Assembly (NCBI GenBank): GCA_963838925.1
Contig: CAWISW010000002.1
Location: 256,001-320,000 of the forward strand
Reading direction: 5' to 3'
Source of the DNA: an uncultured Nitrososphaerota archaeon
GTDB lineage: Archaea; Thermoproteota; Nitrososphaeria; Nitrososphaerales; Gagatemarchaeaceae
Length of the DNA stretch: 64,000 nt
Shown here: positions 1 through 64,000 of the stretch, piece after piece
How the letters are laid out: each line of letters opens with the position of its first letter
How positions within the stretch are numbered: the first letter of the stretch is position 1
Notes under the pieces: model-generated
Databases searched by the model: none
Seen by the model: the letters and a program-made list of their open reading frames with translations, nothing else
Told to the model about the DNA's origin: nothing
Translations under genes and position numbers: made by a program

Positions 1-4
1 TGCC

Positions 5-124
5 ATGACCCTAGAAGATAAGGTAAGATACGGCATGGTGGCACTCGGCGGCGCATCCATCGTCTTCGCGACGCTGGGCGTGCACATCTCCCCGCTCGAC
101 ACTATCGGCGGCTGGGGAATCTAG
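5..124 (+). CDS. Small hydrophobic peptide, 39 aa (MTLEDKVRYGMVALGGASIVFATLGVHISPLDTIGGWGI)
   Basis: ATG at 5, TAG at 122-124, translated by hand; charged N-terminus, hydrophobic core, short tail. The frame is open to the window edge, so it could be the end of a longer gene. Confidence 0.6.
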   Translation: MTLEDKVRYGMVALGGASIVFATLGVHISPLDTIGGWGI

Positions 125-133
125 AGACTGGAA

Positions 134-162
134 AGAGAAGGGGCGACGAAAGGCCCTTCTCT
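134..162. terminator. 9-bp hairpin between convergent genes
   Basis: AGAGAAGGG (134-142) pairs with CCCTTCTCT (154-162), between two convergent stop codons. Confidence 0.45.
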
Positions 163-1327
163 ACTGTCCTCTTTTTACCTGCATGAGCAGCTGCTCGAAC
201 TTGCCGAGCACCTCTGCCTGGTTGAACGTCCACGCCTTGGACTCGTTGTCGTAGAGCCTCGGCTCAAGCCCGAACGCGCGTGTGTGCTTCTGGTCCGCCA
301 TGAACCAGCGCGCCCTGTCCTTCAGCGGGTAGAGCACTCTCCCTAGGAACTCCATCGCCTCAGATATCGTCTCGGTGGGGAACGCGAGCTGCGCGTAGTA
401 GCTGCTCCTGCCCGACGCCTCCCACCAAAGGAAGGGGAGCGCGTTGGTGAGCCCCATCACGGTCGCCTTCTCGCCGGGGGAGATGTCCTTGATTATGACG
501 TCTATCGGCTGGTAGGTGTGCCTCCTGTGCTTGCCCGCGTCGCTCTGGGGGTTGTACGCGGTGCCAATCCAGTTCACCTTGTGCCCCTTCAGCATCTGCC
601 GCCCGAGGACGTGCTTCCTGTGGTGGAAGCTCAGCGTCTTGTAGTTGATCCCGGTCTCCTTCTGAATCTCCGAGAGCGGCTTCGTCTCGTCCCTCTGCAG
701 CCGCCTGATTATCTCGAGGTCGATCTTGTCGACCTGTGCCTTTGCGGAAGGAGCCTGCAGCGCCTCCGGGTACACCTTCGCGGGAGTCGACCACTCGAAC
801 TCCCACTGCCCCGCCTCGAAGTCATAGAAGTCCGACTTCATGGGGGCGTTCCTGGCCCAGTCGTACGTGGAGAACTCCAGCGACGAGAAGAGCCCCTCGT
901 CGCCCAGGCGGCGCATCGTCTCGATCCACTGGCCGACCGACTCGACCGGCACCGCCCCGTGCACGATGTAGTGCCCCTCTGGCAGCGTCTTGACGAACGC
1001 CTGGACGTAGCAGAGCTGGCTCATGGCGATGAGGATCGCCTCTGCCTGGCTCTCGAACTCTTTGGAAAAGTCGACGACCGCGACGACGCGCGCCAGCCCC
1101 AGCTTCTCAAAGTTCACCGAGGGCTGGATCACGATGCCCTGCTTGAGGAGCTTCTTGAACCAATAGCGCACCGACTCCTTGTGCTCTCCCATCCTCTTCG
1201 CGATCGCCGGGATGTCGGGGCCGACCTCGTTCACAAGCTTCACGAACTCTGCAATTTTTGCATTGATATCCCTCGGCCTCTTGATATGCTCCATGGCAGG
1301 TTCGGACACCAAGTCGTCTTGTTCCAT
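161..1327 (-). CDS. Large archaeal transcriptional regulator with two Lrp/AsnC-like HTH+RAM modules
   Basis: HTH 1 IPAIAKRMGEHKESVRYWFKKL followed by VNFEKLGL; HTH 2 DKIDLEIIRRLQRD..LSEIQKETGINYKTLSFH. Start moved to ATG 1327 (or 1294) because the upstream extension is AT-rich and overlaps the divergent gene. Confidence 0.75.
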   Translation of the reverse strand: MEQDDLVSEPAMEHIKRPRDINAKIAEFVKLVNEVGPDIPAIAKRMGEHKESVRYWFKKLLKQGIVIQPSVNFEKLGLARVVAVVDFSKEFESQAEAILIAMSQLCYVQAFVKTLPEGHYIVHGAVPVESVGQWIETMRRLGDEGLFSSLEFSTYDWARNAPMKSDFYDFEAGQWEFEWSTPAKVYPEALQAPSAKAQVDKIDLEIIRRLQRDETKPLSEIQKETGINYKTLSFHHRKHVLGRQMLKGHKVNWIGTAYNPQSDAGKHRRHTYQPIDVIIKDISPGEKATVMGLTNALPFLWWEASGRSSYYAQLAFPTETISEAMEFLGRVLYPLKDRARWFMADQKHTRAFGLEPRLYDNESKAWTFNQAEVLGKFEQLLMQVKRGQ

Positions 1328-1463
1328 GAGAGATTGGTATTTAATCTTGTGTGAATTCGCAGTTAGTCTCAATAGATACAATAGTCTATAGAGCCTCAGA
1401 AAACCCCCGGTTTCTTCACGTCTATATGGCTCGAAACGGGTCTGGGACGTAGGCGGGATCGCA

Positions 1464-2048
1464 GTGAAGATCGGCCGGTTCTCCAACTTGACGCTCGTCC
1501 TCGTCTCCTGCTTCTCGCTCGGCATCCTTCTGATGCTGGAGCTCGTCCCGCGGCCTTATTTCTTCGGGTTGGGCTCCCTCGCCGACCTCTTCGGATTCAT
1601 CGCCCTCGGGCTCATCGTCGCGACCGGTGCGCTCATGCTCTTCAAGAGGCCCCTGACCGCATGGATGGGGAGCCCTGAGAGGCTCTGGCGCCTCCACGTG
1701 GTGGTCGCCGGGGTCGGAGGGGCGTTCCTGGGACTGCACGTCGTCCTCTTCCTCTCTTTCCCCCTCTCCCTGCCGGTGCTCCTGGGGTACGCGGCCACCG
1801 GGGCAGCCCTCTTTGTGTGGATCACGGGGGCGATCTACTTCCAGGGCGTCAGGAACTCGATGTTCTACCACGGGCTTCTCACTATAGGGGGAATCTTCCT
1901 GATGGTCGTGCACACCTTCGGGGCTGGGAGGAACATCCCGGTGGAGCTCTCGGGCATCAGCCTGGCGGCGACCGCGATCGTCGTGCTTGCCGTCGTCAGC
2001 TGGCGGCTCGCGAAGGCTTGGAAGGACGAGGGGACTTTTCCTGCATGA
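1464..2048 (+). CDS. Multi-pass membrane protein, ferric-reductase/cytochrome b-like
   Basis: About 6 TM helices; two His pairs spaced i,i+14 (WRLHV..GLHV; FYHGL..VVHT). Confidence 0.55.
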   Translation: MKIGRFSNLTLVLVSCFSLGILLMLELVPRPYFFGLGSLADLFGFIALGLIVATGALMLFKRPLTAWMGSPERLWRLHVVVAGVGGAFLGLHVVLFLSFPLSLPVLLGYAATGAALFVWITGAIYFQGVRNSMFYHGLLTIGGIFLMVVHTFGAGRNIPVELSGISLAATAIVVLAVVSWRLAKAWKDEGTFPA

Positions 2049-2532
2049 CCCTGCTGACCTTGGGGCTCTTCAGGTCGACGTCCATCTCCCAGGTGCGCTT
2101 CCAGCCCAGCTGTGCGTAGACCTTCCTTCCCACCAACGAAGCGTGCAGGAGCATCTTCCGATATCCGTGCTTCTTCGCCCACGCCATCGTCTCCAGCATG
2201 ACCATGCTCGCGAGCCCCTTCCTCCTGAACTTGGGGTCGGTGTATACCGACATGACGTAAGGGACCAGAGCTGCGGGACGGCCTCTGGAGGGCTGCTGCT
2301 CCCGCAGCCACACGCATCCGCTCGCCGCGACCCTTCCGCCGCTGGTCTCGACGATGTAGCCGTGGAAGAGCTTCTTCTTCATCATCTCCTTCGCCCATTC
2401 CGGGTAGGCCTTCACCGCGACCGCGCTCTCCTCAGGGGTCAGCGGCGCGTACGCCTCGAACATCGCGTTCCTGTGCTTTACCAGGACGTCCATGTCCTTC
2501 AACCTGGCTCTCCGGATCTTGAAGCTTGGCAA
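1996..2532 (-). CDS. GNAT-family N-acetyltransferase
   Basis: Motif A VYTDPKFRRKGLAS; C-terminal LHAS..GRKVYAQLGW. Confidence 0.85.
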   Translation of the reverse strand: MPSFKIRRARLKDMDVLVKHRNAMFEAYAPLTPEESAVAVKAYPEWAKEMMKKKLFHGYIVETSGGRVAASGCVWLREQQPSRGRPAALVPYVMSVYTDPKFRRKGLASMVMLETMAWAKKHGYRKMLLHASLVGRKVYAQLGWKRTWEMDVDLKSPKVSRVMQEKSPRPSKPSRAAS

Positions 2533-2645
2533 GCCCTGGCTCGGCCATGCCGGCCTTGGGACTTATCCTTTGGTGGTCAAGGCTCGGCGCATCAAAGGCA
2601 AGGGGAGCCACCTATTGGCGCCGACCCGGTGCGGCCCCCAAGTGG

Positions 2646-2666
2646 ACATATATGTGCATAAATGCA
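2646..2666 (+). promoter_or_regulatory. trp operon promoter region with palindromes
   Basis: ACATATATGT palindrome (2646-2655); TGCAT-AA-ATGCA (2655-2666) around TATA-like CATAAATG, about 25 nt before ATG 2689. Confidence 0.5.
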
Positions 2667-2688
2667 TATTAGCGAGCATACCGCTGCC

Positions 2689-2760
2689 ATGAACGCGAGC
2701 AACATGGGTGACCACTTTTGGCAGCGATCTCAAGCTGTCTCCGCTCTCGCTCAAAGCTGA
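2689..2760 (+). CDS. uORF overlapping the trpE 5' end (MNASNMGDHFWQRSQAVSALAQS), candidate Trp-sensing leader
   Basis: ATG at the predicted TSS; sole Trp codon in CAC TTT TGG; the +1 frame is TrpE. Confidence 0.45.
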   Translation: MNASNMGDHFWQRSQAVSALAQS

Positions 2761-4150
2761 ACGGCTCCTAACCAAGGACTCTCCCAGCACCCTCTTCGTC
2801 AAGGTCCAAGACGAGTTCGAGAGCGCGTTCCTCCTGGAGTCCGCGATAGGGGCTAGGAGGCTGGCGGAGTACTCGTTCATAGGATTCGAGCCTCAGACGG
2901 CCGTTACCGTAAAGGACGGCGTCCTGAGGACCAAGTCCATCGACGGCGCGAAGGACAGCATGAAGACAAAGGACCCGCTCAAGGACCTGAGGCAGCTCGT
3001 CGCCGCTCAGGGGTCTCCAGATCTCACCGCCCGCAGCCCCTTCCGGTTCGTAGGGGGCGCCGTCGGGTACATCTCATACGACTCGGTCCGCTACTGGGAG
3101 CGCATCCCGACAAAGGCGAAGGACGACCTTTCCCTCCCCGACATGGAGTTCGGGATCTACACCGACGGGATAGTCTTCGACCACATCAACAAGGGGGTCC
3201 ACTACTACTCGCTGGGCCGGGCCAACAGGCTGAAGGAGGTCGAGTCGCTCCTGAGGCGGAGCGCCGCAGATCAACACGGTGGACTCACCGCGCCAAACGA
3301 CGCGAGGCCCACGGTCGAGAAGGAGAAATTCAAGGCCATGGTCGAGACCGCCAAGAGGCAGATCACCGCCGGGGACATCTTCCAGGTCGTCCTATCGAAG
3401 CGCTACGACTTCGAGCTCCAGGGCGACCTTTCCATGTTCTACCAGGCGCTCAGCCAGATCAACCCCTCCCCCTACATGTACTTCCTGAAGTTCGGAGAGA
3501 CCAAGATAGTAGGCTCGAGCCCTGAGATGCTCGTCCGCGTCGAGGACCGCCGGGTCGAGACGTTCCCGATCGCCGGGACGCGCCCCCATCTCGCTGACGC
3601 GAAGGAGAACGCCAAGCTCACGAAGGAGATGCTCAAAGACCCGAAGGAGAGAGCCGAGCACACGATGCTGGTCGACCTCGCGAGGAACGACGTCGGAAGG
3701 GTTGCGAGGTACGGGAGCGTCAAGGTCCCGGAGATCTTCACGGTCCAGCAGTTCAGCCACGTGCAGCACATAGTCTCCCGCGTCGTCGGGACGCTAAGGG
3801 AGGAGTTCGACTCGTACGACGCGATGCGCGCGATGTTCCCCGCGGGCACCGTCTCGGGAGCCCCCAAGCCCCGGGCCATGGAGATAATCGAGGAACTAGA
3901 GCCAGTGAGGAGGGGGCCCTATGCCGGCGCGCTGGGCTACTTCTCCTTCAACGGGAACGCGGACTTTGCCATAACCATCAGGACGCTCGTGGCGAGGGGC
4001 ACCAAGTGCAGCATCCAGTCGGGCGCTGGCATCGTAGCCGACTCCGACCCGGAGAAGGAGTGGCACGAGACCGAATCCAAGGCGGCCGGCCTCATGAAAG
4101 CGGTCGAGAGCGCGACGGGCCGCAATCTCATCGGGGAGGGGAAGGATTGA
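2708..4150 (+). CDS. trpE: Anthranilate synthase component I
   Basis: LLES, NPSPYM, GSSPE, PIAGT, EHTMLVDLARND, FPAGTVSGAPK motifs. Confidence 0.96.
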   Translation: MTTFGSDLKLSPLSLKAERLLTKDSPSTLFVKVQDEFESAFLLESAIGARRLAEYSFIGFEPQTAVTVKDGVLRTKSIDGAKDSMKTKDPLKDLRQLVAAQGSPDLTARSPFRFVGGAVGYISYDSVRYWERIPTKAKDDLSLPDMEFGIYTDGIVFDHINKGVHYYSLGRANRLKEVESLLRRSAADQHGGLTAPNDARPTVEKEKFKAMVETAKRQITAGDIFQVVLSKRYDFELQGDLSMFYQALSQINPSPYMYFLKFGETKIVGSSPEMLVRVEDRRVETFPIAGTRPHLADAKENAKLTKEMLKDPKERAEHTMLVDLARNDVGRVARYGSVKVPEIFTVQQFSHVQHIVSRVVGTLREEFDSYDAMRAMFPAGTVSGAPKPRAMEIIEELEPVRRGPYAGALGYFSFNGNADFAITIRTLVARGTKCSIQSGAGIVADSDPEKEWHETESKAAGLMKAVESATGRNLIGEGKD

Positions 4151-4731
4151 AGGTCCTGGTAATCGACAACTACGACTCGTTCGTCTACAACCTCGCCCAG
4201 TACGTGGGGGAGCTTGGCGGCGACCCACAGGTCTTCAGGAACGACGAGATCACAATGGCGCAGGTTCGCGACATGGCCCCCGACCGCATCATCATCTCCC
4301 CGGGCCCCGGACATCCGGCGGACAGGCACTACTTCGGCGTCTGCGAGCGCGTCCTGCAGGAGGTCAGCCCCAGCGTCCCCACCCTCGGGGTGTGCCTTGG
4401 ACACCAGGGGATAGGCACCTCTTTCGGGGGGACAGTGAGCGGCGCCACCCGGCTTATGCACGGCAAGACCAGCATGATAGTCCACGACGGGCAAGGGCTG
4501 CTCAAGGGGGTGAAGAACCCGTTCGAGGCGACCCGCTACCACTCCCTCGCCATCCAGAAGGACGACATCCCCGCGGAGCTCAGGGTCACCGCTCTCTCCA
4601 TGGACGACGCCGAGATTATGGGCGTAAGGCACAGGAAGTACCCCATCGAGGGCGTCCAGTTCCACCCAGAGTCGATCATGACGGGCGAGGGAAAGAAGAT
4701 AATCCGAAACCTACTCAGGGGACAGCGATGA
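4147..4731 (+). CDS. trpG: Anthranilate synthase component II (glutamine amidotransferase)
   Basis: IDNYDSF, SPGPG, GVCLGHQ, QFHPES; TTG start overlapping the trpE stop. Confidence 0.96.
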   Translation: MKVLVIDNYDSFVYNLAQYVGELGGDPQVFRNDEITMAQVRDMAPDRIIISPGPGHPADRHYFGVCERVLQEVSPSVPTLGVCLGHQGIGTSFGGTVSGATRLMHGKTSMIVHDGQGLLKGVKNPFEATRYHSLAIQKDDIPAELRVTALSMDDAEIMGVRHRKYPIEGVQFHPESIMTGEGKKIIRNLLRGQR

Positions 4732-5804
4732 CTGCCGTCCAGGGGGCCATCCAGCTCATACTCGACGGGAGTGACCTGTCCGCCGAGACCATATCGGGGT
4801 GCCTGAGGGAGATAGTCGACGGGACGGCGACACCTGCCCAAATCGCGGGGCTACTCGTCGGGCTCAGGAAGAAGGGGGAGACCGTGGACGAGATCGCCGC
4901 GTTGGCCTCCGGCCTGAGGGGCTACTCGACCATGAAGGACCGCCCCCGGGTGAGGGGAAGGATGGTCGACACATGCGGGACCGGCGGCGACGCCGTCAAG
5001 ACGCCCAACGTCAGCACGATGTCGTCGTTCGTCGCCGCAGGGGCGGGGGCGGTGGTCGCAAAGCACGGCGGGAGGTCTGTCACGAGCAAGTCGGGGAGCG
5101 CCGACGTCCTCGAGAGGCTGGGGTTCAACCTCGCGATGGAGCCCTCTCGAGTGAAGGACTCGATAGAGCAGCTGGGGATAGGGTTCATGTTCGCGCCCGC
5201 CTTTCATCCCGCGATGAGACAGGTGGCGCCCGTCAGGAAGGAACTTGGGGTGAGGACGGTCTTCAACCTCATGGGGCCGCTGATCAACCCGGCCAGAGTC
5301 GACGCCCAGCTCGTCGGGCTCTACTCGCCCACCCTCGTCCCTCAGGTGGCCGCCGTGCTTGGGAAGCTAGGCCTCCAAGAGGCGATGGTTGTCCACGGGT
5401 TAGAGGGCGTCGACGAGATCTCCGTGACGGGGAGGACCCTCGTATCTCACCTCAAGGACGGCGAGATTGCCACGCGCGAGTACATCCCGCGGGAATTCGG
5501 GCTCCGCGAAGGGCCTCTCATCCCCCCGAAGAGCCCGGCGGACGCCGAGGAGGGGGCGATGCTCGCGCTGTCCATCCTGGGCGGGGACGCGCAGGAGAGG
5601 GACTGCGGCGCGCAGATGGTGCTCGTTAACAGCGCCGTGTGCCTTGTCCTGGCACAGAAGGCGACCACCTTCGGAGAGGGCATCGAGCTTGCGGCAGACT
5701 CGATAAAGAGCGGCAGGGCTATGAGCAAGCTCGAACAGACCGTGAAGTTCAGCGGCGGGAGCCTGGAGGCAGCGAGGGAGAGATATGCAAAGCAGAAGGG
5801 CTGA
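4728..5804 (+). CDS. trpD: Anthranilate phosphoribosyltransferase
   Basis: DTCGTGGD, NVST, KHGGRSVTSKSGSAD; ATG 4728 overlaps the trpG stop. Confidence 0.96.
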   Translation: MTAVQGAIQLILDGSDLSAETISGCLREIVDGTATPAQIAGLLVGLRKKGETVDEIAALASGLRGYSTMKDRPRVRGRMVDTCGTGGDAVKTPNVSTMSSFVAAGAGAVVAKHGGRSVTSKSGSADVLERLGFNLAMEPSRVKDSIEQLGIGFMFAPAFHPAMRQVAPVRKELGVRTVFNLMGPLINPARVDAQLVGLYSPTLVPQVAAVLGKLGLQEAMVVHGLEGVDEISVTGRTLVSHLKDGEIATREYIPREFGLREGPLIPPKSPADAEEGAMLALSILGGDAQERDCGAQMVLVNSAVCLVLAQKATTFGEGIELAADSIKSGRAMSKLEQTVKFSGGSLEAARERYAKQKG

Positions 5805-6621
5805 ATCAAACTTCATCTTCACCCTGGCCGCTTCGGCTGCCAAGACCATCGAGGAGGGCTACTACCAAGACCTGGGGGAGACGCCCGACACCGGGATGGA
5901 GCATAGGAGCCTGAAGGAGTCGATCCTTCGCTCGAGGTTCACACCCCTCCTCGCCGAGATCAAGTTCACATCACCCGCCGAGGGGAAGCTGAGGCCGGCA
6001 GGGGACGTGAAGAAGATAGCCCGCTCTTACGAGCGCGGAGGCGTCTCGGGGATATCCGTCCTCACAGAGCCCAAGCACTTTGAGGGCGACATCCGCTATC
6101 TGCCGCTGGTCAAAAAGTCGGTGAAGGTCCCGGTCCTGATGAAGGACATAATCATAGACCCGGTCCAGATAGACGCCGCTGCGCGGATGGGAGCGGACGC
6201 TGTCCTGTTCATTGCCGCCATCTTCATGAACAGGCTCTCGAGGATGAGCCTCGAGAAGATGTTCTCGCGCGCGCGCATCAGGGGCCTTGAGGTCCTCTTC
6301 GAGGCGCACACGGAGAACGAGTACATGTTCGCGCTCGAGTCGGAGGCGGACGTTGTGGGGATCAACAACCGGGACCTCGACACCCTCGAGGTCTCTCTAG
6401 CGACCTCAAAGCACCTGCTCGCAAGCGGCAAGGACAGGAGGGAGCGCCTCAAGATGATGGGGAAGGACAAGCTTGTGATATCGGAGAGCGGGATAAACTC
6501 CAGGCGAGAGATAGACGAGCTCCGCGAACTTGGCGCGGACGGCTTCCTGGTCGGCTCGGCCTTCATGAAGTCCACAGACATAGAGGCCAAGGTGCGGTCG
6601 CTGACGGGGGCATCAAGATGA
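5785..6621 (+). CDS. trpC: Indole-3-glycerol phosphate synthase
   Basis: AEIKFTSP, ISVLTEP..F.G, GINNRDL, ISESGI. Confidence 0.95.
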   Translation: MQSRRAESNFIFTLAASAAKTIEEGYYQDLGETPDTGMEHRSLKESILRSRFTPLLAEIKFTSPAEGKLRPAGDVKKIARSYERGGVSGISVLTEPKHFEGDIRYLPLVKKSVKVPVLMKDIIIDPVQIDAAARMGADAVLFIAAIFMNRLSRMSLEKMFSRARIRGLEVLFEAHTENEYMFALESEADVVGINNRDLDTLEVSLATSKHLLASGKDRRERLKMMGKDKLVISESGINSRREIDELRELGADGFLVGSAFMKSTDIEAKVRSLTGASR

Positions 6622-7295
6622 CGCGCGTCAAGATCTGCGGGCTCACCAGGGAGGAGGACGTCGACGCGGTGGTCGACGCGGGTGCAGACGCGGTGGGGTT
6701 CATCTCGGGCATCTCGAGCTCGCCCAGGAACATCGCAATGTCGAGGGCCGCCGCGCTCGTCTCGAGGGTCCCCCTCTTCGTGACCTCCGTACTGGTCACG
6801 ACGGGCGAGGCGCTCGTGGAGAACTCGGACGCGGTCAAGCGGATGGCACCCAAGACCATCCAGCTCTACGGGAGCCTCTTCTCGCCCGAGACGGTGAGGA
6901 ACTCGTTCCACGCGTACCTCCTGAAGCCTTTCCCCGTTCCGAGGCAGGAGAGCGCCAACGACGGCGCGGACATCCCGCCAAAGGCGAAGGAGGCGGTCAG
7001 GGGCTACGACGCCCTCCTCACGGACACCTACCAGAGGGGACGCGACGGGGGGACGGGGCTGACGTCAGACTGGACCGTGTGCGCCGCGATCCGCAAGACC
7101 ATCGCTCCGACCCCTATGATACTCTCGGGGGGGCTGAGGCCTGAGAACGTTGAGCTCGCGATATCCACCGTAGCCCCGTTCTGCGTCGACGTCTCCTCCG
7201 GAGTGGAGTCCGCCCCGGGGGTCAAGGACCCCGCCAAGGTCAGGGCGTTCATGAGCAAGGCCAATCAGTCGGGGGAGCGGCAGGTGGCCCGGTAG
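6618..7295 (+). CDS. trpF: Phosphoribosylanthranilate isomerase
   Basis: VKICGLT, GGTG, LSGGL.PENV, VDVSSGVE. Confidence 0.95.
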   Translation: MTRVKICGLTREEDVDAVVDAGADAVGFISGISSSPRNIAMSRAAALVSRVPLFVTSVLVTTGEALVENSDAVKRMAPKTIQLYGSLFSPETVRNSFHAYLLKPFPVPRQESANDGADIPPKAKEAVRGYDALLTDTYQRGRDGGTGLTSDWTVCAAIRKTIAPTPMILSGGLRPENVELAISTVAPFCVDVSSGVESAPGVKDPAKVRAFMSKANQSGERQVAR

Positions 7296-8507
7296 ATGGC
7301 TAGACCAAAGAGGCGCGCCACTGGCAAGGAGGACTATCCGACCAACGGGCGCTTCGGGGTGTTCGGGGGCCAGTTCGTCCCCGAGACCCTCGTCCCAGCA
7401 GTACAGGAGCTCGAGAAGGCGTACCTTTCAGCCCGGAAGGACAAGAAGTTCCTTGCGGAGCTGGACCGGCTGCTCCACGACTTTGCGGGAAGACCCACGC
7501 CCGTCTACTTTGCCTCCAACCTCACCGCCTACGCCGGGGGAGCCAAGATCTTCCTCAAGAGGGAGGACCTCCTCCACGGCGGGGCCCACAAGATCAACAA
7601 CACGATCGGTCAGGCGCTCCTCGCGAAGAGGATGGGGAAGAATCGCATCATCGCCGAGACTGGAGCCGGGCAGCACGGAGTCGCGACGGCGATGGCCTGC
7701 GCGGCGCTAGGCCTGAAGGCCGAGGTGTACATGGGCTCAGAGGACATCGAAAGGCAGAAGCTGAACGTCTTCAGGATGAAGCTCCTTGGGGCTGAGGTCC
7801 ACCCCGTCGAGAGCGGCTCCCGCACCCTCAAGGACGCGATAAACGAGGCCCTCAGGGACTGGGTCACCAACGTCGCGACCACCTACTACCTCCTCGGCTC
7901 GGTCGTCGGGCCCCATCCATACCCGGTCATGGTCAGGGACTTCCAGAGCGTCATCGGGCGAGAAGTGAGGGCTGATTTCAAGAAGAGGGGACGCCTCCCG
8001 GACGCGGTGGTGGCCTGCGTCGGCGGGGGCAGCAACTCCATGGGAAGCTTCCACGCGTTCATCGGCGACAAGGGGGTCAAGCTTTACGGAGTCGAGGCCG
8101 GCGGGACCGGGACGGGCAAGAACGCCGCCTCGCTCATCGAGGGGCGGAAGGGCGTCCTCCACGGGATGCTCACCTACGTCCTCCAGGACGAGAACGGGCA
8201 GGTGAGGAGCACGGAGAGCATCTCGGCGGGGCTCGACTACCCGGGCGTCGGTCCCGAGCACTCCTACCTGAAGGACAGCGGGCGGGCGACGTACGTCACG
8301 GTCTCCGACGACGAGGCTGTGGAGGCCTTCCACCTCGTCTCGAGGAAGGAGGGGATCATCCCCGCCTTGGAGTCCGCCCACGCCGTCGCCTTCGCCGTCA
8401 AGCTCGCGAAGGAGATGAAGAAGACCCAGTCCATCGTCGTCACCCTCTCAGGGAGGGGCGACAAGGACGTCCACACAATCGCCAAGCGGTCGGGCTTCGA
8501 GCTTTGA
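7296..8507 (+). CDS. trpB: Tryptophan synthase beta chain (TrpB1 type)
   Basis: [39 protein letters not shown]. Confidence 0.97.
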
Positions 8508-9313
8508 GCCCCATCTCGTCCGTCTTCAAGGGGCTCCACGATGAAGGAGCGCTCGTCGCCTACGTGATGGGGGGAGACCCCGACCTGATCACCTCCGCCG
8601 CCGTGATAGACGCCGTCGTAAGGGGAGGCGCCGACATCGTGGAGGTCGGCATCCCCTTCTCTGACCCCATCGCGGACGGCAAGTCGATCCAGGCCGCAGA
8701 CGTCCGCTCGCTCGCAGCGGGAACGACGCCCGCCCAGGTGCTCGACCTGATCAACGCAGCCAAGTCGCGCAACCCGAGAGTGCCGATAGTCGCCATGACC
8801 TACTACAACATCCTCTACTCCAACGGCCTTGAGAAGTTCCTTGAGGACGCGAAACACCACGGGGTGGACGGGCTCATAATCCCAGACCTCCCCTTCGACG
8901 AGATCCGGGACTACGCCCCGCTGGCCAAGCGCCACGGGCTGGACGCCGTCCTCCTAGCGGCGCCGACGAGCACCCCGGCACGGCTGAAGGCGATCGCCAA
9001 GCACACTTCGGGGTTCCTCTACCTGGTCTCCCTCACGGGCGTGACGGGCGCGAGGTCCGCCGTCCAGGAGAGCACGGTCGCGCTGATCCGATCGGTCAGG
9101 AGATACGCGAAGGGAGTGCCTCTCGGGGTGGGGTTCGGTATCTCCACGCCGGAGCACGTCCGTGCAATCCTCGCCGCCGGCGCCGACGCGGTCGTCGTGG
9201 GGAGTGCGATCGTCGACAGGGTCGCCAGCTCCCAGAAGGACGGCCCGGCGAGGATGCTCGCGAACGTAGAGAGCTACGTGCGCTCCTTGAAGGCGGCCAC
9301 CAGGGGAGCCTAG
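8504..9313 (+). CDS. trpA: Tryptophan synthase alpha chain
   Basis: [39 protein letters not shown]. Confidence 0.97.
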
Positions 9314-10188
9314 GCTGCCTTCTCCGCCGCGCTGTATATTTCCCTGATGACCGCGCTCGCCCTCTTGCCGGTCTTGTAGGTCTTCGAGAGCCTCGAGAAC
9401 CGCTCGTCGAAGGCCTTCCAGTCCGAGTCCTCCACGGTTGCGAGGACGCCCTTGAGCTCGCGCATCGCAGCGCGGGCTACCTTCCCGGTGTAGGCGTTGC
9501 CTGCCTGGATGGAATACGAGAGCCGGGCGTCCTGCGCGAGTACCGCCTCTGCCAGGGTGAGCTGCATCGACGAGTTGGGGGTCGAGACCCTCATGAACTC
9601 GTCAGGGGTGAGGAACTGCGACACAGTACCAGCGTAGACCATGTTGAGGAGGTGCGTCAGCGACAGCACGACGGCCATCGACCTGTCGTGCTCCTTGCGG
9701 CCCATGGGGACTATCCTCGCTTCCGGGAAGAGCTTCCTCGCGAGGGCAGGCTCCGTCCGCTCTGCACCCCCCTCCTTGGTGGTGATCACCGCGATCTTCA
9801 TCCCCTTCTTCGACTCGAGGGCGGGCCCGAAGAGCGGATGGATTGACAGCAGCCTGGCACGCTTCCCGAGAAGCTCCCTCAGCGCGGGAAGCGTGTCACC
9901 CTTCACGGACGACATCTCCACCAGCGTGGAGCCTGGCTTCAGCCGTCCCGCCACCTCCTTCGCGACCTTCAGTGTGCCGTCCATAGGGACGGCGATTATC
10001 GTGACGTCGCAGCCCCTGACCGCGTCGGAGTTCGTCTCGCAAGGCACGAATCTCCCACAGCCGCCAGATACGGGCTCTCTCTTGCCCCGTCCTGGGTCTG
10101 ATCCCCTGACGGTCGCCCCCTTCTCGAGGAAGTACCGGACGAAGAAGGAGCCCATCCCGCCCGACGCGCCGAGCACGGCGACCCTCAA
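9310..10188 (-). CDS. tyrA: Prephenate/arogenate dehydrogenase
   Basis: Rossmann VAVLGASGGMG, SSVK, HPLFGP, EHDRSMA; TTG start overlaps the upstream stop. Confidence 0.9.
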   Translation of the reverse strand: MRVAVLGASGGMGSFFVRYFLEKGATVRGSDPGRGKREPVSGGCGRFVPCETNSDAVRGCDVTIIAVPMDGTLKVAKEVAGRLKPGSTLVEMSSVKGDTLPALRELLGKRARLLSIHPLFGPALESKKGMKIAVITTKEGGAERTEPALARKLFPEARIVPMGRKEHDRSMAVVLSLTHLLNMVYAGTVSQFLTPDEFMRVSTPNSSMQLTLAEAVLAQDARLSYSIQAGNAYTGKVARAAMRELKGVLATVEDSDWKAFDERFSRLSKTYKTGKRASAVIREIYSAAEKAA

Positions 10189-11609
10189 CTCAGAAGTTCG
10201 CCTATCTTCCTCATCCCCGCGGTTATCGTCTCCTGCGGCTGGCCGAGCGAGAGCCTGAAACACCTCGGGTAGTCGCCGAAGCCCGTCCCCGGGCTGATGG
10301 TCACGCCCTTCTTCTCGAGGAGCTCCATCGCGAAGGCGGACGAGTCGAAGGCCGGGTCCCTGGCCTGGGGGAAGGCGTAGATCGCGCCGTCGGGCTTCAC
10401 GATCTCGAGCGCCCCTATCTTCTCCAGCTCCAGGGTGGTGGCGTCGATCCGCTCCTTCATGACCCTGGAGTTGCGCGACACCTCGTCGTGGCACTCCAGG
10501 GCCTTCGCGGCCCCGCGCTGTATGAACTCAGGCACGCACGTGATCATCAGCCCCAGGATCTTCAGCATCCTCGCGCTCGTCTCCGCCGGGGCTAGAGAGT
10601 ACCCGACCCTGAACCCGGTCATGCTCCAGGCCTTGGAGAACGACGAGGTGAGGATGTATCGCTTCGGGAGGTCCTCTAGGATGGTGGGGCAGGGCTTGTA
10701 CGCGTAGTCGTTGTAGATCTCGTCGCTTATCACCGTGAGGCCGCGCTCGTCGGCGATCTCGACTATCTCCTTGAACCTCGCCTTGCTCATTATCCTCCCC
10801 GTGGGGTTGGCCGGGTAGCTGAGCACGATGGCCTTAGTGTTGGGTCTTATCGCCGCCTTCACCCTCTCCGGGGACGGTTCCCACATCTCCTCCATCGTCG
10901 TGTGTATCGTGATCGCCCGCGCCCCGATGTAGTCGAGCCCCTCCTTGTACGCCGGCCAGTTCGGCTCGACCACGATGACGCTGTCCCCCTCAGAGGCCAC
11001 GGTGGCTAGCGCGGAGTACACGGCGAACCTCCCGCCGGGTGTGACGAGAAGCTGGTTGTCCGCCGCCTCCCTGTAGCGGTATCGGGTCGCCAGGTGGGTG
11101 CGCAGCGCGTCGAGGAGCTCCGGGATTCCCCTCCCGACGGTGTAGTACGTCTTGTACGAATAGAGCGCGTTGGACACCGCGTCGAGGACCGCCTTCGGCG
11201 GGCGAAAGTCCGGCTCCCCCACGTCGAGGCGGATGAGCTTCTTCCCGCTCCTCTCTATCTCGGTGGCCTTGGCCATCATCACCATCGGCGTGATCAGCGG
11301 TTGCTGCTTGCCCCCTCCGTGCGCGCGCTGGGCCTTCTTGGACTCTTTGAGCAGGGTGCTCAGGATCTTTGCCCCGAGCTCCTGGTCGAGGCCCAGCCTC
11401 TTGCACTCCCTGATGACGTCCTCGAGGAGCGCGTCCTCCACCTTCTCGTTGTCTATCGGGAGCGACTCCCTGCTCTTGACCTCGCCGATCTTCTTCGCGA
11501 GCCCCGCCCTCTTGGCCACGAGCTTGATGATCTCCTTGGTGGTTGCCGCCACCTCTTCGCGCAGTTCCTGGAGCTCCGCCCCTGCCTGCTCCGCTTCGCT
11601 ACTTGTCAA
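10185..11609 (-). CDS. Chorismate mutase (AroQ) fused to class I/II PLP aminotransferase
   Basis: N-terminal LREEV..IIKLVAKRA.LA.KIGEVK....PI...E; C-terminal GEPDF, PANPTG, SDEIY, SFSKAWSMTGFRVG. Confidence 0.9.
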   Translation of the reverse strand: MTSSEAEQAGAELQELREEVAATTKEIIKLVAKRAGLAKKIGEVKSRESLPIDNEKVEDALLEDVIRECKRLGLDQELGAKILSTLLKESKKAQRAHGGGKQQPLITPMVMMAKATEIERSGKKLIRLDVGEPDFRPPKAVLDAVSNALYSYKTYYTVGRGIPELLDALRTHLATRYRYREAADNQLLVTPGGRFAVYSALATVASEGDSVIVVEPNWPAYKEGLDYIGARAITIHTTMEEMWEPSPERVKAAIRPNTKAIVLSYPANPTGRIMSKARFKEIVEIADERGLTVISDEIYNDYAYKPCPTILEDLPKRYILTSSFSKAWSMTGFRVGYSLAPAETSARMLKILGLMITCVPEFIQRGAAKALECHDEVSRNSRVMKERIDATTLELEKIGALEIVKPDGAIYAFPQARDPAFDSSAFAMELLEKKGVTISPGTGFGDYPRCFRLSLGQPQETITAGMRKIGELLS

Positions 11610-12735
11610 GGCTCTTCCCCCTTCCTCCAAGGACGGGTGAGATAAAGCCGGCTCTTATCGCGTGGTCCGCGAGCACAATCGCCGTGCAGCACTCGACTAT
11701 GGGCACCGCGCGAGGGACGACCACGGGGTCGTGCCTCCCTGGCACAACCATCTCCACCTGCCTCTTCTTCGCGAGGTCGACGGTCTTCTGCCTCTTCGCG
11801 ATCGAAGCGGGCGGCTTGAAGGCGAGCCTGTACACGAGGGGCATCCCGCTGGAGACGCCTCCGATTATCCCGCCCGAGTTGTTGGTCTCGGTGGAGACCC
11901 GCCCGCTCTTGTCGATGTAGTACTGGTCGTTGTTCTCGCTGCCCTTCAGCCGTGCGGAGGAGAAGCCAGAGCCGAACTCCACGCCTTTCACCGCGGGGAT
12001 GGAGAGCGCCATCTGGGCGAGGTCGGAGTCCAGCGAGTTGAAGACCGGTTCCCCCAGGCCGATGGGGAGGTTGAGGGCCACGCACTCCACGATGCCGCCC
12101 AAGCTGTCTCCCTCTCCCCTGCTCTTGATCACCATCTGCTTCATCCTCTCGGCGAGCTTGAGGTCGGGGCTCCTCACGTCGTTGGAGTACCTGTTCTTCC
12201 GGGCGTCGTCGAGGGTGAAGCCCTCCGCCCTCAGCCCCCCCAGCTCGAGGGTGTAGGCGATTATCTCGATCCCAAGCGTCTCCTTCAGGAGCTTCTTGGC
12301 GACCGCCCCCGCCATGACGAAGCCTGCCGTCACCCTCGCGGAGGCCCTCCCGCTGCCTCTGTAGTCGTTGAAGCCCCCGTACTTTGTGCGGTGCGTCAGG
12401 TCGGCGTGGCTGGGTCGGGGGGTGTTGACCATCGCCTCGTACGAGCGCGAGTCGACGTCGAGGTTCCGGATCATCATCATGACAGGGGCTCCGGTCGTGC
12501 GCCCGTTGAAGACCCCCGACATTATCTCGACGACGTCCCCCTCCTTCCTCTGCGTCGTCACTATGGACTGGCCCGGCCTCCTGAGGTCGAGGTCGGGCTG
12601 GATGTCGCCCTCGGAGAGCGCCAGCCCGGCGGGCACCCCATCGACCACGGTCCCTACCCCCTTACCGTGGCTCTCGCCGAAGCTCACGACGACGAACCTC
12701 TCGCCGAATATGTTGCCTGGCATCCCTCTCGCCAC
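11599..12735 (-). CDS. aroC: Chorismate synthase
   Basis: FGESHG, PRPSHAD, RASARVTA, SIPAVKGVEFG, GRHDP. Confidence 0.97.
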   Translation of the reverse strand: MARGMPGNIFGERFVVVSFGESHGKGVGTVVDGVPAGLALSEGDIQPDLDLRRPGQSIVTTQRKEGDVVEIMSGVFNGRTTGAPVMMMIRNLDVDSRSYEAMVNTPRPSHADLTHRTKYGGFNDYRGSGRASARVTAGFVMAGAVAKKLLKETLGIEIIAYTLELGGLRAEGFTLDDARKNRYSNDVRSPDLKLAERMKQMVIKSRGEGDSLGGIVECVALNLPIGLGEPVFNSLDSDLAQMALSIPAVKGVEFGSGFSSARLKGSENNDQYYIDKSGRVSTETNNSGGIIGGVSSGMPLVYRLAFKPPASIAKRQKTVDLAKKRQVEMVVPGRHDPVVVPRAVPIVECCTAIVLADHAIRAGFISPVLGGRGKSLDK

Positions 12736-12739
12736 TCCA

Positions 12740-14062
12740 CTACTCGCTCTTTACCTTCGCCCCGAGCCTCTTGATGTCCTCGAGGAAGGTGGGGTATGAG
12801 ACGTCGAGGCTCTCCGCCCCCACGATGGGGGTCCCTCCTGGGATGAGCATCGAGGCCAGGGAGAAGGCCATGAACATCCTGTGGTCGTCGTGCGCGTCCA
12901 AGGGAGCCGCCTCCAGCTTGGCCTTCTGCGGGAGGATCTTCAAGCCGTCTTGCCTCTCCTTCACGTTCACGCCGAGCTTCGAGAGCTCTTTCGCCACTAT
13001 CGCTATCCTGTCAGTCTCCTTGAACCGAGCGTGGGCTGTCCCCACGATCTCGACGGGCGTGTCGCACCTGAGGGCCAGCGCCGCGACCACCGGGAGGAGG
13101 TCGGGGGTGTCGCCGAGGTCGAACCTCCCTCCGCGGAGCCTTTCTCCGTCCGAGGAGACGACGAGCGCGCCCTTCTCCTCTGCCACCTCCGCGCCCATGA
13201 GCTTGACTATCCGCGTTATGCGCGCGTCCCCCTGGGGCAGGCTCGCGTCGAGGTTCTCGATCCTCACCCTCCCCCCTATCATCGCGACGGCCGCCACAAT
13301 GAACGACGCCGAGCTGAAGTCCGCGGGCACGGAGAAGTCCACGGCGCGGTACTCCTGCCCCGATGGGACCTCGAACTCCGAGTATCCCTTCTTCCTCACC
13401 TTCACGCCGAACAGCTCCGCGAGCTTGAGGGTCATGTCGATGTACGGCCTCGAGACCGCGTCCGCGACCTTCAGGTTAGTGTCCATCTCGGCCAACGGGC
13501 TCGAGACGAGCAGCGAGGAGACGAACTGGGAGGAGACGTCCCCCCTGATCGACGCTCGCCCGCCCCTCATCCCGCCCGCCCTCACGACCACGGGCGCGCA
13601 CCCGTTCCCTGTCGTGCTCCATGCCTGCACGCCCAGCTGGCCGAGGGCGTCGAGGAGCGGCTGCATAGGTCTCCGCCTGATGCTGGAGTCGCCTGTGAGC
13701 ACCACGAAGCCGTCCGGGGCGAGAGAGAAGGCCGATGTCATGAACCTCAGCGTCGTCCCAGAGTTTTCGACGTTCACGACGTCGCCTGGGACCTTGGGGC
13801 TCGTCCCCTTGATGGCTAGGACCCGCTCTCGCCTCTCCATGGCGGCCCCCATCGCGGCGCACGCGTCTACCGTGGCGTTGGTGTCGCGGGAGAGCAATGG
13901 GTTGCGGATTGTCGAGCCCCTTCCTCCCTTGTCCACCGCCAGGCTGGCCATGAGCACCGCCCTGTGGGTGTAGCTCTTGCTCGGGGGGACAGAGACGCTG
14001 CCGGTCAGCGGCCCTGCCGACAGGACTCGGGTCGCCCCTTGGACGCTCGCGCTCCTAGCCAA
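12740..14062 (-). CDS. aroA: EPSP synthase
   Basis: SKSYTHRA, ENSGTTLR, SSQFVS, KETDRI, DHRMFM. Confidence 0.96.
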   Translation of the reverse strand: MARSASVQGATRVLSAGPLTGSVSVPPSKSYTHRAVLMASLAVDKGGRGSTIRNPLLSRDTNATVDACAAMGAAMERRERVLAIKGTSPKVPGDVVNVENSGTTLRFMTSAFSLAPDGFVVLTGDSSIRRRPMQPLLDALGQLGVQAWSTTGNGCAPVVVRAGGMRGGRASIRGDVSSQFVSSLLVSSPLAEMDTNLKVADAVSRPYIDMTLKLAELFGVKVRKKGYSEFEVPSGQEYRAVDFSVPADFSSASFIVAAVAMIGGRVRIENLDASLPQGDARITRIVKLMGAEVAEEKGALVVSSDGERLRGGRFDLGDTPDLLPVVAALALRCDTPVEIVGTAHARFKETDRIAIVAKELSKLGVNVKERQDGLKILPQKAKLEAAPLDAHDDHRMFMAFSLASMLIPGGTPIVGAESLDVSYPTFLEDIKRLGAKVKSE

Positions 14063-14947
14063 CTGCGAGGAGCCTCCCGTGCTCGTTGTTCGTCTCGGTC
14101 TCGATCACAGCGCCGACCTCGGCCGCCCAGTCCTTCGCCAGGGCGTCAAAGTCGGCTTGCTTCGAGGGGTCGAAGACCGCGGCGACCGCAGGCCCGGTCC
14201 CCGAGAGCCCAGCCCCCAAAGCGCCTAGTTCCACGGCACGGAGCGCCGGGTACGGGTCGTATTTGAGGATGGAAGAGTAGGCCATCCCGTTCAAGACCAT
14301 CGCCCTCCAGTAGTCTCCCTTGAGGCTCATCTCGAAGAACAGGCTGGTGAGGCCGCCGAACCTCCTGATGAACTCGGGGTCGACGCTCTCCCTCCTGCTC
14401 CTCACCTTGGGCACCACGACCAGCACCTTGAGCTTCTTGTCGAACAGCCTCGAGCTCACGACCTTCCGTCCGAGGTTGTCCGTCATGTTCAGCCCTCCTA
14501 GTACGCAAGCTGCAGCGTCGTCCAGCGCGCCGGTGATGCTGGCGCCGCTGGCCATCGACGCCTCGACGCTGCAGTCCATGACCTTCTTTGGGTCGAAGGC
14601 CTTCTGACCGAGGGCGGCGAACACGCCCATGGCGATGGCCGTCGACGAAGCCGAGGAGGTCTTGAGCCCGACCCCGATCGGGACGCTCGACGACGTGCTT
14701 ACCGCTCCGCAGTAGGCGCCGGGTCCTTCCCCGCGATCTTCATTGCGCTCCGAACGGTCTCGACCGCGAGCCGAGACTCCGACCTCCTTCCGTTGACCTT
14801 GACCTCCCACGTCCCGGGCGAGTCTTCCACCTCCACCTCCGCCTCCGTCGTGAGCCTGACGCTGGCGGTGGCCCCCTTTCCGCAGGCTATCGCGTTGACT
14901 ATGCTGATCGCCCCGAAGGTCTGGGCCCTCGCCCTGGCGTAGGTCAT
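14055..14947 (-). pseudogene. aroK: Archaeal GHMP-type shikimate kinase interrupted by a 1-nt frameshift near 14720-14732 (possibly a sequencing error)
   Basis: N-terminal GAISIVNAIACGKG in one frame (stop at 14699); PIGVGLKTSSA, ITGALDDA and LSGTGP in the next frame. Span is 893 nt, one short of 298 codons. Confidence 0.85.
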
Positions 14948-15813
14948 CTCTTCCCCCGGCCCCCCTTCGGCCTTTTCAAGGCTCCCCCGGAGGAACCCGC
15001 GAGCGCCTTCCTCATCGCCTTCTCCGGGGCTTCCTTCCCGGTCCAAAGCCTGAATGCGGCCATCCCCTGGTGCAGGAGCATCTCCTCGCCATGTATGACC
15101 TTGGACCCGTTCCTCTTCGCCTCTGCCAGGAGCTTGGTCTCCTTCGGTCGGTAGACGGCGTCGAACACGACCTTGGTCCCGGGGAGCACTCGCTTCAGCT
15201 CCTTGGGGAGCGCCTCGCCGCCCGCCCCCATGGGCGATGCGTTGAAGACCAGGTCGTGGTTGAGGTGGCGCAGGTCGTCCATCGAGGCCAGGGTGAGGTT
15301 CATCCGGGGGAACGCCTTCTCCATGTCGCTAACAAACCGGAGCGCCCGCTCCTTGTCCCTGACCGCCACCGCGACGTCGATGCAGCCCATCCTGTTCATT
15401 GCCTCGCAGAATGCGCGGGCTGCCCCGCCGGCTCCCACCAGCATCGAGTTCCTGATGTCGAGGGACGCCGCGACCGCCTTCAACGGCCCCTCGATCCCGT
15501 CCGGGTCGGTGTTGTGGCCGAGGTAGCGCCCGTCCGCCTCCATCGTCACGGTGTTGACCGCCTGTATCCTGGTCGCGACCGCGTCCAGGCCGCCCAGCCA
15601 GGGGATCACGGCCGCCTTGAAGGGGATCGTGACGTTCATCCCCTTGATCCTTGACGCCATCAGGCGCCCCAGCTCGCGGACGAACGAGCTCTCCGAAACG
15701 CTCACGCTGGTGTACTCGGCGTCGATGCGAAGGAACCGGAAGGCGGCGTTCATCATGGCCGGCGACGGAGAGCGTGAGACGTCCCTCCCGATCACGCAGT
15801 ACCTGTCCGTCAT
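14944..15813 (-). CDS. aroE: Shikimate dehydrogenase
   Basis: SPSP, NVTIPFK, AVNT, NTD, GAGGAARA, DAVYRP. Confidence 0.95.
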   Translation of the reverse strand: MTDRYCVIGRDVSRSPSPAMMNAAFRFLRIDAEYTSVSVSESSFVRELGRLMASRIKGMNVTIPFKAAVIPWLGGLDAVATRIQAVNTVTMEADGRYLGHNTDPDGIEGPLKAVAASLDIRNSMLVGAGGAARAFCEAMNRMGCIDVAVAVRDKERALRFVSDMEKAFPRMNLTLASMDDLRHLNHDLVFNASPMGAGGEALPKELKRVLPGTKVVFDAVYRPKETKLLAEAKRNGSKVIHGEEMLLHQGMAAFRLWTGKEAPEKAMRKALAGSSGGALKRPKGGRGKR

Positions 15814-15817
15814 CTTT

Positions 15818-16507
15818 TCAGGCTACCATTCTCCGGAGCTGCTTCATCGTGGAGACGGAGAGCTGCCCGGGCGCGACTGCCTCGTTCGGCATGGACGCGT
15901 AGACCAGGGGCGTGCCCGTCCGCATCGCGACGACGCGCGAGACCGTCCCCAGCTCCCCCATGCAGAAGGAGATCACCCTCCCGGGTCTCTCCTCGCTGAG
16001 GGCTAGGGTCGTGAGGTTGTCCTCGGCGCTCCTGGCGGTGGTGACGACCTTGGCCAGCGAGCCAAAGCCGAGCTCCTCGCGGCAGATAGACCGCAGCTCC
16101 TTCAGCGCGGGAGTGTCCTTGAAGTCGTGCCAGGAGACTATCCTCTTCACCGCCTTCGGCAGCAACTTCACCCAGTCCTTGTTCTCCCTCGCTGTGTCGA
16201 GCTCTATGTCGAGAAACGCCGGCTTCATGCCAGCCAGTCTAGAGATGAGGTCGAGGCGGTGGGACTCGCTTCCCATGAAGCCGCCTCCCTCCCTGCTCGA
16301 CCTGACGGTGATGATGGCCCGCCTCGAGAAGACCGAGAGTTCTGACTCGAGCACGCTCATGGCCTCGCCCCCCGTCAGCCTGTCTATGCGGAACTCGACG
16401 AGGTCGGAGCCGAGCGAGAACGCGGCCTTCGCCTTCTTCGCCATCTCCCCGGGGGAGTCCGCCACGACCGACGTGCAGAGCTTGGGCGCGCCCTTCCTCT
16501 TCGCCAA
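15818..16507 (-). CDS. aroD: Type I 3-dehydroquinate dehydratase
   Basis: VEFRID, TVR...EGG, SWHDF, MGELG.VSR, APGQ. Confidence 0.93.
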   Translation of the reverse strand: MAKRKGAPKLCTSVVADSPGEMAKKAKAAFSLGSDLVEFRIDRLTGGEAMSVLESELSVFSRRAIITVRSSREGGGFMGSESHRLDLISRLAGMKPAFLDIELDTARENKDWVKLLPKAVKRIVSWHDFKDTPALKELRSICREELGFGSLAKVVTTARSAEDNLTTLALSEERPGRVISFCMGELGTVSRVVAMRTGTPLVYASMPNEAVAPGQLSVSTMKQLRRMVA

Positions 16508-16544
16508 CGGCGCTCACCGCGCCGCCCGCGCTTGCCCTGCCTGG

Positions 16545-17576
16545 CTAGCGCTCGACAATGAACTCGTCGACCTCACCGCCGAAGTGCCTTCCCTTGGCCT
16601 GTCCGGCCACATGGACGAGTATCTCGTCTCCCTCCTTAGCCTCGGTTATCGCGAGCGGGGCCCCGTCTGGGCGGACCAGCCTGATGGTCTCCGCGTTCTG
16701 GAGCATCGCCGTCCCCTCCTGGCCGCCCACCTCCGCCTCTATCATCACCAAGGGCCTTCTCTCCATCTTGATGCGCCCCACGATGGCGTCCCGCCTGGCG
16801 CCCGACTTGTCGACCAGCTGGACCTTGTCGCCGCTCCTGAGCTCCGAGAGGTATCGCGTCTTGCCGTCGACCCCTAGGATGTAGCTGTGGAGCGCCCCCG
16901 CGTTGACCCGAAATGGGCGGGTCGGGATGTACTCCGTCGGCACGGTCTCGCTGTGCACGAGGAAGAAGAAGCTCGCCATGCTCCCTATCAGCATGCCCTC
17001 CCCGAGCCCCAGCTGGGACGCTGTGTCTATGCAGACCCTCTCCCCGTCGCCGACGTCCACTATCCGCTTGATCCTTGCCTTCTCGAGCGGCAGGCCGCGC
17101 CCCTTGCTTAGGGCGGCCGATGTCATCTTGGAGATCAGCTCCTTGGAGGCCTTCAGCGAGGAGTACGGGACCACTACGCCGTCCACCCCCTTCTCCAGTA
17201 TCGAGAACGCGAGCTTGATGTCGCTCTCCGACTTCATGAACGCGTAGATCCTGCGGCGCTTCCGCCTGAACTCGCCTATCAGGTTCTCGAGCGGGATGAT
17301 CTTCCAGTTGGTGCAGTCGACCACCACGAACTTGTAATCCTTCTGCAGGGATGAGTCGACGGCGCGGTCGAGGTCCTTCGACCCCTTGACCTCCACCCAA
17401 ACAAAGTCCCCGTCCTTCTCCCTGTACTCGTGGAGCCCCCCCGCCCCTTCGAGCGGCTTCGACTGACCGCGTGTCAGGACGGCCCCTATCCCCGCAGCCT
17501 TCGCCTCCTTCAGCGCCCTTGCGATGTCTTGGATGTCGGTGACGTCGAGGACTATCTCCTTCTCAGGCGTTGGCAG
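16545..17576 (-). CDS. 3-dehydroquinate synthase II (AroB'), probable CTG start
   Basis: WKIIPLENLI, GERVCIDT, RPFRVNAG, LQNAETI, GRHFG; frame stays open 60 codons upstream of GTG 17396, to CTG 17576 preceded by GGAGGT. Confidence 0.9.
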   Translation of the reverse strand: MPTPEKEIVLDVTDIQDIARALKEAKAAGIGAVLTRGQSKPLEGAGGLHEYREKDGDFVWVEVKGSKDLDRAVDSSLQKDYKFVVVDCTNWKIIPLENLIGEFRRKRRRIYAFMKSESDIKLAFSILEKGVDGVVVPYSSLKASKELISKMTSAALSKGRGLPLEKARIKRIVDVGDGERVCIDTASQLGLGEGMLIGSMASFFFLVHSETVPTEYIPTRPFRVNAGALHSYILGVDGKTRYLSELRSGDKVQLVDKSGARRDAIVGRIKMERRPLVMIEAEVGGQEGTAMLQNAETIRLVRPDGAPLAITEAKEGDEILVHVAGQAKGRHFGGEVDEFIVER

Positions 17577-18357
17577 CGCTCATGACCTCCATCGCCTCCT
17601 CGACGCTGCTCCTTTCTATCACTATCCTTCTCAACGCCCTCACGATCAGGGTCGGGTCGCGGTGCTGGAAGACGTTCCTTCCGAAGGTCACTCCCATCGC
17701 CCCGGCCTCCATGACGTCGTCAGCGAGCTTGAGTATCTCTGCGTCCGATTCCACCTTCGCCCCGCCGGCGAGCACCACCGGGACGGGGCACTTTCTGACC
17801 ACTTCCCTGAAGCTCTCCTTGTCTCCCGTGTAGACGGTCTTGACGATGTCGGCCCCGCTCTCCGCCCCCACCCTCGCCACGTGCGCCACGACCTCGGGGT
17901 CGGAGGGGTCCTTGACGTTCTCGCCGCGCGGGTACATCATCGCGATGAAAGGGATCTGGTAGTTGTCGCAGTGGTCTGCCACCATCCCCAGCTGCTCGAG
18001 CATCTCGGGCTCCTCCTTCGAGCCCATGTTGACGTGGATGGAGATCGCGTCGGCCCCCAGCCTCACTCCCTCCAGGACCGAGGCGCACAGCATCTTCCGG
18101 TTGGGGGCCAGGCTCAGGTGCGTGCTCGCGGAGGCGTGCATTATCATCCCGGTCGAGACCGGCTTCTTCAGGGCCTTGATTATCCCCTTGTGGACCAAGA
18201 ATGCGGTCGCCCCGCCCTTCGCCACCTTCACTATCATCTCCTCGGGGTTCTCGAGACCTTCGATGGGCCCTATCGTGAAGGAGTGGTCCATGGGGATGCA
18301 GAGCATCCTCCCGTTCTTCGTTATCCTGTTCAACCTGACTTGCTTTCCAAAGACCAA
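17563..18357 (-). CDS. 2-amino-3,7-dideoxy-D-threo-hept-6-ulosonate synthase (AroA', class I aldolase)
   Basis: PMDH, HKG, MYPRG, GADIVKTVYTG, AGG, GRNVFQ; adjacent to AroB'. Confidence 0.92.
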   Translation of the reverse strand: MVFGKQVRLNRITKNGRMLCIPMDHSFTIGPIEGLENPEEMIVKVAKGGATAFLVHKGIIKALKKPVSTGMIMHASASTHLSLAPNRKMLCASVLEGVRLGADAISIHVNMGSKEEPEMLEQLGMVADHCDNYQIPFIAMMYPRGENVKDPSDPEVVAHVARVGAESGADIVKTVYTGDKESFREVVRKCPVPVVLAGGAKVESDAEILKLADDVMEAGAMGVTFGRNVFQHRDPTLIVRALRRIVIERSSVEEAMEVMSAANA

Positions 18358-18367
18358 CTTGTTCCAC

Positions 18368-19441
18368 CTAGTTCCCCAGGTATCCTTCCCGCTCCATGAG
18401 CTCCGCTGTGAGTATCGCCGTGCCCGCCGCCCCCCTGATCGTGTTGTGAGAGAGCAAGGTGAGCTGGAGGGACTTGCGGTCGATCCCGCTCCTGACCCTC
18501 CCGACCACCACGCTCATCCCGGGGACGCTCCCAGCCATCCTGTCGAGCCGGGGCTGCGGCCTGTCGTTCTCCTTCCTGACGATGATCGGCCGGTCGGGGG
18601 CCGTGGGGAGCTTGAGCCTCTGGGGCTCTCCCCTGAACCTGCTGAGGGACCTTACGGCTGCCGCCGGGGTGATCTCGTGGGCGAACTCGGCGTAGAGCGT
18701 CTCCAGGTGCCCGTCGATTACCGCGACCCTGTTGCACGAGATCCCCATGCTGAGGGGGCTGGGCTTTATCGCGCCGTTCTTGTACGTCCCAAGGATCTTC
18801 TTCGCCTCCGCCGCGACCTTCTCCTCCTCGTTCTTGATGTAGGGGATCACGTTCTCCTGGATCGAGAGCGAGGGCACGCCTGGGAACCCGGCTCCAGATA
18901 GGGCCTGCATGGTCGTCACTATGGCCTTCCTTGCCCCGAACTCGTCGACGAGCGGCTTCAGGACCATCGACAGACCCGTACCCGTGCAGTTGGGGGTCGT
19001 GGCGATAGCACCCTTCCACCCTCGCTTCTTCTTCTGGGACTCTAGGAGTTGGAGATGGTCCGCGTTGATCTCCGGGATCATGAGCGGGACGTCGGCGTCC
19101 ATGCGGTGGGCGCTCGCTTCGCTGACAACCGTGAACCCTGCCTCTGCGAACTTGGCCTCGACCTCCGCCGCGACCTCAGAGGGGAGGGCAGAGAAGACGA
19201 TGTCGCACCCCTTCGCGGACTCTGGCTTAGCCTGGCGCACCACCTTCTCGGCCATCGCCGGGTCGATAGCGTCCGGGAAGAGCCACCTGACCGCCTGGCC
19301 GTACTTCTTGCCGGCGGACTCACCGCCCATCAGCACCTCGAGGTGGAGGTACGGGTGCTTGGGGAGCATGTTGATGTACCGCTGCCCTACCGCTCCCGTC
19401 GCGCCGAGGAGCGCGGCCTTCACCTCTCTTCGTCTGGTCAT
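18368..19441 (-). CDS. asd: Aspartate-semialdehyde dehydrogenase (archaeal/fungal type)
   Basis: LGATGAVGQR, PNCT, QALSGAG, EEEK, GH.E, SHNTIRGAAG; ATG 19441 overlaps the lysC stop. Confidence 0.95.
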   Translation of the reverse strand: MTRRREVKAALLGATGAVGQRYINMLPKHPYLHLEVLMGGESAGKKYGQAVRWLFPDAIDPAMAEKVVRQAKPESAKGCDIVFSALPSEVAAEVEAKFAEAGFTVVSEASAHRMDADVPLMIPEINADHLQLLESQKKKRGWKGAIATTPNCTGTGLSMVLKPLVDEFGARKAIVTTMQALSGAGFPGVPSLSIQENVIPYIKNEEEKVAAEAKKILGTYKNGAIKPSPLSMGISCNRVAVIDGHLETLYAEFAHEITPAAAVRSLSRFRGEPQRLKLPTAPDRPIIVRKENDRPQPRLDRMAGSVPGMSVVVGRVRSGIDRKSLQLTLLSHNTIRGAAGTAILTAELMEREGYLGN

Positions 19442-20685
19442 CTCGATCTCGACTCTCCCTTGGCAGCCGGCGCCCCCATCATCGCCTCCCTCACGAGGCC
19501 GCACGCTCGCTCCGCCTGCTCGGCCGAGACGAATACCCTCACGGAGGAAAGGATGGTGACTATCCCGTACACGTTTATCGAAGCGTGCGCCAGCGGCCGG
19601 GTTATCCTCTGGACGACGCCCTTCTCCGTCTCGAGCGCCGCCCCCTTCACGGTGATCATCGACAGGCGGGGGAACTCGGAGACCGCCTTCCCTATCTTGT
19701 CCTCCACCAGCACCTTGTGGACCGCCTCGAGGACGTTCTCGCCTCCTCCCACGTAGAATATCGCCGCGTTGGCCTCGAGCGAAAGGGCGAGCATCTCCCC
19801 GCGCGCCTGCCTGACCGCGCTGACCGCGCGGATAATGGACTCTGCCTTCTCAGGGTTCAGGCCCACGAACGTTATCATCGAGACGCCCTGGCCTAGGAGC
19901 TCCACTTGGACCGGGGATAGCTCTCCCTTGATGACCGTGCCCGAATCGAGCCTGTCGAGGTTCGTCACCCTGATCCTGAGGCCTGATGACTGGTACCTTA
20001 GCGCCTTCACGTGGAGGAACTTGGCGCCGCCTGCGGCGAGCATCTCAGCCTCCTCACCGTTCAGGCTCTCGATGAACTGCGGGTTGGTGACCTTGTCGGG
20101 GTCGCTGGAGTACACCCCCTCGACGTCCTTGACCAGTATGACCTCGTTAGCGCCCAGGCAGTTGCCGAGCAGCACCGCCGTCGTGTCGCTACCGCCTCTT
20201 CCCAGGGTCGTGGTCTTCCCGCGAATCGTCTTCCCCAGGAACCCGCATACGACCGGGACCTTGCCCGCGGCAAGCAGGGGGAGTATGAGCTGCTGGGTCT
20301 TTGCCCGGCTCTCCTCAACCAGAGGGTTCGCGTCGAGGTGCCTGTCGTCCGTGATGACGGGCCAGTACGGCGTGTCGGGGTCGACTATCACGGACTGCAG
20401 GCCGTGTGACGCGAGCGCCGCGGCTACCAGTCGAGCGCTCGTCTTCTCTCCGGAGGAGAGGAGCTCGTCGAGGAGGTGGGGCTCGATCTCCGGGTTCTCC
20501 TTCTTGGAGAGCGCCATGATCTGGTCGGTTACCCCCTTCATAGCGGAGACTACGACAACGACGCCAAGCCCCTTCCCCTTCGTCTCCTTGATCAGGGACG
20601 CCACTTGGTCGACGGCCTTCTCGTCCTCTAGGACGGACCCGCCGAACTTCACGACGACTGTCTCTAACATCTTAGTTGTGCTCAT
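19438..20685 (-). CDS. lysC: Aspartate kinase with ACT domains
   Basis: VKFGGS, VVSAM, SSGE, TLGRGGSDTTA, KDVEGV..DP. Confidence 0.94.
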   Translation of the reverse strand: MSTTKMLETVVVKFGGSVLEDEKAVDQVASLIKETKGKGLGVVVVVSAMKGVTDQIMALSKKENPEIEPHLLDELLSSGEKTSARLVAAALASHGLQSVIVDPDTPYWPVITDDRHLDANPLVEESRAKTQQLILPLLAAGKVPVVCGFLGKTIRGKTTTLGRGGSDTTAVLLGNCLGANEVILVKDVEGVYSSDPDKVTNPQFIESLNGEEAEMLAAGGAKFLHVKALRYQSSGLRIRVTNLDRLDSGTVIKGELSPVQVELLGQGVSMITFVGLNPEKAESIIRAVSAVRQARGEMLALSLEANAAIFYVGGGENVLEAVHKVLVEDKIGKAVSEFPRLSMITVKGAALETEKGVVQRITRPLAHASINVYGIVTILSSVRVFVSAEQAERACGLVREAMMGAPAAKGESRSR

Positions 20686-20733
20686 GGTGCAAGACGCTCC
20701 AGCTGATTTTCGCGGAAAGGACTAGAGCGCGAA

Positions 20734-20808
20734 CTAGTAGCGAAAACCGAAGATGGGCTTCTGATAGCTGAGATGCGGATAAACTGAACCGCCTCGTTGA
20801 AGCCTCAT
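20734..20808 (-). CDS. Phe/Tyr-rich leader peptide (MRLQRGGSVYPHLSYQKPIFGFRY)
   Basis: 24-codon ORF between the TATA-like box (20839-20847) and lysC; 5 Phe/Tyr codons, ending FGFRY-stop. Confidence 0.55.
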   Translation of the reverse strand: MRLQRGGSVYPHLSYQKPIFGFRY

Positions 20809-20838
20809 CTTTTCTCGGACAAAACCGCCCCCGAATCG

Positions 20839-20847
20839 ATATTTATG
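20839..20847 (-). promoter_or_regulatory. TATA-like box of the aromatic operon
   Basis: CATAAATAT on the minus strand, about 30 nt upstream of the leader ATG. Confidence 0.45.
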
Positions 20848-21036
20848 CGTTGCTGAAGAAAACCTGCGATGGCACGAAAGCACCTATCGGAAACGTAGGC
20901 GAGCCCGGTCCCGCAACGAATCCGTCGCGTAAGTCATTGCAACCGATACAAATTCGATAATTCTGTTGCCAATATATTAAATAGTGGAGTGGCGAGGAGC
21001 AAAAAAAGCCTCGCGGTCAAGGTGGTGTTTGGTAGA

Positions 21037-22599
21037 ATGGTCGTAGCCGTTGTGTTCTCCCCAGTGGCCGACGTAATCCTCGGAGTCTCCGTCCTGCTCA
21101 GCTTCTCCTTCTTCATCTACGGGATCAACACGCTGCACCTGACGAGGAGGGCGCGGCGCTACATCCAGCCCTCGCAGAACGGGATGACCTCGAGGCCTGC
21201 CGTCGCGGTCCACCTCCCGGTCTACAACGAGTTCTACGTCGCGGACAGGCTCCTCAGCGCCTGCGCGAAGATGGCCGACCACTACGGGCGGGGCTTGGTG
21301 AGGGTCTGCGTCATCGACGACTCGGACGACGAGACCCGCGAGAAGCTCGACGCGCTGTCGAAGAGCTACATGGAGCAGGGCTACAACGTCGAGATACTCC
21401 GCCGTGGGACGAGGGCGGGTTTCAAGGCGGGCGCCCTCCAGGCGGCGCTCGAGAAGACGACCGAGCCCTTCGTGGCGGTCTTCGACGCTGACTTCGCCCC
21501 GAGCGAGGACTTCCTCGATCGGACGGTGCCATTCATGCTCCAGGACGACAAGGTCGGGTTCGTCCAGTGCAGGTGGGCGCACTTCGACAGGGGATACAAC
21601 ATGATCACCGAGACCCTCGCCATAGGCATCGACGCGCACTTCCTCCTCGAGCAGCCGGGCCGCTGGAGCAGCGGGTACATGATGAACTTCAACGGCAGCG
21701 CCGGGCTGCTCAGGACCTCGGCCATACTGGGCGCCGGAGGCTGGAACTCGGACACCCTCGCCGAGGACCTCGACCTGAGCTACCGCATGCAGCTCTCAGG
21801 ATACAAGCCGGTCTACCTCAAGGACGTGAAGGTCCCGGCGGAGCTACCGCCTACTATAACGAGCCTCAAGCGGCAGCAGGGCCGCTGGGCGAGGGGCTCC
21901 ATACAGACCGCCCGCAAGGTCTGGCCGAGCGTCTACGCCTCAAAGAAGCTCTCCGTCCGGCAAAAGTTCGAGGCGTTCGTGCACCTCACCTACTACATGG
22001 TGCACCCCCTGATGGTCGCCTCGTTCGTGCTCGCCCTCCTGGCGACATTCCTGAACGTGAACGTCATCAACTATGCAGTCCACGTCACCGTCCCCACCCC
22101 CGGGGCCTTGATCGGCTCTCCCGCGCAGATGACCGTGGCCATAGTGCCGTGGGCGATATTCGCTCTGATGATCGTGCTATCGACCCTCGCCGTGCTCTAC
22201 TACTGCATCGAGGCCGTGAGGGTGCAGCACCTCGGTCTCCTCAGCAACGTCAAGCAGATCCTTCTGCTCGTCATCCTCGGATACGGGATCAGCGTCAGCA
22301 ACTCCGTGAGCGCGCTCTCGGGCCTCCTTTCGAGCAAGACCGGGACGTTCCTCAGGACGCCGAAGTACGCGATCACCAGCAAGACCGGCACGTGGAAGGA
22401 GAAGAAGTACCAGCTCACCCTGAACAGAGAGACCGCCTTCGAGATGCTGGCGACGGTCGTCGGCATCATAGCGATAATCTATGCCGCGGCCCTCGGCAAC
22501 CTGGGCATACTCCCGATACTCGCGGTGTACGTCACCGGGTACCTCCTGGTGCTCTTCCTTACGCTCTCCCAGTCGGTCTCAAAGCAGCTGCTGAACTAA
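21037..22599 (+). CDS. Processive GT2 glycosyltransferase (cellulose synthase-like)
   Basis: LPVYNE, DDSDD, KAGAL, FDADF, LAEDLD, QQGRWARG (D,D,D,QxxRW), C-terminal TM helices; start uncertain (20989 or 21037). Confidence 0.9.
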   Translation: MVVAVVFSPVADVILGVSVLLSFSFFIYGINTLHLTRRARRYIQPSQNGMTSRPAVAVHLPVYNEFYVADRLLSACAKMADHYGRGLVRVCVIDDSDDETREKLDALSKSYMEQGYNVEILRRGTRAGFKAGALQAALEKTTEPFVAVFDADFAPSEDFLDRTVPFMLQDDKVGFVQCRWAHFDRGYNMITETLAIGIDAHFLLEQPGRWSSGYMMNFNGSAGLLRTSAILGAGGWNSDTLAEDLDLSYRMQLSGYKPVYLKDVKVPAELPPTITSLKRQQGRWARGSIQTARKVWPSVYASKKLSVRQKFEAFVHLTYYMVHPLMVASFVLALLATFLNVNVINYAVHVTVPTPGALIGSPAQMTVAIVPWAIFALMIVLSTLAVLYYCIEAVRVQHLGLLSNVKQILLLVILGYGISVSNSVSALSGLLSSKTGTFLRTPKYAITSKTGTWKEKKYQLTLNRETAFEMLATVVGIIAIIYAAALGNLGILPILAVYVTGYLLVLFLTLSQSVSKQLLN

Positions 22600-23570
22600 G
22601 AAACTGGCCCGAAGCGCTCTCGCGCCGATATCCTGCCCTCCCGCCGGAGTATGAGGATCACGAACCCGACTATCCAAGGTATGAAGATGAGCTCTCCGAC
22701 GACGGAGTGGAACGCCTCGAACGCCTTCTCGTTTGTGATGTTGCTCATCGCGTACTCCGCGAGGAGCACCAGCCGGAGCACGTTCACAAGGAACGAACCC
22801 AGCGCGCCCACCGCGAGATAGAGCGCCCCCCTCGACCACCCGGTGCCCACCTTGACGCAGATGGCGAGGACGACCAGGAGCCCGATCACGATGCCGTCGA
22901 GGCCCGCGGAGGGCCAGAAGACCTGGAGCCTCATCGACCCTAGGCTGTTCTGGAGCGTCAAGATGTTCCCCTGCGAGTGCGCCGCCCCCGGGCTGAAGAG
23001 GTCCAGAGTCCGCGCCACGACCTGAAGGACGGGCGGCACAACGTACCCGAAGGGGCCAAGCGTGTTCTCGGGCAGGATGACGTCGATGAAGAGGAAGGAG
23101 GCCATCCCTACCGTGTAGATCAGCGGAGTGATGATCTTGGCACCCCGGTCTAGGAGCAGGAGCGAAACGAGGAACACCGAGGTCACGGCGTAGTCGATTC
23201 CCCATACCCAGCTGAACTGGACTATCGCGGGGTCGACCCCCAGGCTGGTGCCCAGAGAAACGATCGAGTTGAAGACGGCGGGCTGCGCGAAGGCGAAGTA
23301 GTAGACGGCTGCCGCGCCCACAGTCGCCCATGCGAAGAGCGCGCTCCTTCTCCCAAGTGGAGCGAACGACTTGCGCCCCGCCTCGAGGAAGACCAGCGGC
23401 ACTATAGCGAGCATCGCAGACCTCCCTTGGTTCCATGCCCGGGTGAAGCTGTAGGGGTCGGCGAGGAACGCGACGAGCACCAAGATGACGAAGTAACCCA
23501 GATACGGCGTCCCTGCAGCTCTTGTCCTAAAACGGACCAAGAAGTTCGAACTGCTCAAACCAAAGGACAC
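22596..23570 (-). CDS. Thaumarchaeosortase (archaeosortase/exosortase family)
   Basis: Multi-TM; WNQGR, VFWPSAG (Ser at the usual Cys position), NVLR, FHSVVGE. Confidence 0.85.
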   Translation of the reverse strand: MSFGLSSSNFLVRFRTRAAGTPYLGYFVILVLVAFLADPYSFTRAWNQGRSAMLAIVPLVFLEAGRKSFAPLGRRSALFAWATVGAAAVYYFAFAQPAVFNSIVSLGTSLGVDPAIVQFSWVWGIDYAVTSVFLVSLLLLDRGAKIITPLIYTVGMASFLFIDVILPENTLGPFGYVVPPVLQVVARTLDLFSPGAAHSQGNILTLQNSLGSMRLQVFWPSAGLDGIVIGLLVVLAICVKVGTGWSRGALYLAVGALGSFLVNVLRLVLLAEYAMSNITNEKAFEAFHSVVGELIFIPWIVGFVILILRREGRISARERFGPVS

Positions 23571-23710
23571 CGGCGAGATACCATAACGACCACTCCGAAA
23601 ACGCTTCGGTTTGTTGATTCCTGTTCCGCAGCATCAGCAGCACTGGGACGTTGATCCAGCTCTTCTTGCCATTCTTTCCGCGAGGAAAGCCAGGTGTCCT
23701 CTTGTGCAGG

Positions 23711-24382
23711 CTAGCCTGCCTGTGCTTCCAGAGTCAGGGTCCCCGAGTAAGGGGTCGGGGAAGCCGTCACATTGACTGTGAGAATGGTCTCCATACCTCC
23801 GTTCGAGGTTACGTCCGCCGCTCCGTCGGTGCATATGAACCCGCAGGCCGCAAACTGAACAGGTAGAGACGGCGTCGTGCCCGTCACCATGAAGCCAGGA
23901 GTCAAGGAAATCACCGATGTCACTTGCGCAGGACAACCGGACGAGCAATCCTGATAGACGAGGCCGAAAACGACATCGAATGTCTCTCCGGGATACCCGT
24001 CGAACGTGCTTCTATCGGCGACAGAGGAGGAGTTGCTCGTAGGAGCCTGATAACCGGGCCCAATCACGTCCGCGAACATGTTCGTGATTGTCAGCCCGCC
24101 TGACGACCGTCCCGATGTCGTCGCCTCAGAGGTCGCTTGAGAGTTGGAGGTGGAGCTTGAGACGGGCGTGGGCCTCCTTGGGACGACGAAGTACGCTGCA
24201 GCCGCCGCACCAACAACAATCAAGCTCAACGCGATGGCGATTGCCACGATTGGTCTGCGGCTACTTGCCTTGGATTCCAAACTCGATAACGGAATCGTCT
24301 GGGGAGATATACGCGTTCTGCGTCCCCTTTCTAGTCTTCTTTGCGCAACGGTCGGGAGCTCGAAAAGCCTGTGGCCATTCAA
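23711..24382 (-). CDS. Membrane-anchored Ser/Thr-rich hypothetical protein
   Basis: One TM helix, S/T linker, beta-rich domain with CSSGC and CGFIC; true start probably downstream of 24382. Confidence 0.6.
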   Translation of the reverse strand: MNGHRLFELPTVAQRRLERGRRTRISPQTIPLSSLESKASSRRPIVAIAIALSLIVVGAAAAAYFVVPRRPTPVSSSTSNSQATSEATTSGRSSGGLTITNMFADVIGPGYQAPTSNSSSVADRSTFDGYPGETFDVVFGLVYQDCSSGCPAQVTSVISLTPGFMVTGTTPSLPVQFAACGFICTDGAADVTSNGGMETILTVNVTASPTPYSGTLTLEAQAG

Positions 24383-24438
24383 CGCTCGTTCGCCATATTA
24401 ATATGCGCCGGAGAAAAGAGCCTCTGGGTGCTGATTGG

Positions 24439-25371
24439 GTGAGTAGGGACGCCTGGAGAGGCAGGGACGTCATCAGCATCTTGGACTTTTCACGCTCAGA
24501 GCTCGAGTCGCTCTTCGACGCGGCAAACGCGTTCGTGGGGCCGCCAAAGCCTCGCAACGACCTCTCCGACTACATCGTAGCGACCGCGTTCTTCGAGCCC
24601 AGCACAAGGACGAGGCTCAGCTTCACGACCGCGGCCCTCAGACTGGGCGCCAAGGTGATCGACCTCTCCCCGGACGTGTCGTCGATACTCAAGGGAGAGA
24701 GCCTCCACGACACGACCATGATGCTGGAAGGGTACTCCGACCTGATCGTCATGCGGCATCCCTCGGAGGGGGCGGCCCTCCTCGCCGCTGAGCTCAGCTC
24801 CGTCCCGGTCGTCAACGGCGGCGACGGCTCTCAGCACCACCCCTCCCAGGCGATGCTCGACCTCTTCACGGTCCGCAGGCTGAAGGGGAAGATAGACGGG
24901 CTGACCTACACGGTGCTGGGAGACAACAGGTACGCGAGGAGCGCGACGTCGTTCCTCTACGGCCTGACCAAGTTCAAGCCAAAGATGGTGTACATCGTCT
25001 CCCCCGAGACGCTGCGCCCCAGGGACGAGATCGTCAAGCAGCTCAAGGGCCTCGGGCTGCGCTTCGAGCTCCGCTCCGACCTCGAGCAGGTGATCGGGAG
25101 CACCGACGTTCTCTACCTCACGAGGATCCAGAAGGAGCGCTTCCCAGACCCTAACGACTACGAGAAGGTGAAGGGGAGCTACAAGCTCACGAAGGACGTC
25201 CTCTCGAGGGGCAAGGGCGGCTTCATCGTCCTCCACCCGCTGCCCAGGTCCACCGAGCTGCCCTACGACGTCGACTCCGACAAGTCGGCGGCCTACATGA
25301 CCCAGGCTCACCTCGGCGTCCCGCTGAGGATGGCGCTCCTCCTCAAGATCATAGGCGGAGGCAAGTCCTGA
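24439..25371 (+). CDS. pyrB: Aspartate carbamoyltransferase catalytic subunit
   Basis: FFEPSTRTRLSF, KGESL, NGGDG..HPSQ, TRIQKERF, HPLPR. Confidence 0.96.
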   Translation: MSRDAWRGRDVISILDFSRSELESLFDAANAFVGPPKPRNDLSDYIVATAFFEPSTRTRLSFTTAALRLGAKVIDLSPDVSSILKGESLHDTTMMLEGYSDLIVMRHPSEGAALLAAELSSVPVVNGGDGSQHHPSQAMLDLFTVRRLKGKIDGLTYTVLGDNRYARSATSFLYGLTKFKPKMVYIVSPETLRPRDEIVKQLKGLGLRFELRSDLEQVIGSTDVLYLTRIQKERFPDPNDYEKVKGSYKLTKDVLSRGKGGFIVLHPLPRSTELPYDVDSDKSAAYMTQAHLGVPLRMALLLKIIGGGKS

Positions 25372-25886
25372 TGGGTGTCACCACCGTCTCGCGCAGGGGT
25401 GGCCAGCCGCCCGACGATGACAAGACGACGATGCTGGTCAGGAAGATCCCCGACGGTAGCGTGATCGACCACATCGCCGCCGGAAAGGCGCTCTCCGTCC
25501 TTAGGCTCCTAGGCAACCCCCAGGAGAACGGATTCACCATCGCCATGGTGATGAACGTCAGCAGCTCGAAGATGGGGCGGAAGGACATCGTCAAGGTCGA
25601 GGGGATAGAGCTCTCCCAGGAGCAGGTCCAGAAGTTGGCCCTCATCGCCCCCCGCGCGAGCGTCAACATCGTCCGGTCGTACCGTGTTGTCGCTAAGAGG
25701 AACGCCGTCCCTCCCCGCACGCTACGCGGGATCCTCAACTGCACGGCAACGACCTGCGTCTCTGTCCGCGAGAAGGACTCGGCACCCTCGATCTTCTTCA
25801 TCTCTGGGAGGTCCCCGCTGCGATACCGTTGCAAGTACTGCGGTAGGCCGCTCGACGAGAAGGAAATCTCTGCGCAGCTTGGCTAG
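25371..25886 (+). CDS. pyrI: Aspartate carbamoyltransferase regulatory subunit
   Basis: GSVIDHI, KDIVKVE, CTATTC...CKYC zinc site. Confidence 0.93.
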   Translation: MGVTTVSRRGGQPPDDDKTTMLVRKIPDGSVIDHIAAGKALSVLRLLGNPQENGFTIAMVMNVSSSKMGRKDIVKVEGIELSQEQVQKLALIAPRASVNIVRSYRVVAKRNAVPPRTLRGILNCTATTCVSVREKDSAPSIFFISGRSPLRYRCKYCGRPLDEKEISAQLG

Positions 25887-25894
25887 GAAAACCG

Positions 25895-26305
25895 ATGAAG
25901 ACCCGGGTTTTCACGACTGGCGTCGTGCTCAATCGGGGAAGGTTGCTCATCCTCAAGCGCAAGCCGGACGACGACACCTATCCCGGGGTCTGGGATTGCG
26001 TTGGCGGTCACTTCGAGGAGGGCGAGTCCGCTGAGCAGTGCATGCTTAGGGAGGCTCGGGAGGAGAGCGGGCAGGCCATGAAGATAGTGAGGGTCGGTCC
26101 CCTGATCGAGTATCTCGACGACTACGGCAGAGCCGTGGCGGTCCCGTTCATCCTAAGGCCCGACATCAAGAAGCGCATCGTGCCCACCGAGCACTCCGAG
26201 TTCAAGTGGATCAAGATTGCGGAAGCCAAGGACTACGAGATCGTCCCAGACCTAGCCAAGGCTCTCGGTGTCTTCGGGCTCTTGCGGGCGTCGAAGCACG
26301 GCTGA
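25895..26305 (+). CDS. NUDIX hydrolase
   Basis: GGHFEEGESAEQCMLREAREESG Nudix box. Confidence 0.9.
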   Translation: MKTRVFTTGVVLNRGRLLILKRKPDDDTYPGVWDCVGGHFEEGESAEQCMLREAREESGQAMKIVRVGPLIEYLDDYGRAVAVPFILRPDIKKRIVPTEHSEFKWIKIAEAKDYEIVPDLAKALGVFGLLRASKHG

Positions 26306-26311
26306 GCATGG

Positions 26312-27571
26312 TCAAGGGCTCAGGAGCGGGTCTTCGGTCTTGATGCCCCTCTCCTTGTAGAGGGAATAGAAGTAGTAGATGTTCAGGGCGCAGAATGCCA
26401 TCGCCTGCAGGAAGAGGAGGGCGTTCCTCTCCGGGTTGACAGCCGCGATGATGTTCCCCTCTATCACCAGCACATGAGGATAGACGGGTGAAACGAATCT
26501 CAGGAGCAGGACGTTGTTCGTCACCACCCCGAGCATGATGTCTGCGAGGGACGCAATGAAGAGTCCCTTCCTGTGCGGGCTCCACATCGCCACGTCGATG
26601 AGCATCAGGGCGAAGAGGTAGACGGCGTACTGCTCGTTGACCTGCCCCCTCAGCAAGAGGAAGGTCAGCGTGACCAGCAGCAGGGACTGGACGACTCCTC
26701 TCTCAGTGTCGAAGCCGAACCACTTGTAGGCGAGGACGGTCGCGACCCCCACCGCGGCGATCCAGACGTACCCGGCCGAGGAGTAGAGGCCGAGCCCAGA
26801 GTTGGATATCACCCCGGCGTAGTTGAGGTAGAACACGACCTCCCACAGAGAGAGAGACCATCCGCCCTTCGCCAGGGTGCTCTGCAGCGTGCTCCCGAAG
26901 ACCGAGAACGACCAGCCGGTAAGCCAGACGATCGCCAAGCTCGCCACCACGGGGACGCCCACCGCGAGCGCGAGGTTCCTCAGCGCCTTGGGCCCTCTCG
27001 CGAGGGGGATGGTGTAGATCAGCGGGATGGACTTGGCGAAGGTCGCCAAGCCTGCCCAGACACCTCTGTAGGCGCCTGGGCGGGCGGTGAGGGCGAGGAC
27101 AACGAAGAGCATGGGGATTGCGTCGAACATCCCCCAGATGCCGGAGAGTATGACGTTGAACGGGGAGAAGAGCCACACCTTCAGGACGAACATGGCCTTG
27201 TCTGAGCCCCTCTTCTCCAGGTACCGGTATAGGAAGTACGCCAGGAGGATGTCGCAGACGATGATGGGCTGCTTCAGCAGGAAATAGTAGACGAGGGGGC
27301 TCGGGGACCCTAGGAACGCGTAGACCTGGTACAGCCCGGCGAGGAGGATGGGCCAGAACGGGAGGTACGCGATCGTGGGGTTCCCCCCGGCCGAGATGTC
27401 GTTCACGAAGCTCAACCCGGGCGCGGGGTCGATGTACCCGTAGGGGCTCACTCCCCTCGCCACCCAGTATCCCGTCCTCACCCAGAGCTCAAAGTCGTAG
27501 GGGTGCCCCGTCCAGAAGCTGAAGACCTCCCTGGCGACTATCGCCAGCACCAAGAATGTCCTGACCCTCAA
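26312..27571 (-). CDS. Polytopic GT-C-type glycosyltransferase (GT87/PIG-M-like)
   Basis: TGHPYD, YLP, LLKQP...D, WGMFD, NEQY; many TM helices. Confidence 0.7.
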   Translation of the reverse strand: MRVRTFLVLAIVAREVFSFWTGHPYDFELWVRTGYWVARGVSPYGYIDPAPGLSFVNDISAGGNPTIAYLPFWPILLAGLYQVYAFLGSPSPLVYYFLLKQPIIVCDILLAYFLYRYLEKRGSDKAMFVLKVWLFSPFNVILSGIWGMFDAIPMLFVVLALTARPGAYRGVWAGLATFAKSIPLIYTIPLARGPKALRNLALAVGVPVVASLAIVWLTGWSFSVFGSTLQSTLAKGGWSLSLWEVVFYLNYAGVISNSGLGLYSSAGYVWIAAVGVATVLAYKWFGFDTERGVVQSLLLVTLTFLLLRGQVNEQYAVYLFALMLIDVAMWSPHRKGLFIASLADIMLGVVTNNVLLLRFVSPVYPHVLVIEGNIIAAVNPERNALLFLQAMAFCALNIYYFYSLYKERGIKTEDPLLSP

Positions 27572-27587
27572 CCCATCGCACCCGCGG

Positions 27588-28465
27588 CTATCCCTGCGCC
27601 GGCGGCCGTCCCGCTTCCGGCTCTACGAGGTCTATGATCCGCCCGTACTTCCTTCCGCAGGCCTGGCACGACCCGTTCAGTATCCTCCCTCCGCACCGGC
27701 ACAGCACGTGGGGCTCGGCCCGGGCCGGCCCATGCGTGCGGGGCTTCCTCACCTTGAACCTAAGGAACAGGTTCGTCTTGGCAGGCCAAAGCCTCGAGGT
27801 GCCCACGTCAATCGAGGACAGTGGAGAGAGCCTCTCCAGCCTGATGCCCACCGCGTTGTCGAACAGCCCCACGCCGCGTATCTCCTCCCTGACGAGGGAC
27901 GGGTCCTTGTACTCCTCGAGCCTGGTGGCGTAGATGAGGTGTCCCTGGGGGCCGACCCCGACCACGCCGCCGTCGGGTAGCGCGCTCGTCTTCCTCAGCA
28001 GCCTCTGCGTGACCGCGTTCGGGTCGCTCATGACGAACGTCGCCCCGTCCCTCCCCACGCGCGCGACCTCCGAAAGTAGGGGTGCGGGGTCGGGGATGTG
28101 GTGCATGACCCTGATCAGGGAGATGAAGTCGAACGCGTCGTCCTCGAAGGGCAGGGTCCCGAGCTCGCACCGGACCAAGGTGGTCGACTTCCGCAGCCTC
28201 GCGGAGGCCGCCATGAGGTTCCTCTTCGAGTAGTCGAGCATGAAGACGTCGCGGTAGAGCGGCTCCAGTACGCGCGTCACCCTCCCGAACCCCCCGCCTA
28301 GGTCGAGGCACGACTCTCCCCCGGCCGGGCCCACCTGTAGACCAGCATCCTCTCCGCGGCGTCTGCTATCCCCCTCCCGAGCCAGACAGAATAGAAGTCG
28401 TAGTTTTCGTAGTCCGGGATCTGGCTTCCTCGGTCGGCGGCGACGAGCGCCTCCCTGGAGTTCAT
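27588..28465 (-). pseudogene. Class I SAM methyltransferase with C-terminal Zn ribbon, 1-nt frameshift at C5 run 28318-28322
   Basis: ATG 28465 frame MNSREA..PDYENYDFYSVW..AERMLVYRW stops shortly after the run; CLDLGGGFGR continues in the other frame; CRCG..CQAC at the end. Confidence 0.75.
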
Positions 28466-28481
28466 GCCCCGGACGCCAGCC

Positions 28482-29774
28482 TCAAGGCCCCGTTTCTGCC
28501 TCGTGAGAGATGCGGTCGTTCCTCTGGAAGACGAAGAGCGTCTGGTCTCCGAACCTGTTGAACGGGAACCTATCGGCCAGCGCCGTGTCAGCGCGCTCCA
28601 CCAACGCCAGACGCGACCTCAGCTTGACGTAGAGGTCGTTCAGGTAGGGCGGCGGGATTATGGCGGGCAGGGCGACTATCTTCTTCGTGTCAAAGTATGG
28701 CTTGAAGAACGCCGCGAACTCCCCGGGCGAATAGTAGTACGCGGGGATGTCCATCCCTCCCACCGAGACCATCTTGGGCTGCTTCTTCCGGGGTGTCAGG
28801 TTCTTGAACCTCAAGAGGGCGGCGCGGTAGAGGGACTCTTCCAGGCAGAACCTGTTCCTGATCGAGCAGACGAAGAAGCCGCCGGGCGCGGTGACCTTCC
28901 AGAGCTCGCGCGGGAACCGCCTGATGTTCACCTCGCAGTTAAGCGCGCCGTTGAAAGAGTACACCATCTTGGTCTTCCCCCCCGGGAGCCGGTCCCTCGC
29001 CTCGGCTACGTCGATCGCCTTCATCTGGAAGGCCTGGACCTTCCCGCTGAGCTTCCTGGCCTCGATCTTGCGCTTCAGGAGCGCGATCATGCTCGCCGAG
29101 ATGTCGGTGGCGACAACCTCCTTCACGCGCTTCGAGATCCGTATCGCCTCCGTGCCAGTCCCGCACCCTAGCTCGAGCAGGACGTCGTCGCGCCCCGCGC
29201 GCTCCATGACCTCCTTGATCGACCTCTCCCTCGTCCAGACGTTGATGAAGTTCCCGCTGATCGTGAAGTCGTACTCCTCGGAAGCCGAGTCGAACGCGTC
29301 TGCGACGGAGCCCATATAGTCCAGTCCCTGGGCCTTCCACGCGAGGAAGTCCAGCTTCACCTGCCCCTCTCCTCTGATGGCGCCGCGTGGAGTGAGCGGG
29401 GCGGTGGGGGTCAGCCGCAGCGCGCGCGCCTGCTCGCCGGAGTACCAGTCCTTGACTATCCTGCCCCCGTACTTCTTGGCGTAGAGCTCCCTCACCCTGC
29501 CCTTGTCGAGGAACTCCTCGCACGCGACCGTCTGGATGTAGTCGCCAAGGCGGACCTTGCCCTTCCCGCTGGAGAGCGCGTTCAGGATCCAGTCGCTCTT
29601 CCGGCCGGCTCCCATGACGTAGTACCCGCCTTCCGAGTACACGAACCTCATTATGGCGATGTGAGGTAACCCGGTGGTCCTGCCTGTGGTGATGAGCTTC
29701 AGAGTGGTTGGCTGGAGGTGCGACTCGCCTCCTTCTTCCTCCTCGCCTCGCAGCATCAACCTACCTTCGACCAT
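28482..29774 (-). CDS. Deazaflavin (F420)-dependent nitroreductase-like domain fused to class I SAM methyltransferase
   Basis: N-terminal LITTGRTTG..H...SDWILNA; C-terminal FDSASEEYD, LELGCGTG, SFNGALNC. Confidence 0.8.
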   Translation of the reverse strand: MVEGRLMLRGEEEEGGESHLQPTTLKLITTGRTTGLPHIAIMRFVYSEGGYYVMGAGRKSDWILNALSSGKGKVRLGDYIQTVACEEFLDKGRVRELYAKKYGGRIVKDWYSGEQARALRLTPTAPLTPRGAIRGEGQVKLDFLAWKAQGLDYMGSVADAFDSASEEYDFTISGNFINVWTRERSIKEVMERAGRDDVLLELGCGTGTEAIRISKRVKEVVATDISASMIALLKRKIEARKLSGKVQAFQMKAIDVAEARDRLPGGKTKMVYSFNGALNCEVNIRRFPRELWKVTAPGGFFVCSIRNRFCLEESLYRAALLRFKNLTPRKKQPKMVSVGGMDIPAYYYSPGEFAAFFKPYFDTKKIVALPAIIPPPYLNDLYVKLRSRLALVERADTALADRFPFNRFGDQTLFVFQRNDRISHEAETGP

Positions 29775-29789
29775 CCCCGCAGCCCATCC

Positions 29790-30728
29790 TCACCCTTCTT
29801 CCTCGAGCTCTCCGTACATCCGCCTCAGCTTCCTGTACCTGTTGGACTCGTAGATGTAGAATCCCATCCCGATCCTGACGGCGAAGATGGACGAGTGCCA
29901 TGCCGCCTTCGTGAACTTCCTGTTGAGCGCCCAGGACTTCATCCTGAGGAACGACCCGAGCGTGTAGAAGAGGAAGGAGTTCAGGACCCTCGAGCCGCCC
30001 CTTCCGTCCGCAGCATCCGTCATGGCCCTCTCTCCCTTTGTCTCGGTCTCGCGGAGCCTCATGCTGTAGAAGGCCGGGAAGTAGCTCCCCATCCACTGCG
30101 CCTCTGCGAGCAGCGAGTGGTACGCCTCCCTTCCCCCTATCAGCTTCGCAGTGAGGGCGTCCCTCGCGAAGATCGGCTTCTGCCTCGACCTGAACGCTTC
30201 GGTCGCCCACCTCTCGTCCATGATGCAGCTGAAGCAGAGCTCCGGGACGTCTCTGTTCGTCAGGCGGTGGAGCCTCGCCATGACCAGCGCCTTTAGCATG
30301 AAGGGCCACATCCCGTCCGTCTTGGTCACGCAGAAGAAGTCGATGTCCTCGTTCTCCCTCGCGGAGAGGTACGAGTTCGCCCCGCTGACTGACACCAGGA
30401 CCGTCCCCCTGAGCAGCACCCTCCCGAACGTGCTCGCCCTCCTCAGGTTCGCGCGCGCCCTCTCCCTCCTCCTCTCCTCCTCCTCGACCGTCTCGTAGAG
30501 CGTCCCCCTGGCGTCCGGGGACCTCTCGAGGACGTAGCCAGACTCCAGCTGGAACTTCGACTTCAGCTTAGAGTCGGAAAGGAACGCGTCCTCGAGCTCG
30601 CGCTCGCTCGCGTCGATGGAGGCCAGCCCTATCAGCTCGCGCAGGGAGATCATCGCGCCGTTCTCCCTGGCGATCTGGCAGAACGCCTCTATCTCCCGGG
30701 CCTGCTTCTCGGTAAGGGTGAGGCTCAT
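29790..30728 (-). CDS. Putative nucleotidyltransferase-fold protein
   Basis: VSVSGANS....EDIDFFCV resembles the hG[GS]x9-13DhD motif. Confidence 0.6.
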   Translation of the reverse strand: MSLTLTEKQAREIEAFCQIARENGAMISLRELIGLASIDASERELEDAFLSDSKLKSKFQLESGYVLERSPDARGTLYETVEEEERRRERARANLRRASTFGRVLLRGTVLVSVSGANSYLSARENEDIDFFCVTKTDGMWPFMLKALVMARLHRLTNRDVPELCFSCIMDERWATEAFRSRQKPIFARDALTAKLIGGREAYHSLLAEAQWMGSYFPAFYSMRLRETETKGERAMTDAADGRGGSRVLNSFLFYTLGSFLRMKSWALNRKFTKAAWHSSIFAVRIGMGFYIYESNRYRKLRRMYGELEEEG

Positions 30729-30729
30729 G

Positions 30730-31701
30730 CTAGCCCTGCTCGTACCTCCTCCACACGGCGTGGCTTTGGCTCGAGCTCACAGTGTCCCAAAGCGCGCCTG
30801 AGAGCGCGATGAGCTCTCCCATCGCTGCCACCGGGAGGACGAGGACCATCCTCGGCTTCGTCGCCAGCATGTCGATGACTATCCTGACGCTCTGGGCGGG
30901 GCTGAAGAACATCATAGTCTCGACCGTGCGTGGCGCCTTCCCGACAAGCCTCTTCACCTGTATGTGCCCGAAGAGTATCCGCCTCCTCTGCCTGATGAGG
31001 TCCACCATCCTCTTGGGCACGTCGATCTGCACGACGGCTTCCGGCTGGAAGCCGACGCGGAACCCCCTCTCCCTGATCCTTCCCGCGATGTAGGCTCCGT
31101 CGTTGACGACGCCCGGCGGGAGCTCGGTGAGCAGCTCGCTCCTTATCACCATAAGCTCGTCGGTCCCGTGGTTGCTCTGCTCGGCCTGGTTGGGGTCGGA
31201 AGAGAGGCGGTTGAACGAGGTCCACATGACCTCAAGCACGTCCGAGACGAGCCCCTTCGGCCTCTCGAAGACCGGCCTTCCCCCGATGAAGCCAGCCCTG
31301 CCGTCCTCCTCCACGGACCTTAGCAGCGCCGGGATCGACCCCGCCCTGATCATTGCGTCCGCGTTGACGTAGACCAAGAAGTCGCCTTCAGTCTCCCTGA
31401 ATATCTCGTTGATCGCGTCGGCCTTTCCAGTCCTCTTGTCGTGCTCGATGAGCTTGATTCGCTGGTCGCGCGCCGCCATCTTCCGAGCCCCAGTGATGGT
31501 CTCTTCGGAGCAGTCGCTCGCGATTAGCACCACCTTCCTGAGGACGAAGCCCGGCATCTCGGTCAGGACGACGGCCGAAAGCAGGGGCTGGAGGGTCGGG
31601 GGCTGCCCGGTGGCGCAAATGCCCACGGTGAAGGTATAGAGCCTGCTCTTGGCGGACTGGCCGCTCTGGGGAACCACACCCAACTCTTCGCTTTTCTGCA
31701 T
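30730..31701 (-). CDS. GT2 glycosyltransferase
   Basis: GKADAIN, VNADA, VNDG, QRRRI..GH. Confidence 0.85.
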   Translation of the reverse strand: MQKSEELGVVPQSGQSAKSRLYTFTVGICATGQPPTLQPLLSAVVLTEMPGFVLRKVVLIASDCSEETITGARKMAARDQRIKLIEHDKRTGKADAINEIFRETEGDFLVYVNADAMIRAGSIPALLRSVEEDGRAGFIGGRPVFERPKGLVSDVLEVMWTSFNRLSSDPNQAEQSNHGTDELMVIRSELLTELPPGVVNDGAYIAGRIRERGFRVGFQPEAVVQIDVPKRMVDLIRQRRRILFGHIQVKRLVGKAPRTVETMMFFSPAQSVRIVIDMLATKPRMVLVLPVAAMGELIALSGALWDTVSSSQSHAVWRRYEQG

Positions 31702-31932
31702 TCTTGAGCACTCTATTGAAGGTGCCAGACCTCCTTCTGCCGAAGGCTGGCCATCGAAGATATTGGCATCTCCTTCTCATAAGGGTTTATCGGCGAATCG
31801 GGGCGCGACCGTCCTATCGGGCGGGCTGATTTGAGCCTGATATTGAAAAATCGTTAATATTCAGTTCCGACCGGCTCGTCTCATGGCCGTAGTCTGTGGG
31901 CATGGTAGCGCGGCCGGCTCGGGCGGGCCCAG

Positions 31933-33531
31933 ATGAGGCCCCGGCTCAGAAGGTTCCTCCTCGGCGTTGGCGCGGGCGCCGTCGCCCTCTCGATATCTTT
32001 CGTCATCCGCCTCTATTTCGGCGGCATCTTCCTCCCTGAGGTGGCCGTCGGGGACCTTGTCACGAACACTCCAGGGTCTGTCGAGTCGGTCCTCGTGACG
32101 AACCTCCAGTACATCGCGAAGTACTCCGCCCTCACGGGGGCCATAGCGGTGAACCTCCTGCTCTACGGCGCGCTGGCGTCCATCCTTTCGAGCGTAAGCG
32201 GTCGGAAGGAGTACGGCGACCGGATCACCATCTACACGTTCGCCTCCTACGGAGTCATCTTCATCCTGACCGTTGTCACCCTCGCATTCACGCAGGTCCT
32301 CAGCTCTCCCCAGCCGCTCCCCACCATCGTGCTGGAGGTCCTGCCTCCCGCGCTCGCCTACGGGCTGGTCCTCGTCGCCGGCGAAAAGTTTGCCCCCGTC
32401 CAGACTGGCGTGATATGCGAGCCGTTGAAGCCCATGGCCACCCCTTCATCGGGAGGTTCGGCGAGAAAGAAGAACAAAGCCAAGTTCGACAGGAAGAGAC
32501 GCATAGCGATACAGGCGGGCCTCGCTACCGCCGTCGCAGGGGTGCTGCTCTATTACGGCGTGGGCCTCCTCTTCCCCAAGCCCGGGATCAGCCGGGTCGA
32601 CGCAGTGGCCGCCCTCTACTCCCAGGAAGTGACGACGAGCGACCAGTTCTACCGCGTCGATGTCAACGTCTTCCCCCCGAACGTCAGCTCAGGCACTTGG
32701 AAGGTCCCGTTGAGCGGCTTGGTGGACAACCCGATCACGCTGGACTACAGCTCTCTCGTCTCGATGCCCTCCGTGGAGCAGTACAACACCCTGGAGTGCG
32801 TCAGCAACGACATCGGAGGAGACCTCATCAGCACGGCGAAGTGGACCGGGGTGAAGCTCAAGGACATCCTCTCGCAGGCACAGGTGAAGGAGGGTGCTAC
32901 ATACGTCGTCTTCAAGGCCGCCGACGGGTACGACGTCGGCATCCCGATGGAGAAGGCGATGGTCGACGGCACCATCCTCGCCTACCAGATGAACGACGCC
33001 CCCCTCCTAGCCGAGCACGGGTTCCCTGCCCGCATGATAGTCCCAGGGTACTACGGAATGATGAACTGCAAGTGGGTCACCAGCATCGAGGTCGTCGCGG
33101 AGACCTACCAGGGGTATTGGCAGGTCAGAGGGTGGGCCAACGAGGCGTCGTACCAGACCGGCTCTTCGATCGTCACCCCCGGCACCGCCCAGGTCGCCGA
33201 CCGCTTCGGCATCGGCGGAGCCCCCAGCGTCCCGCTCGGGCTGACCCCGATCGCGGGGATAGCGTTCGCCGGAGACAGGGGAATCGAGAAGGTGGAGGTG
33301 AGCACGGATGGTGGGCATACGTGGATGCCGGCAAGCGTCAAGGACCCGCTCTCCAACTACACCTGGGTGCTGTGGACGGCCGACTGGAACCCACCCTCAA
33401 CGGGCGCCTTCTCGCTGGCAGTCCGGGCCACCGACGGGACGGGGGCAGTCCAGACCGCGGTGATGGCCACCCCATTCCCCAGCGGCGCGACGGGCTACCA
33501 CATCGTGGACGTGGGCGTCACTTCAGGCTGA
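31933..33531 (+). CDS. Membrane-anchored sulfite-oxidase-family molybdoenzyme
   Basis: FYRVD, TLECVSN, AKWTGV, HGFPARMIVPGYYG..CKW, C-terminal Ig-like dimerisation domain; N-terminal TM helices. Confidence 0.9.
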   Translation: MRPRLRRFLLGVGAGAVALSISFVIRLYFGGIFLPEVAVGDLVTNTPGSVESVLVTNLQYIAKYSALTGAIAVNLLLYGALASILSSVSGRKEYGDRITIYTFASYGVIFILTVVTLAFTQVLSSPQPLPTIVLEVLPPALAYGLVLVAGEKFAPVQTGVICEPLKPMATPSSGGSARKKNKAKFDRKRRIAIQAGLATAVAGVLLYYGVGLLFPKPGISRVDAVAALYSQEVTTSDQFYRVDVNVFPPNVSSGTWKVPLSGLVDNPITLDYSSLVSMPSVEQYNTLECVSNDIGGDLISTAKWTGVKLKDILSQAQVKEGATYVVFKAADGYDVGIPMEKAMVDGTILAYQMNDAPLLAEHGFPARMIVPGYYGMMNCKWVTSIEVVAETYQGYWQVRGWANEASYQTGSSIVTPGTAQVADRFGIGGAPSVPLGLTPIAGIAFAGDRGIEKVEVSTDGGHTWMPASVKDPLSNYTWVLWTADWNPPSTGAFSLAVRATDGTGAVQTAVMATPFPSGATGYHIVDVGVTSG

Positions 33532-33535
33532 GCGT

Positions 33536-33817
33536 TCAGAGCGTTATCCTGAGGAGGACGGCGAGGCCGACGAACTCTAGGACCGACATCGTCGAAAGGT
33601 AGGGGAGGGCGTCGTGCCCGAAGAACGGCGCCATCGTCGCGTAGGAGAACGCAGTGAGGACGCTGTTGGCAAGGAGGAGGAGGGCGAAGAACATCAGGCC
33701 CACGGAGTGAGAGGCCCGAGTCCTGATGGCGATTCCGGCGAACACGTAGAGGAGTATGAGGAGCATCACGGAGTTGACCGCGGAGAAGACGATCGCCACG
33801 TCCATCATCGGGTCCAT
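33536..33817 (-). CDS. Small 3-TM membrane protein
   Basis: 93-aa hydrophobic ORF divergent from the wHTH gene. Confidence 0.7.
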   Translation of the reverse strand: MDPMMDVAIVFSAVNSVMLLILLYVFAGIAIRTRASHSVGLMFFALLLLANSVLTAFSYATMAPFFGHDALPYLSTMSVLEFVGLAVLLRITL

Positions 33818-33868
33818 TCCTCTCTAATCCTTCGGACAATTCCACCGTGAGAGTATTAAGGATATTTC

Positions 33869-33908
33869 AAATTCGCGTGACTCATGGATAAATAGAGTCG
33901 CGAGATTT
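33869..33908. promoter_or_regulatory. Imperfect inverted repeat flanking a TATA-like box (candidate operator)
   Basis: AAATTCGCGTGACTC-(ATGGATAAATA)-GAGTCGCGAGATTT. Confidence 0.4.
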
Positions 33909-33916
33909 CGGCCCTC

Positions 33917-34231
33917 GTGCAGGACAACCAGGACCTGCGCCGTCTCTTGTGGTATCTCTTGGGCGCGACCAGGGGTGGCGAGATGAGGGCGCGGCTGATT
34001 CAGGCCCTCCGCGTTCAACCGGGCAACATGAACCAGCTAGCGAAGCGCCTCGGCGTCGAGTACAGGACGATACAGCATCACATCGAGGTCCTCAAGAAGA
34101 ACGCGCTGGTCGACTCCGCCGGGGAGCACTACGGCCTGACCTACTTCCTCACCCCTTGGATGGAGGGGCACATAGAGATCTTCGACGACCTTTGCAAGAA
34201 GCTGAAGTTCGAGCTAGACGGAGATTTGTAA
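33917..34231 (+). CDS. ArsR-like winged-helix regulator
   Basis: LLWYLLGATRGG..R, NMNQLAKRLGVEYRTIQHHIEVL, YG..YF. Confidence 0.85.
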   Translation: MQDNQDLRRLLWYLLGATRGGEMRARLIQALRVQPGNMNQLAKRLGVEYRTIQHHIEVLKKNALVDSAGEHYGLTYFLTPWMEGHIEIFDDLCKKLKFELDGDL

Positions 34232-34291
34232 CAAATCTGCATGCAAGATTGAAAAACCGATAAATGGATTTTTGCCCGCCGACCAAAGGCG

Positions 34292-34855
34292 ATGCAATAT
34301 TCCAGTCCTGAACGCCGGGCAGTCACTACCGCAGTCTTCGGTGTCACCGTAGCAGTCCTACTGGTCGTCGCGGCCAGCGGCTTCATACTGTATGGCACGA
34401 GGTCAACCATGCAGGAGACATCGACCGTCACGACAACAGACACCATGACCCAATCCTCTACCTCGACCGGCTCGATGAGCGAGTCCGCCTCCCCTGACGC
34501 TATCGCGTTCGTCCCTGCCCACGGGCAGATGTTCGGCGAGGGCTGGCTGATCGTCGCATCGCTAGGAAACGGGGACTACGCACTGACGGTGCACGCGACG
34601 GGATTGGAATCCGCCTCAATGGGCGACTACATCGTGGAGGCCGCCCAGAACAGCGGTCAGATGTCGACGGTCCCAATAGCTGGCTCCAACGCCACGCTGA
34701 GCGAATTCACCGCTGACGGCTCAGGAAACGGGCAGTTCTTCACCGTCCTGATGCAGAATCCCACCTCGGTCTACGAGAGCGTCTCCATAGTCTACCTTCC
34801 AGCGATGGAGATGACCAACGCCACTGTCGTCGCGACCGCCTCGCTAGCAATGTAG
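34292..34855 (+). CDS. Secreted or membrane-anchored hypothetical protein
   Basis: RRAVTT class III-like signal, TM helix, S/T/M-rich linker, beta domain. Confidence 0.65.
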   Translation: MQYSSPERRAVTTAVFGVTVAVLLVVAASGFILYGTRSTMQETSTVTTTDTMTQSSTSTGSMSESASPDAIAFVPAHGQMFGEGWLIVASLGNGDYALTVHATGLESASMGDYIVEAAQNSGQMSTVPIAGSNATLSEFTADGSGNGQFFTVLMQNPTSVYESVSIVYLPAMEMTNATVVATASLAM

Positions 34856-34903
34856 CGCTCTCGACAGTCGAGCTTTAAGGGCTCCAATCGCGATGCCGGG
34901 CCC

Positions 34904-36730
34904 ATGGAACCCGTCCTCGGGCCCGAGCAAGTGGCTTACAGCCTCAAGCGCTACCTCTCGATAAAGTCGGCCTACTCGCCCGAGTTCTCTCCAGACGACA
35001 AGAGGATAGCCTACCTCTCAGACGTGACAGGGGTCCCCCAGATTTGGATGACCGGGCTTTCGGGAGAAAGGGTCACCCAGCAGATGACCTTGGAGGACGA
35101 GAGGGTAGGATTCCTCAGCTACGCTTCCAAGAGCGAAAGGATAGCCTTCGGGGTCGACCGAGGCGGCAGCGAGCGGTTCCAGATCCACGTGCTCGAGCAG
35201 GAGGGAGACTCGGTCGTCAAGCTTACGGATGAGCCCAACGTCATACACAACTGGGGCGACTGGTCTCCTGATGAGAGCGCGATAACATTTTCATCGAACG
35301 CAAGGAGCCAAGAGTACTTCGACGTGTACGTCCAAGACCTGCACGACCGTTCCACCGAGCTTGTCTACAAGTACGACGGGAACGCCTACCCTGTCACCTG
35401 GAGCCCCGACGGCTCTAAGATCCTCTTCGAGGTTACCCACACGCCTTTCGACCACGACCTCTATCTTCTCGAGCTGGACGACAGGAAGGCCGAACTGCTC
35501 ACCCCGCACACCGGTGACGCCGCCTTCTACTCTCCCACGTTTGACGCGACCGGAGAGTTCGTCTACTGCGCGACCGACAAGGGGAGGGAGTTCTCGGCGC
35601 TCGGGAGGATAGACGTCTCGTCCCACCAGCTCGAGTTCATCTACGCAGAGGACTGGGACATCGAGGGCCTCACGGCGACCAAGGACAAGGAGACTCTCGC
35701 CTTCACGGTGAACGACGGCGGCGCCTCTCGGTTGATGGTCTGGGACCTCGGGAACGAGGCGCCCGCCGAGGTCCCCCTTCCGAAGGGACAGGTGGGCGGC
35801 CTCGACTGGTCGAACGACGGCCGGAGGCTCGCCTTCTCACTCTCTTCCTCCTCTTCGAACCCCGACGTATGGCTCTTCGACTTCGAGCTCCGGGGCTCGG
35901 CTAGGGGGAGCCTCTCAAGGCTGACGTACTCTTCGACTTGCGGCATCTCCGCGGCAAGCTTCGTGGAGCCAGAGCTCGTCAAGACCCGGTCTTTCGACGA
36001 GCTCGAGGTGCCCTCCTACCTCTACCTACCGATGGGGTCCGCCCCGTTCCCACTGATCGTCTTTCTCCACGGTGGACCTGAGTCTCAGTTCAGACCTGGG
36101 TTCGCGCCGCTGACGCAGTTCTTCCTGAAGCTAGGCTTCGCTGTCCTGGCGACGAACTTCCGCGGAAGCACGGGCTATGGCAGGCGCTACACCCATCTGG
36201 ACGACGTGAGGGGCAGGATGGACACCGTGAGAGACGCAGAATTCGCGCTCCGTCACGTCCTTGACAAGTACCCGATAGACAGGAGAAAGGTCGCTGCCTG
36301 GGGAGGGAGCTACGGGGGTTTCATGGTCCTCGCGTGCCTCTACTCGAACCCGGGCATGTGGGCGGCGGGCGTGGACATTGTGGGGATATCGAACTTCGTG
36401 ACCTTCCTCAAGAACACCGGCCCTTGGAGGAGGAGACTGAGGGTCGCGGAGTACGGCGACCCTGAGAAGGACAAGGAGTTCCTGGAGGGCATCTCCCCCA
36501 ACAACAACGCGCGCCTAATCACGTCGCCACTCTTCATAATCCACGGGACGAACGACCCGCGCGTGCCAATCGGCGAGGCGGAGCAGATCGCGGAGACCCT
36601 CAAGAAGCTCGGGCGGGAGGCCCACCTCATGAAGTTCGACGACGAGGGCCACGGCCTCTCGAAGCTGAAGAACAGGATAGCCGGTTACACGGCAGCTGTC
36701 GAGTTCCTGATGAGGCACGTCTCGGGCTGA
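34904..36730 (+). CDS. S9 family peptidase (acylaminoacyl/prolyl oligopeptidase)
   Basis: WSPD propeller repeats, HGGPE, GGSYGG, NDPRV, DEGHG. Confidence 0.93.
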   Translation: MEPVLGPEQVAYSLKRYLSIKSAYSPEFSPDDKRIAYLSDVTGVPQIWMTGLSGERVTQQMTLEDERVGFLSYASKSERIAFGVDRGGSERFQIHVLEQEGDSVVKLTDEPNVIHNWGDWSPDESAITFSSNARSQEYFDVYVQDLHDRSTELVYKYDGNAYPVTWSPDGSKILFEVTHTPFDHDLYLLELDDRKAELLTPHTGDAAFYSPTFDATGEFVYCATDKGREFSALGRIDVSSHQLEFIYAEDWDIEGLTATKDKETLAFTVNDGGASRLMVWDLGNEAPAEVPLPKGQVGGLDWSNDGRRLAFSLSSSSSNPDVWLFDFELRGSARGSLSRLTYSSTCGISAASFVEPELVKTRSFDELEVPSYLYLPMGSAPFPLIVFLHGGPESQFRPGFAPLTQFFLKLGFAVLATNFRGSTGYGRRYTHLDDVRGRMDTVRDAEFALRHVLDKYPIDRRKVAAWGGSYGGFMVLACLYSNPGMWAAGVDIVGISNFVTFLKNTGPWRRRLRVAEYGDPEKDKEFLEGISPNNNARLITSPLFIIHGTNDPRVPIGEAEQIAETLKKLGREAHLMKFDDEGHGLSKLKNRIAGYTAAVEFLMRHVSG

Positions 36731-36733
36731 TGT

Positions 36734-37162
36734 CTAGCCCTTCAGCATCGCCGTGATTCTTTCCGCGAGCGCCTTCAGCTCTTCACGGTGCTCGTTCAGC
36801 TTCTCGGGGTTCGACCTGACCAAGTCCTCCATGTACGAGACGAATCCGCTGATCTCGTCGAACATCTCGTCGACCGAGCGCTCCCTCCTGCCAAAGGCGG
36901 GCCCGAACGAGCCTTCGAGCTCCTCGCTGGCCTTGTCGGTGAGCTCGTATCTTCCGTCATCCCTCTTCTTCACCATGCCGTCCTTGGTGAGCTGCTCCAG
37001 CACCGGGTAGACAGATCCGGGGGATGGTCTCCACCAACCTTGGGTCATCCTCTCGATCTCGTCCATCAGCTCGACCCCGTTCTTCGGTGACGACGCTAGC
37101 ATCGTCACTATCGCCATGCGAAGCCCCCGCTTCCTGTGCATCATCCAACGAAACGGCCACAC
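36734..37162 (-). CDS. PadR-family regulator
   Basis: NGVELMDEI....GWWRPSPGSVYPVL, YELT; start GTG 37162 or a nearby ATG. Confidence 0.9.
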   Translation of the reverse strand: MWPFRWMMHRKRGLRMAIVTMLASSPKNGVELMDEIERMTQGWWRPSPGSVYPVLEQLTKDGMVKKRDDGRYELTDKASEELEGSFGPAFGRRERSVDEMFDEISGFVSYMEDLVRSNPEKLNEHREELKALAERITAMLKG

Positions 37163-37198
37163 GATGACTAAGGAAGCGGAGAGCCATATAATAAGGAA

Positions 37199-37226
37199 AT
37201 CGGTTTTCCGATATCGGTTTTCCGAT
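37199..37226. promoter_or_regulatory. Tandem palindromic operator (2 x ATCGG-TTTT-CCGAT)
   Basis: Two exact 14-bp copies, 37199-37212 and 37213-37226, between divergent genes. Confidence 0.7.
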
Positions 37227-37270
37227 ATTTTCATAAACCCGCTGAACAAAGGCAGCGGTGGCGAAAAGTC

Positions 37271-37690
37271 ATGAACAACGACAGCCAAGACGACAGTTCG
37301 TCACCGATGCGCGGCTACGGTCAGGCGCCGCACAGGCGCGGCCTGATGGGCTGGATAATCGGCGGACTGGTCATTCTCCTCCTACTCGGCCTGTTCCTGG
37401 GCCCGCTTCTCTACGGCTTCCCCGCCAGACCATACGCGTACTACCCGTTCCCGTTCTTCTTCTTCCCGTTCGGGTTCCTGATCTTCTTCTTCGCGGTCTT
37501 CTTCGTCGTGCGCGGACTCTTCTGGGGTTGGGGCTGGGGGTGGCGTGGTGGCTACTCGCGCGGATACTGGCACAGCCAAAGGTACTACGGCGACGCCACA
37601 GAGATCCTCAGACAGAGGTACGCTAGGGGAGAGATAACGAAGGACCAGTTCGACCAGATGATGAAGGACTTAAGGGCGAACGGCTCCTAG
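37271..37690 (+). CDS. SHOCT-domain membrane protein
   Basis: Two TM helices, then EILRQRYARGEITKDQFDQM. Confidence 0.88.
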   Translation: MNNDSQDDSSSPMRGYGQAPHRRGLMGWIIGGLVILLLLGLFLGPLLYGFPARPYAYYPFPFFFFPFGFLIFFFAVFFVVRGLFWGWGWGWRGGYSRGYWHSQRYYGDATEILRQRYARGEITKDQFDQMMKDLRANGS

Positions 37691-38125
37691 GCCCTTGCGC
37701 CCTTTTTTCTGCTGTAGGGTTGGCCCAGACTGGTAATCACGCTGGGTTGCCACACTTAGGCCGTTCTCCTTGTTGAGCTCTTGCCAGAGTGCCAGTCGGA
37801 CCACCGCAAGCGGGATGAAGATGATCAACTGCTGCGTGCTGTATCTCCTGACGTAATGGCTGTCGGAAGTCATCCCCTCAGCAATCTCCTTCGAAGCGGT
37901 CCCTGTCCTTGCAATCGTTATCGCGTAGGCCAAGAGCGGGATGTAGTTGAGTCCTGTGAGCACGAGGTAGGCTCCCAAAGCCTGCTGGCCTGCGTGGGCT
38001 ACGAGGAGCCCAAGCACGATGATCCCAGGCGTCCCCACGCCAAACTCGATCATGATGAACCTCGGGCCGTGGAGGAATATGTCCAGGGCGACGAGCTTCC
38101 TGACGCTGATCAACCGCCCCTCCAT
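37670..38125 (-). CDS. Hypothetical membrane protein
   Basis: Hydrophobic ORF from ATG 38125 (MEGRLISVRKLVALD..HG). Confidence 0.6.
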   Translation of the reverse strand: MEGRLISVRKLVALDIFLHGPRFIMIEFGVGTPGIIVLGLLVAHAGQQALGAYLVLTGLNYIPLLAYAITIARTGTASKEIAEGMTSDSHYVRRYSTQQLIIFIPLAVVRLALWQELNKENGLSVATQRDYQSGPTLQQKKGRKGLGAVRP

Positions 38126-38229
38126 GGCTCTCCTTCGGCCTCCCCTGGATAATACGCTTGGGCTTGGAAGCGGGATTGGTGTGGGGGGTTGCATCATGGA
38201 CTCTAAGTTCAGATCCAACGGCCCTGAAT

Positions 38230-38436
38230 GAGGCATTGAACCTCAGCGACGGCGAGGAGAAGTTCATCGTCAACGCGAAGATTGGTCAGGGGATGCGGGG
38301 GACTCGAGAGGGGGGGCGTTCCCATGTAGACTTCCTCGGCGACGAGGAGGGAATGCTCTTCACAACGAACCTCAAGGAAGTCACTGCGCGAAACTTCGAG
38401 CAGGTGTCAGAAATCTTACAGGGTCGCTCCTGTTAA
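38230..38436 (+). pseudogene. Remnant resembling the C-terminus of a VirB4-like conjugation ATPase
   Basis: LNLSDGEEKFIVNAKIGQGM...H....EE..LFTTN resembles VirB4/TraE C-termini; no Walker motifs present. Confidence 0.45.
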
Positions 38437-38462
38437 TAACAGTGTTAACCGAAACGTTAACA
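38431..38462. promoter_or_regulatory. Inverted repeats upstream of the iron permease
   Basis: TGTTA-A-TAACA (38431-38441) and TGTTAAC-N6-GTTAACA (38443-38462). Confidence 0.5.
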
Positions 38463-38502
38463 TCGTGAATGCTAAATATCACTTATGTTATACCATCAGT
38501 AG

Positions 38503-39558
38503 ATGGCGACCAAGCCGGTACACTCTGGCCGCATGGGGCGATGGCAATGGGCCCGTACCGCGGCCATACTTGGCGCCGCAGTGGCGGTCGCGAGCGTGCT
38601 CATCTGGCAGGGCATCACGGCTGCGGGCAACCCGAACCCGAGTGCACCTCACACTACCTTCCCGGTCGCAGCGCTCGACATCGCCGTTCTTGTAGCTCGC
38701 GAGGGACTCGAGTCAATCCTTGTGCTCGCGGCGCTCATCGTCGGTCTCAATGGCAAGAACTATGGATACCAGCGCCCGATCCAAGCTGGCGCCGGACTGG
38801 GCTTCGGAGCTGGCGTCGTGACCTGGTTCGTCGCAATCTCGGTCGTGGGCGACCTGATGGTCAACTACGGCGCGCTCGCGGTCCAGGCGGCCATAGGCCT
38901 GTTCGCCGTCATCGTGCTCCTCATCGTCATGAACTGGTTCTTCCACGGCGTCTACTGGTCGGGTTGGATTAACATGCAGACCCGCGCGAAGCGGTCGCTC
39001 ATCGCGGAGGCCGGTCAACTGGGCAAGAACACCCGCCGCCTGCTTCTCGGCCTAGTTGTACTGGGCTTCGCCTCCGTGTACCGCGAGTCGGTGGAGGTCG
39101 TCCTCTTCCTCCAGAGCTACTATCTCGAGATGGGGCCTACCGTCGTCTACTACGGCGCGGCCGCCGGCTTGGTGCTGACGGTGGCCACGGGTTACTTGAC
39201 GTTCCTCGGGCACCGCCGCCTCCCCTACAAGCGGATGCTCGTGGCGACGGGTGTCCTCCTCACCGGCGTCCTCTTCGTCATGGTCGGAGAGGAGGTCAAC
39301 GAGATGCAACTCGCGGGCTGGATTGGGACCACGAACATCCCCGGGCTCCAGGGCATCCCGGCTTGGGCGGGGCTATGGTTCTCCGTCTTTCCCAATGTCC
39401 AGACCTTTGTGGGACAGGCGCTCGCGCTCCTACTCGTGGCGGGAACCTACTTCTTCGCCAGACACAAGATGTGGAAGCTGGTTCACCCTCAAACACCGCG
39501 CGCGAGGGTCACTCCTTCATCGCGCAAAGTAGAGGACGCAGATATGCCCTTGACGTAA
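38503..39558 (+). CDS. FTR1/EfeU-family iron permease
   Basis: REGLE and RESVE motifs, multi-TM. Confidence 0.9.
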   Translation: MATKPVHSGRMGRWQWARTAAILGAAVAVASVLIWQGITAAGNPNPSAPHTTFPVAALDIAVLVAREGLESILVLAALIVGLNGKNYGYQRPIQAGAGLGFGAGVVTWFVAISVVGDLMVNYGALAVQAAIGLFAVIVLLIVMNWFFHGVYWSGWINMQTRAKRSLIAEAGQLGKNTRRLLLGLVVLGFASVYRESVEVVLFLQSYYLEMGPTVVYYGAAAGLVLTVATGYLTFLGHRRLPYKRMLVATGVLLTGVLFVMVGEEVNEMQLAGWIGTTNIPGLQGIPAWAGLWFSVFPNVQTFVGQALALLLVAGTYFFARHKMWKLVHPQTPRARVTPSSRKVEDADMPLT

Positions 39559-39752
39559 AGCTACCTGCACCCACGTGAAGTCATGCTTTCATGAATCGCG
39601 GGACCTGCCGATTTCCGACGGTCTCATGCAAAAAGTGTGTGGGGGATGCAATTTGAACTTGAAGTTCAAATCCCGTCGTCCCCGCCTCTCAGAAGAGGTG
39701 GAGCCTGCTCGAAGGATTCCCCGACTTCACCAACTCTCGCTCCTCCCGAATG

Positions 39753-40460
39753 CTATGCGAAAGCCCCCACAACGATGCCGACCAGGTATCCGACCACGAC
39801 TGCGAGCATCCCGAGGACCAGGAACTCGGTTGCGCTCAGGTACCATCTTCCACCTGCGACTCTTGTCTTTAGCGCCCCCGCGGCGAAGAGTGTGATTGAA
39901 GCAAGCAGTATCGAGCCGTAGGCTGCAGAGTTCAGGCTCGTGAGCAAGAGATACGGAAGCAGCGTTATGGTCGCGCCTAGGAGGTGCGAAAGGCCGAGCG
40001 TCAACGATTCTCTTGCGGGGTTCGCGGTCTTTCCCGGGATGAACTCAAGGACGTGGGTGACGTGCGCCTTTAGCCATCGATCTTTATCAAGTGAGAGACG
40101 ATTCACGAAGGAGTCCGCCTCCTCCCCACTGAAGCCCTCATCGATGTAGTATTGACGCATCTCCAACTTCTCGACTTCTGGGTGCTCCGCGAACTCCCTC
40201 TTCTCCTCCTCAATCATGTACTGGTAGATCTGTTTCTGCGTCCTGGCGGAGAGGAACTCCAGTGTCACCAGAGCGGCGAGCCCCGTGAGCATCCCGATTA
40301 CCCCGGCGATGGCGACTGTCCTTGTGCTTCCCGTCGCAGATGCAACCCCTATCGAAAGGCCGAGGATCGATATCAGGCCGTGTCCAAGGCCGAATACCAG
40401 CTGCCGGACCAGGTCGGCAATTCTCTTCTCAGAAGCGTGCGAGTGGGCGTACTCGGGCAT
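39753..40460 (-). CDS. VIT1/CCC1-family metal transporter
   Basis: LVFGLGHGL, EFLS, cytoplasmic E-rich metal-binding domain, LLPY. Confidence 0.88.
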   Translation of the reverse strand: MPEYAHSHASEKRIADLVRQLVFGLGHGLISILGLSIGVASATGSTRTVAIAGVIGMLTGLAALVTLEFLSARTQKQIYQYMIEEEKREFAEHPEVEKLEMRQYYIDEGFSGEEADSFVNRLSLDKDRWLKAHVTHVLEFIPGKTANPARESLTLGLSHLLGATITLLPYLLLTSLNSAAYGSILLASITLFAAGALKTRVAGGRWYLSATEFLVLGMLAVVVGYLVGIVVGAFA

Positions 40461-40614
40461 GATGAACTGCTCGTCCGGGCCTGTAAAGAAGTTGCTTGGA
40501 AGAATTTCGGTTCTGCCTCTGCGCAGCTACGGTCAATGCGTTCGATGCGCACTGCAATTCAGGTTCAACTCCCAAAGGCTTCTGCGAACTTCTGACCATC
40601 TCATGTGAAAGGTG

Positions 40615-40699
40615 TGCGGGGGGTGGGATTCGAACCCACGAACCCCTAAGGGATGGGGTCCTAAGCCCCACGCCGTTGACCAGGCTTGGCGACCCCCGC
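40615..40699 (-). tRNA. tRNA-Leu(TAG), intronless
   Basis: GCGGGGG acceptor stem, TGGGG-CT-TAG-GA-CCCCA anticodon arm, long variable arm, GTGGG-TTCGAAT-CCCAC T arm, discriminator A. Confidence 0.95.
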
Positions 40700-40800
40700 G
40701 CAACCGTGGCGCTCCAACCGCCGCGAGTGGGCTTAACAGTTTTGCGTCATCCTAGTCCCCGCGAAGGGATTATAACAAATGGAGGAAGGAGGGTTCCGAA

Positions 40801-41775
40801 GTGAGGGTAGGAGAGAGCGTTCTCGACGCGATTGGCAACACGCCTCTCGTGAGGCTGAAGAGAATCTCCCGAGGGGTGAAGCCCCGGATCTACGCGAAGC
40901 TTGAGTTCATGAACCCAGGGGGCTCGGTCAAGGACCGGATCGCCGCCTACCTAGTCGCCGACGCGGAAAAGAATGGCACCCTGAAGAAGGGAGGGACAAT
41001 CATCGAGCCCACTTCGGGCAACACCGGCGTCGGGCTGGCCATGCTCGCGGCGGTTCGGGGATACAAGGCGATATTCACGATGCCCGACAAGGTCAGCGAG
41101 GAGAAGCGGGCGCTTCTCAGGGCCTACGGCGCCAAGGTGGTCGTCGCTCCCACGGAGCTTCCTCCCACGTCTCCAGCGCACTACGTCAACGTCGCGCGGA
41201 GGATGCAGAAGGAGACGCCCAACTCGTTCATGCCCAACCAGTACCAGAACCCCGCCAACCCCAAGGCCCACTACGACACCACCGGGCCGGAGATATGGCA
41301 CCAGACGGACGGCGAGATCGACGCATTCGTGGCGGGGGTCGGGACGGGCGGGACGATCTCGGGCGCCGGGAAGTACCTGAAGCAGAGGAAGAAGTCCCTG
41401 ATGGTAGTGGGGGTCGAGCCGGAGGGGTCGATCTACGGGAACCTCAAGCACGGGACGAAGGACCCGCTCCATCCGTATCTCGTCGAAGGAATCGGGGAGG
41501 ACTTTGTCCCTGGCTCCTACAACCCCCGCGTGGTCGACGAAATCATCAGGGTCACCGACGCCCAGAGCATCGCCATGGCCCATCGCCTAGCGGCAGAAGA
41601 GGGGATCCTCGCGGGTGGGTCGTCAGGCAGCGCCGTGGCCGGGGCCCTAGAACTGGCCAAGCGGAAGCCCAGCCTGAAGCTGATCGTCGTCATCCTCCCG
41701 GACTCGGGGAGGAACTACCTGAGCAAGGTCTACAACCCGGCCTGGCTGAAGAAACACCGCCTCTCGCAAGATTAA
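40801..41775 (+). CDS. Cystathionine beta-synthase / cysteine synthase family (no CBS domains)
   Basis: NPGGSVKDR, TSGNTG, NQY.NP.N, GTGGT, EGIGEDF, PDSGRNYLSK. Confidence 0.88.
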   Translation: MRVGESVLDAIGNTPLVRLKRISRGVKPRIYAKLEFMNPGGSVKDRIAAYLVADAEKNGTLKKGGTIIEPTSGNTGVGLAMLAAVRGYKAIFTMPDKVSEEKRALLRAYGAKVVVAPTELPPTSPAHYVNVARRMQKETPNSFMPNQYQNPANPKAHYDTTGPEIWHQTDGEIDAFVAGVGTGGTISGAGKYLKQRKKSLMVVGVEPEGSIYGNLKHGTKDPLHPYLVEGIGEDFVPGSYNPRVVDEIIRVTDAQSIAMAHRLAAEEGILAGGSSGSAVAGALELAKRKPSLKLIVVILPDSGRNYLSKVYNPAWLKKHRLSQD

Positions 41776-41801
41776 ATTCACGCGGATTGGCGCGGCCACC
41801 C

Positions 41802-42956
41802 ATGCGCTTCGACACGCGTGCCGTCCACGTGGGAAACGAACCTGACGAGCTCACCGGCGCCGTGACCCCGCCCATCTACACGTCATCGACGTTCGCGCAA
41901 GCCAAGATAGGGAAGACCAAGGGGTACGAATACTCGAGGTCGGGGAACCCAACGAGGGAGAGGCTCGAGCGGGCCGTCGCCGACCTCGAGGGAGGCAGGT
42001 TTGGCCTCGCGTTCGCGTCGGGGCTAGCCGCGGAGACGGCGGTGGCAGGCCTCCTCAAGAAGGGAGACCACGTCATCATCTGCAACGACGTCTACGGGGG
42101 GACGTTCAGGCTCTTCAACCAGGTGTTCAGGAACTTCGGAGTCTCCTTCGACAGGGTCGACGCGAGGGACACTGGAATCCTGGAGCGCGCGGTCAAGCCC
42201 AACACGAAGATGGTCTGGATGGAGTCGCCGACCAACCCCTTGATGCTCGTCCTCGACATTAGGGGAATCGCAAACGTCGCGAAGGCCAACGGCCTGACGC
42301 TGACAGTCGACAACACCTTCGCATCGCCTTGCCTGCAGAACCCACTCAAGCTCGGGGCCACCGTCGTCGTCCACAGCACGACCAAGTACATCGGCGGCCA
42401 CAGCGACCTCGTCGGCGGGGCGGTCGTCACCTCGAGCCAAGCGATCTACGAGAAGGTGAAGTTCCTGCAGAACGCGACGGGCTCCGTCCCAGGTCCGTTC
42501 GACTGCTACCTCGCCCTGAGGGGCCTCAGGACGATCAGCCTGAGGATGCAGAGGCACTCCAAGAACGGCGCAGCGGTGGCGGAGGCCCTCTCCAGAGACG
42601 CGGGGCGGGTCCGAGAGGTGTACTACCCCTACCTGAGGCAGTCGGCTTCGTACAAGCTCGCGAAGCGCCAGATGTCCGCGGGAGGGGGCATGGTCGCGTT
42701 CAGGATCAAGGGCGGCTACAGGGCGGCATCCAAGTTCCTGGAGTCTCTGAAGATCTTCACGCTCGGCGAGAGCCTAGGGGGGGTCGAGTCCCTCGCGGAG
42801 CACCCCTCCAGGATGACACACGCCTCGCTCCCCCAAGATGAGCGGCGGAAGCTTGGGATAACCGACGACCTGATCCGCCTTTCCGTCGGAATCGAGGACA
42901 CCGGCGACCTGGTGGATGACGTGAAGGGCGCCCTGAGAGCCGCCCTGCCACATTAG
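41802..42956 (+). CDS. Cystathionine gamma-lyase/synthase
   Basis: YSRSGNPT, ESPTNP, DNTF, HSTTKYIGGHSD, ESLGGVES. Confidence 0.92.
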   Translation: MRFDTRAVHVGNEPDELTGAVTPPIYTSSTFAQAKIGKTKGYEYSRSGNPTRERLERAVADLEGGRFGLAFASGLAAETAVAGLLKKGDHVIICNDVYGGTFRLFNQVFRNFGVSFDRVDARDTGILERAVKPNTKMVWMESPTNPLMLVLDIRGIANVAKANGLTLTVDNTFASPCLQNPLKLGATVVVHSTTKYIGGHSDLVGGAVVTSSQAIYEKVKFLQNATGSVPGPFDCYLALRGLRTISLRMQRHSKNGAAVAEALSRDAGRVREVYYPYLRQSASYKLAKRQMSAGGGMVAFRIKGGYRAASKFLESLKIFTLGESLGGVESLAEHPSRMTHASLPQDERRKLGITDDLIRLSVGIEDTGDLVDDVKGALRAALPH

Positions 42957-43096
42957 AAGCGGGAATATCCCGCCTCCGGCCTCCGGGTTACTACAAGAGA
43001 CGATTCCTACCCCGTACGACTGTAGACAATCGTCGTATCTCCTGAGCAACCCTTATAAGACGATTGTCGAAGGCCTGCGAAACTAAGGTAATATGG

Positions 43097-43408
43097 TTGG
43101 CACGATTCTTAGCGTTCGTGGACATCTTCGTAGAGTCGTCCTTGATGGACGACGTTGTGCAGTCTCTGATCAAGCTCGAGAACCTCGAGGAGCTGTACGA
43201 GGTCACCGGTGAGTTCGACATCGTGACCCTCCTCTCGGCAACCGACATCGAGGAGTTCAGGGACGTGCTGAAGAACAGGATCATGAAGATCAAGGGCGTC
43301 AAGAGCACCGTGAGCTCCGTAGTGCTCAAGGCCTACAAGGGCCCCAGGTGCATCGAAGAGCAGCAAAAGGTCAACGAGCCGCAAAAAGCCAAGCCATCGC
43401 GTCAGTAG
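43097..43408 (+). CDS. Stand-alone Lrp/AsnC ligand-binding (RAM) domain
   Basis: LYEVTGEFDI...I..IKGVKST; no HTH. Confidence 0.85.
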   Translation: MARFLAFVDIFVESSLMDDVVQSLIKLENLEELYEVTGEFDIVTLLSATDIEEFRDVLKNRIMKIKGVKSTVSSVVLKAYKGPRCIEEQQKVNEPQKAKPSRQ

Positions 43409-43456
43409 GCGGGACCGGGGGAGGTTCCGCCGTAAGGGAGGAAAAGCGTGAAGTGA

Positions 43457-45118
43457 TTGATAGACCTACAACAACTAGTCTCGGTATTCCTTATTCTCGG
43501 AGGCACCATGGCCGTAGCGTGGCTGATTGCCCCCTTCATCACAGGGATCTACACCAAGGCCCCCAGTCGACTGGACCGGCTGCTTGACCCGATAGAGAAC
43601 GCGATCTTCAGGCTCACGGGGGTTGACACCTCCGAAGGGATGGGGTGGAAAGGGTACTTCTTCGCCGCCCTGCTCGTCAACGTGCTCCAGATGGCCATCG
43701 CTTTCGCCATCCTCATGCTCCAAGGAGAGCTCCCACTGAACCCGATGGGCTTCAAGGGGCTGAACTGGGACCTCGCCGTCAACACGGTCATCTCCTTCGC
43801 GACCAACACCAACCTCCAGCACTACAACGGGGAGACCACGCTCTCCTATCTCAGCCAGATGGGGGCGATCCAGTTCCTCCAGTTCACGTCCGCTGCCACG
43901 GGCATCTGCATGGGCGTCGCTATGGTCCGAGGCCTCGTCGTGGGTTCAAAGCACATGGGAAACTTCTACGTCGACTTCGTCAGGTCTCTGACGAGGCTCC
44001 TGGTCCCGTTCTGCTTCGTGGCCGCCCTCATCCTCGTCTGGATGGGCGTGCCCCAGACGATTGGAGGGTACGTCCCGATAAAGACGGTGGAAGGCGCGAC
44101 TGGCTCTGTACTCGTGGGGCCGGTGGCGTCGCTAGTTTCGATAATGCAGCTGGGCACTAACGGCGGCGGCTACTACGGGGCGAATTCGGCCTACCCTTTC
44201 ATGAACCCTAGCCCGTCGTCGGACGTCCTTGAAATCTGCCTCATGCTCCTCCTGCCCACCGCGCTGGTCTTCGTCTTCGGCCAGCTCCTCGGAAAGAAGC
44301 GGGAATCTATGCCCGTGCTCATCGGCGCCTACCTCCTCTTCATAATCGACCTTGCAATCGCGTTCATCCCCACGATGCCCCAAGTCGGTCCCGGGATAGA
44401 GACGAGGATTGGCGGCTTCATGTCCGCCTTCTGGACCGTGGTGACGACGGCGGTCACGACGGGGTCGGTCAACTCAGCACTCGCCGGGATGCACCCGCTC
44501 GTAATCCTGGGGGGCTTCATGGGTATGCTGATTCAGTCGACTCCGGGCGGAAAGGGAGTAGGGTTGGCCTACATGATCATGTATATCATCATCACAGTCT
44601 TCATAGTGGGGCTGATGTCCGGCAGGACGCCGGAATACCTGGGCATCAAGATAACCTCTCGCGACGTAAAGATCGTCCTCATCGCTTTCCTCATCCACCC
44701 CATCATAATACTCGTCCCGACCATTCTGGCGTACGCCTCGGGAGCCGCCGCGGCCATAGGGCTGACCGGTAACTCCATCGGATTCACGCAGGTTCTCTAC
44801 GAGTTCACCACCGCGGCCGCAAACAACGGCTCCGACTTCTTGGGCGCCTCGGGGAACACCCTGTTCTTCAACCTCTCGACGGCCGCAGTGATCTTCATTG
44901 GACGATTCGCCCCAATAGGCCTGATGCTTGCGCTCGCAGGGTCGGTGATAGGGAGGAAGCGAAGCGTCACGGCCGGCGGACTGAGGACCGACAGCATCAC
45001 TTTCTCGCTCGTCCTAGTGGGCAGCATACTAATCTTGGTCGTTCTTACATTCTTGCCCTTCCTGTCGCTCGGCCCGATACTTTCCTACTTCCAGGGGAAC
45101 GTGAATGGAATCGGGTAG
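43457..45118 (+). CDS. kdpA: K+-transporting ATPase subunit A
   Basis: SFATNTNLQHY, LGTNGGG, TTGSVN, GRTPEYLG, AANNGS. Confidence 0.95.
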   Translation: MIDLQQLVSVFLILGGTMAVAWLIAPFITGIYTKAPSRLDRLLDPIENAIFRLTGVDTSEGMGWKGYFFAALLVNVLQMAIAFAILMLQGELPLNPMGFKGLNWDLAVNTVISFATNTNLQHYNGETTLSYLSQMGAIQFLQFTSAATGICMGVAMVRGLVVGSKHMGNFYVDFVRSLTRLLVPFCFVAALILVWMGVPQTIGGYVPIKTVEGATGSVLVGPVASLVSIMQLGTNGGGYYGANSAYPFMNPSPSSDVLEICLMLLLPTALVFVFGQLLGKKRESMPVLIGAYLLFIIDLAIAFIPTMPQVGPGIETRIGGFMSAFWTVVTTAVTTGSVNSALAGMHPLVILGGFMGMLIQSTPGGKGVGLAYMIMYIIITVFIVGLMSGRTPEYLGIKITSRDVKIVLIAFLIHPIIILVPTILAYASGAAAAIGLTGNSIGFTQVLYEFTTAAANNGSDFLGASGNTLFFNLSTAAVIFIGRFAPIGLMLALAGSVIGRKRSVTAGGLRTDSITFSLVLVGSILILVVLTFLPFLSLGPILSYFQGNVNGIG

Positions 45119-47267
45119 CGAGAGCGCGGGCGGCGCGCCTGAGGCCGTAAGGCGAGGCCGGGGCGTGTCCGTCATCACTGGGAAGGTGCTTCTTGACTCG
45201 TTGGTCAGACTCAGCCCCGTAAGGCTCCTCTCGAACCCGGTGATGCTCATAGTGGAGCTGACGTTCTTCATCGTCGCGGCGATGGCGGCCTACCCGCAGG
45301 GCTTCATCCCGGTCGCCAGCGTGGGAGAGAGGCTGTTCTACGTCGAGATAGCCATCATCCTCCTGATCACCGTGTGGTTCAGCACCCTCTCAGACTCGCT
45401 CGCGGAACAGCAGGCGAAGAACACGGCGAGCAGCCTGCGGAAGCTCGAGCGCGAGGTGCCTAGCAAGAAGGTTGTGAGAGAAGGGTGGTCCCAGAGCATA
45501 GTCCAGACGTCGTCCAAGGGCCTTCGGAAGGGAGACCTAGTCCTGATCGAGAAGGGCGACATGGTCCCGCTTGACGCCGACGTCCTAGAGGGAATCGCCA
45601 TGGTCGACGAGTCGCTCCTCACCGGCGAGTCCGCCCCCGTAAAGAAGGCGCCGGGCGACGCCCTCATCGGAGGCTCGCGCGTCGTCAGCGACACCTTGAC
45701 CGCCAAGGTCACTGCCAATCCAGGTGAGACCTTCGTCGACCAGATGATCAAGATGGTCGAGTCGTCGAAGAGACCCAAGACCCCGAACGAGCAGGCCGTC
45801 ACCGTCGTACTAATCGGCCTCACAGCGATCTTCACGATAATCGTCGGATCGCTGCTCGGGCTCTCCATAACGCTCAATCTCGGAGGCGACCTCTCAGTCC
45901 TCATCGCGCTCTACGTCTGCCTCCTCCCTACGACGATCGGCGCCCTGCTGCCAGCCATAGGCCTCTCGGGGATATCCCGGCTCTACGCAAGGAAGATCGT
46001 CGCGAAGTCGGGCAAGGCGATTGAAACGGCCGGAGACGCAGACGTCATACTCCTGGACAAGACGGGCACAATCACGGTGGGGAATAGGCGGGCGATCGAG
46101 TTCGTCCCGCTGCAAGGGCACACCGAGAGGGAGGTCGGGGAGGCGGCCTTCCTCTCGTCGTGGGCAGATGACACGCCTGAGGGGCGCAGCATAATCCACT
46201 TGGCCCATGAGCGGGGCTTTGTTCCCCGTGAACTCAACGCTCTTGCGCTCTCCGAGTTCCACGAGTTCTCGGCGAGCACCCGCACGAGCGGCGTGACGAT
46301 AAAGCGAGGGATGGGATTTGTGCCTGCGAAGGCTGAGAAGTCAGGTGAGCCGAGGATGAGATTCAGCAGGAAGTACGCTAGCGGAAGCGAGGAGAGGAAT
46401 GGTTCGGGCGAACTCGTCATCACGAAAGGCGCTCCAGACTCCGCGAGGGATCTGGTAGCCTCCGTCCCCATTGACTTCGAGCCCACGGTGACTGGCGTAG
46501 CTACGGCGGGCGAGACGCCGATGGCGGTGGTGCGCAACGGCGAGGCCATTGGAATCATCAGGCTGAAGGACGTGATGAAGGAGGGGATCAAGGAGAAGAT
46601 ACAGGCTGTGAAGACCCTGGGCATACGCCCGGTGATGATCACCGGAGACCAACCCCTCACCGCGAAGTCGATCGCGGGAGAGGTCGGCATCACGGAGTAT
46701 GTGCCGCGAGCCAGGCCTGAGGACAAGTTCGAGATCGTGAAGAAGGAGCAGGCGCAGTCCCGGATCGTCGCCATGATAGGGGACGGGACCAACGACGCCC
46801 CCGCGCTCTCTGTCGCAGACGTGGGGCTCGCCATGAACTCGGGGACCGAGGCCGCGAAGGAGGCCGCGAACATGGTGGACCTGGAGTCGAACCCAGCGAA
46901 GATAATCGACGTAGTCATGCTAGGTAAGCAGCTCCTAATGACCAGGGGCGCCGTGACCGCCTTCAGCATCGCGAACGACGTGGCAAAGTACTTCGCCATC
47001 ATACCCGTCCTCTTCGCAAGCAGCATCCCGCAGCTCCAATCTATGAACGTCCTCGGGCTCGGCTTGCACACGGCCGTCCTCTCCGCGTTGATCTTCAACG
47101 CCATCATCATACCGTTGCTCATCCCTCTCGCGATGAGGGGCGTCGCTTTCAGGCCCGCCGACACCATGACGATCTTCTTGAGGAACGTCATGATTTACGG
47201 GATAGGCGGAGTAGTCGTCCCGTTCGTGGGCATCAAACTGATCGACTTGCTGATTTCCGCACTATAG
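45105..47267 (+). CDS. kdpB: K+-transporting ATPase subunit B
   Basis: TGES, DKTGT, TGD, GDGTNDAPAL, FSIANDVAKYF. Confidence 0.96.
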   Translation: MESGSESAGGAPEAVRRGRGVSVITGKVLLDSLVRLSPVRLLSNPVMLIVELTFFIVAAMAAYPQGFIPVASVGERLFYVEIAIILLITVWFSTLSDSLAEQQAKNTASSLRKLEREVPSKKVVREGWSQSIVQTSSKGLRKGDLVLIEKGDMVPLDADVLEGIAMVDESLLTGESAPVKKAPGDALIGGSRVVSDTLTAKVTANPGETFVDQMIKMVESSKRPKTPNEQAVTVVLIGLTAIFTIIVGSLLGLSITLNLGGDLSVLIALYVCLLPTTIGALLPAIGLSGISRLYARKIVAKSGKAIETAGDADVILLDKTGTITVGNRRAIEFVPLQGHTEREVGEAAFLSSWADDTPEGRSIIHLAHERGFVPRELNALALSEFHEFSASTRTSGVTIKRGMGFVPAKAEKSGEPRMRFSRKYASGSEERNGSGELVITKGAPDSARDLVASVPIDFEPTVTGVATAGETPMAVVRNGEAIGIIRLKDVMKEGIKEKIQAVKTLGIRPVMITGDQPLTAKSIAGEVGITEYVPRARPEDKFEIVKKEQAQSRIVAMIGDGTNDAPALSVADVGLAMNSGTEAAKEAANMVDLESNPAKIIDVVMLGKQLLMTRGAVTAFSIANDVAKYFAIIPVLFASSIPQLQSMNVLGLGLHTAVLSALIFNAIIIPLLIPLAMRGVAFRPADTMTIFLRNVMIYGIGGVVVPFVGIKLIDLLISAL

Positions 47268-47277
47268 GTGAACAAGA

Positions 47278-47751
47278 TTGGAAGACTCGAACACAAGTCA
47301 TGGCAAGAAGTCGAAGCACATCCGGCCGATCATAGGGGTGGCTGTCGTCTCGCTCCTCGTATGCGGCTTGTTCTTTCCCCTAGTGGTGACCGGGGTCGCG
47401 CAGCTCGTCTTCCCATACCAGGCGAACGGCGAGCTCCAGACCGTCAACGGTCGCACTGTTGGTTCAGTCATCGCCGTCAACTCGACCGACTACTCTCTGC
47501 CCGTCTTCTTCCACCTCAGGAACGACACGGCCTCGGGCTTCGACCCGGACATAACCCTCCAGGACGCGCAGTCGCAGGTCCCGGGCATCAGCAACGCCAC
47601 CGGCATACCTGCCTCGACCCTGCAGGCGATTGTAAGTCAGAACGTTGAGGGGGTGTGGTGGGTGTTCGGGAGCCCGTACGTGAACGTCCAGAAGGTGAAC
47701 CTGCTCCTAGTGGACCAGTTCCCTTCGGTGTATGCGAACTACACTGGCTAG
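47278..47751 (+). CDS. kdpC: K+-transporting ATPase subunit C (short)
   Basis: FPYQANG, ASGFDPDI, PYVNV. Confidence 0.9.
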   Translation: MEDSNTSHGKKSKHIRPIIGVAVVSLLVCGLFFPLVVTGVAQLVFPYQANGELQTVNGRTVGSVIAVNSTDYSLPVFFHLRNDTASGFDPDITLQDAQSQVPGISNATGIPASTLQAIVSQNVEGVWWVFGSPYVNVQKVNLLLVDQFPSVYANYTG

Positions 47752-48062
47752 TGCTGCGCCTTCGCCTTCCGCTTCCTCTTCTCTTCTTCGGCCTTGAGCT
47801 TCTTGGCCTTCTGCTCGGCCCTCTTCTTGTCGTAGGCCCCGATTGGGGCGTCGCTCTCCACAAAGCCGTGTGCTATGGTGATGATGTTCCTGACGAGCTG
47901 CTTCGTCGCGGAGTCGTTCTTTGACAGGACGACCATGATGTTCCTCCTGTCGAGGACCGTGAACTGAGGCGCCTTTTCCATCTTCTTGATCTCGTCGACC
48001 GCCCGCTCCAGCGCGTACTCGTTTCCAAACAGTCCTCTGACCTCCCAGTCTCCTGCGGACAT
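47748..48062 (-). CDS. Hypothetical protein
   Basis: 104-aa ORF with a small alpha/beta core and Lys-rich tail. Confidence 0.7.
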   Translation of the reverse strand: MSAGDWEVRGLFGNEYALERAVDEIKKMEKAPQFTVLDRRNIMVVLSKNDSATKQLVRNIITIAHGFVESDAPIGAYDKKRAEQKAKKLKAEEEKRKRKAKAQH

Positions 48063-48173
48063 GGCCCATGCGCCCTAACGACGAAATAAAAGGATTAGAG
48101 GAGAGCACGTGCCAAGGGGAGCATTCGCGCGGCTCATGCGTTAAATACTCCCGCCCGGAGTCGAGTTTTTCGC

Positions 48174-50921
48174 ATGACGGGCGGCGAAAAATCATTCGAT
48201 TTTGCCGTTGACAGGCTCGAGACCTACAAGGGCAGGGCGGACTTCTACAACCTTCGGAAGGTCTCTGAGAGGGGGCACGACCTAAGCCGTCTCCCCTTCT
48301 CCATCAAGATCCTCCTCGAGAACGCCATACGCCACTCCAAGTCGGTGGGGGGCGCGACCGAGGCGGCAAATCGCCTTCTCGAGTGGCCGAGGACCATCGG
48401 CTCCGAGTTCCCGTTCGTGCCCTACAGGGTCCTGCTCCAAGATTACACCGGCGTCCCGCTGATCGTGGACCTGGCCGCGATGCGCGACGCGATGTCAAGG
48501 CGCGGAAAGGACCCGGGGAAGATCAACTCCATCGCGCCCATCGACCTTGTCATCGACCACTCCGTGCAGGTGGACAGGTGGGGGAGCAGCCTCGCGTTCG
48601 AATACAACATCGAGAAGGAGTACGAGCGGAACTCCGAGAGGTACGCCCTGCTCAAGTGGGCGCAAGACTCCTTCGCGAACATGAGGGTCTTCCCTCCGGG
48701 GAAGGGGATATGCCACCAGGTCAACCTGGAGTACCTCTCGACCGTCGTGGCGGTGGGGGAGAAGGACGGGAGGAGGTTCGTCTGCCCCGACACCGTGGTC
48801 GGGACGGACTCCCACACGCCGATGGTCAACGGCCTGGGGGTGTTGGGGTGGGGGGTCGGAGGCATGGAGGCGGAGGCCGCGATGCTAGGCGAGCCGTGCC
48901 ACATCCCGATCCCGAGGGTGGTGGGGGTGAAGCTCAAGGGCGAGCTGCAGGAGGGCGCGACGACAACCGACCTGGTGCTCGCGGTCACCGAGCTCCTTAG
49001 AAGGAAGAACGTCGTCGACGCTTTCGTAGAGTACTTCGGCGACGGGTATTGGCGGCTCTCGGTCCCCGACCGAGCCACCCTGGGGAACATGTCGCCGGAA
49101 TACGGTGCGACCGTAGGCCTTTCACCAGCGGACAGCGTTACCATGCGATACCTCTTCGACACCGGAAGGGACGAAGCACAAATCAAGATGGCGGAGGAGT
49201 ACCTTAAGCTCCAGGGGCTCTTCTTCACGCCGGAGTCGCCTGACCCGCGCTACTCGGAGGTCCTCGAGGTAGACATGTCGAAGATCGAGCCGTCTGTCGC
49301 GGGCCCTAGGAACCCAGAGGAGAGGCGCGCCTTGAGAGACGTCCCATCGCTGGCGAGGTCCCTTGCTGCGGACCAGGCGCGGGCTCGCAAGGGGGGCTCT
49401 CGGACACCTGAGAAAGGCTCCGCTGAGGGGGTCGCCTTGGAGCTCGGGCGCCAGCTCGCCCTGCAGGAGAGCGGGCCCGGTCAGAGTGCTGAGGGCCTCG
49501 CCGACGGCTCCGTCATAATAGCCGCGATAACCAGCTGCACCAACACCTCGAACCCGACCGTGATGATCGGGGCGGCCCTCCTTGCGCGAAACGCGGTCCG
49601 GAAAGGCCTCTCCCCGAAGCCGTTCGTGAAGTGCAGCCTCGCTCCAGGCTCCACCGTGGTCGAAGACTACCTCGAGGGGTCGGGCCTCCTGACCTATCTC
49701 GACCAGCTCGGGTTCTACCTCGTAGGATACGGCTGCACCACGTGCATCGGCAACAGCGGCCCGCTCTCTCCCGCTGTGGAGAGCGCGATAAACAGGGGGG
49801 ACCTTTACGTCGTCGCGGCGCTGAGCGGCAACAGGAACTTCGACGGGCGGATCAACCCGCTCGCCAAGGGGGCATTTCTGATGTCGCCGATGCTCGTCGT
49901 CGCGTACGCCCTCGTCGGCAACATCGACTTTGACTTCTTCAGCCAGCCGCTGGGCATAGGGAAGGACGACGGCAAGCCGGTCTTCCTGAAAGACCTCTGG
50001 CCGAGCCTGAAGGAGATCAAGGAGGTGGCGGAAAGGTCGCTGAGCCGAGACCTCTACAAGAGGCGATACGCGGACGCGCTGGTCGGGGACGAGAAGTGGG
50101 AGGGGCTTTCATCGAAGTCAAGCGCCACATTCCCGTGGGACGAGTCGTCCACGTACGTGAAGAACCCTCCGTGGTTCGCATCCTCGAGGCGAGCGCAGCC
50201 CGGGAAGGGCGCGCACGATGACATTGACGGGGCGAGGGTTCTGGCGGTCTTCGAGGACAAGATAACGACGGACCACATCTCGCCTGCGGGGATGATACCC
50301 GCCGACAGCCCGGCGGGCAAGTACCTCATGGAGCAGGGCGTCGACATCGTCCGCTTCAGCACTTACGGGAGCAGGCGCGGAAACCACGAAGTGATGGTAA
50401 GGGGGGGCTTCAGCAACCCGCGCCTCAAGAACCTGCTAGCGGACGGGAAGATCGGCGGCTTTACGAAACACTTCCCCAGCGGAGACCTTCTGACCGTATT
50501 CGACGCCTCGGCCAGGTATTTGGAGCAGAGAGTGCCCCTTCTCATCATCGCGGGAAAGCAGTACGGCGGGGGGAGCTCTCGAGACTGGGCGGCGAAGGCG
50601 CCGAAGCTCCTTGGCGTGAGGGTGGTCGTGGCCGAGAGCTTCGAACGGATTCACCGAAGCAACCTCGTCGCGATGGGAATCCTGCCCTTGGAGTTCGTTC
50701 CGGGTGAGGGGGCGAAGGCGCTCGGCCTGAAAGGTGACGAGGTCTACACCATCGCGGGAATGAGAGGGCTCAAGCCCGGCGCCATCCTCGAGGCGACTGC
50801 AAAGGCGGGGGCGAGGGAGGTGAAGTTCAAGCTCAGGGCGAGGATTGACAACGCAGCCGAGATGGGCTACTTCGAGAGCGGAGGAGTGCTCCCCTACGTC
50901 CTAGGCCGGCTCGCTGGCTAG
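48174..50921 (+). CDS. acnA: Aconitate hydratase A
   Basis: DHSVQVD, GTDSHT, AITSCTNTSNP, GCTTCIGNSG, GSSRDWAAK. Confidence 0.96.
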   Translation: MTGGEKSFDFAVDRLETYKGRADFYNLRKVSERGHDLSRLPFSIKILLENAIRHSKSVGGATEAANRLLEWPRTIGSEFPFVPYRVLLQDYTGVPLIVDLAAMRDAMSRRGKDPGKINSIAPIDLVIDHSVQVDRWGSSLAFEYNIEKEYERNSERYALLKWAQDSFANMRVFPPGKGICHQVNLEYLSTVVAVGEKDGRRFVCPDTVVGTDSHTPMVNGLGVLGWGVGGMEAEAAMLGEPCHIPIPRVVGVKLKGELQEGATTTDLVLAVTELLRRKNVVDAFVEYFGDGYWRLSVPDRATLGNMSPEYGATVGLSPADSVTMRYLFDTGRDEAQIKMAEEYLKLQGLFFTPESPDPRYSEVLEVDMSKIEPSVAGPRNPEERRALRDVPSLARSLAADQARARKGGSRTPEKGSAEGVALELGRQLALQESGPGQSAEGLADGSVIIAAITSCTNTSNPTVMIGAALLARNAVRKGLSPKPFVKCSLAPGSTVVEDYLEGSGLLTYLDQLGFYLVGYGCTTCIGNSGPLSPAVESAINRGDLYVVAALSGNRNFDGRINPLAKGAFLMSPMLVVAYALVGNIDFDFFSQPLGIGKDDGKPVFLKDLWPSLKEIKEVAERSLSRDLYKRRYADALVGDEKWEGLSSKSSATFPWDESSTYVKNPPWFASSRRAQPGKGAHDDIDGARVLAVFEDKITTDHISPAGMIPADSPAGKYLMEQGVDIVRFSTYGSRRGNHEVMVRGGFSNPRLKNLLADGKIGGFTKHFPSGDLLTVFDASARYLEQRVPLLIIAGKQYGGGSSRDWAAKAPKLLGVRVVVAESFERIHRSNLVAMGILPLEFVPGEGAKALGLKGDEVYTIAGMRGLKPGAILEATAKAGAREVKFKLRARIDNAAEMGYFESGGVLPYVLGRLAG

Positions 50922-50945
50922 GGCTCGGGTCCTTCCAGCTTTTCT

Positions 50946-51161
50946 CTATCTCTGTTTGGTGCCGTTGATGACCCAGAGCACGCCGAAAGCCGCCAAGCCC
51001 AGCATCCCGATGATTCCCAAGGCTTCGATCACCCCGATGGAACCCACGATGGTCCCGGAAGGGGTAGCAAGCGTCTGGATCGCGGTCATGCTTAGAGCCG
51101 CCACTAGGAAGACGAGCGCGACTCCTCCAGCCGCCACCATCCCTTTCTCTGTCGAGTTCAT
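50946..51161 (-). CDS. Small 2-TM membrane protein
   Basis: 71-aa hydrophobic ORF. Confidence 0.6.
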   Translation of the reverse strand: MNSTEKGMVAAGGVALVFLVAALSMTAIQTLATPSGTIVGSIGVIEALGIIGMLGLAAFGVLWVINGTKQR

Positions 51162-51416
51162 GCTTTCACGGCGCGACTCTGAGGTGCCACCGGGTGGGGG
51201 ATAAAAATCTCACACTTGCACGGATGGCTCAAGCGCTCTCTCCGCGACAGTTCCGGGACCCCCCCGTCGACGGGTCCAAACGCCCAACGGGCCCCCTCAG
51301 ACCCCTCGAAAAATCTTAAATAACTCCGGCAAGCACGCTTTTTTTGGGTCCTTTAGAGTGTATTCTAGACCTATCTTAGGGTCAAATATGGATATGGTTG
51401 GAGGCGCAGCCTTCTA

Positions 51417-51701
51417 ATGCCGACGAAGGCCAAGACGACTAGGGCAAAGAAGAAGGAAGAGGAACTTCCTTTCAAGATAACCGACCACCTGCTCGTGCCG
51501 AAGCACGAGCTCATGCCGCCAGAGGAGGCAGCGGCCATTCTCAAAAAGTACAACGCCTCTCCGCACGAGTTCCCGTTCGTCCTCTCGACCGACCCGGCAG
51601 CAAAGTCGATCGGCGCGAAGGCCGGCGACTTCCTGAAGGTCACGAGGGCGAGCGAGACCGCGGGGACGACGATCTACTACAGGTACGTGGTGGAGGCTTA
51701 G
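51417..51701 (+). CDS. rpoH: RNA polymerase subunit Rpo5 (H)
   Basis: HLLVPKHE, DPAA, SETAG..YYRYV. Confidence 0.96.
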   Translation: MPTKAKTTRAKKKEEELPFKITDHLLVPKHELMPPEEAAAILKKYNASPHEFPFVLSTDPAAKSIGAKAGDFLKVTRASETAGTTIYYRYVVEA

Positions 51702-51704
51702 AAT

Positions 51705-54700
51705 TTGGCGACTACAACAAGGCAGCTTGACTCATGGGCAGTTCTGCGCGACATCCTCCAAAAGGAGGGAGTAGCAAGGCAGCACCTCAACAGCTACAAC
51801 GAGTTCATAGCGAAGGGGCTCCAGTCGATCATCGACGAGATAGGTGAGACCGAGATCGAGACGGTCAGCACGCCCTACAAGGTGAAGTTCGGGAGGGTGG
51901 AGCTCGGAAGGCCGAGGATCGTCGAGATCGACGGCTCCGTCAGCAACATCTTCCCGATGGAGGCGCGCCTGAGGAACCTCTCGTACTCATCGCCCATCTA
52001 CCTCGATATGACTATCGAGGAGGAAGGGATGTCCCGCGAGGCCACCCGCCAGCACGTAGGCGACCTGCCGGTCATGGTCAAGTCCGACCTGTGCCAGCTC
52101 TCAAAGATGACGAAGGAACAGCTGGTGATGTCCGGAGAAGACCCGAACGACCCAGGAGGGTACTTCATCATCAACGGCTCAGAGAGGGTGATCGTCGGGC
52201 TGGAGGACCTCTCCCCCAACAAGATCCTCGTCGACCTCGAGAAGGTCGGCGCGGTAGCCACCTACAAGGCCAGGGTCTACTCTTCTGTGGTGGGCTACAG
52301 GTCTAAGCTAGAGGCGACCCTCAAGCAGGACGGCTCCATCAACGTGAAGGTGCCAAGCTGCCCGATCGACATCCCGTTCGTGATAGTCATGCGCGCGCTC
52401 GGCTTCAAGTCCGACAAGGACATCGCCAACGCGGTCTCACCCAAGCCTGAGATACAGGACCTCCTCGAGGTCTCCTTCGACAAGGCCAACGAGGCCCCCA
52501 CCGAGAAGGACGCGCTCGTCTACATCGGGAACAGGGTCGCCCACGGCATGCTCGAAGAGTACAGGATCAAGCGCGCCCTTTCCATGCTGGACTGGGGGTT
52601 CCTCCCGCACCTCGGCAAGTCCGACGACAAGAGGTACGACAAGGCCATGTTCCTCGGCGAGGCGGTCTGCAAGCTGCTAGAGCTGAGGCTGGGCTGGATA
52701 GAGGCAGACGACAAGGACCACTACGGCAACAAGGTAATCAAGTTCGCTGGGCAGATGCTCGCGGACCTCTTCCGCACCTCCTTCAGGAACCTCGTGCGCG
52801 ACATGAAGTACCAGCTCGAAAGGGCCGGCCAGAAGAGGGGCGGGAACGTGGTCGGGGCCGCCATCAGGACCGGCATCATCACGGACAAGCTGAACAACGC
52901 CATCGCGACGGGCAACTGGGGACGAGGGAAGGTCGGAGTGACGCAGCTCCTCGACCGGACCAACTACCTGAGCACCCTCTCGCACCTCAGAAGGATCCAG
53001 TCTCCGCTCAGCAGGTCGCAGCCCAACTTCGAGGCCAGAGACCTCCACGCGACGCACTTCGGACGGGTCTGCCCGTCCGAGACGCCTGAGGGCGTGAACT
53101 GCGGTCTAGTCAAGAACCTGGCGCTCTCCGCCACCATCTCGGTCAGCGTCCCGCCGGCAGAGGTGGAGGAGCGATTGTGGGAGCTCGGGGCCAAGTCAAT
53201 CCGGGACATCCCGGAGAAGCTCGCGCTCGACGGCTGCAAGATATTCATGGACGGGAGGTTCATCGGCTACGTAGACGACGGGGAGAGGCTCGCCAAGGCC
53301 TTCAGGAAGCTCCGAAGAGAGGGCCAGATCCACCCCAGCGCCAGCGTGATGTACTACGAGGCCACCAACAAGAAGGGCTACTCCCGCCTCTACATCAGCC
53401 TCAGCGCAGGAAGGGTCATCCGCCCGCTCATCGTCGTCGAGAACGCAAGGCCACTCCTGACGCAGGAGATGGTCGGCAAGATCGCTGCGAACGAGCTGAC
53501 GTGGAGAGACGTCGTCGAGAGGGGCATCATCGAGATGCTCGACGCGAACGAGGAGGAGAACTGCCTCGTGGCGATGTCACCGGAGGAGGCCACCACAAAG
53601 CACACGCACCTCGAGCTCTACCCGGGAGCCATGTTCGGCATCGCGGCATCGATCATCCCGTACCCAGAGCACAACCAGTCGCCCAGGAACACCTACGAGT
53701 CGGCAATGGCGAAGCAGAGCCTGGGGTTCTCGACTCCGACCTTCCCGCTCTCGACCTTCGTGAGGCAGCACCTACTGGTGAACCCGCAGTCCCCGATGGT
53801 CCGCACGAAGAGCACCGAGCTGCTCAACATCGACGAGAGGCCGTTCGGCACCAACGCGGTGGTCGCAGTCCTATCGTTCGAGGGCTACAACATAGAGGAC
53901 GCCATCGTCATGAACAAGTCCAGCATCGAGCGCGGATTCGCACGCTCCTTCTTCTACAGGCTCTATGAGGCGGAGTCCAAGCAATACCTGGGCGGGATGA
54001 GGGACACCTTCGAGGTCCCCTCGGCAGAGTCCAACATCAGGGGCTACAGGGGCGAGAAGTTCTACCGCCTCCTCGAAGCCGACGGCGTCGTGATGCACGA
54101 GGCCACAGTCACCGGCGGCGACGCCGTGATCGGAAGGACGAGCCCACCGCGCTTCATGGAGGAGTACAAGGAGTTCGAGATCAAGGGGCCCTACAGGCGA
54201 GACACTTCCGTCGCCGTGAGGCCGACCGAGACCGGGACCGTCGACTCTGTGTTCATGACCGAGAACGTAGAGGGCGGGAAGATGTTCAAGGTCAGGGTCC
54301 GCGACATGAGGACTCCTGAGATCGGCGACAAGTTCGCGTCACGCCACGGGCAGAAGGGAGTGTGCGGGCTGGTCGTCCCACAGGAGGACATGCCTTATAC
54401 TGCGGACGGGGTAGTGCCCGACGTCATCATCAACCCACACGCGTTCCCTTCGAGAATGACCGTAGGCCAGTTCATCGAGTCCATCTCCGGCAAGGCAGCG
54501 TCGCTGAGGGGCTTCTCGGCGGACGGCACCGCCTTCGCGGGAGAGACCCCGGAGGAGATGAGCAAGATCCTCGTCGAGAGAGGGTTCGAGTCCACGGGGA
54601 GGGAGATCATGTACGACGGAAAGACCGGCAGGAAGTTCGCCGTCGACATCTTCATCGGCGTCGTCTACTACCAGAAGCTGCACCACATGGTGGCCGACAA

Positions 54701-55061
54701 GATCCACGCAAGAGCGAGGGGACAGGTCCAGATGCTTACCAAGCAGCCCACCGAGGGCAGGGCTCGCGGAGGCGGTCTGAGGTTCGGCGAGATGGAGAGG
54801 GACTGCCTGATCGCGTACGGAGCGTCGATGGTCCTCAAGGACAGGCTCCTCGACGAGGCCGACAAGACCGAGATCAACATCTGCGAAAAGTGCGGCCTCA
54901 TCGCATACTACGACGCGAAGCAGCGCAAGTACGCCTGCAAGATCGACGGTGACCAGGCCAAGATATCGACCGTGGTCGTGGCGTACGCGTTCAAGCTCCT
55001 GCTCCAGGAGATGATGAGCCTGAACATCGCGCCCCGCCTGAGGCTGAAGGACGCGGTGTAG
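51705..55061 (+). CDS. rpoB: RNA polymerase subunit Rpo2 (B), unsplit
   Basis: GGYFIINGSER, ETPEG, GDKFASRHGQKG, GGLRFGEMERD. Confidence 0.98.
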   Translation: MATTTRQLDSWAVLRDILQKEGVARQHLNSYNEFIAKGLQSIIDEIGETEIETVSTPYKVKFGRVELGRPRIVEIDGSVSNIFPMEARLRNLSYSSPIYLDMTIEEEGMSREATRQHVGDLPVMVKSDLCQLSKMTKEQLVMSGEDPNDPGGYFIINGSERVIVGLEDLSPNKILVDLEKVGAVATYKARVYSSVVGYRSKLEATLKQDGSINVKVPSCPIDIPFVIVMRALGFKSDKDIANAVSPKPEIQDLLEVSFDKANEAPTEKDALVYIGNRVAHGMLEEYRIKRALSMLDWGFLPHLGKSDDKRYDKAMFLGEAVCKLLELRLGWIEADDKDHYGNKVIKFAGQMLADLFRTSFRNLVRDMKYQLERAGQKRGGNVVGAAIRTGIITDKLNNAIATGNWGRGKVGVTQLLDRTNYLSTLSHLRRIQSPLSRSQPNFEARDLHATHFGRVCPSETPEGVNCGLVKNLALSATISVSVPPAEVEERLWELGAKSIRDIPEKLALDGCKIFMDGRFIGYVDDGERLAKAFRKLRREGQIHPSASVMYYEATNKKGYSRLYISLSAGRVIRPLIVVENARPLLTQEMVGKIAANELTWRDVVERGIIEMLDANEEENCLVAMSPEEATTKHTHLELYPGAMFGIAASIIPYPEHNQSPRNTYESAMAKQSLGFSTPTFPLSTFVRQHLLVNPQSPMVRTKSTELLNIDERPFGTNAVVAVLSFEGYNIEDAIVMNKSSIERGFARSFFYRLYEAESKQYLGGMRDTFEVPSAESNIRGYRGEKFYRLLEADGVVMHEATVTGGDAVIGRTSPPRFMEEYKEFEIKGPYRRDTSVAVRPTETGTVDSVFMTENVEGGKMFKVRVRDMRTPEIGDKFASRHGQKGVCGLVVPQEDMPYTADGVVPDVIINPHAFPSRMTVGQFIESISGKAASLRGFSADGTAFAGETPEEMSKILVERGFESTGREIMYDGKTGRKFAVDIFIGVVYYQKLHHMVADKIHARARGQVQMLTKQPTEGRARGGGLRFGEMERDCLIAYGASMVLKDRLLDEADKTEINICEKCGLIAYYDAKQRKYACKIDGDQAKISTVVVAYAFKLLLQEMMSLNIAPRLRLKDAV

Positions 55062-55083
55062 AGCGGGTTTTTGGTGAAATAAG

Positions 55084-58000
55084 ATGGCCATGCAAGAAGC
55101 TCTAAGAACGATTCGCGCAATCGACTTCGCCCTGCTCTCGCCGACCGAGATACGCAAGTACTCAGTCGCGGAGATCACGCAACCCGAGACCTACGACGAG
55201 GACGGCATGCCGGTACAGGGCGGCCTCATGGACTCTAGGCTCGGTACCCTCGAGCCCGGACAAAAGTGCGGGACTTGCGGGAACACCGCCTCGAGGTGCC
55301 CCGGTCACTTCGGGCACATCGAGCTCGCAGAGTCGGTCCTCCACATGGCGTTCGTTGGGGACATCAACAAGATGATCCAGGCCACCTGCAGGACCTGCGG
55401 CAGGATCCTCCTCGCCCAGCAGGAGCTAGACGCTTACAGGGTGCGCCTCCAGAACATCACCGAGTTCACCCCCACCATGAAGGAGGAGATAGCGAAGGAG
55501 ATCCTCACAAAGGCGAAGAAGGTCAAGCTGTGTCCGCACTGCGGGAAGCAGCAGTACCAGATCGAGCTAACAAAGCCGACCATCTTCCACGAGATCACCG
55601 AGGAAGGCGGAGCCACGAGGCTCCTACCGGGCGCGATAAGGGAGCGCCTCGAGAGGATAACGAACGAGGACATCGAGCTGCTGGGCTACAACCCCAGGGT
55701 GGCGCGGCCAGAGTGGTTCGTGCTGCAAGTGCTCCCAGTCCCTCCGCTCACCGTCAGGCCATCAATCACGCTAGAATCCGGCATCAGGTCAGAGGACGAC
55801 CTCACGCACAAGATAGTGGACATCCTCCGTGTCAACCAGAGGGTCAGGGAGGCGAAGGAGTCGGGGACGCCGCACCTCATCGTCCAAGACCTGGTCGACC
55901 TTCTCCACTACCACGTCACCACCTACTTCGACAACGAGGTATCTGGCATCCCGCAGGCTCACCACCGCTCAGGAAGGCCACTGAAGACCCTCAGCCAGAG
56001 GCTGAAGGGGAAGGAGGGCAGGTTCAGGGGCTCGCTCTCGGGCAAGAGGGTCGACTTCTCGAGCAGGACGGTCATCAGCCCCGACCCCAGCCTGGACATC
56101 GCCGAGGTGGGGATACCATTCGAGGTAGCGAAGAAGCTCACCATCCCAGAGAAGGTCTCGGGCTGGAACATGGAGTCGCTCAAGAAGCTGGTCGTCACGG
56201 GGCCGTTCGATCACCCTGGCGCCAACTACGTGATCCGCCCCGACGGCGTCAAGATCAGGCTTGACTTTGCAAGCGACAGGAAGGCGCTCGCCGACTCCCT
56301 CGCCGCGGGATACATCGTCGAGAGGCACCTGATGGACGGAGACATCGTCCTCTTCAACAGGCAGCCGTCGCTCCACAGGATGTCGGTCATGGCGCACACG
56401 GTGCGCGTACTCCCATACAGGACCTTCAGGCTCCACCCGTCCGTCTGTCCTCCCTACAACGCGGACTTCGACGGCGACGAGATGAACCTCCACGTCCCCC
56501 AGAGCGAGGAGTCACGATCTGAGGCCCTCATGCTCATGCGGGTCCAGGACCAGATCCTCTCGCCAAGGTACGGCGGTCCGATCATCGGCGCGATCAGGGA
56601 CTTCCTCACGGGGGCGTACCTCCTCACCAGAGAGGAGACGATGCTCACACCGGACCAGTTCTCCAACCTCGCGCTCCAGGGAGGATTCACAGGCGACCTC
56701 CCCGAGCCGAAGACCAAGGGCGCCAACCCGCTCTACACGGGCAAGCAGCTCTTCTCGCTCTTCCTCCCCAAGGACATGAACCTCGTCCTCACGTCGAAGT
56801 GGGGCAAGGCCAAGACCGGGCAGGGGAACGACGTCGTCATCAAGGACGGGGAGCTCATATCGGGAGTCATCGACAAGGCCGCCATCGGGGCAGAGGAGCC
56901 AGACAGCCTTCTCCACCGGGTCCTGAAGGACTATGGGAACGACGAGGCGAGGCGCTTCCTCAACTCCATCCTCTCCGTCCTCAAGGAGTACATCACTAGG
57001 CGCGGCTTCAGCTACGGGTACGACGAGCTCAAGCTATCTGAGGACGCGATGGGGAAGATCGCAGAGACCCTCAAGGAGGCCTACGACAACTGCACCGACC
57101 TCATCAAGAAGTACAAGAATGGAACTCTTCCGCTGACCAGAGGCCTCTCGCCGGAGGGCTCGCTCGAGTTCTACGTCGTGAACGAGCTGTCAAAGGCCAG
57201 AGACCGGGCGGGCAGGATAGCAGACCGGTCGTTCTCAACCGAGAACTCAGGGGTCATCATGGCACGCACAGGGGCGAGGGGCTCGAGCCTCAACCTCGGG
57301 CAGATGACCGCGGCCCTAGGACAGCAGTCAGTCAGAGGGAAGAGGATCGAGAAGGGCCTCCGCGGGAGGTCGCTCAGCCACTTCCCCGTCGGCGACCTGG
57401 CGCCAGAGGCGAAGGGCTTCGTCAAGAGGAACTACCGCGACGGGCTGACCCCGACCGAATTCTTCTTTCACGCGATGGGAGGCAGAGAGGGGCTCGTCGA
57501 CACGGCCGTCAGGACGCAGCAGAGCGGCTACATGCAGAGGAGGCTCGTCAACGCGATGGAGCACCTCCGCGTCGAATACGACTTTACAGTTCGGGACCCG
57601 ACCGGCAACGTCATCCAGTTCCTCTACGGAGAGGACGGCATCGACCCCGCCAAGTCCGACCACGGCAGGCCCGTCAACCTCGACAGGGTCATCGGCTCTG
57701 CCGAGCTGACCGACCACTCGCGCGCCAAGTTCGGCGAGAAGGAGGCTGTAGCGATCCTCGCAAAGTACGAGAGCAAGCTCAACGGCCGCCTCTTCAAGGA
57801 GCTGGGCCAGAGGCTCGCCGACTCCAACCTCACCGAGGACGGCGTGAAGAACGTCATCGACAGGGTCATGGAGTCGATAGAATACGCGACCGTGGAGCCT
57901 GGAGAGGCCTCTGGCATAGTGGCCGCCCAATCCATCGGGGAGCCGGGCACTCAGATGACTCTCAGGACCTTCCACTTCGCAGGCGTGAAGGAGCGCGACG

Positions 58001-58866
58001 TGACACTGGGCCTCCCGAGGCTCATGGAGCTCGTCGACGCGCGCAAGATACCGGCGAAGCCTTCGATGGACGTGTACCTCGACGAGGGATACAAGAACTC
58101 GAAGGAGAAGGCCGTCAAGGTCGCCAACGACATCCTCTTCACGAGGATCGGGAACGTCGTCGACTACAGCGAGGTGGACCCGACCGAGGGCATCAAGCTG
58201 CACCTGAACGAGGCGATGCTCGCGGAGAGGGACGTGAAGGCGGAGGACGTCGCCGAGGCCATGGAGACGGGCAAGAGGAACGCCCAACTTGAGCGCGGAG
58301 GGAAGGTCATCAGGGTCAACGTCGAGAACGCCGACCTGTCGACGCTCTTCACGCTGAGGAACAAGCTGATGAACATGAAGCTGAAGGGCATCCCCGGCAT
58401 CACCAGAGTCACGGTCGTCCAGGAGAACGACGAGTGGGTCATCCAGACCGCCGGCTCGAACCTGGCGAAGGTGATCGCCGTGCCGGGCGTGGACACCAAG
58501 AGGATCACCACCAACAACATCCACGAGGTCGCGCAGGTCCTCGGCATCGAGGCGGCTCGCGCCACCCTCATCAGGGAGGTCATGGGCACCCTCGACGAGC
58601 AGGGCCTCGAGGTCGACGTCAGGCACATCTTCCTGGTCGCCGACCTTATGACGTCGAAGGGCTACCTCCAGCAGATAGGCAGGCACGGCATCGCCGGCAC
58701 CAAGACCTCCGTCCTGGCAAGGGCGGCCTTCGAGATCACGGTCCCGACGCTAGCCGAGGCGGCCATCTACGGCGAGACGGAGGAGCTAAAAGGGGTCACG
58801 GAGAACGTCATCGTCGGTCTGCCGATACCCGTAGGCACGGGCATCGTCGACCTCTACATGGGCTAG
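55084..58866 (+). CDS. RNA polymerase subunit Rpo1, fused A'/A''
   Basis: CPGHFGH, YNADFDGDEMN, then AQSIGEPGTQMTLRTFH and RAAFE in the same ORF. Confidence 0.97.
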   Translation: MAMQEALRTIRAIDFALLSPTEIRKYSVAEITQPETYDEDGMPVQGGLMDSRLGTLEPGQKCGTCGNTASRCPGHFGHIELAESVLHMAFVGDINKMIQATCRTCGRILLAQQELDAYRVRLQNITEFTPTMKEEIAKEILTKAKKVKLCPHCGKQQYQIELTKPTIFHEITEEGGATRLLPGAIRERLERITNEDIELLGYNPRVARPEWFVLQVLPVPPLTVRPSITLESGIRSEDDLTHKIVDILRVNQRVREAKESGTPHLIVQDLVDLLHYHVTTYFDNEVSGIPQAHHRSGRPLKTLSQRLKGKEGRFRGSLSGKRVDFSSRTVISPDPSLDIAEVGIPFEVAKKLTIPEKVSGWNMESLKKLVVTGPFDHPGANYVIRPDGVKIRLDFASDRKALADSLAAGYIVERHLMDGDIVLFNRQPSLHRMSVMAHTVRVLPYRTFRLHPSVCPPYNADFDGDEMNLHVPQSEESRSEALMLMRVQDQILSPRYGGPIIGAIRDFLTGAYLLTREETMLTPDQFSNLALQGGFTGDLPEPKTKGANPLYTGKQLFSLFLPKDMNLVLTSKWGKAKTGQGNDVVIKDGELISGVIDKAAIGAEEPDSLLHRVLKDYGNDEARRFLNSILSVLKEYITRRGFSYGYDELKLSEDAMGKIAETLKEAYDNCTDLIKKYKNGTLPLTRGLSPEGSLEFYVVNELSKARDRAGRIADRSFSTENSGVIMARTGARGSSLNLGQMTAALGQQSVRGKRIEKGLRGRSLSHFPVGDLAPEAKGFVKRNYRDGLTPTEFFFHAMGGREGLVDTAVRTQQSGYMQRRLVNAMEHLRVEYDFTVRDPTGNVIQFLYGEDGIDPAKSDHGRPVNLDRVIGSAELTDHSRAKFGEKEAVAILAKYESKLNGRLFKELGQRLADSNLTEDGVKNVIDRVMESIEYATVEPGEASGIVAAQSIGEPGTQMTLRTFHFAGVKERDVTLGLPRLMELVDARKIPAKPSMDVYLDEGYKNSKEKAVKVANDILFTRIGNVVDYSEVDPTEGIKLHLNEAMLAERDVKAEDVAEAMETGKRNAQLERGGKVIRVNVENADLSTLFTLRNKLMNMKLKGIPGITRVTVVQENDEWVIQTAGSNLAKVIAVPGVDTKRITTNNIHEVAQVLGIEAARATLIREVMGTLDEQGLEVDVRHIFLVADLMTSKGYLQQIGRHGIAGTKTSVLARAAFEITVPTLAEAAIYGETEELKGVTENVIVGLPIPVGTGIVDLYMG

Positions 58867-58885
58867 AAAATCGAGTTGGTTTGAG

Positions 58886-59254
58886 ATGGTCACAAAAGCT
58901 AAAGCGACTGCAGCAGCGACCGACCAGCAGGTCCTAGCCCGGGTCATCAAGGAGGCCCTGAAGACGGGCAAGTTCACCATCGGCACGAAAGAGGTGATAT
59001 CAGAGCTCAAGAGCTCGAAGATGGTCATCGCGGCAAGCACAATCTCCGCACTGGGCACCCCAGAGGGCGGCCTCCTCAAGGAAGCCGAGAAGAGCAAGGT
59101 CCCCGTCGTCAAGATCGACAAGTCGTCCGCGCAGCTAGGCAGGCTGATGGGCAAGCCCTTCAGGGTCTCCGCGATATCGCTGCGCGTGGTGGCGGAGGGA
59201 GACTTTAGGCAGCTTGTGGGCACGCCCTCGCAACCCGCAAAGGCAGCAGAGTGA
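58886..59254 (+). CDS. rpl30e: Ribosomal protein L30e
   Basis: KTGK..IG, LGRLMGKPFRVSAISL; position in the rpo operon. Confidence 0.88.
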   Translation: MVTKAKATAAATDQQVLARVIKEALKTGKFTIGTKEVISELKSSKMVIAASTISALGTPEGGLLKEAEKSKVPVVKIDKSSAQLGRLMGKPFRVSAISLRVVAEGDFRQLVGTPSQPAKAAE

Positions 59255-59703
59255 TCGATTGCCAGAAGATCAAGCTCTCGTCCGACCAGCTCGGGCTGAT
59301 CTCCATCTTCCAGAACATGAGCGGCGCCACGGTGAGGGACTGCATCGTCGACGACAAGGGAGGCCGCCTGATATTCATCATAAACCGTGGGCAGATGGGG
59401 CTCGCAATCGGGAAGAAGGGAGCCACCATCCAGAACATCGAGAGGGTCGTGAAGAAGCCCGTCGAGGTCGTGGAGTGGTCGGACGACCCAGCGGAGATGA
59501 TACGGAACGCGCTCGACCCCAGGGCTGTCCAAGAGGTCAGGCTGACCGACAAGCTCGATGGCACGAAGAGCATGTCGGTGATAGTCGACCCTCACAGGAA
59601 GGGGGCGGTGCTCGGGAGGGAGGGGAAGAACGCGGAGAAGGTCCGCCTCATCGCGAAGAAATACTTCAACATCTCCACCGTGCAGATAATTACGGCGTTC
59701 TGA
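59251..59703 (+). CDS. nusA: Archaeal NusA
   Basis: GLAIGKKG..I and GAVLGREGKN KH motifs. Confidence 0.93.
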   Translation: MIDCQKIKLSSDQLGLISIFQNMSGATVRDCIVDDKGGRLIFIINRGQMGLAIGKKGATIQNIERVVKKPVEVVEWSDDPAEMIRNALDPRAVQEVRLTDKLDGTKSMSVIVDPHRKGAVLGREGKNAEKVRLIAKKYFNISTVQIITAF

Positions 59704-59748
59704 GCGCCGAACCCTTTTATACACAACGAGGAGCACGACGCTGAACCA

Positions 59749-60177
59749 ATGCCCAGAGGAGAATTCGCGGGTCGTCAGGTGAAGCTCAAGAGGCAGAGGT
59801 TCCGCTGGAGCAACAAGTACTACAAGAGGAAGATCCTCAGGCTCGACGTGAAGGCTGACCCGCTAGAGGGCTCCCCCCAGTCGAGGGGCATCGTGCTGGA
59901 GAAGGTCGGCATCGAGTCGAAGCAGCCCAATTCCGCTATCAGAAAATGCGTCCGCGTCCAGATCGTAAAGAACGGGAAGCAGGTCACCGCCTTCCTCCCC
60001 GGCGACGGCGCGCTCAACTTCGTCGACGAGCACGACGAGGTGACCCTCGAGGGCATCGGGGGCTCCATGAAGCGCGCCATGGGAGACATCCCAGGAGTGA
60101 GATGGCAGGTCTCCAAGGTCAACGGCGTGTCGCTCAACGAGATGGTCTACGGCAGGAAGGAGAAGCCTCGGAGATAG
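59749..60177 (+). CDS. rps12: Ribosomal protein S12
   Basis: [21 protein letters not shown]. Confidence 0.97.
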
Positions 60178-60183
60178 GTCGTC

Positions 60184-60792
60184 ATGAGCACCAAGCTGGA
60201 CTATCCTAACCTCCTCCTCTGGAACAAGTGGGACATGACCCACGTCAAGGTCGAGGACCAAGGCCTTGCGAGCGTGATCGACCTCAGGCCGATGCTCATC
60301 CCGCACTCCGGCGGCAGGCACGAGCACCAGAAGTTCTCGAAGACCAAGGTCAACGTCGTGGAGCGCCTCGTGAACCAGCTCATGCACTTTGGGAAGAAGC
60401 ACGCCAAGAACACGGGAAGGATGGGCGGGAAGAAGCAAAAGGCGATGAGCATCGTCCGGACGGCTTTCGAGATAATACAGATCAAGACTGGCGGCAACCC
60501 AGTCCAGTATCTCGTCAAGGCGATCGAGAACTCGTCTCCCAACGAGGACACCACTCGCATGAGCTACGGAGGGGTCGTCTACCACATCTCAGTGGACATA
60601 TCTCCGACGCGAAGGATCGACCTGGCGCTGAGGTCCATATCAGAGGGCGTGCGGGAAGCGTCCTTCGGGACGTCGCGCTCGGTGGAGGAGGTCCTCGCAG
60701 ACGAGATAATCGCGGCGGCAAGCGGCGACTCGAACAGCTTCGCCGTCAAGCGCAAGAACGAGCAAGAAAGAATCGCGATGGCCTCCAGGTAG
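60184..60792 (+). CDS. rps7: Ribosomal protein S7
   Basis: VERLVN, NPVQ.LV.AIEN, SYGG, ERIAMASR. Confidence 0.96.
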   Translation: MSTKLDYPNLLLWNKWDMTHVKVEDQGLASVIDLRPMLIPHSGGRHEHQKFSKTKVNVVERLVNQLMHFGKKHAKNTGRMGGKKQKAMSIVRTAFEIIQIKTGGNPVQYLVKAIENSSPNEDTTRMSYGGVVYHISVDISPTRRIDLALRSISEGVREASFGTSRSVEEVLADEIIAAASGDSNSFAVKRKNEQERIAMASR

Positions 60793-60820
60793 GCGGCCGT
60801 CTGCTGTCTCTGAAAGCAGT

Positions 60821-61549
60821 CTAGGACTTCTCCGTCTCTTTCTTCATGGCCATGCCCCTGAGCTCCTTCTCAAGCTCGGGCGGCTCGGCCGTGGAAGCGG
60901 ACGGAGACAAGAGAAACCCTCGGAATAGCTTGAGCAGCTCGTCCCTCCTCGACGCCAGGAGGCGGTGAGCGAATGTGAAGTCGTGCCTCGGGTCCTTTGC
61001 GACCGGAGGGAGCACCTCGAGCCTCGACGTCCTTATCGCGTCCCTGAGGAGGTAGCCCGCCTTCAGCTGGGTCACGAGGTCGTCCTCCGCCCAGATCACG
61101 AGGCTGGGCTTTCTGACCTTCGAGAGCCTCGAGAGCTGGCCTTTGTCGTAGGTGCTCGCGACGAGGAGGAGGCTCTCTATCGTATCAGGCCACTCTATCG
61201 CAACCTCGAGCGCGACCTGCCCGCCCCACGAATACCCCGCGAGCGCCGCCTTGCCTATCTTCATGGCGTCGAGGAGCTCGTGGACTATCCTCGCCTGCTC
61301 CACGTAGCCCGGCGTCTCGCTGGGGTGCGACGACTTGCCGTACCCTACGAGGTCGGGTATCACGAGCCTGTACTTGTCCGCGAGGCCGACGAAGCCCTCC
61401 CAGTCCCTCCAGCTCGGCTGCCTCTCCTCTCCGTGGAGCATGACCACCACCGGCCCGGCGCCAGCCGTGGCCACGTTGACCTTGTACTCTCCGAGCTCAA
61501 CTACCTTCTCTTCGACCGCGCCTGCGGCCCCCTGCTTCCCTGCGCTCAT
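60821..61549 (-). CDS. Alpha/beta hydrolase
   Basis: LHG, PDLVGYGKS, GYSWGG. Confidence 0.88.
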   Translation of the reverse strand: MSAGKQGAAGAVEEKVVELGEYKVNVATAGAGPVVVMLHGEERQPSWRDWEGFVGLADKYRLVIPDLVGYGKSSHPSETPGYVEQARIVHELLDAMKIGKAALAGYSWGGQVALEVAIEWPDTIESLLLVASTYDKGQLSRLSKVRKPSLVIWAEDDLVTQLKAGYLLRDAIRTSRLEVLPPVAKDPRHDFTFAHRLLASRRDELLKLFRGFLLSPSASTAEPPELEKELRGMAMKKETEKS

Positions 61550-61669
61550 CGTTCCCCTCCAATTTTCTCTTGGTATTATCTCATTCTACTGTGAAAACGC
61601 CCCGCCCACGCTGGAAATTTGACTTTCATACCGTTAATATACCGCCTCGACGCTTTTCCCACAGGAATC

Positions 61670-61834
61670 ATGCCCCAGGAACCCATGAGCTACTTCGGAT
61701 GGCTTATGAACTGCTGCGTGAGCGACGAGCGGTCCTCCGCGGGCGAGAGGCTCACGGCTGCGCTCGTCTTCGCCTCGGGGATGGCGGCGAGCGGGCTCAC
61801 ACTGTACCTGGCAGGCCTCCTCCACATTATCTAG
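61670..61834 (+). CDS. Small protein (54 aa) with CC motif and C-terminal TM helix
   Basis: TTAATATA box about 28 nt before the ATG. Confidence 0.5.
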   Translation: MPQEPMSYFGWLMNCCVSDERSSAGERLTAALVFASGMAASGLTLYLAGLLHII

Positions 61835-61935
61835 CGACGCGGACTTTCGTCTAAGGAATTCGACCTGTGTGTCGAGAAATACTATTCTCGCCCCATTTAC
61901 CAACTCTCCGTCGTATCATGTTTAGGTATCCAATA

Positions 61936-62142
61936 ATGGGACGAAAAATCGTACTGTTCGGATTTTGGTTGGTCGGGTACGCTCTGGGCTTCTTCGCTTG
62001 GCTCGTGAGGGCACCGGTCATCACCTGGGTCATGACCCTCGGTATCAGCGCGGACGTGGCAGGCGCGATGATCACGGGGTTCGCGAGCTCAATCGTGATG
62101 CTGGTCGGCGTGATGCTCTGGAGCTTCCTCTCTAGGCAGTAG
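61936..62142 (+). CDS. Small 2-TM membrane protein
   Basis: 68-aa hydrophobic ORF. Confidence 0.65.
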   Translation: MGRKIVLFGFWLVGYALGFFAWLVRAPVITWVMTLGISADVAGAMITGFASSIVMLVGVMLWSFLSRQ

Positions 62143-62959
62143 TTCCGCCTTCTTCACCCTCTGAAGGAGAAGAGGTCGGGCTACCCGCCGCATCTTTTTG
62201 TTCCTGCTGCGGTTGTCCCTGGTCCCAGACTCCCGGTATCGCACCGGCGTCTTGCGCGGATTCTGCGGCCTCCCGCGCCTGAATCTCTGGCGCTGACCTC
62301 CTCGCCCTCTTCCAGAAGACGAGCGCCCCCGCGAACACGACCGCGAAGGGAATCCACGTCAGGAGCGCATAGACCGGCCCATCTGGCGACGAGCCTGCTA
62401 TCTGGATCTCGCTGACCTCGAAGACCGCCGCGACGCCGAGGACCCCGGCGATCAATATGATGTTGACGACCAGGAACCTCGTCTCCCTGACGAACCTCGC
62501 CCAGCCGACCTTGAACCCGATGTACACCGCATAGATCAGGTAGAGCCCCTCGGCTGCCGCGATCGCGTAGGCGGGGAGCTCCAGCCACGTGCTCGGCAGG
62601 AAGAAGAGATTGCCAAGCGCCAGCCCGACGCTCACTCCCTTTATGACGGCTATCGCCTCGACTATCCTCGCGGTCTCGTAGAGGGACAGACCGAAGATCA
62701 ACAGCCCAAAGGCAGGGATGAGCTCGACGATGGACACCCTGAAGTTGTTGGCGAATATCCCCCCGACCTGACCGACCGCCGACTGGTTCAGCACCGCGGA
62801 GGTGCTGTTGTACTGCTTCTCGTAGGTCGTCAGCTCCGAGGGGAAGAAGGCGGAGTTCGATACCGCCACTATGACCGCGAGCTCGATTACGAAGAGGGCG
62901 GCTATCAGCGGCCAGCGCTTCCCGACGATTATCTTCAGGATGTCGAGGGTGGAAGTCAA
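62132..62959 (-). CDS. SpoIIM-like membrane protein
   Basis: IFANNF, P.TWLELPAY, AAVFE. Confidence 0.8.
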   Translation of the reverse strand: MTSTLDILKIIVGKRWPLIAALFVIELAVIVAVSNSAFFPSELTTYEKQYNSTSAVLNQSAVGQVGGIFANNFRVSIVELIPAFGLLIFGLSLYETARIVEAIAVIKGVSVGLALGNLFFLPSTWLELPAYAIAAAEGLYLIYAVYIGFKVGWARFVRETRFLVVNIILIAGVLGVAAVFEVSEIQIAGSSPDGPVYALLTWIPFAVVFAGALVFWKRARRSAPEIQAREAAESAQDAGAIPGVWDQGQPQQEQKDAAGSPTSSPSEGEEGGTTA

Positions 62960-63386
62960 GTCCTTCGCTTTTCACCAGACCGAGGCGACCCGTCTTGAGG
63001 GCGAGCGAGAACCCGCGAGACACACAGCCGCGAGGCACACGAACTGACTCAAGATGACGCGCCTGTCGCCTCACGCCCGAGCGCTTGGGTATAAGGTTAC
63101 GCAGCGAGAGCTACGAGTTGTGAGCGCGTGGAACTTCGCCAGTCTCGCGCGGGACAAACCGCTCGTGCGCCTTCGAGAGGCCGGTCGGCGGCTCTTGGCC
63201 CCATGCGACCCAGAGTAAGATTGGAGGCAGAAGAGCACCTCAAATCCTCACGAAGGGGCGATTCAATGGGCAAACGGCATTCTGAGGGTCAGTTCTTCCC
63301 CTCCTTGGTTTTCAAAAGCGGTTTCCGACGGCTAAACCTTAAATAATATCTCGAGGGGGTCTTTTCGTATACCGAGTTAATGCGTA

Positions 63387-64000
63387 ATGGCAGACAAACC
63401 ACACCTAAACCTGATTGTTACTGGTCACGTAGACCACGGAAAGAGCACGAGCATGGGTCACTTCCTCTTCGACCTAGGAGCAGTAGACGATAGGACGATC
63501 GAGGAATACGCGAAGGAGAGCGAAAAGACCGGAGCTGGCGACTCGTTCAAGTACGCCTGGGTACTCGACCAGCTGAAGGACGAGAGGGAGAGAGGAGTCA
63601 CAATCGACCTCGCCTTCCAGAAGTTCGAGACTCAGAAGTACTTCTACACGCTCATCGACGCTCCGGGGCACCGCGACTTCATCAAGAACATGATCACAGG
63701 CGCCTCTGAGGCCGACGCCGCGGTCCTGGTCGTGTCCGCAAAGACAGGAGAGAAGGACACCGCGCTTGGCCCAGGCGGCCAGGCGAGGGAGCACGCGTTC
63801 CTTCTGAAGACCCTCGGAGTAAACCAGGTCGTCGTCTGCATCAACAAGATGGACGACCAGACCGTGAAGTACAGCGAGAAGATGTTCAACGACGCAAAGC
63901 AGGACGTCGAGAATCTCCTGAAGGCGTCGGGCTACAACATCACCAAGATCCGCTTCATCCCGGTCTCTGGCTGGACAGGCGAGAACTTGGCCAAGCCGAG
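63387..64000 (+). CDS. tuf: Elongation factor 1-alpha (5' part, runs off the window)
   Basis: MADKPHLNLIVTGHVDHGKST, ERERGVTID, DAPGHRDF, NKMD; TATA-like CTTAAATA at about 63338. Confidence 0.97.
   Translation, partial: MADKPHLNLIVTGHVDHGKSTSMGHFLFDLGAVDDRTIEEYAKESEKTGAGDSFKYAWVLDQLKDERERGVTIDLAFQKFETQKYFYTLIDAPGHRDFIKNMITGASEADAAVLVVSAKTGEKDTALGPGGQAREHAFLLKTLGVNQVVVCINKMDDQTVKYSEKMFNDAKQDVENLLKASGYNITKIRFIPVSGWTGENLAKP

Follow-up and report, generated by a model that had tools for sequence, protein, structure and literature searches.

A conserved cassette at the start of trpE in Thermoproteota as a probable +1 frameshift sensor of charged tRNA-Trp

Where translation of trpE begins, and in which reading frame, is the question raised by the head of the tryptophan operon in an uncultured Nitrososphaerota archaeon (GCA_963838925.1). 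The window analyzed here, to which all coordinates refer, is the 64,000-nt stretch from 256,001 to 320,000 on the forward strand of contig CAWISW010000002.1. The open reading frame 2708–4150 encodes TrpE, as judged by Pfam matches to Anth_synt_I_N (2e-32) and Chorismate_bind (7.7e-97). This frame opens with a GTG (V/M-T-T-F-G-S-D-L-K), the only ATG, GTG or TTG that it holds ahead of its TTT. Two upstream ATG codons share another frame, referred to here as the TGG frame or 0 frame, whose translation read from the window sequence is MNASNMGDHFWQRSQAVSALAQS*; it runs through a TTT and a TGG and stops 13 codons past the TGG (Table 1). The original prediction for this DNA had placed the ATG at 2689 outside the trpE frame, reading ...MGDHFW to a stop at 2760, with the trpE frame itself closed at 2690, and these coordinates were all confirmed.

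Table 1. Features at the trpE 5' end and the trpE/trpG junction, in window coordinates.
Feature	Position	Strand	Basis or remark
Imperfect dyad GTGGACAT-ATAT-GTGCAT with TGTACA-like half-sites	2642..2659	+	Just upstream of the TATA-like box, which it overlaps
TATA-like box CATAAATG	2657..2664	+	Putative promoter, from sequence
Upstream ATG, TGG frame	2689..2691	+	TGG follows 10 codons on; found in this genome only
TGA closing the trpE frame upstream	2690..2692	+	Window sequence
Conserved start ATG of the short 0-frame ORF (M-G-D-H-F-W...)	2704..2706	+	5 codons before TGG
Shine-Dalgarno (SD)-like block GGGUGA	2706..2711	+	Complementarity to the 16S 3' tail; includes the annotated GTG start 2708-2710
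Putative shift site UUU-UGG-C	2716..2722	+	0 frame: P = UUU 2716-2718, A = UGG 2719-2721
Putative shift site after the +1 slip	2717..2722	+	P = UUU 2717-2719, A = GGC 2720-2722
0-frame stop TGA (no shift)	2758..2760	+	Peptide of 23 aa from 2689, 18 aa from 2704
trpE coding body (anthranilate synthase component I), +1 frame	2717..4150	+	ORF and Pfam
TTGA overlap of trpG start (TTG 4147) and trpE stop (TGA 4148-4150)	4147..4150	+	GGGGAGGGG just before

The same arrangement recurs at trpE in many relatives. A cassette, defined as an upstream start (usually exactly five codons away), an SD-like block and NTT-TGG in frame, with TTT-GGN opening the trpE frame, was found in 169 of 259 distinct trpE 5' ends, a non-random sample made up of best-scoring matches and loci chosen for diversity, in which related genomes are not independent. 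It is present in 111/136 Nitrososphaerales loci, 33/34 loci of a Bathyarchaeia sample and 24/40 loci from other Thermoproteota, and in 1/49 of an outgroup of bacteria and other archaea, the non-Thermoproteota archaea of the survey amounting to five loci only. TrpE identity to the window goes down to about 35–45% among cassette loci, and the cassette is kept in at least two archaeal classes. The start lies exactly five codons from the TGG in 134 of the 169 loci, 144 loci have ATG as their nearest TGG-frame start and 25 have TTG, and a 0-frame stop follows 1–22 codons past the TGG in every one. Within f12, a family of Nitrososphaerales, the 18-nt pattern ATGGGTGRNNNNNTTTGG was matched 43 times in 38 of 41 genomes, nearly always once per genome and at trpE; the reversed pattern, used as a control in the same 41 genomes, gave 2 matches. 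The layout is conserved at trpE and is not a product of chance. It is also dispensable, since 22 of the 136 Nitrososphaerales loci lack it and use ordinary starts; in two of these, L015 and L126, a cassette-like sequence stands in a different frame relation. Ordinary starts were seen in L007, L126, L141 and the loci of genus g23. A GTG stands three codons before the TTT, in the trpE frame, in 108 of the 169 cassette loci and in 101 of the 111 from Nitrososphaerales. This in-frame GTG, in the window as in most Nitrososphaerales cassettes, could start TrpE without a shift.

The start and stop codons ahead of the site indicate which frame is translated. In 48 of the 169 cassette loci, the trpE frame has no ATG, GTG or TTG between its upstream stop and the TTT, as checked on the raw sequence for L022 and L197. 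The trpE-frame stop lies directly before the TTT in 13 of these 48 (GTG-AYY-TAG-TTT-GG), and in 21 it is the TGA within ATGA. The next in-frame start in such loci is a median of 50.5 codons downstream, inside the Pfam domain (residue 24 onward). A frame-blind check of the four codons before the site in 171 loci found a stop in none of them for the TGG frame, in 42 for the trpE frame and in 70 for the third frame; by this count, the frame that has been kept open ahead of the site is shown to be the TGG frame and not that of trpE. Because a trpE-frame stop can stand directly before the TTT and, in other lineages, a 0-frame stop directly after the TGG, any shift is bounded to two codons. These counts were used in place of a codon-level comparison of selection, in which nucleotides 4–8 were fixed and nucleotides 9–13 free in both overlapping frames. 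A conserved peptide in either frame was rejected, and the block appears to act as an RNA motif plus spacer. The short ORF holds only one TGG in 162 of 168 loci.

The codons at the site itself are constrained. All 169 cassette loci have NTT-TGG (CTT 59, GTT 44, TTT 38, ATT 28), and the +1 A-site codon is always GGN. The trpE-frame phenylalanine codon at this position is always TTT, whereas the other phenylalanine codons of 33 GC-rich trpE genes number 77 TTT to 526 TTC (1 TTT to 22 TTC in the window trpE). The one relative with TTC, L141, has CGG in place of TGG and an ordinary GTG start. The GG that follows the TTT never varies, in contrast to the rest of the TrpE N-terminus, and F-G is missing at this point from cassette-free TrpEs, which argues for a constraint on UGG rather than on glycine. 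Where the P-site codon is GUU or AUU (72/169 loci), re-pairing at +1 gives a first-position mismatch. Aragorn found one tRNA-Trp(CCA) and no tRNA-Phe in the 87%-complete assembly; the tRNA-Phe anticodon is assumed to be GAA.

The GGGUGA block is complementary to the 3' tail of the genome's own 16S rRNA (...GAUCACCUCCU-3') and ends four nucleotides before the P-site codon. The duplex energy is -8.5 kcal/mol in the window and averages -8.6 over 168 loci, against -2.55 for control 12-mers, 3.1% of which reach the median energy of the motif. The block keeps its position relative to the P-site codon, at -10/-9, in 28 of 35 loci whose start is 3, 6, 7, 8 or 10 codons off, and it is retained both where a TAG closes the GTG frame two codons later and in Bathyarchaeia, which lack the GTG. 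The raw spacer to the P site is 3–4 nt; since AUCACC is the stretch of the 16S tail to which the block is complementary, the aligned spacing is about 6–7 nt, like that of initiation sites. Placed like an initiation SD, it may assist the slip. Downstream structure that might stimulate a shift was not seen in 40 of the 168 loci, where the folding of 60-nt stretches did not differ from that of a control stretch (mean z-scores: -0.39 after the site, -0.24 for stretches spanning it, -0.10 in the control), and a search of 2400–3000 returned no Rfam family at E<=1.

The surroundings of the cassette bear on where the transcript begins and on what follows trpE. The ATAAAT block lies 46 nt from the conserved ATG in the window and in two relatives (L001 and L002), by hand count. 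In f12 a TATA 8-mer begins 29–32 nt upstream of the conserved ATG in 27 of 27 loci, a spacing that corresponds to the geometry of leaderless archaeal mRNAs in the consulted part of PMC6028130. This predicted promoter geometry would put the 5' end of the f12 transcript at the conserved ATG and not at the GTG. Bathyarchaeia have a GGAG-type SD ahead of the TGG-frame start. In the source genome, the ATG at 2689, about 28 nt past the center of the TATA-like box, may be a leaderless start; a start codon at this position is absent from relatives L003, L004, L005 and L010. The imperfect dyad at the box is a candidate operator for transcriptional control by tryptophan, accessory to the frameshift cassette and outside it, and may be tied to TrpY-type repressors. 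An exact TGTACA occurs in 46 of 161 relatives, mostly about 50–80 nt upstream of the cassette start region, compared with 1 of 161 control stretches. Downstream, trpE is the first gene of a tightly packed trpEGDCFBA operon, the TrpG, D, C, F, B and A domains having been recognized by Pfam. The stop-start overlap of trpE and trpG hints that translation of the trp genes further down is coupled to that of trpE, and trpG and trpD are joined by a comparable ATGA overlap (4728–4731).

Taken together, the comparison supports the interpretation of this start as a frameshift sensor, which the original prediction had put forward. It had looked to trpE 5' ends of relatives for a decision, naming a lack of the out-of-frame start and TGG as evidence against itself; NTT-TGG and an in-frame upstream ATG or TTG occur together in 169 of the 259. 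Some particulars have to be amended. The leaderless ATG at 2689 gives way to the ATG at 2704 as the conserved start, while in f12 the promoter geometry would place the conserved ATG at the 5' end. The expected YTT-TGG is common as TTT-TGG and CTT-TGG but too narrow, the P-site codon being any NUU. The GTG at 2708 is conserved in Nitrososphaerales, but as part of the GGGUGA block, which is kept even where a TAG blocks the GTG frame.

TrpE is probably produced by way of a programmed +1 frameshift at NUU-UGG, which would gauge charged tRNA-Trp, in a layout like that of the release factor 2 gene. Translation would start at the ATG at 2704, and perhaps at that at 2689 too, in the short frame M-G-D-H-F. 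With UUU, codon five, in the P site and UGG, the only tryptophan codon of the ORF, in the A site, GGGUGA would be positioned to pair with the 3' tail of 16S rRNA. When Trp-tRNA is plentiful, UGG would be decoded, and a short throw-away peptide would end at the TGA without any TrpE being made. When Trp-tRNA is scarce, the A site would stay empty, the peptidyl-tRNA would move from UUU to the overlapping UUU at +1, and GGC (Gly) would be decoded. Translation would then continue in the trpE frame to give M-G-D-H-F-G-S-D-L-K..., and the downstream trp genes, with their stop-to-start overlaps, would be made by translational coupling. We infer the slip itself, its dependence on tryptophan, the part played by the SD-like block and the junction peptide from sequence comparison. 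The regulatory logic fits, in that the only tryptophan codon sits at the gate of the first gene of the tryptophan pathway and the genes of the operon overlap stop-to-start.

An explanation that needs no shift in the window lineage is that TrpE starts at the GTG at 2708, with the ATG mini-ORF being either a relic or a decoy or competitor by which initiation at the GTG is reduced, so that frameshifting is required only where no in-frame start exists. The frequency of the GTG three codons ahead of the TTT among cassette loci speaks for this, as does L141, which with TTC-GGC and no TGG must use its GTG, so that the GTG works once the TGG is lost; L126 has apparently been turned into an ordinary SD-plus-TTG start by a 2-nt change. 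However, the GTG forms part of the SD-like block, and this block persists where a TAG follows and in Bathyarchaeia without a GTG, and the TTT and TGG are invariant in GTG-bearing lineages despite their preference for TTC, when GTG initiation would need neither. The f12 promoter geometry would set the ATG, not the GTG, at the mRNA 5' end, and stalling at UGG would leave the GTG hidden under the ribosome, so that starvation would repress TrpE, the wrong sign for a biosynthetic gene. We therefore regard a GTG start in this lineage as unlikely. Initiation by the SD-like block at a non-canonical codon of the trpE frame, either an AUA, AUU or AUC two codons before the TTT or the TTT itself, would agree with the initiation-like aligned spacing from the TTT and with the near-cognate codon found between stop and TTT in 28 of the 48 start-less loci. 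The other 20 have no such codon, 13 have the stop directly before the TTT, and the open TGG frame (a stop in 0/171), the fixed upstream ATG or TTG and the invariant TGG would all be left unexplained, which makes this route very improbable.

A different doubt concerns regulation. The shift may be real and constitutive, either correcting an ancient frame disruption at fixed efficiency or setting TrpE at a low level, and in both cases blind to tryptophan. The comparative evidence for frameshifting is silent on regulation, and UGG is partly forced by the combination of UUU and a GGN glycine codon in the trpE frame. Yet the glycine is unconserved in cassette-free TrpEs, and a need for UGG better explains the invariant GG. 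The cassette has been retained in at least two archaeal classes although ordinary starts evolve easily (L007, L126, L141, g23), and it was found only at trpE, by the 18-nt pattern in the f12 genomes and by a scan of the source genome. That scan took NUU-U sites (U-starting A-site codons only) whose start lay 2–8 codons upstream, whose 0 frame closed within 30 codons and whose +1 ORF had 200 codons or more; it gave 76 raw hits, seven of them with an SD-like block, trpE included. Four of the others were examined and rejected, three resembling non-coding shadow ORFs and one being a normal gene with a nearby in-frame start, and the remaining two have many in-frame starts already upstream; this NUU-U-type scan thus yielded no other credible cassette in the source genome. 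A tryptophan-blind shift is accordingly held to be improbable, about as much so as the GTG start. Finally, one genome by itself could not exclude that a short ORF happens to overlap the start of trpE, but the conservation, codon-choice, pattern-specificity and stop-count data contradict it and leave it a negligible probability. The preferred reading remains a tryptophan-responsive +1 shift.

The closest known parallel is the +1 frameshift site of bacterial prfB, which encodes release factor 2 (AGG-GGG-UAU-CUU-UGA-C) and where the shift is thought to be driven by an SD-like element at 3 nt aligned spacing. In both systems the gene has near its 5' end a short 0-frame ORF that stops soon after the site, the main product lies in the +1 frame, and a P-site NUU is followed by U so that re-pairing at +1 is possible (CUU-U in 59 of the 169 trpE cassettes). 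The A-site codon whose slow decoding triggers the shift in prfB is UGA, and UGG, one base different, would do so in trpE; both have, slightly upstream, an SD-like block complementary to the 3' tail of 16S rRNA; and in prfB, as is proposed for trpE, a shortage of the decoder leads to more of the product being made. In contrast, the trpE cassette would sense Trp-tRNA and not a release factor, its hosts are archaea, which have no RF2, and its product is a biosynthetic enzyme heading an operon, so that it is no member of the prfB family and resembles it in mechanism only. The trpE block pairs with AUCACC and not CCUCC, its aligned spacing is about 6–7 nt rather than 3, and the shift site is only about five codons from the start.

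Other systems share parts of this logic. In yeast, Ty1, ABP140 and EST3 undergo +1 frameshifts at CUU-AGG-C, and the antizyme +1 frameshift is a metabolite sensor. As in the proposed trpE mechanism, these involve +1 slippage or occlusion at a slow A-site codon, with Ty1 limited by a rare tRNA at a "hungry codon". They are eukaryotic and have no SD-like element, and the tRNA of Ty1 is constitutively rare, whereas trpE would respond to the charging level of the amino acid made by the regulated gene. Bacterial trpL attenuation likewise reads tryptophan codons of a tiny ORF ahead of trpE, at a speed that reports the supply of Trp-tRNA and so controls the trp operon. However, trpL has a tandem pair of tryptophan codons where the short ORF of the cassette has one (162/168 loci), and it precedes trpE where the cassette mini-ORF overlaps it; the cassette has no evident terminator or antiterminator, and its output would be a change of frame and not transcription termination. 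A trpL-type attenuator was rejected at this locus, there being no separate leader ORF with two or more tryptophan codons and no evident alternative hairpins. Frameshifting at tryptophan codons in tryptophan-starved cancer cells was reportedly first described in 2021. In such human cells ribosomes frameshift at UGG and produce aberrant peptides, as given in the consulted part of PMC13751296. There, too, tryptophan shortage shifts the frame at UGG, but as an error, while the trpE cassette would be a selected, conserved switch.

No description of trpE frameshifting was found in the literature searched, supplements (e.g., GeneTack cluster tables) and subscription journals lying outside its scope. 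The consulted parts of PMC3711429 and PMC5009743 do not mention trpE or anthranilate, and the archaeal frameshift cases named in that part of PMC5009743 are only viral ones and Mg-chelatase. If the proposed mechanism is correct, no earlier +1 programmed frameshift in a cellular gene of archaea is known, to judge also by the same part of PMC5009743, and the trpE cassette would be the first. Nor is another natural "hungry codon" frameshift known to act as regulator of an amino-acid biosynthetic operon.

In the source archaeon, as in well over a hundred of its relatives, the product of the first trp gene seems to be made only upon a slip at a lone tryptophan codon, so that output of the enzyme would rise of its own accord when tryptophan is short. 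With slightly less assurance, we lean toward an ancient translational sensor, widespread in Thermoproteota, in which a UGG five codons into a throw-away ORF prompts a +1 slip into trpE with the help of the block that pairs with the anti-SD, and which in many lineages would be the only route to TrpE. Without a trpE-frame start before the TTT, as in 48 of the 169 cassette loci, standard gene callers cannot assign the true trpE start, and elsewhere the GTG start that is called may differ from the start really used. Family f12, with its leaderless promoter geometry, includes single-contig, 99%-complete genomes, and we take it to represent marine ammonia oxidizers; in that case there are strains in culture, in which the junction peptide could be looked for directly. 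The cassette bears also on the question of whether SD-like sequences act on elongating archaeal ribosomes. If true, hungry-codon frameshifting, long studied as error, would have been put to regulatory use, as a third basic way of coupling the expression of biosynthetic genes to amino-acid supply, the other two being repressors and attenuation of the leader-peptide or T-box type, with the reading frame as its readout, and archaea, in which regulation by tryptophan is poorly known, would gain a conserved and testable mechanism.

The comparative data on trpE 5' ends are best explained by a putative programmed +1 frameshift at NUU-UGG, by which ribosomes translating a short open reading frame (the 0 frame, which contains the TGG codon) would enter the TrpE frame when charged Trp-tRNA is scarce. 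The coordinates originally predicted for both frames are exact when compared with the window sequence and its translations, and the TrpE frame is closed upstream, as had been claimed, by TGA 2690-2692, leaving GTG 2708 as the sole ATG, GTG or TTG before TTT. ATG 2689 and ATG 2704 share one frame, which reads MNASNMGDHFWQRSQAVSALAQS up to its stop. ATG 2689 did not hold as the conserved start, which is ATG 2704: several relatives of the same genus have only the start at 5 codons, and an extra ATG at leaderless distance is found in this window alone. Because both ATGs lie in the same frame, the frameshift logic is unaffected. The genes 3' of trpE are joined by stop-to-start overlaps. The organism belongs to the Nitrososphaerales and is GC-rich (about 63%), and its nearest named public relatives are Nitrososphaerales/Thaumarchaeota MAGs and Ca. 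Gagatemarchaeum. Elsewhere in its genome, a second chorismate-binding paralogue (G000:C3:597545-598393; 29% identity to TrpE residues 198-479, with one TGA within the match) may be a PabB/MenF-type enzyme.

Features of the trpE region, in window coordinates
Feature	Position	Strand	Remark
454-aa protein	161-1525	-	upstream neighbour; weak helix-turn-helix matches below Pfam cut-offs
GNAT acetyltransferase gene	1996-2532	-	divergent from trpE (Pfam)
trpEGDCFBA operon		+	ORFs and Pfam domains
TTT, 0 frame	2716-2718	+	
TGG, 0 frame	2719-2721	+	
Stop TGA, 0 frame	2758-2760	+	
TTT, TrpE frame	2717-2719	+	frame from GTG 2708, V/M-T-T-F-G-S-D-L-K
GGC, TrpE frame	2720-2722	+	same frame
TTGA overlap trpE/trpG	4147-4150	+	GGGGAGGGG just upstream
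ATGA overlap trpG/trpD	4728-4731	+	

To place this locus among its relatives, trpE matches were taken from 31 of 41 near-relative genomes, from public genome contigs (80 loci, of which about 50 bacterial ones served as outgroup), from an order-wide sample (trpE in 316 of 401 genomes, a tally that counts three unpublished genomes from which no sequence was used; 80 N-terminal regions taken), from family f12 (57 of 61 genomes; best 30 matches used), from a class-wide sample around a Bathyarchaeota genome (80 of 201 genomes; 30 loci used) and from a phylum-wide sample (167 of 301 genomes; 40 regions used). The TrpE frame was set by tblastn and the 5' end then inspected by script. There were 290 loci with a match, 3 of them cut by a contig end, and 259 with distinct 80-nt contexts were kept; the set is non-random, consisting of best matches and of loci chosen to span many families, and genomes that are related do not count as independent. 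A locus was scored as carrying the cassette if it had NTT-TGG, TTT-GGN in the TrpE frame, and a TGG-frame start at most 10 codons upstream with no stop between.

By this definition the predicted conservation of the slip site and of an upstream TGG-frame start was borne out in 169 of the 259 loci: 111 of 136 in Nitrososphaerales, 33 of 34 in the Bathyarchaeia sample, 24 of 40 in other Thermoproteota and 1 of 49 in the outgroup. The nearest TGG-frame start is ATG in 144 cassette loci and TTG in 25, and it lies 5 codons from TGG in 134 loci, 7 in 17, 6 in 9, 3 in 4, 8 in 3 and 10 in 2. All 169 have GGN as the +1 A-site codon, and the 0-frame ORF stops 1-22 codons past TGG. The narrower motif YTT-TGG held only in part, as the P-site codon is often CTT (59) or TTT (38) but also GTT (44) or ATT (28). 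The lone cassette outside Thermoproteota, in a Micrarchaeia MAG (L063, contig JBAZVF010000001.1), reads ATG-GAC-AAA-GGC-GGT-TGT-TTT-TGG, with 7 codons from start to TGG; its TrpE shares about 47-49% identity with that of the window, so the gene may have been transferred along with its cassette. A variant in family f34, genus g104 (L266, L267, L288, L289), has ATG 3 codons before TGG (ATG-TGC-CTT-TGG-CAG-TAA), with a GGGG block 5' of the ATG yet spaced from the slip codon as usual, another TGG of the same frame farther 5', and no in-frame trpE start.

Three frame-level results point to the TGG frame as the one translated before the site. In line with the predicted lack of a conserved in-frame start, 48 of the 169 cassette loci have no ATG, GTG or TTG in the TrpE frame between the upstream stop and TTT. 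Thirteen of these have a stop directly before TTT, of the type GTG-AYY-TAG-TTT-GG (Nitrososphaerales families f5, f7 and f11 and two other Thermoproteota families), and 21 have as their stop the TGA within ATGA (the Bathyarchaeia type, ATG-AGG-GAT-NNN-NTT-TGG). The next canonical in-frame start in the 48 loci lies a median of 50.5 codons downstream (range 4-192), and the conserved Pfam domain of TrpE starts already at residue 24. Raw sequences agree: in L022 the TrpE ORF opens no earlier than TTT at 1444, overlapped by a frame that reads ...KLGDLVW, and in L197 an SD GGAGAG is followed after 8 nt by ATG-AGG-GAT-AAT-ATT-TGG, where the overlapping TGA keeps the TrpE frame closed until the next codon. 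A frame-blind count took in every Thermoproteota locus that has TTTGG in frame at the N-terminus (171 loci): a stop in the four codons before the site was present in 0 loci for the TGG frame, 42 for the TrpE frame and 70 for the third. In family f11 the fourth codon varies between TTA and CTA, synonymous (Leu) in the TGG frame, and the TrpE-frame TAG is kept. Since some lineages have TAG immediately 5' of TTT and others (e.g., L029, L121) have TAA or TAG immediately 3' of TGG, the shift would be confined to the two codons NUU-UGG. The window itself does have an in-frame GTG before TTT, and its TrpE may be partly initiated at GTG 2708; in Nitrososphaerales this 'annotated' GTG is included in a Shine-Dalgarno-like block that is conserved even where TAG blocks the GTG's frame.

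That block would pair with the 3' end of the genome's 16S rRNA (...GCCGGAUCACCUCCU-3'). The 12 nt spanning the start codon and the next three codons gave a mean duplex energy of -8.6 kcal/mol with the 16S tail, against -2.55 kcal/mol for control 12-mers from the same genes, 3.1% of which attain the motif median. Nitrososphaerales have the consensus GGGUGR, and Bathyarchaeia have GAGGGAU or GGGGUAU. Measured from the P-site codon, the best-pairing 6-mer begins at -10/-9 in 124 of the 134 loci with a 5-codon start and likewise in 28 of the 35 with other start distances; the position of the block is thus tied to the slip site and not to the start codon. The raw spacer to the P-site codon is 3-4 nt. 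Since the partner of the block in the 16S tail is AUCACC, not CCUCC, the aligned spacing is about 6-7 nt, as at initiation sites. The arrangement resembles the RF2 cassette in tying such a block to the slip site and differs from it in this spacing, which is short in RF2 and there held to drive the shift. At trpE the block might pause the ribosome, favour the +1 register, or both.

The Phe codon at the slip site is TTT in every cassette locus, while other Phe codons of the same genes are 1435 TTT vs 1526 TTC overall, 77 vs 526 in the 33 loci of 55% GC or more, and 1 vs 22 in the window's trpE; as TTT is part of the cassette definition, a fair comparison calls for relatives whose homologous codon is TTC. 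One such relative, L141 (G388:C149), has TTC-GGC, with CGG instead of TGG and an ordinary GTG start. The GG after TTT is invariant in an otherwise poorly conserved TrpE N-terminus, and cassette-free TrpEs (L007, L019, L030, Thermoprotei-like loci, bacteria) have no F-G at that place, which argues that UGG, rather than glycine, is the constrained element. The short ORF contains a single TGG in 162 of 168 loci. In the window's genome, aragorn (intron mode) found 38 tRNAs, including one tRNA-Trp(CCA); tRNA-Phe was not found in this assembly (87% complete), and introns in archaeal tRNAs may conceal some genes from detection.

The cassette is absent from 22 of the 136 Nitrososphaerales loci, mostly with ordinary in-frame starts. 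In the window's genus, L007 (G014:C40) has TTG-GCG with GTG eight codons upstream; in L126 (G053:C15) a 2-nt difference sets the TTG of TTTTGG in the TrpE frame, behind the SD-like block; and genus g23 (L122-L124) has kept TTTGG with in-frame starts upstream and no 0-frame start. Judged by their sequences, these loci and L141 look like natural 'revertants'. The cassette can therefore be lost and replaced, which makes its retention elsewhere more telling. In L015 (G015:C8, a long-read MAG) the cassette is present and the TrpE body lies in yet another frame a few codons later; we suspect an assembly indel rather than biology. The pattern ATGGGTGRNNNNNTTTGG had 43 matches in 38 of 41 f12 genomes, nearly always one per genome and adjoining trpE, against 2 for its reversed control in the same 41 genomes. 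A scan of the window's genome found no other credible NUU-U cassette, window positions 2400-3000 matched no known RNA family (Rfam, E<=1), and folding of 40 of the 168 loci gave no sign of conserved downstream structure.

Initiation signals also precede the 0-frame start. The ATG of Bathyarchaeia follows a GGAG-type SD at a distance of about 8-10 nt. Loci of family f15, genus g58, have AGGAGA, then ATG 7 codons before TGG, and there the TGA within ATGA closes the TrpE frame. Family f12 has, in 27 of 27 loci, a TATA 8-mer that agrees with TTTAWATA at 7 or more of its 8 positions and begins at -32 to -29 relative to the ATG. One study gives a promoter-box distance of about 26 nt for leaderless archaeal genes and classes all 11 Thaumarchaeota it examined as rich in leaderless mRNAs (PMC6028130); with this spacing, f12 mRNAs probably begin at the 0-frame AUG. 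In the window's family 6 of 16 loci gave a good match to a TATA-like box; there it stands 38-43 nt ahead of the conserved start, which implies a leader of about 10-17 nt.

Taken together, frameshifting very probably operates in the clade and is likely in the window's trpE. Trp-tRNA sensing is the natural reading by analogy with RF2, because the codon in the A site is the only one for Trp, trpE is the first gene of the Trp pathway, and the downstream genes are translationally coupled, as the overlaps suggest. Given that the frameshift operates, a response to tryptophan is fairly likely, and we lean toward the full statement that a Trp-tRNA-sensing +1 frameshift controls trpE. A full-text search of the main texts of openly available papers found no description of frameshifting at trpE. 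In the passages covered, neither the GeneTack survey (PMC3711429) nor a large 2016 recoding review (PMC5009743) mentions trpE or anthranilate; the archaeal cases in those passages of the review are viral ones and Mg-chelatase.

A TGTACA-type box or dyad lies just upstream of the promoter in the window (2642-2659). Among Nitrososphaerales, 26 of 111 loci have an exact TGTACA at most 120 nt upstream; the figures are 14 of 33 for Bathyarchaeia and 6 of 17 for the other loci, compared with 1 of 161 for control stretches inside trpE. Its positions cluster at -55 to -80 relative to the cassette. Pfam searches of the neighbouring ORFs (161-1525 and 1996-2532) showed no evident TrpY-like small regulator adjoining the operon. 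The box resembles the TrpY operator boxes of Methanothermobacter; if it is a TrpY-type operator, transcriptional control by tryptophan would act in addition to the frameshift.

Follow-up and report, generated by a model that had tools for sequence, protein, structure and literature searches.

What does a short open reading frame (ORF) rich in phenylalanine and tyrosine codons do in front of an archaeal operon for the synthesis of aromatic amino acids? The question is raised by a 64,000-nucleotide stretch of DNA from an uncultured Nitrososphaerota archaeon, referred to here as the window and numbered from its first nucleotide. Leader-peptide control is textbook knowledge for bacteria only and, to our knowledge, little has been established about how translation in archaea responds to the supply of amino acids. 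A first-pass annotation of the window had proposed ribosome-mediated attenuation, in which stalling on the Phe and Tyr codons of the leader would open an RNA structure hiding the Shine-Dalgarno (SD) sequence of the first gene.

A conserved leader ORF precedes the aromatic operon

The operon is encoded on the minus strand, as are all features of its leader, in the order aspartate kinase-asd-aroA'-aroB'-aroD-aroE-aroK-aroA. The kinase gene (19438..20685; NF005159, E = 1.7e-94) is followed at 12740..19504 by genes assigned with NCBIfam to asd, ADH synthase (aroA'), DHQ synthase II (aroB'), aroD, aroE, archaeal shikimate kinase and aroA. ADH synthase adjoins the orthologous kinase in 62 of 63 loci. 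The leader ORF (uORF) occupies 20808..20734, 24 codons from ATG to TAG as annotated, and encodes MRLQRGGSVYPHLSYQKPIFGFRY followed by the stop. Five of its codons specify Phe or Tyr (Y10, Y15, F20, F22 and Y24), three of them among the last five, again in agreement with the first-pass annotation, and all the sequence strings named there were found on the minus strand at the positions given below.

A TATA-like box (GCATAAATAT, 20848-20839) stands upstream, about 30 nt 5' of the uORF ATG, within the putative archaeal promoter ACGCATAAATATCGA (20836..20850), where GCATAAATA is invariant in 19/19 aligned leaders of the same genus. Reading frame, start and stop of the zero-frame ORF (20734..20808) are preserved in each of these 19 leaders, and a twentieth, L019, has the ORF too; across the 20 same-genus loci having upstream sequence, it always starts with ATG or TTG and ends with a stop. 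Related uORFs were found order-wide ahead of the orthologous kinase. The conservation of the uORF is beyond chance, and the folding of the leader is not. The uORF is a conserved element before the aromatic operon and on balance probably a translated regulatory leader. In RNA run X1 (labelled as a peat metagenome), one 156-nt contig fell inside the kinase gene and none over the leader. The order of this archaeon is placed among the relatives of ammonia oxidisers because amoA was found in three closed genomes of sister families; it was absent from two genomes of the window's own family. A search for related loci gave kinases of at most 41% identity only, from Jordarchaeia, Bathyarchaeota and bacteria, and a protein-atlas comparison pointed to a mixture of archaeal phyla.

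The most conserved part of the leader is a cassette of rare codons

The most conserved part of the leader, which the first-pass annotation had missed, lies just 3' of the uORF start and reads GGCGRT-NNN-NTT-TAY. Of the 63 orthologous leaders, 51 contain it by the pattern GG[CGT]G[AG][TC]-NNN-NTT-T[AT][TC], spread over 19 genera and 11 families of an order that includes ammonia oxidisers. It sits two to seven codons after an ATG, GTG or TTG, with exceptions in family f11 and at locus L029. In the window, it is composed of an SD-like putative stimulator, GAGGCGGT (20788..20795, core GGCGGT at 20793-20788), and a proposed +1 shift site (20779..20787) made of the spacer codon TCA (20787-20785), a slippery GTT_T (20784-20781) and the Tyr codon TAT (20781-20779). 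GGCG[AG]T is kept in 48 of the 51 cassettes at a constant 3-nt (N3) spacing from the slippery codon, which is CTT in 28, GTT in 20 and TTT in 3; the next codon is TAT in 40, TAC in 9 and TTY in 2.

The 16S rRNA of this genome ends in GGAUCACCUCCU, and GAGGCGGT is complementary to this 3' end with one C/A mismatch and G-U pairs, the C that mismatches the 16S A being retained in the aro cassettes. In the alignment that we infer, about 7 nt separate the G paired with the 16S CC from the slippery codon, an initiation-like distance; the 3 nt between SD pairing and shift site in prfB are fewer.

Codon usage was counted over nine genes of this genome. The cassette codons GGT, TCA, GTT and TAT account for 5%, 4%, 3% and 2% of their respective codon families (thus GGT for 5% of Gly, GTT for 3% of Val and TAT for 2% of Tyr codons). 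Judged from these rare codons, the cassette is conserved through selection at the nucleotide level. The invariant RGGSVY codons, left unexplained by the first-pass annotation, belong to this order-wide core, which fits a +1 frameshift cassette better than simple stalling.

When applied to the genome, the cassette filter returned the aro and trp leaders only, plus a third match (G000:C2, about 228.4 kb) by a 450-aa gene. This match is placed 5' of the TATA-like box belonging to the gene and has probably arisen by chance. The cassette was absent from the eight loci of genus g20. In genus g13 of family f11, the frame-0 spacer codon is TGA or TAA in 4/5 loci, and a canonical frame-0 start is missing from 3/3 loci of genus g45, in the same family, and from L029. 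Recoding of TGA in family f11 was considered as the cause of the in-frame TGA and rejected, the flagged TGAs lying past the kinase stop.

The +1 frame leads onto the kinase start codon

Beyond the proposed shift site, the +1 frame of the window (20682..20780) comprises 32 sense codons, among which there is no ATG, GTG or TTG, and ends with a TGA overlapping the kinase ATG (ATGA). Of the 51 cassette-bearing loci, 50 have a +1 frame that extends to within 16 nt of the first codon of the kinase, compared with 19 for the +2 frame and a single one for frame 0. Counted once per genus, the +1 frame is open to the kinase in 19/19 cases, where shuffles lead one to expect 6.2 (log10 P values summing to -11.3). 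At the window locus alone, the open frame is weak evidence, since shuffles keep it open 39% of the time. The same frame is open for 32 codons and ends on the start at a locus of 25% GC (L025), for 44 codons at an AT-rich one (L026, P = 0.03) and for 411 codons at L024, where it is the kinase frame itself.

An exact NUGA overlap with the kinase start was seen in 26/51 loci, and such overlaps are common in general; at two loci (L032 and L034), the NUGA frame is open for 13-14 codons only. The +1 ORF is without a canonical start in 18/51 loci, including that of the window's genome, and has one of its own in the other 33, at or before the shift site in 10 of these.

A sister cassette precedes trpE

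The first-pass annotation had implied a matching leader before trpE. Such a leader was indeed present on the plus strand (2689..2760), with the same cassette ending in UGG (ATG GGT GAC CAC TTT TGG, 2704-2721), and TrpE (2708..4150) lies in the +1 frame relative to it. The arrangement NTG GGT GRN NNN NTT TGG with TrpE in the +1 frame was found in 54 of 60 loci, being in phase in 24/30 loci of relatives and in 30/30 loci of family f12. The family of closed, amoA-bearing genomes, which likely includes cultured strains, has the trp cassette in all 30 loci examined. At two loci (L089 and L091), a TAG 5' of the shift site interrupts the TrpE frame, after which 80 and 34 codons, respectively, pass without a canonical start; the frame-0 starts of both are preceded by SDs. 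As to the first-pass annotation's preference for the ribosome over a repressor, GTACA/TGTAC boxes were noted upstream of 13 of 28 trpE leaders.

Aromatic tail and predicted hairpins around the kinase SD

The zero-frame aromatic tail (Y15, F20, F22 and Y24; 20737..20766) stands directly 5' of the stop and the hairpins. Once per genus, the share of F, Y and W after the cassette is 17% in the zero frame versus 7% and 10% in the others. In orthologous leaders, where attenuation predicted short aromatic ORFs, the uORFs before the kinase are conserved and the aromatic codons of their tails are kept by F/Y/W exchange, as in FGFRY, FGFYYF, FGFSF, CGFWF and YGYSW, each followed by the stop; tails within a same family include FGFYYF and FGFFGYSW. 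Genera g20 and g22 have the aromatic leader only (e.g. MNAITRAERPAYWTVFGFFGYSW), together with an SD hairpin, and in the kinase-aroA' operons of Bathyarchaeota the leader ORFs contain up to 10/15 F/Y codons and are followed by a hairpin. At the other end of the range, minimal leaders such as (M)RGDHLYIL and (M)RRGDLLYRR contain just one aromatic codon.

The leader folds with a minimum free energy (MFE) of -45.9 kcal/mol (z = -0.70), a value reached by 52 of 200 shuffles. The strings GGTTTTCGC (20748-20740) and GCGAAAATC (20713-20705) correspond to the helix put forward in the first-pass annotation, GGUUUUCGC with GCGAAAAUC (20705..20748), which encloses the zero-frame stop; ACTAG (20738-20734) with CTAGT (20737-20733), and TTCGCG (20733-20728) with CGCGAA (20714-20709), were also named there. 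In ten sequences, helix GGUUUUCGC/GCGAAAAUC had 90/90 cells paired, with one compensatory and three one-sided changes. In the MFE structure, the kinase SD (GGAG, 20700-20697) is sequestered by GCGCUCUAG (20730-20722) paired with CUGGAGCGU (20702-20694), a helix spanning 20694..20730 whose 5' arm begins 3 nt past the uORF stop and in which 93.3% of cells are paired. The SD-occluding structure was supported in part, a hairpin being predicted to sequester GGAG in family f1. The partner that had been named for the SD string AGCTGGAG (20704-20697), CUCAGCU (CTCAGCT, 20772-20766), is the less favoured one: 85.7% of its cells are paired. The MFE structure pairs the SD with GCGCUCUAG instead. The probability that GGAG is unpaired is 0.00 in the window versus 0.23 in shuffles, and about 0 versus 0.15-0.3 in family f1; no consistent SD hairpin was found outside this family. 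Covariation across ten close sequences, which vary little, was not significant (reached by 50/500 shuffles). When a ribosome footprint was masked at eight positions, GGAG stayed paired in every state, so that thermodynamics speaks neither for nor against unmasking.

A scan with bacterial terminator and sigma-70 promoter models, which are uninformative for an archaeon and leave archaeal oligo-T termination outside their scope, gave no intrinsic-terminator-like site between 20734 and 20686 and three such sites elsewhere in 20400-21200. The longest T run between the uORF stop and the kinase is 3-4. As no intrinsic-terminator-like site lies in this interval, control would act on translation.

Proposed mechanism and alternative explanations

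We propose that the uORF reports the supply of aromatic aminoacyl-tRNA to the AK-asd-aro operon by means of two modules. The first of them (module 1, codons 5-10), which is conserved throughout the order, would be a prfB-like +1 frameshift cassette, in which the SD-like GAGGCGGU would pair with the 16S 3' end, with the slippery GUU_U 3 nt downstream and then the very rare Tyr codon UAU. With plentiful Tyr-tRNA, the ribosome would remain in frame 0 and stop at UAG (20736-20734), 48 nt before the kinase, whose GGAG would stay locked in the hairpin. With scarce Tyr-tRNA, the A site would be empty and the peptidyl-tRNA could slip from GUU to UUU; the shifted ribosome would then read 32 codons of the +1 frame, through the hairpin, to the UGA of the AUGA on the kinase start, and would reinitiate there, turning the operon on. 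Module 2 (codons 15-24, specific to the window's family) is the F/Y codon cluster beside the stop, and a ribosome stalled on it would cover the hairpins' 5' arms, in line with the first-pass annotation. ARAGORN detected 22 tRNAs in the genome and none for Tyr, Trp or Phe, which are probably intron-bearing or unassembled. A +1 frameshift that senses tRNA charging and is coupled to reinitiation, backed by the F/Y tail and the SD-sequestering hairpin, seems to us somewhat the likelier account of this leader.

Classical translational attenuation may operate by itself, F/Y stalling at the zero-frame end melting the SD-hiding hairpins while the +1 frame and RGGSVY have nothing to do with frameshifting. 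The aromatic enrichment of the zero-frame tail, the exchange of F, Y and W in tails that remain aromatic, the g20 and g22 loci that keep just the aromatic leader and its SD hairpin, the Bathyarchaeota leaders and the pairing of the two helices (93% and 100% of cells) would all be expected of it. What it leaves unexplained is why a cassette of the rarest codons should be invariant at third positions, why the +1 frame should reach the kinase start in 19/19 genera, how leaders with one aromatic codon would work and why TrpE should lie in the +1 frame of its cassette; moreover, the SD hairpin is not consistent beyond family f1 and the SD was not freed by the in silico ribosome masks. The stalling model as first put forward is partly supported: by the aromatic tail, the SD hairpin and the trpE leader, but not by the ribosome masks, the covariation counts or the named SD partner, and it does not account for the RGGSVY core. 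We consider attenuation alone unlikely.

Two further readings were ranked lower. The SD-like stretch might be the true ribosome-binding site of a +1-frame uORF that starts after UUU (AUN/AUG) and is coupled to the kinase, the zero frame being a competitor or incidental. An ATG occurs exactly at the first +1 codon in three loci (L006, L009 and L016), a TTG lies one codon further on in f14 loci, the inferred spacing of about 7 nt suits initiation and the f11 loci with a stopped or startless zero frame would be accommodated. Against this, the first +1 codon is ATC in the window, ACN in the nine TAC cassettes among the 51 and GGN in every trp cassette, and 18/51 +1 ORFs lack a canonical start; the switch from a Tyr to a Trp codon between the operons would have no reason, nor would a conserved frame-0 start with its own SD or promoter just upstream. 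We hold internal initiation to be improbable, and slightly more so a site for a trans-acting factor, where the conserved string would bind a regulator or ligand on RNA or DNA and the reading frames would be incidental. Conservation at the nucleotide rather than the amino-acid level, survival of the motif in f11 leaders with a broken zero frame and flanks able to form a hairpin around it are in line with such a site. However, an Rfam scan of 20500-21200 (E up to 10) gave no relevant match, a match to sR2 (E = 1.9) lying elsewhere, the fold is no better than that of shuffles, and the motif is non-palindromic and downstream of the promoter. Its phase is fixed relative to the start codons, the zero-frame stop and a +1 frame ending at the kinase start, and the variable 4 nt and the UAY-to-UGG switch match the product of the operon.

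Comparison with known systems

The proposed frameshift cassette resembles that of prfB, with its consensus CTT_TGA_C plus SD (PMC3711429) and a short zero frame that is both sensor and effector (PMC5009743), in that its short ORF in the zero frame has an SD-type stimulator ahead of a slippery YTT_T-type site and a slow A-site codon, with a functional product in the +1 frame. The slippery NTT_T was found in both the aro and trp cassettes and the SD-like stretch at a fixed distance in 48/51 aro cassettes; the +1 frame, which the functional output would need, is open in 50/51 aro loci and contains TrpE in 54/60 trp loci, two lineages having no alternative start. Where prfB has a UGA stop in the A site, the cassettes have UAY or UGG, sense codons for what the pathway itself makes, so that the cassette would be a functional analogue of prfB and not a member of that system. 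The sensed quantity would be an aminoacyl-tRNA rather than a release factor, the aro +1 frame encodes nothing conserved and would just bring ribosomes to the following start codon, the host belongs to the archaea and the SD register appears to be longer.

A further parallel is offered by the 'hungry codon' +1 sites of yeast, CUU_AGG_C in Ty1, ABP140 and EST3 and GCG_AGU_U in Ty3. At Ty1-type sites, a slowly decoded sense codon waits in the A site as the peptidyl-tRNA-Leu shifts its pairing from CUU to the +1 frame (PMC5009743), much as proposed here, and in genus g20 the equivalent position is taken by GCG_UAC and GCC_UAC, a resemblance to Ty3 by sequence. The delay in yeast is due to a tRNA that is always rare, and the resulting ratio is fixed; in the leader it would depend on how much of the amino acid is available and regulate the synthesis of that amino acid. 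In the ketolide-induced ermC leader, frameshifted ribosomes leave the uORF, melt the spacer structure and permit downstream initiation (PMC5009743), much as proposed for the kinase; in that case the trigger is a drug on the ribosome, with no dedicated cassette, and here it would be mRNA-encoded and product-specific. Concerning SD sequestration of the ermC type, the MFE structure has the SD paired; this pairing was conserved within family f1 alone and persisted under the masks.

Like pheL and trpL, the leader is a short ORF rich in codons for the product, ahead of the operon and followed by alternative hairpins; unlike them, it showed no terminator/antiterminator of the bacterial type with a U-run before the first gene. 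Frameshifting at E. coli pheL has been reported as incidental (PMC5009743). The (near-)leaderless polycysteine ORFs of mycobacteria are also short, use the codons of one amino acid and attenuate a downstream operon (10.1101/834739). They differ in being bacterial and stalling-based, no frameshift being proposed in the available part of that report (10.1101/834739).

Significance

In the literature consulted, mostly open-access articles, we found no description of such a system or of leader attenuation in archaea. According to the accessible part of a 2021 review (PMC8211752), one archaeal -1 frameshift (fucA1) has been demonstrated, and +1 events have only been predicted, in one halovirus. Taken together, our sequence comparisons make it an even chance that this order, which contains ammonia oxidisers, senses tRNA charging directly through a family of +1 frameshift cassettes in its mRNAs, with UGG for TrpE and UAY for aro. 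If so, synthesis of TrpE, as a trans-frame protein, would require a shortage of Trp-tRNA, and the UAY cassettes would bring shifted ribosomes to the codon at which the aromatic operon starts. The annotation of trpE in the order would have to change from a GTG-start gene or pseudogene to a recoded gene. Cellular genes of archaea would thereby provide their first regulatory +1 frameshift, and hungry-codon frameshifting its first natural case of use as the feedback sensor in amino-acid synthesis. A cassette both simple and portable would turn a 'translation error' into feedback control of the aromatic and tryptophan pathways.

A conserved upstream ORF precedes the aromatic operon

The gene starting at 20685 on the minus strand encodes aspartate kinase and is the first of an aromatic operon, being followed on the same strand by asd, ADH synthase (2-amino-3,7-dideoxy-D-threo-hept-6-ulosonate synthase), 3-dehydroquinate synthase II, aroD, aroE, archaeal shikimate kinase and aroA. 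The operon encodes the archaeal route to chorismate through aspartate semialdehyde, and the pathway that it feeds thus ends in Phe, Tyr and Trp. The kinase leader contains a short ORF (zero frame) running from ATG at 20808 to TAG at 20734 on the minus strand, with MRLQRGGSVYPHLSYQKPIFGFRY as product; all the strings and coordinates of the first-pass annotation in this leader were correct on re-checking. Upstream of the leader lies a divergent glycosyltransferase gene; within or beside its start, just upstream of the aro promoter, a terminator-like hairpin (21009-21022, minus strand) is followed by CTTTTTTT. One RNA library labelled peat metagenome yielded a 156-nt contig identical to part of the kinase gene (19848-20003), which indicates presence only and says nothing on the leader. 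The genome carrying the window is 1.84 Mb and 87% complete. Three closed genomes from sister families (f9, f12, f15) encode archaeal amoA, and two closed genomes from the family of the window (f1) lack it. This distribution suggests that the order is that of the ammonia-oxidising archaea and that this family does not oxidise ammonia.

Searching with the kinase gave matches in 39 of 41 relatives and in 59 of 301 genomes of the order at E <= 1e-60, a threshold at which none was found in the 73 and 73 genomes of two large amoA families. Sixty-four loci were gathered, one of which (L010) begins inside the gene and was removed; ADH synthase adjoins the kinase in 62 of the 63 analysed. All 19 aligned same-genus leaders carry the ORF with conserved start (ATG or TTG), frame and stop, and an invariant GCATAAATA box precedes it by about 30 nt. 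The ORF is also present in a twentieth same-genus locus (L019). Indels between subgroups are multiples of three, and the peptides end in an aromatic tail just before the stop (KPIFGFRY, FGFSF, FGFYYF, CGFWF or FGFKF). Other genera of the family have TTG-started leaders, for example MNAITRAERPAYWTVFGFFGYSW and (M)VSIANRLYLSYSYWVSYYY. Two loci of family f14, genus g59 (L061, L065) lack an aromatic leader; at -50 to +4 from the kinase start, a short ORF with an Ile run, MKMLIIIPNDSVSFKEI, overlaps that start and may be a differently tuned leader.

The leader ORF begins with a conserved cassette

The earlier account of this leader, based on an upstream ORF and its aromatic codons, stands on both points but left unexplained the R-G-G-S-V-Y codons, which are invariant among aligned same-genus leaders, third positions included. 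These codons belong to a string, GG[CGT]G[AG][TC]-NNN-NTT-T[AT][TC], found in 51 of 63 leaders from 19 genera and 11 families with GC contents of about 25% to 60%. Across the 19 genera it is translated as [RK]-G-[DG]-x-[LV]-Y directly after the start codon, which often has an SD of its own. The 5' half of this cassette is complementary to the 3' end of the genome's own 16S rRNA (...GGAUCACCUCCU), and in the 3' half a slippery NUU_U precedes a Tyr codon. Of the 51 cassettes, 28 have CTT, 20 GTT and 3 TTT as the slippery codon; the next codon is TAT in 40, TAC in 9 and TTY in 2. In nine genes of this genome, the window's cassette codons GGT, TCA, GTT and TAT account for 5%, 4%, 3% and 2% of their synonymous families, a rarity which argues that selection acts on the nucleotides of the cassette.

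The bare motif occurs once in this genome, and a filter for the whole architecture recovered the aro and trp leaders and one other match only, probably a chance one. This third match, the cassette-like string GGCGGCAATCTTTTCCTG at about 228,400 of the same contig (L098, positions 300-330), precedes a 450-aa ORF by 140 nt but is located upstream of the TATA-like box belonging to that gene.

The +1 frame leads to the kinase start

In 50 of 51 loci, no stop interrupts the +1 frame between the proposed shift site and the last 16 nt before the kinase start; the same is true of the +2 frame in 19 of 51 and of the zero frame in one of 51. In the single +1 exception (L018), an upstream in-frame TTG yields a TTGA overlap. 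With each genus counted once, the +1 frame is open in 19 of 19, where shuffles predict 6.2 (sum of log10 P = -11.3). Taken alone, the open +1 frame of the window counts for little, since it survives in 39% of shuffles; the argument depends on AT-rich relatives, for example L025 (25% GC, 32 open +1 codons) and L026 (44 codons, P = 0.03).

If the starts are assigned as here, 26 of 51 loci have their +1 stop precisely at the UGA of an NUGA overlap, among them the window with ATGA at 20685-20682. In other loci the stop lies from 16 nt before to 32 nt after the kinase start, and in L024 the kinase itself is encoded in the +1 frame. The zero-frame stop always comes earlier, 13 to 107 nt before the kinase start. 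A canonical start (ATG, GTG or TTG) is missing from the +1 ORF in 18 of 51 loci, among them the window; one is found only downstream of the shift site in 23 and at or before it in 10.

A sister element precedes trpE

The trpE gene (2708..4150, plus strand) is preceded by the box GCATAAAT, as is the aro leader, and carries the same cassette in the same register with a Trp codon replacing the Tyr codon (ATG GGT GAC CAC TTT TGG, 2704-2721, plus strand). Within the leader region (2656-2760, plus strand), the general pattern is ATG GGT GAY NNN NTT TGG, and the +1 frame is TrpE itself. Of the trpE loci examined (L068-L097 and L179-L208), 24 of 30 from relatives and all 30 from the amoA-bearing family f12 have the cassette in phase (54 of 60 in total). 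The misses comprise a contig end (L075), a cassette out of phase (L082), a variant without NTG-GGT (L095) and three loci without cassette (L074, L086, L097). Zero-frame leader ORFs can be minimal, such as MGGHLW followed by a stop.

A GTG within the SD-like stretch is in the TrpE frame, and the gene might simply begin there, the motif encoding the N-terminus of TrpE. However, the slippery codon is TTT and never TTC, even in a genus where TTC makes up 93% of Phe codons, and the aro leader has the same string although it encodes no protein N-terminus there. Moreover, in two loci from two families (L089, L091) a TAG interrupts the TrpE frame after the GTG and ahead of the shift site, and no canonical start follows for 80 and 34 codons, respectively; their zero-frame starts have SDs.

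GTACA/TGTAC boxes, which we take to resemble TrpY operator boxes, adjoin the TATA box in 13 of 28 trpE loci, at least two being present in 9. Examples are found upstream of the trpE cassettes of L076, L080 and L087, upstream of the aro promoters of genus g20 (L034, L035, L039) and at 2645-2668 of the window (GTGGACATATATGTGCAT). A repressor may act alongside the leader.

The aromatic tail and the predicted SD hairpin

F/Y-rich ORFs in orthologous leaders, expected from the first reading of the sequence, were borne out: past the cassette, F/Y/W make up 17% of the zero frame (4 of 14 residues in the window), as compared with 7% and 10% when the same nucleotides are read in the other two frames, each genus being counted once. 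Aromatic leader ORFs also occur in more distant archaea, about 60-170 nt upstream of the kinase and without the frameshift cassette. Three Bathyarchaeota records with the kinase-ADH synthase pair (L100-L102) carry them, as does a fourth (L103) whose contig ends too soon to show the pair. One such ORF, MRFFSFGYYFYYYFR, is aromatic in 10 of 15 positions; another in this set with an extreme F/Y content ends in ...SFDYYFYYYHFP, and a Jordarchaeia record (L099) encodes MWMDYFFMHN. In L100-L103, a GCCCAG...CUGGGC hairpin with a U-rich loop directly follows the ORF. These leaders lend independent support to aromatic leader peptides in archaea.

The proposal of a hairpin hiding the kinase SD found some support within the window's family, where the SD is paired in the predicted ensembles, but no consistent sequestration was predicted outside it. 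In the window, the SD has an unpaired probability of 0.00 as compared with 0.23 in shuffles (0 of 100 as low), its predicted partner being GCGCUCUAG (20730-20722), which starts 3 nt past the zero-frame stop. The leader as a whole folds no better than chance (MFE -45.9 kcal/mol, z = -0.70; matched or bettered by 52 of 200 shuffles) and matches no Rfam family. Among ten close sequences, 100% of cells were paired in the GGUUUUCGC/GCGAAAAUC helix of the first-pass annotation, with one compensatory change, 93% in the SD helix and 85-86% in the two other named helices; no helix exceeded the shuffle control for covariation. Masking a ribosome footprint at eight positions left the GGAG paired in silico.

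A putative +1 frameshift coupled to reinitiation

Beside the conservation, frames, 16S complementarity and codon rarity observed here, we infer a slip, its dependence on tRNA charging, and reinitiation. A Tyr-tRNA-dependent +1 shift at GUU_UAU would send ribosomes through the SD hairpin; these would terminate on the ATGA and reinitiate at the kinase start, while the F/Y tail would supply a stalling-type input beside the hairpin arms. We consider a Tyr-tRNA-dependent shift with reinitiation the likeliest core mechanism, at little better than even confidence.

Several misfits keep alive two other explanations, internal initiation and a site for a trans-acting factor. Four of five loci of family f11, genus g13 (L028, L057, L058, L059) have TGA or TAA as the cassette's spacer codon in the zero frame, an exchange that preserves a stop, and three g45 loci of this family as well as L029 lack a canonical start in that frame; the motif is still conserved in all of these. 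Genus g20 has no cassette, with an NUGA frame that is short in 2 of 8 loci; aro cassettes keep a C mismatching the 16S rRNA where trp cassettes keep a T; and the SD register, estimated from our own alignment at about 7 nt, is closer to initiation than to prfB. Recoding of TGA in f11 was excluded. Three of the five g13 loci have an ATG in the +1 frame, which there ends in an F/Y-rich stretch (MDSSPTSETKCFFFNFYY), and at the equivalent place g20 has GCG_UAC and GCC_UAC, reminiscent of Ty3-type sites.

The layout of the aro cassette is that of the bacterial prfB site, CTT_TGA_C plus an SD (PMC3711429): a short fixed spacer separates a stimulator of the SD type from YTT_T, and the A-site codon is one that is decoded slowly, a stop in prfB and a sense codon here. 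A sense codon also occupies the A site at the yeast Ty1 'hungry codon' site CUU_AGG_C, and ketolide-induced frameshifting in the ermC leader, where shifted ribosomes open a downstream start, provides a precedent for what is proposed at the kinase; the same 2016 review considers frameshifting in E. coli pheL incidental (PMC5009743). For archaea, a 2021 review gives only one -1 frameshift as reported (fucA1), and says of +1 frameshifting no more than that it 'appears to be present' in a single halovirus (PMC8211752). Our full-text search, with subscription journals mostly outside it, found no account of frameshift- or leader-peptide control of archaeal aromatic or tryptophan genes. That the ribosome reads out the aromatic supply, as suggested in the first-pass annotation, would hold in outline, but through a core mechanism which it had not seen: we propose that the aro and trp leaders of these archaea may join regulatory +1 frameshifting of the prfB and Ty1 kind to leader-ORF control.
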